Of a stretch of DNA of 15,724 nucleotides, positions 1-15,724 are shown in pieces. Source of the DNA: a bacterium (GTDB lineage Bacteria > SZUA-182 > DTGQ01); the NCBI GenBank assembly GCA_040752695.1, contig JBFMGO010000027.1, positions 40,907-56,630 on the forward strand. The letters run 5' to 3'. The first letter of the stretch is position 1, and every line of letters starts with the position of its first letter. Both the position numbers and the translations under genes were made by a program. The notes beneath the pieces were generated by a model. The model searched no databases. It was not told where the DNA came from and was given only the letters and a program-made list of their open reading frames with translations.

Positions 1-490
1 TGAAGGTGTCATGGCCGATATAGGCTGGACCATGGACCTGGGCCTGGTGCGCCAAAGAGACCCGCTCTCCGACATACACGCTGTAGCCCGTGCCGTCACT
101 CACCCTTTGACCGGCAGCGGTGAATTGTCGTCCATGGACGAATTCCCACTCGCCGTGCTCTGACAGCTCCTCGGTCTCGAGTCCGTGGAGAATTACGCCA
201 TCTTGAATATTGGCACCCTCACCCACGAAAATGGGCTGACCCTCATCTGCCCTTACCGAAGCGGCAGGAGAGATCATAATATGTCCTTCCAGCGTAGCAT
301 TACCGATCACTGAGGCCAGGGGATGGACAAAGGTTGTTTCGGCAATGCGCGGATAAGAAGCCTCTTTGCTGAAATCTGTTACGACATTCGGGGCAATATG
401 CTTCATTCCGGCCGAGGCTGTGCCTGCCAGGATCGCAACGGTGATCATCAGGTGAAAGAAAAAAACATGCCATCTTCTTCGCTGAATCAT
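1..490 (-). CDS. cam: Secreted gamma-class carbonic anhydrase, Cam subtype (3' end runs off the window)
   Basis: Manual translation from ATG at 490 (AAGGAG SD upstream): MIQRRRWHVFFFHLMITVAILAGTASA|GMKHIAPNVVTDF...FVHPLASVIG...SVRADEGQPIFVGEGANIQDGVILHGLET...YSVYVGERVSLAHQAQVHGPAYIGHDTF. It matches recalled Methanosarcina Cam motifs (RxDEG, NxQDG, LHxLE, SLAHQxQVHGP) including all three metal-binding His. Absent from the ORF track because no stop lies in the window. Confidence 0.93.
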   Translation of the reverse strand, partial: MIQRRRWHVFFFHLMITVAILAGTASAGMKHIAPNVVTDFSKEASYPRIAETTFVHPLASVIGNATLEGHIMISPAASVRADEGQPIFVGEGANIQDGVILHGLETEELSEHGEWEFVHGRQFTAAGQRVSDGTGYSVYVGERVSLAHQAQVHGPAYIGHDTF

Positions 491-545
491 AACTGCACTA
501 CTCCTTAAAAGTAAGAATTATTATAACTCGTTGACCTTAAAAATT

Positions 546-605
546 CTCATGATGGTAGAACTCATGATGGTAAACATGATAATAAATTATGATGGTAAGG
601 ATGGT
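546..605. repeat. Degenerate 13-15 bp tandem repeat (ATGATGGTA core) upstream of the carbonic anhydrase
   Basis: ctcatgatggtagaa / ctcatgatggtaaa / catgataataaat / tatgatggtaagg / atggt. Confidence 0.7.
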
Positions 606-762
606 TGGAGATTGATCGATGAACCAGAAAAAGCATCTCTCAAAAACCTGATCACAATTTACTGCCTGGAGCGGTGTCAAATGGAGTCATTCATAGAGTA
701 TTGACAGAAAAGATACCTGACGACAGGAAAAAGAGCCTCTTTTTGGGGAGCTGGATTTTTCA

Positions 763-778
763 AGCTTATTTCGTGCCA
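763..778 (-). promoter_or_regulatory. Candidate sigma54 (-24/-12) promoter facing the carbonic anhydrase
   Basis: Minus strand TGGCACG-AAAT-AAGCT: perfect -24 element and exact GG-N10-GC spacing, but AAGC instead of TTGC at -12. Confidence 0.35.
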
Positions 779-1390
779 CCAATTTCTCCGGTTTAATTCC
801 TTAACAAAAGTAATCCAATTACGCAACCACCTCCTTTGGAAGTTCAAACTCGAAGGCTCCCCCCCGTTTTCCCTCTGCGGATATACAGAAGCCCTGCCTG
901 AGCGGCAGGGCATGGACATCTGTGCAGCATTGTACAGCAGCACGGTATTGACACCTCTACTGATAGAATTGAAATAAGGAATCTTGGATCGTGAGCAATT
1001 TTCTGCCTCTTGCTAAGGACTTCTTTGAAAAAAAATAAACTGCTGTATCCAAGAGATTTGGACTTGGCGACAGAAAAGAACAAAAGGGGCAATCCCAGAA
1101 GAGAGAGTGGTAAAACGCATAGTGCTATACCGCCTGCCTACGCTTGGATCGCCAGGTTGCCGGTTTGATTTCATCGACCTTCTGATTTGATTTCGGCCAC
1201 TTCTGCCTTGATCTTTTGGAAAAATATTCTGCTCTCTTCAATGATCTTTTACCAACCTCGTGATCTCTTCGATCGGCAGCTTTGGTTAATACTGTCAATG
1301 AATTTACAGATAGATCTAAACCGTCCCCCCTGGTATTTGTCGCTTGAATCCGGGCTTTTCAAGCATGGCACTTCTTTTCCTCTTCACAAT

Positions 1391-1420
1391 ACTATACTTT
1401 ATTTTTCCTTAAAAAGTCAA
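1391..1420 (-). promoter_or_regulatory. Candidate sigma70 promoter, leftward
   Basis: Minus strand TTGACT-18 nt-TATAGT. Confidence 0.4.
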
Positions 1421-1481
1421 AAATTTTCGATTATATGCAGATAGCTACCAGAATGAATTACTTTGAAGTGCTGGCTTTCAT

Positions 1482-1510
1482 TTGACTTTTCCCGTAACCT
1501 GTGCTAAAAC
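1482..1510 (+). promoter_or_regulatory. Candidate sigma70 promoter for the PHP gene and downstream cluster
   Basis: TTGACT-17 nt-TAAAAC with a TG extended -10, about 90 nt before ATG 1601. The last -10 T is not conserved. Confidence 0.35.
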
Positions 1511-1600
1511 AATAAAGGTTTTAGGTAGATAGCAAGCCAAACTCTATCCAGGCTAATCAAGTGAATAAAACAAAAAGACGAGAAAAGGTCGAAAACCCTC

Positions 1601-2251
1601 ATGATTGATCTTCATACCCATTCTTTATTCAGTGATGGTGTTCTTATCCCTGCCGAATTAATGAGGCGTGCCAAAGTGAGGGGGTGCAGAGCCTTAGGTA
1701 TCACGGATCATATTGATCAGTCCACTTTTGATTATGTCATACCAAGGATCATTACTGCCTGTGCCCGTTACTCCGGCTCCCATGGTATTGTCGCTATCCC
1801 GGGGGTTGAAATTACGCATGTTCCTCCCCAGGACATCATGGGTCTGGTAAAAGAGGCCAGAAAACTCGGCGCCAGGCTGGTGGTTGTGCATGGAGAAACA
1901 CTGGCGGAGCCTGTGGCACCTGGAACGAATCTTGCTGCTTTGCAGGCAGATATCGACATATTGGCCCATCCTGGCCTGATCAGTGAGGAGGAGGTAGCCT
2001 TGGCCGCAGAGCGGTCGATCTGTCTGGAAATCTCGGCAAGGAAAGGGCATTCCCTTACCAATGGTCATGTTGCCAGCATCAGCCGGAAACTGGGTGCACG
2101 GCTGGTTATCAATACCGATTCCCATGATCCTTCGGATCTGATCGACCGGGATACGGCCCGCAAAATCGGATCGGGTGCCGGTATGGTCGGGGAGGAGATT
2201 GATGCAGCCTTTGCCAATTCGCAACGGATCGTGGATCATTGCCTTGCATAG
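1601..2251 (+). CDS. PHP-family metallohydrolase (histidinol-phosphate-phosphatase-domain protein)
   Basis: PHP motifs DLHTHS, ITDH, GVEITH, VVVHGET, LAHPG, NTDSH; 216 aa. Substrate cannot be determined. Confidence 0.88.
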   Translation: MIDLHTHSLFSDGVLIPAELMRRAKVRGCRALGITDHIDQSTFDYVIPRIITACARYSGSHGIVAIPGVEITHVPPQDIMGLVKEARKLGARLVVVHGETLAEPVAPGTNLAALQADIDILAHPGLISEEEVALAAERSICLEISARKGHSLTNGHVASISRKLGARLVINTDSHDPSDLIDRDTARKIGSGAGMVGEEIDAAFANSQRIVDHCLA

Positions 2252-2465
2252 CCCTCTTTTAAGAGAGCCTTATGGGAGAGTGTTCTTCTGGCATTGTGGT
2301 TGAAAAGGGGAGAGGCCCCAGGGATTGAGGGTCAGGACATCGAGACTCAAGGAGCACGTAAGTAACGGATCTGTGAAATGAATGAAAAGCTCAGGTTGAA
2401 GATCAGGTATACTTGCTGCGATAGAGAAGTTTGATCTTAGGCATTAACGATGGAGAGCAACAAAG

Positions 2466-3386
2466 ATGCAGATTAAGAAGAAGTTAACACGAAAACAGTT
2501 TTTGGCCCAAGATGATGAAGTTACCTCATTCATGAAGACGGCTACTGACTGGGTTAAGAAAAATGCCAATCTTATTGTTTTTGGAGTTATCGGGATTGGG
2601 GTCGTAGTTGCAGCCGTTTGGGGGTTCCGCTATAAAAAAGAGTCTGATTTTAAAAATTCCTCCAGGCTTTTATCGGAAGCGCGGCTGAATTACTATGCGA
2701 AAGTGGAGGGAGAATCTGCGGCAGGCAATCCCCTCGAAAGCCAGAAGAGCTTTAAGGATAAAAAGGAAAAGTATGCAGCAGCCATAAGCAGTCTGGATCA
2801 ACTTTTGCAGCTCTACCCTTCCCAGCCAGGTGCGGAAGATGCTCTCTTTCTCAAAGCCGAGGCTTACTACCAGCAGGAGGAGTACGACAAGGCCATTCTT
2901 ATTTACAAGGAATACCTTGAAAAATATAAATCAAAGGGAGCATACAATGCACAGGCACTCACTTCCATCGGTTACGCCTATGAGGCTAAGGATGATTTCA
3001 AGGAAGCTGCTGGGGCTTTCAAGAAAGTAGTTGACGATTATCAGGACTATCTTTTGCGAGACAGTGTGTTCATGGAACTGGGAAGGTGCTACGAACAGAT
3101 GAAAGAGTGGGAAAAAGCAAAGGATGCTTTTCAGAAAGTCGTTATGAATTTCCCTGATTCTCCGCTGCTCAAAGACGCCCAGAGTAAACTGGATGCAATT
3201 GGTCAGCCCCCGGCAACTTCAGCCGGCGGGGCTGAAAAAACTCCCGAGGCAGACAACACTGCTTCTAAAAACGATCAAGCCCCTGAAGAAAGCAGCAATC
3301 AGCCTGCTGCCGACACCGCCCCTGTCCAGCAGCAGGGGCAGAGCCAGGAACATGATCAAGGCGGCAATCTTTCAGACAGTCATTAG
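2466..3386 (+). CDS. Membrane-anchored TPR protein, YfgM-like
   Basis: Basic N-terminus (KKLTRKQFL..DE), one TM helix (LIVFGVIGIGVVVAAVWGF), several TPR helix pairs (ALFLKAEAYY, ALTSIGYAYE, FMELGRCYE), disordered C-tail; GGAG SD. Confidence 0.85.
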   Translation: MQIKKKLTRKQFLAQDDEVTSFMKTATDWVKKNANLIVFGVIGIGVVVAAVWGFRYKKESDFKNSSRLLSEARLNYYAKVEGESAAGNPLESQKSFKDKKEKYAAAISSLDQLLQLYPSQPGAEDALFLKAEAYYQQEEYDKAILIYKEYLEKYKSKGAYNAQALTSIGYAYEAKDDFKEAAGAFKKVVDDYQDYLLRDSVFMELGRCYEQMKEWEKAKDAFQKVVMNFPDSPLLKDAQSKLDAIGQPPATSAGGAEKTPEADNTASKNDQAPEESSNQPAADTAPVQQQGQSQEHDQGGNLSDSH

Positions 3387-3395
3387 GTCAAGTGA

Positions 3396-3947
3396 ATGCA
3401 GTGGCTTAACTATGTGAAAGCGAATATAAGATGGGGAAAGAGAGAGAAACTGATCTTGAAGTGCGTCCTTTTCAGCGTTCCCTTATTCCTGCTTATTCAG
3501 TTTTACTTATTGCCTGCTATCGCAAACGTTAAGGGTATTGCAGAATCTATCCCGAAAAGAAAACAAGACCTGAAAGAGCTGCGGAAATTACGGAACGAGT
3601 TTCTGGATTTCCGTGAAAAAACGGCATGGGTAAACAAAACGCTCCAGGCAAGAGGTCCGGATTTTGAATTTCTCACCTTTATGGAGGAATTGGCCAAGAA
3701 ATGTAAGATCGAGAGTAAGATCATCTCCATGCGGCCAGTAAACCACCCTTCTTTGCTGCCAAATGAAAAGATCGTAGAGATAAACATAGACGGCCTGATA
3801 ACCGACGAGTTGACAAGGTATCTTTATGAAATCGAAAATTCGTCAAAGCTCCTCTTCATAAAAAAAACAACCATCCGTTCAAACTTTGGCCCTAAAAAAA
3901 CACTGGATGTCTCTCTTCAGGTTTCAACCTTAACCGATAAAATTTAA
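3396..3947 (+). CDS. gspM: Type II secretion GspM / PilO-like inner-membrane protein
   Basis: REKxIL motif before a single TM helix, then a coiled coil and a ferredoxin-like C-domain pattern (LTRYLYEIENS..LLFIKK..LDVSLQVST); 183 aa. Confidence 0.65.
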   Translation: MQWLNYVKANIRWGKREKLILKCVLFSVPLFLLIQFYLLPAIANVKGIAESIPKRKQDLKELRKLRNEFLDFREKTAWVNKTLQARGPDFEFLTFMEELAKKCKIESKIISMRPVNHPSLLPNEKIVEINIDGLITDELTRYLYEIENSSKLLFIKKTTIRSNFGPKKTLDVSLQVSTLTDKI

Positions 3948-3961
3948 TTCGATATTTCTTT

Positions 3962-3997
3962 TCGGTTCGAAAAGGAGAATCGGCTCGAAAAGGAGAA
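3962..3997 (+). repeat. 18-bp tandem duplication containing the fabZ Shine-Dalgarno
   Basis: tcggttcgaaaaggagaa / tcggctcgaaaaggagaa (1 mismatch). Confidence 0.85.
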
Positions 3998-4007
3998 ATA
4001 GAAGAAC

Positions 4008-4445
4008 ATGCTTGACATAAAGACTATTTTGGAGCACTTGCCCCATAGATACCCCTTCCTTCTGATTGACAGGGTACTGGAATTCGAAGAACAAAAGCGG
4101 ATTGTAGCTATCAAGAATGTCACGATCAACGAGCCATTCTTTCCCGGTCATTTTCCCGGCAATCCGGTCATGCCCGGTGTTTTGATCATGGAGGCTTTGG
4201 CTCAGGCAGGAGGAGTCTTGTTCCTGGCTTCGATGGGCATCAAAAATCATGGTGTTGTTTACCTGATGGGCATGGATAAGGTAAAATTTCGCATACCGGT
4301 CACTCCCGGAGACCAGCTTCAACTGGAGGTCGAGGCACTCAGGGTTCATCAAAGGGGATGGAAAATGGCAGCAAAGGCTTTTGTGAAGTCAAACCTGGTT
4401 GCTGAGGGACTCATTCTGGCCAGGGGTAGCAGTAGCGAACAATGA
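4008..4445 (+). CDS. fabZ: 3-hydroxyacyl-ACP dehydratase
   Basis: [11 protein letters not shown] and [23 protein letters not shown] signatures; directly upstream of lpxA. Confidence 0.98.
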
Positions 4446-4460
4446 GGGAAATGCAAAGAA

Positions 4461-5234
4461 ATGAATATTCATAGGACAGCCATTGTGCACCCGAACGCTC
4501 AGATTGAAGAGGATGTAACGATCGGTCCTTACTGCATCGTAGGCGAACATGTCATCATTCGCGGCGGAACGGTTTTGGAAGCTCATGTATTCTTAGACGG
4601 GTGGACCGAGATAGGAAAAAATTGTCGTATTTACCCCTTCGCCAGTTTGGGTACTGCACCGCAGGACCTGAAATACCGGGGGGAAAAGAGTGAATTGAAA
4701 ATAGGGCAGGGGACCGTGATCCGGGAGTCGGTTACAGCCCATCGCGGCACCGTAGGAGGAGGAGCGGTTACGCTGATCGGAGACAACTGCCTCCTTATGG
4801 CTTACGCTCATGTCGCCCATGACTGCATACTGGGAAATCAGGTTATCCTGGCGAATGGTATTGCCATGGCCGGGCACGTTACCATTGAAGATCATGTATC
4901 CATCGGCGGGCTGACGGCCATTCACCAGTTTACCAAAATCGGCAGCTACGCCTATATCGGAGGTGCTTCGGCCGTATCCAAGGATGTTCCTCCTTACGGT
5001 ATGGCAGTGGGCAACCGGGCAAAACTGTTCGGGGTGAATTCGATCGGTTTGCAGCGAAAAGGTTTCTCGCCAGAATCAATTGAAAAGATCAAGAAAGCTT
5101 ATCGCAGGCTCTTATCATCCCATCTCAATGTCACTCAGGCTCTTGCCCAGATTGAGACCGAGATTGACAATTCTCCTGAAGTGAGCTACATGGTTGATTT
5201 TATAAAAAATTCATCCAGGGGAATCTGTACTTGA
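4461..5234 (+). CDS. lpxA: Acyl-ACP--UDP-N-acetylglucosamine acyltransferase
   Basis: Hexapeptide repeats; PQDLKY, AHVAHDC, IHQF, KDVPPY and C-terminal SSRGI motifs; 257 aa. Confidence 0.98.
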   Translation: MNIHRTAIVHPNAQIEEDVTIGPYCIVGEHVIIRGGTVLEAHVFLDGWTEIGKNCRIYPFASLGTAPQDLKYRGEKSELKIGQGTVIRESVTAHRGTVGGGAVTLIGDNCLLMAYAHVAHDCILGNQVILANGIAMAGHVTIEDHVSIGGLTAIHQFTKIGSYAYIGGASAVSKDVPPYGMAVGNRAKLFGVNSIGLQRKGFSPESIEKIKKAYRRLLSSHLNVTQALAQIETEIDNSPEVSYMVDFIKNSSRGICT

Positions 5235-5248
5235 TTTTTCAGACAATC

Positions 5249-5403
5249 GTGCGTAATCAAGTGCGCGTGTGTAATCAGGCGATAGTGCGTAATTCAGTAC
5301 CGGTGCATAATGCGTAACCAGGCAATAGTGCATGGTTAGGCAATAATACCGATTATTATATATAATAAGACTTATTATATATAATCAGGTAATAATGCAT
5401 AAT
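5249..5403. repeat. Degenerate ~18-bp tandem repeat plus nested AT palindrome between lpxA and lpxI
   Basis: Units resembling GTGCGTAATCAGGCAATA (gtgcgtaatcaa, gtgtgtaatcaggcgata, gtgcgtaattcag, tgcgtaaccaggcaata, gtgcatggttaggcaata). Inverted repeat attatatataataag-a-cttattatatataat at 5355-5385. Confidence 0.75.
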
Positions 5404-5421
5404 AATGAGGAAATTGAGAAC

Positions 5422-6222
5422 ATGGAAGGTTTAGGGCTGATTGCGGGTAGTGGCCAATTTCCAATCATTGTAGCAGATGAGGCTAAAAAACAGGGGTTAC
5501 GGATTGTAGCCATAGGCATCAGCAGAATTACCTCGCCAGCTTTGCTCTTTCACGTAGATAAACTGTGCTGGATTGAACTTGGAAACTTCAGTAAGCTCAT
5601 CAAAGAACTGAAAGCGGAAAAAATCGATAAGGCCATCATGGCCGGCCAGATTCGGCACGTGAATATTTTCAAGGAAATCAAGTTTGATTGGCGTGCCTTA
5701 CTTTTATTGAAAAGGCTGATCAACAAAAAAGCCGATACAATACTGGGAGCTGTAGCTGATGAATTGGAGCGGGAAGGGATCTATATCCTGGACTCAACCA
5801 AATACCTCTCCAGTCTCCTTCCTCCACCCGGAATCATTACGAAAAGAAAACCCTCGAAAAAAGAAATGAAAGATATTCAGTTCGGATTCGAAATTGCCAA
5901 GCGGATAGCAGGGGCGGACATCGGGCAAACAGTAGTGGTTAAAGACATGACCGTCGTTGCTGTGGAGGCTATGGAAGGAACCGACGAAACGATACGAAGA
6001 GGCGGCCAGATCGGCGGAAAAAGAACGGTTGTGGTTAAGGTGAGCAAACCAAATCAGGACATGCGCTTTGACGTTCCGGTTATTGGCCTCCAGACAATCC
6101 AGTCACTGAAAGAAGCCAAGGCAGCGGTTATGGCTATCGAGTCCGGAAAGACGCTCTTTTTTGACCGGGAAGCGGTTACTGCCGAGGCTGACGGGGAAAA
6201 TATTTCCCTGATCGCGGTTTAG
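5422..6222 (+). CDS. lpxI: UDP-2,3-diacylglucosamine diphosphatase LpxI
   Basis: LGLIAGSGQFP, DIGQTVVV, AVEAMEGTD, KPNQDMRFDVPVIG motifs; follows lpxA. Start placed at ATG 5422 (MEGLGLIAG, GAGG upstream) rather than the track's 5395, which lies in the repeat. Confidence 0.95.
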   Translation: MEGLGLIAGSGQFPIIVADEAKKQGLRIVAIGISRITSPALLFHVDKLCWIELGNFSKLIKELKAEKIDKAIMAGQIRHVNIFKEIKFDWRALLLLKRLINKKADTILGAVADELEREGIYILDSTKYLSSLLPPPGIITKRKPSKKEMKDIQFGFEIAKRIAGADIGQTVVVKDMTVVAVEAMEGTDETIRRGGQIGGKRTVVVKVSKPNQDMRFDVPVIGLQTIQSLKEAKAAVMAIESGKTLFFDREAVTAEADGENISLIAV

Positions 6223-6355
6223 GCAGGGCCGGTTGCAGGGAAGAGAAGAAGGAACCATGCAGTACACGAAACAACCGGGATAAGATATTTTATGTTCGCG
6301 ATAAGGTCTTTTTTTACCTCCTCCAGATTATTATGGATGAATAGGAATAAAAGGA

Positions 6356-7303
6356 ATGGATAAAATACGAGTCGGAGTAATCGGGGTAGGGCATCTGGGG
6401 AAACACCATGCCCGGATTTACTCCGAGTTTGAAGATTGTGAACTTTATGGAGTGGTTGATACCGACCCGAAGCGAGCGCAGGAAATTGCCGCTGAATATC
6501 GGACCAGAGCACTGCATGACTATAGAGACTTGTTTGGCAATGTAGAGGCGGTAAGCATTGCCGTTCCCACGGTATTGCATTATCAGATCGCCAGGGACAT
6601 ACTATCGCAGGGAATTGATGCCCTGGTTGAAAAGCCGATGACCTCAACCCTTCAACATGCCAGGGAATTGATTGATCTGGCCGATCGCCAAAAAGCCATA
6701 TTGCAGGTCGGGCATCTGGAAAGGTTCAACGGCGCAGTATTGGCTCTTGAGAAATACATCGATGACCCCCGTTTTATCGAAACCCACCGGATTGCTCCAT
6801 TCGTAGACCGGGGAGTAGATGTCGATGTGGTTTTAGATCTTATGATTCATGATATCGACATTATCCTGAGTCTGGTAAAATCGAAAACCAGGAACATAGA
6901 AGCCATCGGAGTTCCGGTTATTTCCTCAAAAATCGATATCGCTAATGCCAGACTGGAATTTGAAAATGGCTGTCTGGCTAATGTGACTGCCAGCAGGGTG
7001 TCTTTAAAGAAGGAGCGAAAAATCCGGGTGTTTCAAAAAAATGCCTATTTTTCTCTCAATTACGCTGACTCATACCTCTATTCCTGCACGATAAAAAAAG
7101 ATGACGAAGAAAATAAACCCTATCCGCTTCATGTCGTACGAAGCGATATTCAGGTACAAGAGGTTGAGCCTCTCAGGGCAGAGCTGCAAGCTTTTATTCA
7201 CTCCTGTCATACCCGCAAGAAACCTGTTGTCTCAGGAGAAGAGGGATACGAGGCTTTAGCCGTGGCCTTTCAAATTCTCGAAAAGATTCCTTCCATATCC
7301 TGA
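6356..7303 (+). CDS. gnnA: Gfo/Idh/MocA oxidoreductase, probable UDP-GlcNAc 3-dehydrogenase (GnnA-like)
   Basis: GVGHLGKHHAR Rossmann motif, VEKP, GHLERFN, DVVLDLMIHDID, ASRVS; position after lpxA-lpxI is typical of gnnA. The family call is secure; the specific function is inferred from context. Confidence 0.75.
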   Translation: MDKIRVGVIGVGHLGKHHARIYSEFEDCELYGVVDTDPKRAQEIAAEYRTRALHDYRDLFGNVEAVSIAVPTVLHYQIARDILSQGIDALVEKPMTSTLQHARELIDLADRQKAILQVGHLERFNGAVLALEKYIDDPRFIETHRIAPFVDRGVDVDVVLDLMIHDIDIILSLVKSKTRNIEAIGVPVISSKIDIANARLEFENGCLANVTASRVSLKKERKIRVFQKNAYFSLNYADSYLYSCTIKKDDEENKPYPLHVVRSDIQVQEVEPLRAELQAFIHSCHTRKKPVVSGEEGYEALAVAFQILEKIPSIS

Positions 7304-7340
7304 AGTCTCCGGTAGCTCTTATCGCCTGCTTCCTTCTGTG

Positions 7341-7394
7341 TTCTTAAGGCATCAGTAGTCTCCCCTTATTCTTAAGGCATCGATAATCTCCCCT
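7341..7394. repeat. Two-copy direct repeat, 28-bp period
   Basis: ttcttaaggcatcagtagtctcccct / ttcttaaggcatcgataatctcccct. Confidence 0.8.
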
Positions 7395-7482
7395 CCAAGC
7401 AAGACAACAATCTGCGCAAGATAACAATGTCCCTTTGCTCTCGATGTACCAGTCTATATTGATAGAAGTTTGGCAAACTCTC

Positions 7483-7531
7483 AGGCAATTTTTGTTTACA
7501 TAATCTAAAATTATGTAAACAAAAATTGCCT
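7483..7531. repeat. Perfect 22-bp inverted repeat with a 5-nt loop
   Basis: aggcaatttttgtttacataat-ctaaa-attatgtaaacaaaaattgcct. Confidence 0.9.
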
Positions 7532-8935
7532 CGTATAAAGAAGCTTTCCCAAAGTAAGGAGAAGAAACCAGCGAGAAATTTTCGCCGAGCTCTCCTGGTG
7601 GGGCATCTTTATCCTGGACGTCTTTCACCTGTCCTCAATGTTTCTTCCCACCCCTTTTTTTGAGCCGGCAGCCACAAAAGTCCTCCACATCCCAGCCATT
7701 TTCCGGAAAAGGAATTGGTAATGATATAAAAGTAATAGCGATAGTATATTTATATCCTCAAGATTTAAAAATCGATCGATTAATTTTTTATATCATCATG
7801 ATGTATAAAAAATTACATATTTTCATCATCAAGATATATATAATGGGTACTCTGTCATTTGTTATAGCCTGCTCTTTTACTGAGATGAATTGGGATTGCT
7901 GATGGTCTGAGAGAGGGGGAGGGCGCGAGAGCGGCCCTCGTTTCTGGTCTATTTAATCTGCAAGCCGTTCATATTCTCTGCCATTCCGTTGCCAATCCAG
8001 TTGTTAATTCATTGACTTCATTATTATTATTTGTCAAAATCCGGTGATGGGAATTATTTGCTGCTCGATCTACCTTTTATGGAGAGGGCCAGGAAGAGCC
8101 TGTTTGATTTTCAGACGAACGATGTTCTATAATTACCCTTATATAGCTAATTATCTGAAGTAATAAGTAGTTAAATAGCAGATGTAAATCACTATAGAAA
8201 ATTAATAATTATAAAGGTTTAATTTTCTGATCTTTTTACCTTGAGATCACTTGGCAGCCAATTTAGAAACAGCAAATAAACAAGTTAGTCCTATTAAGCT
8301 CAGACGGAGGTTAACCGGTATCTTATTAATAATCAAAAAAACAGAGAGATAATCTTCTTAGTACAGGCCGTGTTAATACTACAGCGAGACGGGAACATTA
8401 CCAGTTTGTTACGGAGGGGGCTGGCTTAGACACTGCGCATTAAATACGCGACCAGATAGTGTGTAATAATCCTTCGCTCAGAATGATATTTAAAGTAGGC
8501 AAGGGTGAAGGTAACAAGGAGCGTAATGGATAAGGGGAGGATATCGTCTAATCTTATTAAGTTGAAGGCCCATGCCTTTTTATCGGGTTTGTGCCTTTTG
8601 TTCACCATAGCAGGCAGGACTTTTGTTTCCTGGGGCAAAGGGGGTGAAGGAAGTATTATAGATTTTTTTATCTTTACTCATGTAATTCTGTTTAGATCAG
8701 TGAGAATGGAGGTTAAAAGCTAGGGGAAATTACTGGTCTTACACCACTGCTTACCTGGGTTAAGCAGGGTCAAGGAATCCAGTTGTGCAACCTATTGGCT
8801 TATGGAGCAAAGCTGGCAGGTGAATGCACAAAGTTGATCCAAAGTTGATCTGGATATTTCGCTCTCTGCTGAAGGAGAGACGCAACTTGGGTTAAAGAAC
8901 TGATTGTGAATCTGTATGGTTAGAGAGGAGTAGTT

Positions 8936-9808
8936 ATGAAAAAGAAAAATAGTGTGTTATTATTTGTGTTTTTTTTCGTTATGAGTTCCTTCCTGGTTAC
9001 TGGAACTGCTCACGCCCAAACCTCAACAACAACTAATCCTTTATTAAGTCCCTTTCTCTTTTCAGGGGGAGGATTAGGGCACTTGAGCCCGTATTTACTC
9101 TATGGCCTTTTAGGCAATTCCACCGGTACACAAACTACCAGTAATTTTGGCTTTCCATACCCCTATATGGGTATGGGCGGCATGATGGGCATGGGTGGGT
9201 TAAATCCCTATCTCTACAGCGCATTATTGGGCAATCTGGGTACTACCGGCACGACCCCGACGACCACGGGGAGCCTGGGTTATCCCTATTCTCTCATGGG
9301 CGGCATGATGGGCATGGGTGGCTATGGCCGGCTGAATCCGTATTTATATAGTGGCTTGCTGGGCAATCTTGGTACTACCGGCACAACCGGCACGACCCCG
9401 ACGACCACGGGGAGCCTGGGTTATCCCTATTCTCTCATGGGCGGCATGATGGGCATGGGTGGCTATGGCCGATTGAATCCGTATCTGTATGGCGGACTGC
9501 TTGGAGGCTTGTTTGGCAGCACCACCACTACTCCCACCAGCGGCACATTTTCACCCTTTGGATATGGATATGGATATGGCGGCATGATGGGCGGCATGAT
9601 GGGTATGGGCGGCATGATGGGCGGATTATTTCCTTACCTTTACAGCGGCTTACTGAACCCCCTTACTTCAACAACAACTGTTGCTCCGGCAACGACTGCT
9701 CCTGTCGCGCCAATCGTTACTCCTGTGCCCCCAACAGTTGCTGCTCCGGCGGCAACCATTGTACCGGCGACCACGGTAGTACCTGTAGCTACAGCACTTG
9801 CATTATAA
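8936..9808 (+). CDS. Secreted low-complexity Gly/Met/Tyr/Thr/Pro-rich repeat protein of unknown function
   Basis: GAGGAG SD; Sec signal peptide MKKKN...TAHA|Q; repeats of LxPYLYxGLLG, T-rich spacer and MGGMMGMGG with synonymous divergence between copies; terminator downstream. Confidence 0.9.
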   Translation: MKKKNSVLLFVFFFVMSSFLVTGTAHAQTSTTTNPLLSPFLFSGGGLGHLSPYLLYGLLGNSTGTQTTSNFGFPYPYMGMGGMMGMGGLNPYLYSALLGNLGTTGTTPTTTGSLGYPYSLMGGMMGMGGYGRLNPYLYSGLLGNLGTTGTTGTTPTTTGSLGYPYSLMGGMMGMGGYGRLNPYLYGGLLGGLFGSTTTTPTSGTFSPFGYGYGYGGMMGGMMGMGGMMGGLFPYLYSGLLNPLTSTTTVAPATTAPVAPIVTPVPPTVAAPAATIVPATTVVPVATALAL

Positions 9809-9878
9809 TACCGCTCTTTTTTAACGTATTATAAAATAATATGTTTTCCTTATAATATATAAAGGTTTTAAAGATTTT

Positions 9879-9930
9879 CTCTCACTTCTCTCCTTGAACA
9901 GGAGAGAAGTGAGAGCCTGTTTTTGCTTTT
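9879..9930 (+). terminator. Probable intrinsic terminator
   Basis: 16-bp perfect stem ctctcacttctctcct-tgaac-aggagagaagtgagag followed by cctgtttttgctttt, 70 nt after the stop codon. Confidence 0.75.
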
Positions 9931-10498
9931 AATGCCGATTTTCCGTACCGGCGTTCAATTATTTTAGATTCTGTAACTCGTTAGTCTCTTAGCCATTTTT
10001 TAGCCGTTTAAGCCAGTTGTCATTTAAAGCGATTTTTTGCATGATCTTGTTAAGCGATTTTAAAGCTACCTTTGGTTGATGAGCGGGAATTTTGTTTTTT
10101 TCAGGAAAAGATTCAAAGCTCTTCATTGGGGTTTCCTCTTTGTTTTGCTTAATCAAGTTTTTTTCTCTTTTCTATATCATGTAGAGATGACAGCGCTTGT
10201 GGCTTATTCTGGGGGTGATTTTATTGCCACGGGAAGACTGACTCATTACAGGATACTTTTCTTGCCCAATTTTTCCTCGTAATAATAGAGAAGAGGTGAA
10301 AGAGGGGGGGCGTTCTTCTTCAGGCCTGCCAGGAGGTATTGGCACCATTTTTTTCGATATACATTTTGAAAAACGGGATTACATATCTTTTTATAAAAAG
10401 AGAAAAATATTGTTATAAGTAAATCCCAGGATTGCAATTATTTTCAAAAAGTACTAAAATAAAAATGATTAAGGCCGAATTTTTACCAGACATTTCTT

Positions 10499-10622
10499 CC
10501 TCATTCATGGAAATACAGCTTCGTTCGTGGGAATATAGCTTCGTTCATGGAAAGATAGCTTCGTTCGTGGGAATATAGCTTCGTCTTATTTTTGAGCTTT
10601 GCCTCATTCGTAAGGTACAGCT
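10499..10622. repeat. 20-bp tandem repeat x4 (ABAB pattern) plus two degenerate copies
   Basis: tcattcatggaaatacagct / tcgttcgtgggaatatagct / tcgttcatggaaagatagct / tcgttcgtgggaatatagct; degenerate tcgtcttatttttgagct and tcattcgtaaggtacagct. Confidence 0.9.
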
Positions 10623-10785
10623 ATCTCACGTATCCTTATCGTCCAAGCATCACGTTTATAAACCGTAAAAATGATAAAACTGCAAGAAGGGGGGGGGTTA
10701 AAAATTCGTATATGTCTTTTACCAGTACTCTACCATAATATAAAGAATATAATTTGCGGAATAATCCCAATAAGGAGTCAGGATA

Positions 10786-13530
10786 ATGAAAGGAGAGATG
10801 ATGGAGAGTAAAAGAGAGAGAATTACGAAAAGTCTTGTTGTTTTTCTATTTTTTAGCTTATTATTGGCAGGGACATTGCCGGGTTCTTATGCTCAAACCC
10901 CTGTCCTTTATGCTGCCGGTGGAGAGGTTACTGTTTCCCTATCGCCGGTTATCACAACAACAGATCCCGCTCTATATCCTCCCCAGGAAGAGGTGCCGGT
11001 ATCTCAGATTATCACGGTTACCTTTAGTCAGGATATGGACGTGGAAACAACCCGTTCCGCTTTTGCCTTATATCAGCTTTCTGAAGGTGCCGTTCTGCAG
11101 GTTGAAGGAGTTTGCAGCGTTGAAGGTAAAGTTCTTACCTTTGCGCCTTCGACTCCCCTGGAAGTGGGTTCCATCTATCAGGTCACCCTGAACCAGAGCG
11201 CTACGGATATAAATGGCCAGAACCTGCAAAATGGCTCTTTGGAGGGAGGCGATATCCGATGGTATTTCGTCACGGCAGCCGACACTCTCTCTCCGGAAAT
11301 TACTGATTGCTCGCCAGCTTCGGAAGGTGTGGATGTTTCTCCGGGTACTTCCATCACATTTCACGTTCGGGACAATAATGCAGGTGTTAACCCGGATTCT
11401 GTTGTTTTGACAATTAATGGTGAGCAGGTGATCCCTTCCCTTTCCCCGATGTCAAAGACAGACCTTCAGGTTACCTATCTCCCTGCAACTCCCTTCAGTG
11501 ATGGAGAAGTGGTTACCGTCTCCATCCAGGCCAGGGATTTTGTGGATAATGCAGTAGAGTATTCCTACTCGTTCACCATCGCCCGCAGGATGGATCAATT
11601 CTGGAGCCGGGTGATGGGGTTTGACCTTACAACCATCATCGCCATGGCTGTTGACAGTCAGGATCATCTCTGGACGGTTATGCAGCAAGGACCCGATCAA
11701 GAGCCAGATTGCAGCGGTGGAATCGTAATGTTCGACGGCAGCTACATTCGTTTTCCTCTTGATACCTTGAGTGAGCTTTGCAGCATTAAAGCCACAGCCA
11801 TAGCTGTTGACAGTCAGGATAATGTATGGATTGGCCTGGCCGCAGGCAGTGAGCCGGAAGCTGATCCTAATACCATTCCAAAGCTGGCCAAATTCGATGG
11901 AGATACCTGGACCCTTTACAGCGCCACGGCCCTCGATGTTCCCCCTGAGGAAGAAATCAATGAGATGGCTGTTGACTCTCAGGATCATGTCTGGATGGCT
12001 ACCGCTCAAAGCGGGGTCGTTGAGTTCTATGATGGTTCGAGCCATCACCGGGGACTTGAAGATAATACCCTGGTCAGGGCTGTCACCATTGACGGCAATG
12101 GCGACGTCTGGGCCGGGACGGTACCGTTTGGCGTCATGAAATTGCACGATTCGGTATGGGAGCAGTATTTTTACTCTATCCGTGCCAAAGATCCGATTGA
12201 TTTCACGGTTAATGATCTGGCTGTTGATGACAATGGCAAGGTATGGGTAGCGACGAATGCGGGACTCCTGCAACTGGTTCCGGATGCCGGTACCGGCGAT
12301 CCTCAATGGGTGCACTTTATCCCGGGTGAATTTGTCAATACTGTGGCTGTAGACAGACGTTCAGGCTCTTTGTGGGTTGGAACGAAAGATGGACTTCTCA
12401 GGTTCGATGGTGAGTCGAACTGGGTGAATTATTCCACAGAGGAGTCATACTATCCTCTCTCGACCGAGAGCATCACTCACATTGCCGTAAATCCCAATAC
12501 AAAGCACTACGAAATCTGGGTTGCCAGCAGTACATCTTTGGCCAGGAGAGATGAAAACTGCCCCCGGGTTGCCTCTACCTCACCGCTGGACGGAGCCACG
12601 GATGTATCGAAAAATGCTCCGGTTAAGATAACTTTTTCAGAAACTGTAGAGGCTCTTGATCAGCAGAACCCCACCGGATTTTTCAGTCTGTATGACTCTC
12701 AAAACGTGCCTGTTTCGGGAAACGCCGTCTTTGCTGCTAAAAATATCCTGACCTTTACCCCCTCATCACCTCTGAAAGAGATGGAAACCTATACCATAAA
12801 GGTTACCCCGCAAATCCAGGATCTGACCGGCAACGCGTTCGATGTTGACGGAGATGGCCTGGGTGCAGAAGGAGATGATGTATTCTTTGCCAGCTTCAGG
12901 GTGGAGAATGAGAAAGTGCCACCTCAAATTGTATCCACATCACCACAGAACGGTGTTAAGAACGTATCAAAGAATACGACGGTTAAAATAACCTTCAATG
13001 AGGGTATGGACCATGATTCTGCCGCTTCTTTTGGTTTGTATGATCCAAATCTTGTGGCTGTTTCAGGGAACACCGTCATTGATGGAAATGTTTTGACCTT
13101 TACTCCCTCATCTCCTTTGGAAGAAGGTAAAACCTACACGCTCGAAGCCGGCCGTGAAATGAAGGATCTTGCAGGTAACAGGCTCGATGGAGACAAAGAC
13201 GGCGTGGGAGGAGAAGAAGAGGATACATTCTCCGCCAGCTTCACAGTGCAGGAACAGACAGTACAGCCGTCATATAATGGTGGATGGATGTGGCCGTATA
13301 CGGGTGGATGGAGTGGCATAGGGTGGCTCCCGGGTACCTACACCGGTTTTTATGGCGGTGGCGTAACCGGCCCATTTATGCCGTATAGTTATATGCTGCA
13401 ATGGCCCTGGTATCCTTTTAGCCAAAGCAGCTTCAATATATTCCCTCAAACTCAGCTTATCGGCCTCCAGGGAATGAACAACACGTATCTCCGGAATTCA
13501 TTATTAGCGTTTGGATGGACCTTGTATTAA
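10786..13530 (+). CDS. Secreted multidomain protein: Ig-like (Big_5/SbsA-type) x2, beta-propeller, Ig-like x2, aromatic low-complexity tail
   Basis: Signal peptide ...LPGSYA|QT. Big_5 patterns (TSPxDGAxxVS, ITFSE, LTFTPSSPL, DLxGN) at about 10945-11274, 12559-12903 and 12919-13251, with a related Ig-like domain at about 11281-11583. Repeated [IM]AVDxxxxxWxxT blades (Reg_prop-like) at about 11590-12546. The start could also be 10798 or 10801. Confidence 0.88.
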   Translation: MKGEMMESKRERITKSLVVFLFFSLLLAGTLPGSYAQTPVLYAAGGEVTVSLSPVITTTDPALYPPQEEVPVSQIITVTFSQDMDVETTRSAFALYQLSEGAVLQVEGVCSVEGKVLTFAPSTPLEVGSIYQVTLNQSATDINGQNLQNGSLEGGDIRWYFVTAADTLSPEITDCSPASEGVDVSPGTSITFHVRDNNAGVNPDSVVLTINGEQVIPSLSPMSKTDLQVTYLPATPFSDGEVVTVSIQARDFVDNAVEYSYSFTIARRMDQFWSRVMGFDLTTIIAMAVDSQDHLWTVMQQGPDQEPDCSGGIVMFDGSYIRFPLDTLSELCSIKATAIAVDSQDNVWIGLAAGSEPEADPNTIPKLAKFDGDTWTLYSATALDVPPEEEINEMAVDSQDHVWMATAQSGVVEFYDGSSHHRGLEDNTLVRAVTIDGNGDVWAGTVPFGVMKLHDSVWEQYFYSIRAKDPIDFTVNDLAVDDNGKVWVATNAGLLQLVPDAGTGDPQWVHFIPGEFVNTVAVDRRSGSLWVGTKDGLLRFDGESNWVNYSTEESYYPLSTESITHIAVNPNTKHYEIWVASSTSLARRDENCPRVASTSPLDGATDVSKNAPVKITFSETVEALDQQNPTGFFSLYDSQNVPVSGNAVFAAKNILTFTPSSPLKEMETYTIKVTPQIQDLTGNAFDVDGDGLGAEGDDVFFASFRVENEKVPPQIVSTSPQNGVKNVSKNTTVKITFNEGMDHDSAASFGLYDPNLVAVSGNTVIDGNVLTFTPSSPLEEGKTYTLEAGREMKDLAGNRLDGDKDGVGGEEEDTFSASFTVQEQTVQPSYNGGWMWPYTGGWSGIGWLPGTYTGFYGGGVTGPFMPYSYMLQWPWYPFSQSSFNIFPQTQLIGLQGMNNTYLRNSLLAFGWTLY

Positions 13531-13531
13531 A

Positions 13532-13562
13532 TGTGCATGATTTAATTATTGTGCATGATTTA
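13532..13562. repeat. 13-bp direct repeat, 18-bp period
   Basis: tgtgcatgattta at 13532-13544 and 13550-13562. Confidence 0.7.
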
Positions 13563-13589
13563 CGGTAATCAATTTTAACCTTTTGGAAT

Positions 13590-13654
13590 AAAAAACCGGG
13601 CTCCCTGAAGATAAGCCCAAGGGAAAGCTTTCTTCAGGGAGCCCGGTTTTTTTT
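13590..13654. terminator. Bidirectional intrinsic terminator between convergent genes
   Basis: A6-ccgggctccctgaaga ... tcttcagggagcccgg-T8: 16-bp stem with a U-tract on both strands. Confidence 0.92.
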
Positions 13655-13724
13655 GCCCCTGACTGAATAAATGACCGCGTATTTCTCGCGGCCAATGCTA
13701 CTAATAACTAAGGCCAGAGGATAC

Positions 13725-15221
13725 TTAATAAGGCAGTGGGTGGGCAAGATTGAATGTTCCCTCATCCAGTAATTGGCCCAGGCTGTCTTTCAGGCTGTAT
13801 TTCCCGTCTACCAGGAATTGGCCTGCCCAGATGCACCAGACGCCTGGCGGACACAGGCTATTGCTGGCTGTGCCGGTAAAATCGGCAGTGTAATTTCCGT
13901 TGTTAAATCCGGCCTGAAAGGAGATAGGGCTTGAGCCTCCGGTCGGTGTATAGTGAAAGTTCATCAAATATCCCTGTCCCAGATCATACGGAGAGTCAGC
14001 CATCTCAACGGTTTGATTTTCCCGGTCAATAGTTAGTTTCCCTCCGCTGGCCGGGTTGTTCTGGCTTTGCCACGCTCCTTCCATTTTAATGGGTGCAGGA
14101 GCTGCCTTCACAATGGGGTCTAGACAGGAGGGCATAGTCAGATAACTTTTGAAGATGCACAGGGCATCTGCAGGAGTAACAGAGCCGTCCTGGTTTACAT
14201 CAGCACAATCTGAACAGGAACCGAGTTTCAGGTAGCATCGAAAGGCAATCAAAGCATCTTCCGGGGTTAATTTTCCATCTGCGTTAAGATCACCCTCCTG
14301 GCAGTGAGCGATACAGATGCACCCCGGGCTTGAGGAAAAAGAGGCCAGGCTGCCTCGGAGATTCTCCAATTGCAGGGTGTAACATCGGCTCTCCTGTACT
14401 GTCTGCTCCGCCTCTGCCGGTTTACATTCCCCTCTGAAATAGGCCCATTCTTCGCATTCACTCCCATTACTGAAAATACAGACCCCGTATTGATTCCCCT
14501 CTGCGTCTTTTCTTATTTCCAGCCTGCCTCCCTGGTTTATGCAATAAACAGAGGCAGGATTAGCGATGCCAACCCCCTGCTGCTCAAGACTTTCCCGGGC
14601 ATTCTCCGTGTTTCCCTGTGTATTCTCGGTGCCTTGCGGCACATTCCCAGGGCTTTGCGGCATATCCTCCTCTTCCCCCCGCATCTGGCTGTCCTCCTCT
14701 TTTGCCTTAAAGTTCAACCAAACCAGGTATCCGCTCGCTCCTTTGGGAATGGTACGATCGGATGAGACACCAGCTATACTAACCCTGCCGGGAGCAATCG
14801 GCGTAACCTCAGGCGAAGCGGAGGGACCGGCCAGATCACCCGGATCAAAGCCCAAAAACTCCAACGCCTGTTCCGGATAAGTGACATCAAAGCCGAAGGT
14901 ATCGACTTGACAGGGTGCATGCTGAATCCTCACCGCAACCCGAACATTTTCACCTGTTCTCGCCCTGACTCCTTCGATATCCAATGCTCCTGAATCACTC
15001 TCAAGGCATTGGGAAGCAGGGAGATAGGAGCTTTTTCCATCGATAGTACCAGGGACATTGGTGAATAGAGGGCTCTCCTTCACGTATACCGCCCCCTCGA
15101 ATACGGCTTTGGCTCCAGCCAGAGGGACATGAAAGGCAAGTGATGCCACTAGGACGGCCAAAATGCAACTTCCGAGGACTGATCCTCCCGATACCTTTAA
15201 TCTTGCTTTGTCTTGTTTCAT
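13725..15221 (-). CDS. Secreted cohesin-, DUF333- and dockerin-domain protein
   Basis: Signal peptide (...VPLAGA|KA); cohesin-like GENVRVAVRI...FGFDVTYP...L...GDL...GYLVWLNFKA; DUF333 signature IANPASVYC..QGG...GVC..C EEWAYFRGEC; dockerin duplicated Ca-loops GDLNADGKLTPEDA / ADVNQDGSVTPADA; unassigned beta-rich C-domain. Confidence 0.87.
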   Translation of the reverse strand: MKQDKARLKVSGGSVLGSCILAVLVASLAFHVPLAGAKAVFEGAVYVKESPLFTNVPGTIDGKSSYLPASQCLESDSGALDIEGVRARTGENVRVAVRIQHAPCQVDTFGFDVTYPEQALEFLGFDPGDLAGPSASPEVTPIAPGRVSIAGVSSDRTIPKGASGYLVWLNFKAKEEDSQMRGEEEDMPQSPGNVPQGTENTQGNTENARESLEQQGVGIANPASVYCINQGGRLEIRKDAEGNQYGVCIFSNGSECEEWAYFRGECKPAEAEQTVQESRCYTLQLENLRGSLASFSSSPGCICIAHCQEGDLNADGKLTPEDALIAFRCYLKLGSCSDCADVNQDGSVTPADALCIFKSYLTMPSCLDPIVKAAPAPIKMEGAWQSQNNPASGGKLTIDRENQTVEMADSPYDLGQGYLMNFHYTPTGGSSPISFQAGFNNGNYTADFTGTASNSLCPPGVWCIWAGQFLVDGKYSLKDSLGQLLDEGTFNLAHPLPY

Positions 15222-15259
15222 TGTTTACCCCCCTTTTGATTGAGTTTTATAACCAGGAG

Positions 15260-15349
15260 GTTAACCTAGTTATCCAAGTTAATCAGGTTAACCAGGTTGT
15301 CCAAATTAACCAGGTTATCCAAGTTAAACAAGTTACCCAGGTTATCCAG
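15260..15349. repeat. 9-bp tandem repeat x10 (consensus GTTAWCCAR)
   Basis: gttaaccta gttatccaa gttaatcag gttaaccag gttgtccaa attaaccag gttatccaa gttaaacaa gttacccag gttatccag. Confidence 0.92.
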
Positions 15350-15481
15350 ATAAGTCCTTATCGATAAAAGGCACCTCACGAGTGGCTTTCAGGAGAAGAA
15401 AGCCTGATGTAAAATCACCAGGGAAAGCTATCAGCTATAAATGCTATAGGTATAAATATTAAAACGATAATTGCTATAGAT

Positions 15482-15511
15482 AATGTAGTAAATTTCAATA
15501 TTCAGTGTCAA
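15482..15511 (-). promoter_or_regulatory. Candidate sigma70 promoter for the cohesin/dockerin gene
   Basis: Minus strand TTGACA-18 nt-TACATT, about 260 nt upstream of ATG 15221. Confidence 0.45.
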
Positions 15512-15724
15512 GTTGAACTTCCGCATCCTGTACCTGGTTAAAAGGGGAAGAGCGGTTGCCCCCCATCTCCCTTTATAAAGAGGGGAGGCATGGATGCCTT
15601 TGAATAAGGGAGGGAGCCTTGAATATATGGAGGGAGCAGATATACTCTTTATTAAAAGAGCAGGAAAAGATAGCTTTGGTGGCGGATGAATTCCATTGGC
15701 GGGGGGGGGGGGGCCACCCCCCCC

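Follow-up and report, generated by a model that had tools for sequence, protein, structure and literature searches.

The P0001 gene and its product

Within the window, that is, the whole 15 724-nt stretch of DNA analysed here, positions 8936–9808 of the forward strand encode a real, conserved protein, P0001. The gene has the following features.

8936..9808, forward strand: gene for P0001, an exported Gly/Met/Tyr/Thr repeat protein of 290 aa (ORF call, purifying selection)
8924..8930, forward strand: ribosome-binding site AGAGGAG (sequence; 19 nt identical in genome G002)
8936..9016, forward strand: predicted Sec signal peptide, with KKK, a hydrophobic core and AHA followed by Q (sequence features; the A–Q site is found in 13 of 13 members)
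9017..9661, forward strand: repeat region of LxP[YF]L[YFL] cores, GGMMGMGG blocks and Thr/Gly spacers (pattern counts; core profile)
9044, 9083, 9200, 9332, 9473, 9626, forward strand: starts of the six LxP[YF]L[YFL] cores (pattern count)
9176, 9299, 9440, 9590, forward strand: starts of the four GGMMGMGG blocks (pattern count)
9239..9504, forward strand: recent internal duplication (9239–9363 and 9380–9504; copies 91% identical)
9662..9805, forward strand: Val/Ala/Thr tail punctuated by Pro (sequence reading)
9879..9924, forward strand: intrinsic-terminator-like hairpin (16 bp) with a T-rich tail (sequence)

Two observations lead us to regard this ORF as a real protein-coding gene. The 42-codon internal repeats differ in 10 codons, with nine of the 10 differences being synonymous; between orthologs, dN/dS was 0.15–0.18 in five of six pairs, the remaining pair being saturated. 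The hairpin downstream of the gene is perfect over its 16 bp and, with the T-rich tail, lies at 9879–9915.

Past residue 27 the 263 residues of P0001 comprise G57, T42, L35, P25, Y21, M20, S17, A13, N9, V9, F8, Q2, R2, I2 and H1. An earlier note on this DNA had named two Arg and one His as the only charged residues of the mature chain; the composition count agrees, with D, E, K, C and W at zero. Its numbers of LxP[YF]L[YFL] (six) and GGMMGMGG (four) copies were also reproduced. The third block it described, the Thr-rich TTGTTPTTT, is present, but in this exact form only twice. Five of the six cores are followed by xLLG or LLN. Of the ORFs called in the source genome (G000), 3205 have 200 aa or more; in this set P0001 ranks 8th lowest in its fraction of D/E/K/R and 3rd highest in its fraction of Met. 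These data support the description of its composition as low-complexity and similar to that of structural proteins.

The AlphaFold2 model of P0001 has a pLDDT of 45 and a pTM of 0.17, with the signal helix as the sole ordered part. As the alignment behind it comprised 12 sequences, the model's low confidence argues only weakly for disorder; the monomer is predicted to be disordered, without a stable fold. The N-terminal Gln of the mature chain may be cyclised, and a glutaminyl cyclase gene is present in G000.

Members of the family and their distribution

Eleven of 13 genomes from a single uncultured order each carry the family at one locus, and both well-sampled families of the order are represented; none of seven other genomes of the same small phylum carries it. 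The family was not found in two genomes of the order, G005 (91% complete) and G007 (98%), although both have the GLYG proteins described below. The alignment of the family holds 12 members, while composition counts refer to 13 full-length members, ranging from 107 aa in P0005 to about 310 aa.

An HMM search against 1.84 billion representatives returned 13 matches. On reading, nine of them were members or fragments, P0012 was a degenerate relative, and P0008, P0013 and P0014 were spurious. P0012 is a secreted protein of 254 aa in which degenerate core repeats are fused to an acidic, Cys-containing domain. A DNA-pattern scan of metagenomes gave nine matches, three to true members and six by chance; the lone viral match to the DNA pattern was also attributed to chance. 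A scan of contigs with P0001 confirmed nothing.

Pfam had no match to P0001 and, for the 12 members, gave only two weak matches, each in a single member. There was no NCBIfam match for any of the 12 members, no match in PDB and no Rfam match in the window. ESM Atlas gave no feature matches, and its structure matches were disregarded since the source model had a pLDDT of 0.42. In databases the members are named 'hypothetical protein', and a literature search, at the level of result lists and with most subscription papers outside its coverage, returned no description of the family. It is an undescribed family restricted to one order; a secreted low-complexity structural protein is, as such, of a known kind.

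Conserved and variable parts of the chain

A signal peptide ending at an Ala–Gln site is present in all 13 full-length members, as judged by sequence features (a basic n-region, a hydrophobic h-region and AxA), in agreement with the claim that the protein is secreted. The proposed exclusion of D, E, K, C and W holds in the genus of P0001 and fails as a signature of the family: Lys is absent from the mature chain in 13 of 13 members, but Asp occurs in nine, Trp in six, Glu in one and Cys in one.

The repeat unit consists of a Thr/Ser/Gly spacer, then (Y/F)P(Y/F)xMGGM, then G(R/H)(F/L/M)NPYLY(S/G)GL, and is present in two to six copies. In a profile of 67 core units, Asn precedes Pro in 43, Tyr follows it in 43 and Leu stands at +7 in 54; the units were matched by a regular expression, so that Pro is fixed by the pattern and some YPYSL blocks were caught as well. 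Across the 12 aligned members, the aromatic fraction is 0.11–0.23, the Met fraction 0.05–0.20 and 2P+G 0.33–0.41. The V/A/T tail is long only in the genus of P0001 and in two metagenome members, and short elsewhere.

A conserved core in variable copy number resembles a multi-core precursor, and one may ask whether P0001 is the polyprotein precursor of a series of RiPP-like or signalling peptides. The chain would then be cleaved at the repeats or edited at XYG sites by splicease-like radical SAM enzymes. We consider this very improbable. Dibasic sites are absent, and R precedes the core in only 24 of 67 units; XYG is not kept, because after the core Tyr, Ser (35 units) is more frequent than Gly (14 units). 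A modifying enzyme or protease was not seen as a conserved neighbour of the relatives' loci, and the Sec signal would carry the chain out of reach of radical SAM enzymes in the cytoplasm.

The earlier note had also proposed that Met clusters bind Cu or Ag. Met clusters do bind Cu(I), and P0001, with 20 Met in MGGMMGM clusters and its high rank in Met content, could be imagined as a soluble sponge in the periplasm that takes up Cu(I)/Ag(I) or oxidants and whose synthesis is turned on by an envelope-stress sigma factor. The last block of P0002, GCGCMMGGCGC, has Cys in place of Met, and the predicted ECF-type promoter (see below) would be consistent with stress induction. However, conservation is seen in the NPYLY core, which is free of Met, and not in the number or spacing of Met (7–29 per chain; 8 Met in 185 aa in the G003 member). 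The loci of 10 relatives, where ORF starts were read by eye, showed no copper gene alongside, and a hydrophobic, uncharged chain would be unlikely to remain soluble. The data do not support Cu/Ag binding as proposed, and we judge the sponge quite improbable.

Neighbourhood of the gene

Neighbours of the family gene differ among the loci of 10 relatives, with names read by eye from ORF starts: lpx/gfo, V-ATPase, an NtrC-like regulator, bshB-pilB, HAD and uvrC. As the neighbours vary, the family gene stands alone. A downstream hairpin was present in all 10 ortholog loci (counted without a shuffle control).

Several other elements of the window were recorded. The ORF at 3396–3947 (183 aa, no Pfam match), which we take to be GspM-like, lies within a PHP-TPR-fabZ-lpxA-lpxI-gfo cluster and is kept in relatives. 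At 10786–13530 of the forward strand there is a gene for a 914-aa secreted protein, which contains Big_5 domains and a Reg_prop propeller and ends in a Tyr/Trp/Gly/Pro tail poor in charge. The same gene order, with this gene after that of the family, is found in G001, G002 and L147. Tails of this kind terminate several large secreted proteins of G000 and may tether these proteins to a Gly/Tyr matrix. An intergenic tandem repeat (20 nt, four times; 10504–10584) precedes the 914-aa gene. On the reverse strand, positions 13725–15221 encode a 498-aa secreted protein with matches to Cohesin, DUF333 and Dockerin; the gene is preceded by another intergenic tandem repeat (9 nt, 10 times; 15260–15348).

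Upstream region and promoter-like motif

Two features upstream of the gene were characterized by comparison of leaders.

8522..8550, forward strand: predicted ECF-type promoter, CGTAAT (8522–8527), 17 nt, CGTCTA (8545–8550); conserved in leaders
8637..8647, forward strand: stand-alone strong Shine-Dalgarno-like box; AGGGGGTGA in five of five family-f1 leaders

The motif CGTAA[TC], 16–17 nt, CG[TC]C was found upstream of all 10 orthologs for which upstream DNA was available; the motif was defined after viewing these 10 leaders, and the source genomes are kin. It is placed 203–774 nt before the ATG, about 414 nt in the case of P0001. Its chance expectation is 0.5–2.7% per leader. The leaders do not align between families, yet the motif is kept. 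Three held-out metagenome members were available; the two with upstream DNA both carry the motif, and the third has no upstream DNA.

The motif in 10 of 10 leaders, together with the hairpin in 10 of 10 loci, supports the suggestion that the gene is monocistronic and independently regulated. The long leader that had been proposed does not fill the 1.63-kb gap upstream: the motif lies about 414 nt before the ATG, and the gap also contains a remnant of a genome-wide repeat. This remnant (window 8425–8476) is a truncated copy of an intergenic repeat, which we take to be REP-like, found at about 15 other sites in G000 and usually running into the palindrome GTCATTCCCGCG. At 7483–7531, after gfo, there is a perfect 22-bp inverted repeat, part of which matches the G001 and G002 leaders; it is possibly an operator or a terminator.

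Does the motif mark other genes? In G000 with P0001 left out, five of 14 upstream matches precede Gly/Tyr low-complexity genes, versus 97 of 2662 (p = 1e-4), while two control patterns had two of 16 and 0 of 19 matches before such genes. Of the 11 other strict sites in relatives, four stand before genes for exported Gly/Tyr proteins, and two of these four are apparently orthologous. Matches to a position weight matrix (PWM) of the motif were enriched before genes for predicted secreted proteins (15 of 24 at score 14, P0001 included). The motif is not commoner genome-wide than controls (14 matches in G000 versus 16 and 19), and in the 13 genomes the strict motif had 16 matches versus 33 for the reversed pattern. 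Before GLYG genes it was seen in 0 of 29 cases at PWM score 16 and in one of 29 at score 14.

The motif has the shape of ECF sigma promoters. The sigmaE promoter of Streptomyces is given as AAC-16/17-CGTC (S. coelicolor; PMC6767563, in the part available to us), and the accessible part of the supplement of PMC7826278 lists the −35 element GTAAC and the −10 element CGTCTA (ECF105, ECF116). The motif shares with these promoters its bipartite form, CGTAAY and CGTCT, and a spacer of 16–17 nt; the C. crescentus SigF promoter, GTAACC-CGTA, is a further ECF promoter of comparable form. The exact CGTAA pair of the family motif does not, however, occur in that part of the supplement. A cognate sigma factor was not found, the motif being upstream of none of the five ECF genes examined. 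We characterize the promoter of the P0001 gene as a predicted ECF-type, stress-type promoter, with a probable small regulon. What is new here is this ECF-type promoter-like motif, CGTAAY-N16/17-CGYC, before the family and several other genes for exported Gly/Tyr proteins, as read from sequence.

Two secreted proteins of G000 with two CxxCH sites each also have the motif upstream: one of the DHOR family (C64:17089) and one with a marginal match to CCP_MauG (C3:42313), whose G002 ortholog retains the motif. Peroxidase is described as cross-linking Tyr in suckerin and resilin in the available text of PMC11931252 and PMC13052691. One could speculate that P0001 forms a covalent matrix, hardened after export by dityrosine bonds from co-regulated secreted di-haem peroxidase-like enzymes. 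Yet each of the two enzymes occurs in only two of the 13 genomes of the order, versus 11 of 13 for the P0001 family, and peroxidases were rejected as family-wide partners. Within the DNA examined, the motif was not seen at the G000 paralog on C2 or at the G003 DHOR gene. The CCP_MauG score was 25.9 bits against a cut-off of 25.6, and searching the genome with this family gave no match. We regard a covalent matrix of this kind as improbable.

The Shine-Dalgarno-like box lies about 290 nt before the P0001 start, and AGGGGGTGA is also present in one of two held-out members. The box resembles the STAB-SD stabilisers described in the accessible text of PMC12970973 and is a possible mRNA stabiliser. 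As a mark of Gly/Tyr genes it was rejected (0 of 102 genome-wide). Control of the GGA-rich leader by CsrA was also rejected, as csrA was not found in G000.

Some observations on leaders and motif sites stand by themselves. About 75 nt upstream of the family gene, leaders L112, L114 and L117 (G009, G006 and G012) have an ORF of three codons, Met-Glu-Pro-stop, behind a strong Shine-Dalgarno sequence; at the corresponding site the G010 and G011 leaders have ATG and an immediate stop. The promoter-like motif of the family also lies at G000:C15:36542-36569 (reverse strand; also L119 and L122), where it runs antisense into a lipoprotein gene with HEMAH and is kept in G000, G001 and G002. In G000 the gene for this lipoprotein, presumably M48 peptidase-like, comes directly after a GLYG gene. 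Small secreted Pro/Leu/Trp-rich proteins (LPPYNTLWPLWS; G000:C124:11776, C1:106751 and C63:21817) form a second family, whose genes have a variant of the motif upstream, CGTAAG, CGTAGT or CGCAAA.

Other Gly/Tyr-rich exported proteins

In G000, 97 ORFs passed a filter for a charge-poor Gly/aromatic window, with ordinary membrane proteins included at the end of the list. Several dozen at the head of the list are Gly/Tyr repeat proteins with a signal peptide; many of them contain YGGL units, and some have a C-terminal domain. The pattern YGGLYGG was found in 13 of 13 genomes of the order and in none of seven others, and the reversed control was zero everywhere.

These GLYG/YGGL proteins are similar to P0001 in their order-restricted range, signal peptide and charge-poor Gly/aromatic repeats; they also share its type of Pro/Val/Ala/Thr tail, and some have the motif upstream. 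The tail of the GLYG paralog G000:C45:22910-23935 is similar to that of P0001 by eye, the BLASTP comparison being not significant. In contrast to the dozens of GLYG/YGGL genes per genome, P0001 has one locus, its three-block repeat is 30–47 aa long versus a 4-aa unit, and it is without the C-terminal barrel-like domain.

The statement that such a composition is unlike that of bacterial exports is not supported as it stands: sulfur-globule proteins are a bacterial precedent (PMC10386293, as far as its available text goes), and G000 itself encodes dozens of similar proteins.

As to export and modification, G000 has seven secretins, while its CsgG matches are only partial (model positions 9–98 of 210) and lie in multidomain frames. 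Five PMT_2 matches were over the cut-off in G000; as this family is broad, they are not evidence of O-glycosylation.

A proposed self-assembling coat or matrix

Taken with moderate confidence, our preferred explanation is that P0001, built of aromatic stickers and Gly/Met spacers, likely forms a coat or matrix by self-assembly; it would be analogous to abductin, suckerin and sulfur-globule proteins and a member of none of these groups. The Sec signal would export a charge-poor repeat chain, disordered as a monomer. In the exported chain, multivalent stickers would be provided by the Tyr/Phe/Met-rich blocks and flexible spacers by the Gly/Thr/Ser runs. Since there is almost no charge that could hold it in solution, the chain would be expected to condense and to mature into beta-rich fibrils or a film. 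The product would be a water-insoluble coat or matrix, built together with the many other exported Gly/Tyr-rich proteins of the lineage. The gene would be transcribed alone from an alternative (ECF-type) sigma promoter, and promoters of the same type would drive a subset of the other exported Gly/Tyr proteins, making up an inducible envelope or matrix programme.

The features that are kept, namely aromatic blocks, near-zero charge, a copy number free to vary and export, are those that a multivalent sticker-spacer polymer would need; an enzyme, a metal site of fixed stoichiometry or a processed precursor would be expected to need different features. Conservation of one locus with a particular core sequence would also be consistent with a role in binding or signalling.

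Protein matrices known from bacteria include curli-type amyloids, S-layers and the envelopes of sulfur globules. That a whole order exports uncharged Gly/aromatic block polymers, and that this one is retained under purifying selection as one locus in two families, points to an envelope or matrix material that has gone unrecognised. The repeat core is a short, cheap peptide for assembly tests, and the promoter motif offers a first handle on which secreted low-complexity proteins of the lineage act together. If P0001 is simply soluble or unexpressed, it would be one more uncharacterised low-complexity export.

Comparison with known systems

The comparisons below draw on those parts of the cited articles that were available to us. 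Curli proteins CsgA/CsgB (PMC9999432) are, like P0001, secreted repeat proteins, and P0001 could similarly form a functional amyloid. Unlike them, it is not Gln/Asn-rich, has no match to the Curlin Pfam family and has no csg genes nearby.

The sulfur globule proteins SgpA/B/C share more with the family: they are bacterial, Sec-exported and very hydrophobic, have been likened to keratins and plant wall proteins, and are present in one to six copies (PMC10386293). The logic of a signal followed by a hydrophobic repeat is common to Sgp and P0001. By this analogy P0001 could be the envelope protein of a periplasmic inclusion. Against it, P0001 is about twice the size of Sgp proteins and has long tandem repeats, and the SGP profile (PF17228) matched none of 12 members at E 0.1; the corresponding genome search had matches in none of 13 genomes, its controls being equally without match. 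The search of the host, in incomplete genomes, covered rDsr and SoxB, and neither was over the cut-off: dsrA had no match above it in G000 and soxB none in 13 of 13 genomes. An inclusion envelope is a distinctly improbable role for P0001.

Abductin, the elastomer of the scallop hinge, has the consensus GGFGGMGGGX (PMC9999432, PMC13052691). Abductin and the family are both secreted, are composed of Gly/Met/aromatic blocks and are predicted to be random coil. GGFGGMGG, the first eight residues of the consensus, is present in three copies in the G004 ortholog, the only one of 12 members to have it; P0001 has no copy, while GMGG occurs in 10 of 12 aligned members. Gly makes up 17–27% of the repeat region in the family versus 58% in abductin, and Pro 5–9% versus 1%. 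The family differs from abductin in having no Lys for sulfilimine links and in its added Thr/Ser spacers and NPYLY core. We take the likeness to be probably convergent rather than a sign of homology. With a 2P+G of 0.33–0.41, the family is under the threshold of at least 0.60 given for elastin-like elastomers (PMC7061623), so that a stiff or amyloid-like state is likelier than a pure rubber.

With suckerins (P[M1]P[M2]; PMC11931252) the family shares a block architecture, G/L/Y-rich modules and Pro-flanked Ala/Thr/Val stretches; the Pro-flanked A/T/V tail of P0001 resembles their P[M1]P blocks. In contrast to suckerins, the A/T/V block is single, C-terminal and long only in some members, and the family is Met-rich. 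The GGLY module is absent from 12 of 12 aligned members, and there is no His-rich H1 block (one His in P0001). Non-covalent assembly as in suckerins is plausible.

A bolder reading, which we consider unlikely, would join these likenesses: the order may build a composite in the animal style, from a single-copy, abductin-like Met/Gly/Tyr block polymer and dozens of suckerin-like GLYG proteins, with a dedicated alternative sigma factor switching on part of the set and co-regulated di-haem peroxidases tanning it by dityrosine in some species. If true, this would be an extracellular bacterial coat of a new class, and one that offers a new source of block-copolymer materials encoded by genes.

Follow-up and report, generated by a model that had tools for sequence, protein, structure and literature searches.

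Curli CsgA and Pseudomonas FapC are exported repeat proteins that consist of conserved units in variable copy number and are transcribed separately. For the anammox protein Brosi_A1236, a disordered C-terminus of Gly/Ser/Thr repeats has been described to adhere and to phase-separate (PMC7482068). In squid suckerins, GGY and GGLY are found in the Gly-rich M2 modules, and Gly-rich suckerin peptides form hydrogels (PMC11931252). Non-cellulosomal cohesin and dockerin modules are described on varied exported proteins of ANME archaea and Archaeoglobus, hosts not regarded as cellulolytic (PMC9012536).

Here, we analysed a stretch of bacterial DNA of 15,724 nucleotides (the window). A preliminary description had read three adjacent genes in it as an extracellular scaffold, with gene 1 as the bulk polymer, gene 2 recruited through an uncharged tail and gene 3 cross-linking the assembly via cohesin and dockerin. 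ORF and Pfam checks confirmed the description of each ORF, including the signal-like N-terminus and the named modules. Signal peptides were called by eye together with a home-made hydrophobicity rule, a crude procedure used in place of a trained predictor. Neither an LPxTG nor a Tat motif was present in genes 1-3, and no SLH or S-layer family was matched in Pfam. The statement that a lipobox is missing was likewise borne out, as the only lipobox-like sequence, LGSC in gene 3, lies ahead of the hydrophobic core and neither orthologue has it.

Genes 1 and 2 as a conserved pair

8522..8549, + strand: promoter motif of ECF-sigma type, CGTAAY-N16/17-CG(T/C)C, 414 nt upstream of the start of gene 1
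8936..9808, + strand: gene 1 ORF, 290 aa, charge-free repeat protein
Gene 1 residues 1-27: predicted signal peptide, judged by eye and hydrophobicity rule
Gene 1 residues 28-243: repeat region, five conserved Gly/Met/Tyr/Pro units with Thr-rich spacers between them
Gene 1 residues 244-290: tail rich in Pro/Thr/Ala/Val
9879..9915, + strand: intrinsic-terminator-like hairpin downstream of gene 1, -28.0 kcal/mol
10432..10460, + strand: sigma-70-like promoter site of gene 2, TTGCAA-17-TAAAAT
10786..13530, + strand: gene 2 ORF, 914 aa, with predicted signal peptide, Big_5, Reg_prop and tail
13261..13527, + strand: residues 826-914 of gene 2, the charge-free G/Y/P/W tail
13590..13653, no strand: hairpin of bidirectional terminator type in the gap where genes 2 and 3 converge, -43.7 kcal/mol

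The mature part of gene 1 contains 2 charged residues out of 263 and is composed mainly of G (22%), T (16%), L (13%), P (10%), Y (8%) and M (8%). The earlier picture of a polymer defined by composition is thus right about charge but incomplete, because beyond its biased composition gene 1 carries a conserved sequence repeat of five G-x-L-[NSF]-P-Y-L-[YL]-x-[GA]-L-L units. Relatives keep the sequence of the repeat core and vary in copy number (107-309 aa), and within the genus the mature region is 68-79% identical with many synonymous changes. A single gene 1 locus was found in each of 11 genomes out of the 13 from the order, with none found in G005 or G007, and in 0 of 28 genomes outside. A full Pfam scan returned 0 families for gene 1 at E 0.1, no NCBIfam family was matched, and a homologue search returned 2 proteins. 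The AlphaFold model is of low confidence (mean pLDDT 45) and contains no confident beta-solenoid; with this low-confidence model as the query, an atlas look-up gave only weak structure rows and no usable feature match. Gene 1 resembles CsgA and FapC as an exported-type repeat protein with conserved units, variable copy number and its own transcription, and differs from them in lacking a curlin match or confident beta-solenoid and in having Pro in every repeat. CsgG-like matches were partial only, none of them on the contig of the window. A riboswitch or other known RNA was rejected, with no Rfam match at gathering score in the window and only three chance-level matches in 8 gene 1 loci.

A conserved core in variable copy number would also be expected of a precursor with several cores, from which proteases outside the cell release short conserved peptides that serve as signals or modified peptides. 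In family f1 of gene 1, an M4-type protease gene indeed lies two to three genes away, followed further on by a subtilase gene in G001. However, no dibasic or other fixed cleavage site is visible between the repeats, the gene 1 neighbourhoods that were read showed no recognisable modifying enzyme, and family f2 has type IV pilus genes as neighbours with no protease recognised. We consider a precursor function quite improbable.

Gene 2 combines four Ig-like Big_5 stretches and Reg_prop beta-propeller repeats (Pfam) with a tail of 89 residues, a single one of them charged (G 17%, Y 10%, P 9%, W 8%). Full-length orthologues were found in G001, G002 and three metagenome contigs; other genomes gave partial matches only, and a contig-level search of genomes with gene 2 as the query returned no relative. 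An uncharged aromatic tail of similar kind is present in 4/4 complete orthologues, with 30-33% identity between tails compared to 56-58% in the folded part; mature gene 1, at 68-79%, is above both. No sequence motif is common to gene 1 and the gene 2 tail, the former being Met-rich and the latter Trp-rich. For the proposed role of this tail, Brosi_A1236 is the closest bacterial precedent. It is a single S-layer protein, whereas about 150 proteins are concerned here, selected as aromatic-rich and charge-free and many of them without a folded domain.

That the genes form separate transcription units, as first described, agrees with the hairpin terminator after gene 1 and the bidirectional one between genes 2 and 3, which consists of an A-run, a perfect inverted repeat and a T-run. 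A hairpin followed by a T-run was seen by eye at the equivalent position after gene 1 in G001 and G002, and the sigma-70-like site of gene 2 is kept in 5 of 6 intergenic regions between genes 1 and 2.

Gene 1 directly precedes gene 2 in all five related loci (G001, G002, L167, L168 and L169). As L169 is ~96% identical to G001 at the DNA level, these count as four independent loci. Gene 1 loci lacking gene 2 occur in G003 and G004, and gene 2 was not seen in five second-family loci with flanks. Synteny holds for this pair and breaks down at gene 3: in the related loci where the gene after gene 2 is visible (4/4) it is a sigma-54-type regulator and never gene 3.

Charge-free aromatic proteins across the order

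A search of the predicted proteome for charge-free aromatic segments identified 151 of 4,995 ORFs, with strong enrichment among signal-bearing proteins (115/992 signal-like proteins compared to 15/3,089 proteins without a hydrophobic helix). Further secreted proteins with such segments, anticipated in the preliminary description, are therefore predicted in large number, and the trait is order-wide. Among 144 signal-like proteins of 79 control loci, a set in which housekeeping genes are over-represented, 0 carried a segment. Gene 3 entered the 151 through its folded domain and was removed before neighbours and promoters were counted. The segment is C-terminal in 27 proteins and N-terminal in 44, and 47 proteins are mostly made of segments. 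Charge-free tails are also found on large Ig-, HYR- and protease-bearing proteins, which are typical of surfaces.

Both terminal placements, together with tails that keep their composition but not their sequence and seven secretins in the genome, could point to anchors or sorting tags, addressed to the outer membrane, a surface polysaccharide or a secretin, with no bulk material being formed. Such a function is improbable in our view, as it does not account for the 47 proteins consisting mostly of segment or for gene 1, which has no folded cargo. Nor does an anchor need changing repeat numbers or the 216 GGLYG units that were counted across 36 proteins.

These units lead to an unnamed family in which (Gly-Gly-Leu-Tyr)n is combined with an 8-stranded barrel. 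The family marks one uncultured order, probably of phylum SZUA-182, with 4-41 matches in 13/13 genomes of the order and 0/28 outside; a YGGLYGGLYG-coding pattern was found in 13/13 genomes of the order compared to 0/7, and 0 times in the reversed control. The barrel lies at the end of the chain, often along with a Val/Ala/Pro/Thr tract. In the predicted structure (pLDDT 91) the C-terminal domain is an 8-strand barrel that resembles avidin/OmpA-type barrels in fold, aligning with a designed barrel (Z 14.1, rmsd 2.2, 105 aligned) and with zebavidin (Z 12.1, rmsd 2.3, 98 aligned). Its outer faces are rich in Thr/Ser/Asn as judged by eye, suggesting a soluble barrel. Six members scanned gave no Pfam family, and no related solved sequence was found. 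As gene 1 is single-copy and the barrel family has 25 members in this genome, 18 of them with at least three G(G)LYG repeats, the family is the better candidate for a bulk component, and the bulk role first assigned to gene 1 is doubtful. No published description of the gene 1 or barrel families was found in a search that was thin on subscription papers and bioRxiv supplements.

The GGLY tetrapeptide in long tandem runs is shared with the suckerin M2 modules, a likeness that we assume to be convergence. Unlike in suckerins, no alternating Ala/His-rich, Pro-flanked M1 modules were seen by eye in the sequences examined, an avidin-like barrel closes the bacterial chains, and the gene 1 repeat is a different one.

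The sulfur globule proteins SgpA/B/C are Gly/Tyr-rich. According to PMC10609205, they are hydrophobic and belong to the envelopes of sulfur globules. With the proteins studied here they share an outline in which a hydrophobic chain of low complexity comes after a signal peptide. A Sec signal by itself ends in the periplasm, where the charge-free proteins might likewise coat a storage inclusion. We regard this as unlikely. PF17228 was matched neither by gene 1 in the full Pfam scan nor in the genome, where control genomes gave none either, and the best dsrA match reached 27 bits against a cut-off of 393. The surface-typical Ig-, HYR- and protease-bearing proteins with such tails also argue against an inclusion coat, and the present proteins differ from SgpA/B/C by other motifs, far larger families and a folded barrel partner.

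The ECF-type motif was present upstream of 13/13 gene 1 loci examined. Compared with the general ECF promoter consensus, it fits the bipartite form, with an AAC-like -35 element that reads TAAC or TAAT, a (CG)TC-like -10 element and a spacing of 16-17 nt. Conservation of AAC and TC is known for Streptomyces sigma-E promoters (PMC6767563). The motif precedes 8 of 127 charge-free genes (gene 1 counted), compared to 3 of 462 genes for other signal-bearing proteins and 3 of the 1,895 genes that remain (p = 3.5e-4). In two other genomes, 20 motif sites were collected, 19 of which have a downstream ORF; 17 of these products are signal-like and 13 are charge-free, with one of the 13 sites (L190) falling within a coding frame. 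Across genome G000 the motif does not exceed its reversed control (18 versus 38 occurrences). As it was found before only 1 of 21 barrel-family genes, before none of the 16 in a second family of paralogues and not before gene 2 or gene 3, the charge-free set is not one regulon. A search for an upstream motif common to the barrel and PPYN families revealed nothing convincing except ribosome-binding sites. Eleven sigma-70-family matches over the cut-off were counted in the genome. A sigma-54 promoter before gene 1 was rejected, the strict motif occurring in only 1 of 12 upstream regions.

A putative self-associating material

Taken at about even chances, genes 1 and 2 are a conserved, predicted-exported pair that belongs to an order-wide, self-associating envelope or matrix material, to which gene 3 is unlinked. 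Gene 1 would be transcribed from its own conserved ECF-type motif up to its own terminator, and one ECF sigma factor may co-activate the motif-bearing subset. The proteins would be exported by Sec, cleaved by signal peptidase and possibly passed on to the surface by the genome-encoded type II secretion system, one of the seven secretins lying within a gsp-like cluster. Since a Sec signal delivers to the periplasm of a two-membrane cell, the extracellular location is one that we infer. There, Tyr, Phe, Trp and Met could act as stickers within near-uncharged Gly/Thr/Ser spacers, and the chains might condense as a gel or a cross-beta network. The (GGLY)n-barrel family would provide the bulk, with gene 1 as a possible nucleator or organiser by means of its sequence-specific repeat. 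Tails of the gene 2 type may partition folded cargo, such as Ig/propeller proteins and proteases, into the material by composition instead of sequence.

A more far-reaching version is tentative, and we hold it to be rather unlikely. It pictures the sheath or matrix of the order as a keratin- or suckerin-like material made of dozens of GGLY-repeat paralogues with avidin-like barrel caps. In it, gene 1 would be the organiser under ECF control, enzymes and adhesins would be loaded via charge-free aromatic tails, and cohesin-dockerin chains would be joined by a few adaptors in the genus.

If such an assembly exists, bacteria would have a structural material whose type is known mainly from animals, built from an expanded gene family and not from one amyloid or S-layer subunit. 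It would also provide a sticker-spacer sequence library of natural origin, together with a modular cargo tag. As the genes are short and expressible, the central claim is directly testable.

Gene 3 and the cohesin-dockerin proteins

13725..15221, - strand: gene 3 ORF, 498 aa, cohesin (with DUF333 insert), dockerin and C-terminal domain
14307..15017, - strand: cohesin, residues 69-305, split by an insert of ~97 residues
14427..14570, - strand: DUF333, residues 218-265, Pfam E 2.5e-23
14118..14303, - strand: Cys-rich dockerin, residues 307-368, directly after the cohesin
13734..14105, - strand: C-terminal domain without a Pfam family, residues 373-496, ~125 aa

By its domain content, gene 3 is a predicted member of the cohesin-dockerin module family. 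Both modules score above their Pfam cut-offs (PF00963, 29.9 bits versus 24.1; PF00404, 25.0 bits versus 22.9) and match solved cohesins (E 3e-9) and PDB dockerins (E 1.8e-6), respectively. DUF333 sits inside the cohesin fold, also in both gene 3 orthologues, at a position where 17 aligned paralogues have a loop of 5-8 residues. The dockerin has two loops of the D-x-N-x-D-G form; its cysteines number up to six, and three of them are invariant across 18 rows.

A dedicated three-part scaffold, with gene 3 cross-linking genes 1 and 2 through cohesin and dockerin, could draw on the exported, non-catalytic appearance of all three products and on the finding that each of the three has an orthologue in the two other genomes of the genus. 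A further point might be the C-terminal domain of gene 3, which weakly resembles the final two strands of the barrel in the GGLY family (HHalign probability of 64% over 37 columns) and recurs on a charge-free protein encoded behind the promoter motif. Against it stands the genomic context. Gene 3 is next to gene 2 in 0/4 informative loci, and its orthologues lie on other contigs beside unrelated genes. Genes 1 and 2 contain no cohesin or dockerin by Pfam or lineage-specific HMMs, gene 3 has no true charge-free tail, and gene 1 is kept in genomes with 0-5 cohesin matches. Cohesin/dockerin genes occupy 6 of 257 slots beside charge-free genes compared to 20 of 1,502 beside other signal-bearing genes, which is no significant enrichment (p = 0.26). 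The cross-linker role is thus not upheld, and the three-part scaffold, largely refuted on genomic grounds, is very improbable. Judged by these comparisons, genes 1, 2 and 3 are not one machine, and the three-gene scaffold as first proposed is to be dropped. Gene 3 probably came to lie beside genes 1 and 2 by rearrangement. A cellulosome-type scaffold was rejected for genes 1 and 2, neither of which carries a dockerin or cohesin; gene 3 has a single cohesin and neither SLH match nor LPxTG. An attempt to join the contig end of the window to the contig with the regulator and a GGLY cluster was discarded too, as there is no overlap and other genes precede the regulator.

As in ANME archaea and Archaeoglobus, the modules occur on varied exported proteins. 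Distinct from those systems, 25 proteins of this genome, including gene 3, carry both modules, in most cases joined into one cohesin-dockerin unit with hardly any linker; up to six cysteines in the dockerin and DUF333 in the gene 3 cohesin are further differences. The cohesin-dockerin proteins may form a separate tagging system, expanded in the genus, which would contact the matrix only through the 7 of 50 cohesin/dockerin proteins with a charge-free segment, gene 3 not being one of them. Multi-cohesin proteins occur elsewhere in the genome, a few of them with several cohesins and one dockerin.

Genes 1 to 3 in their genomic setting

The window forms the end of contig C27 in a 6.05-Mb genome of 239 contigs (G000). 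It carries fabZ-lpxA-lpxI upstream, and the presence of these genes indicates a cell with two membranes. The closest named LpxA record, 69% identical and with the same gene order, is assigned to phylum SZUA-182, order DTGQ01 (PMC10491686), to which G000 probably belongs too. The phylum is named in the literature, in two papers in connection with metabolism and abundance. The ORFs of genes 1, 2 and 3 were found where the preliminary description had placed them. Their signal peptides were assigned by visual inspection together with a plain hydrophobicity criterion.

Features of the window
3396-3947: solitary GspM-like gene, with a low-scoring NCBIfam match (E 8e-4), flanked by a TPR gene and fabZ-lpxA-lpxI
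8936-9808, + strand: gene 1, 290-aa charge-free repeat protein
10786-13530, + strand: gene 2, which combines Big_5 domains (four stretches) with Reg_prop repeats and ends in a tail of 89 residues
12553-13251: C-terminal Big_5 pair of gene 2, a single domain in both same-genus orthologues
15221-13725, - strand: gene 3, with cohesin and dockerin, each over cut-off, plus DUF333
14427-14570, - strand: DUF333 of gene 3

The order TPR gene, GspM-like gene, fabZ-lpxA-lpxI is repeated at locus L016 and in the related genome G004, and a GspM-like gene also precedes fabZ in the related genome G003. Intergenic tandem repeats lie ahead of gene 2 (10504-10584, 20-nt unit x4.1) and before gene 3 (15258-15348, 9-nt unit x9.9).

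The three genes had been proposed to encode one extracellular self-assembling scaffold with gene 3 as cross-linker, with the caveat that, as separate transcription units, they might be neighbours by coincidence. This caveat holds, as terminator-like hairpins after gene 1 and between genes 2 and 3, together with a sigma-70-like site of gene 2's own (5/6 loci), make three transcription units likely. In relatives, gene 1 lies immediately 5' of gene 2 in the same-genus genomes G001 and G002 and on three metagenome contigs (one ~96% identical to G001). The four loci in which the next gene 3' of gene 2 is visible continue with a sigma-54-type regulator, an HD-domain gene and a convergent M4-type protease gene, after which GGLY genes come where the contig extends far enough. 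Gene 3 adjoins genes 1 and 2 in none of the relatives with a visible next gene, and its orthologues in G001 and G002 lie on other contigs with differing neighbours in each. G003 and G004 lack gene 2 at this place, gene 1 having the lpx operon on one side and the regulator on the other. In five genomes with a second family of gene 1 loci, gene 1 and genes of the type IV pilus are transcribed divergently (all labelled by reading the sequences).

This comparison indicates that gene 1 is old, that gene 2 joined it in the genus of G000 and that gene 3 is a local neighbour. The trio is thus no unit, and genes 1 and 2 carry no cohesin or dockerin that gene 3 could bind as a cross-linker. Genome-wide, cohesin/dockerin genes occupy 6/257 neighbour slots beside charge-free genes and 20/1,502 beside other signal-bearing genes (p = 0.26). 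What stands of the earlier interpretation is the linkage of genes 1 and 2 and the existence of many other predicted exported proteins with uncharged aromatic segments.

Charge-free proteins predicted to be exported

Gene 1 matches no Pfam or NCBIfam family and has 2 charged residues among the 263 of the mature protein. It is predicted to be disordered, its AlphaFold model showing no fold (pLDDT 45). A single locus was found in each of 11/13 genomes of the order (not in G005 or G007) and in 0/28 outside it, with lengths of 107-309 residues set by repeat number. Within the genus, identity over the mature part is 68-79%, and 56-65 codons differ synonymously, so selection acts on its sequence; a peptide precursor is an alternative reading of this gene. 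At all five loci of the second family (L112, L113, L114, L115, L116), gene 1 is divergent from a conserved 243-aa gene, which is followed in 5/5 by pilB/pilT/pilC/pilS/pilR-like genes (labels by eye).

The folded part of gene 2 is less conserved than mature gene 1, at 56-58% identity. Its tail, with a single charged residue in 89, is just 30-33% identical to orthologue tails and nonetheless keeps its composition, so that here selection acts on composition; segments of this kind might alternatively be simple anchoring or sorting tags. Compared with the same-genus orthologues, the extra C-terminal Big_5 is a recent domain duplication.

The proteome scan of G000 revealed a charge-free aromatic segment in 151/4,995 non-overlapping ORFs, gene 3 being a false positive among them. 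Under a crude rule for signal peptides, such segments occurred in 115/992 signal-like proteins, 21/914 other membrane proteins and 15/3,089 proteins with no hydrophobic helix. A control set of 1.24 Mb, made up of 79 lpxA loci from other bacteria and biased towards housekeeping genes, yielded 4/1,122 ORFs and 0/144 signal-like ones. Genes 1 and 2 point to a putative order-wide set of charge-free exported proteins, of which we found no description in the literature searched.

Two paralogue families stand out in G000. In the first, 25 proteins end in a 115-residue domain, preceded in 18 by at least three G(G)LYG repeats; GGLYG occurs 216 times across 36 proteins. The domain has no Pfam family and is predicted to form an 8-stranded barrel (pLDDT 91) resembling avidin, OmpA and designed barrels. 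Every one of the 13 order genomes has 4-41 matches to it, against 0/28 elsewhere, and the GGLY repeat-coding pattern is present in 13/13 order genomes vs 0/7 outside (reversed control 0). A wider search matched 206 cluster representatives at E 0.001; small lipoprotein-like proteins make up most of the distant matches. The second, PPYN family comprises 19 nearly charge-free genes of ~200 aa, predicted to be exported, with the motif PPYNxLWPxWSP.

Loci of the two families
G000:C94:8647-14487 (L120-L122) and 24 other stretches: (GGLY)n-barrel genes, often with a Val/Ala/Pro/Thr tract
G007:C12:72947-89095: barrel cluster in a related genome, up to five barrel matches in a single reading frame
C27:25912-26688 and C27:27821-28381: PPYN family examples

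In some relatives the PPYN family is fused to the barrel (P0003, P0055); P0003 has no Pfam or NCBIfam match.

An ECF-type motif upstream of gene 1

All 13 gene 1 loci examined, from both families, carry CGTAAY-N16/17-CG(T/C)C at a distance of 203-774 nt 5' of the gene. ECF sigma promoters generally follow a consensus of AAC-like and TC-like elements, and the motif shares their shape. For Streptomyces sigma-E, conservation of AAC and TC has been described (PMC6767563). In G000, GTAAY-16/17-CGTC precedes 8/127 charge-free genes (gene 1 included), 3/462 other signal-bearing genes and 3/1,895 other genes (p = 3.5e-4). A looser form precedes 12/127 charge-free genes, of which 1 and 0 remain when the spacing is wrong. 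Against this association, the raw motif count in G000 is below that of the reversed control (18 vs 38). An outside test covered all 15 motif sites of the related genome G010 and 5/9 of G003 (n = 20). A downstream ORF was present at 19/20 sites; 17 were signal-like under a looser rule and 13 charge-free, one of these 13 sites lying within a coding frame, with a paralogue resembling gene 2 starting ~690 nt downstream. Also against the association, the motif is absent before both gene 2 and gene 3 and was found upstream of only 1/21 barrel genes and 0/16 PPYN genes. G000 has 11 sigma factor candidates over cut-off, none assigned to the motif. A second copy (8387-8413, - strand) faces away from gene 1 into a gap of 1.6 kb, where no clear gene follows it.

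Possible assembly and the cohesin-dockerin set

Composition, conservation, distribution, synteny and motif are direct observations; Sec export of the charge-free proteins is predicted. Type II secretion would then deliver them to the surface, where the charge-free aromatic chains would self-associate and the tails would load cargo proteins, for instance gene 2 and subtilases. G000 encodes seven secretins and one gsp-like cluster (read by eye).

Secretin genes of G000
C46, C77, C5, C14 (two), C97, C7: in clusters that by eye resemble pilus, type II secretion and Tad systems

One precedent is the anammox protein Brosi_A1236, whose disordered repeats adhere and phase-separate (PMC7482068). A second is offered by the suckerins, which have GGLY modules (PMC11931252). 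The proteins could instead coat periplasmic inclusions, like the Sgp proteins (PMC10609205); neither G000 nor the control genomes gave a match to the Sgp profile, and no dsrA over cut-off was seen in G000.

By its domains, gene 3 belongs to a known class, the non-cellulosomal cohesin-dockerin proteins (PMC9012536), in which it is unusual. Its DUF333 and an acidic linker are inserted within a cohesin loop that measures 5-8 residues in 17 paralogues. In other proteins DUF333 is often joined to PF09394, PF00079 or PF00050, families of protease inhibitors (chagasin I42, serpin and Kazal, respectively). This is a hint that its function is connected with proteases and is not the one its label, 'putative hemolysin', implies.

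Matches in G000 number 42 for dockerin and 40 for cohesin; 44 proteins carry a dockerin, 31 a cohesin and 25 both. Cohesin matches number 26-41 per genome in its genus vs 0-6 in the remaining 10 genomes of the order. The dockerin of the 44 proteins is lineage-specific, has up to six cysteines and is joined to cohesin with almost no linker; if this geometry blocks same-chain binding, head-to-tail chains would form. Seven of the 50 cohesin/dockerin proteins also have a charge-free segment, and two are encoded behind the ECF-type motif, so that the two systems may meet, though not via gene 3. A 1,324-aa protein (C83:13749-17723) combines 23 CxxCH motifs with a C-terminal dockerin; at least three CxxCH motifs occur in 49/4,995 ORFs of G000, with a maximum of 28.
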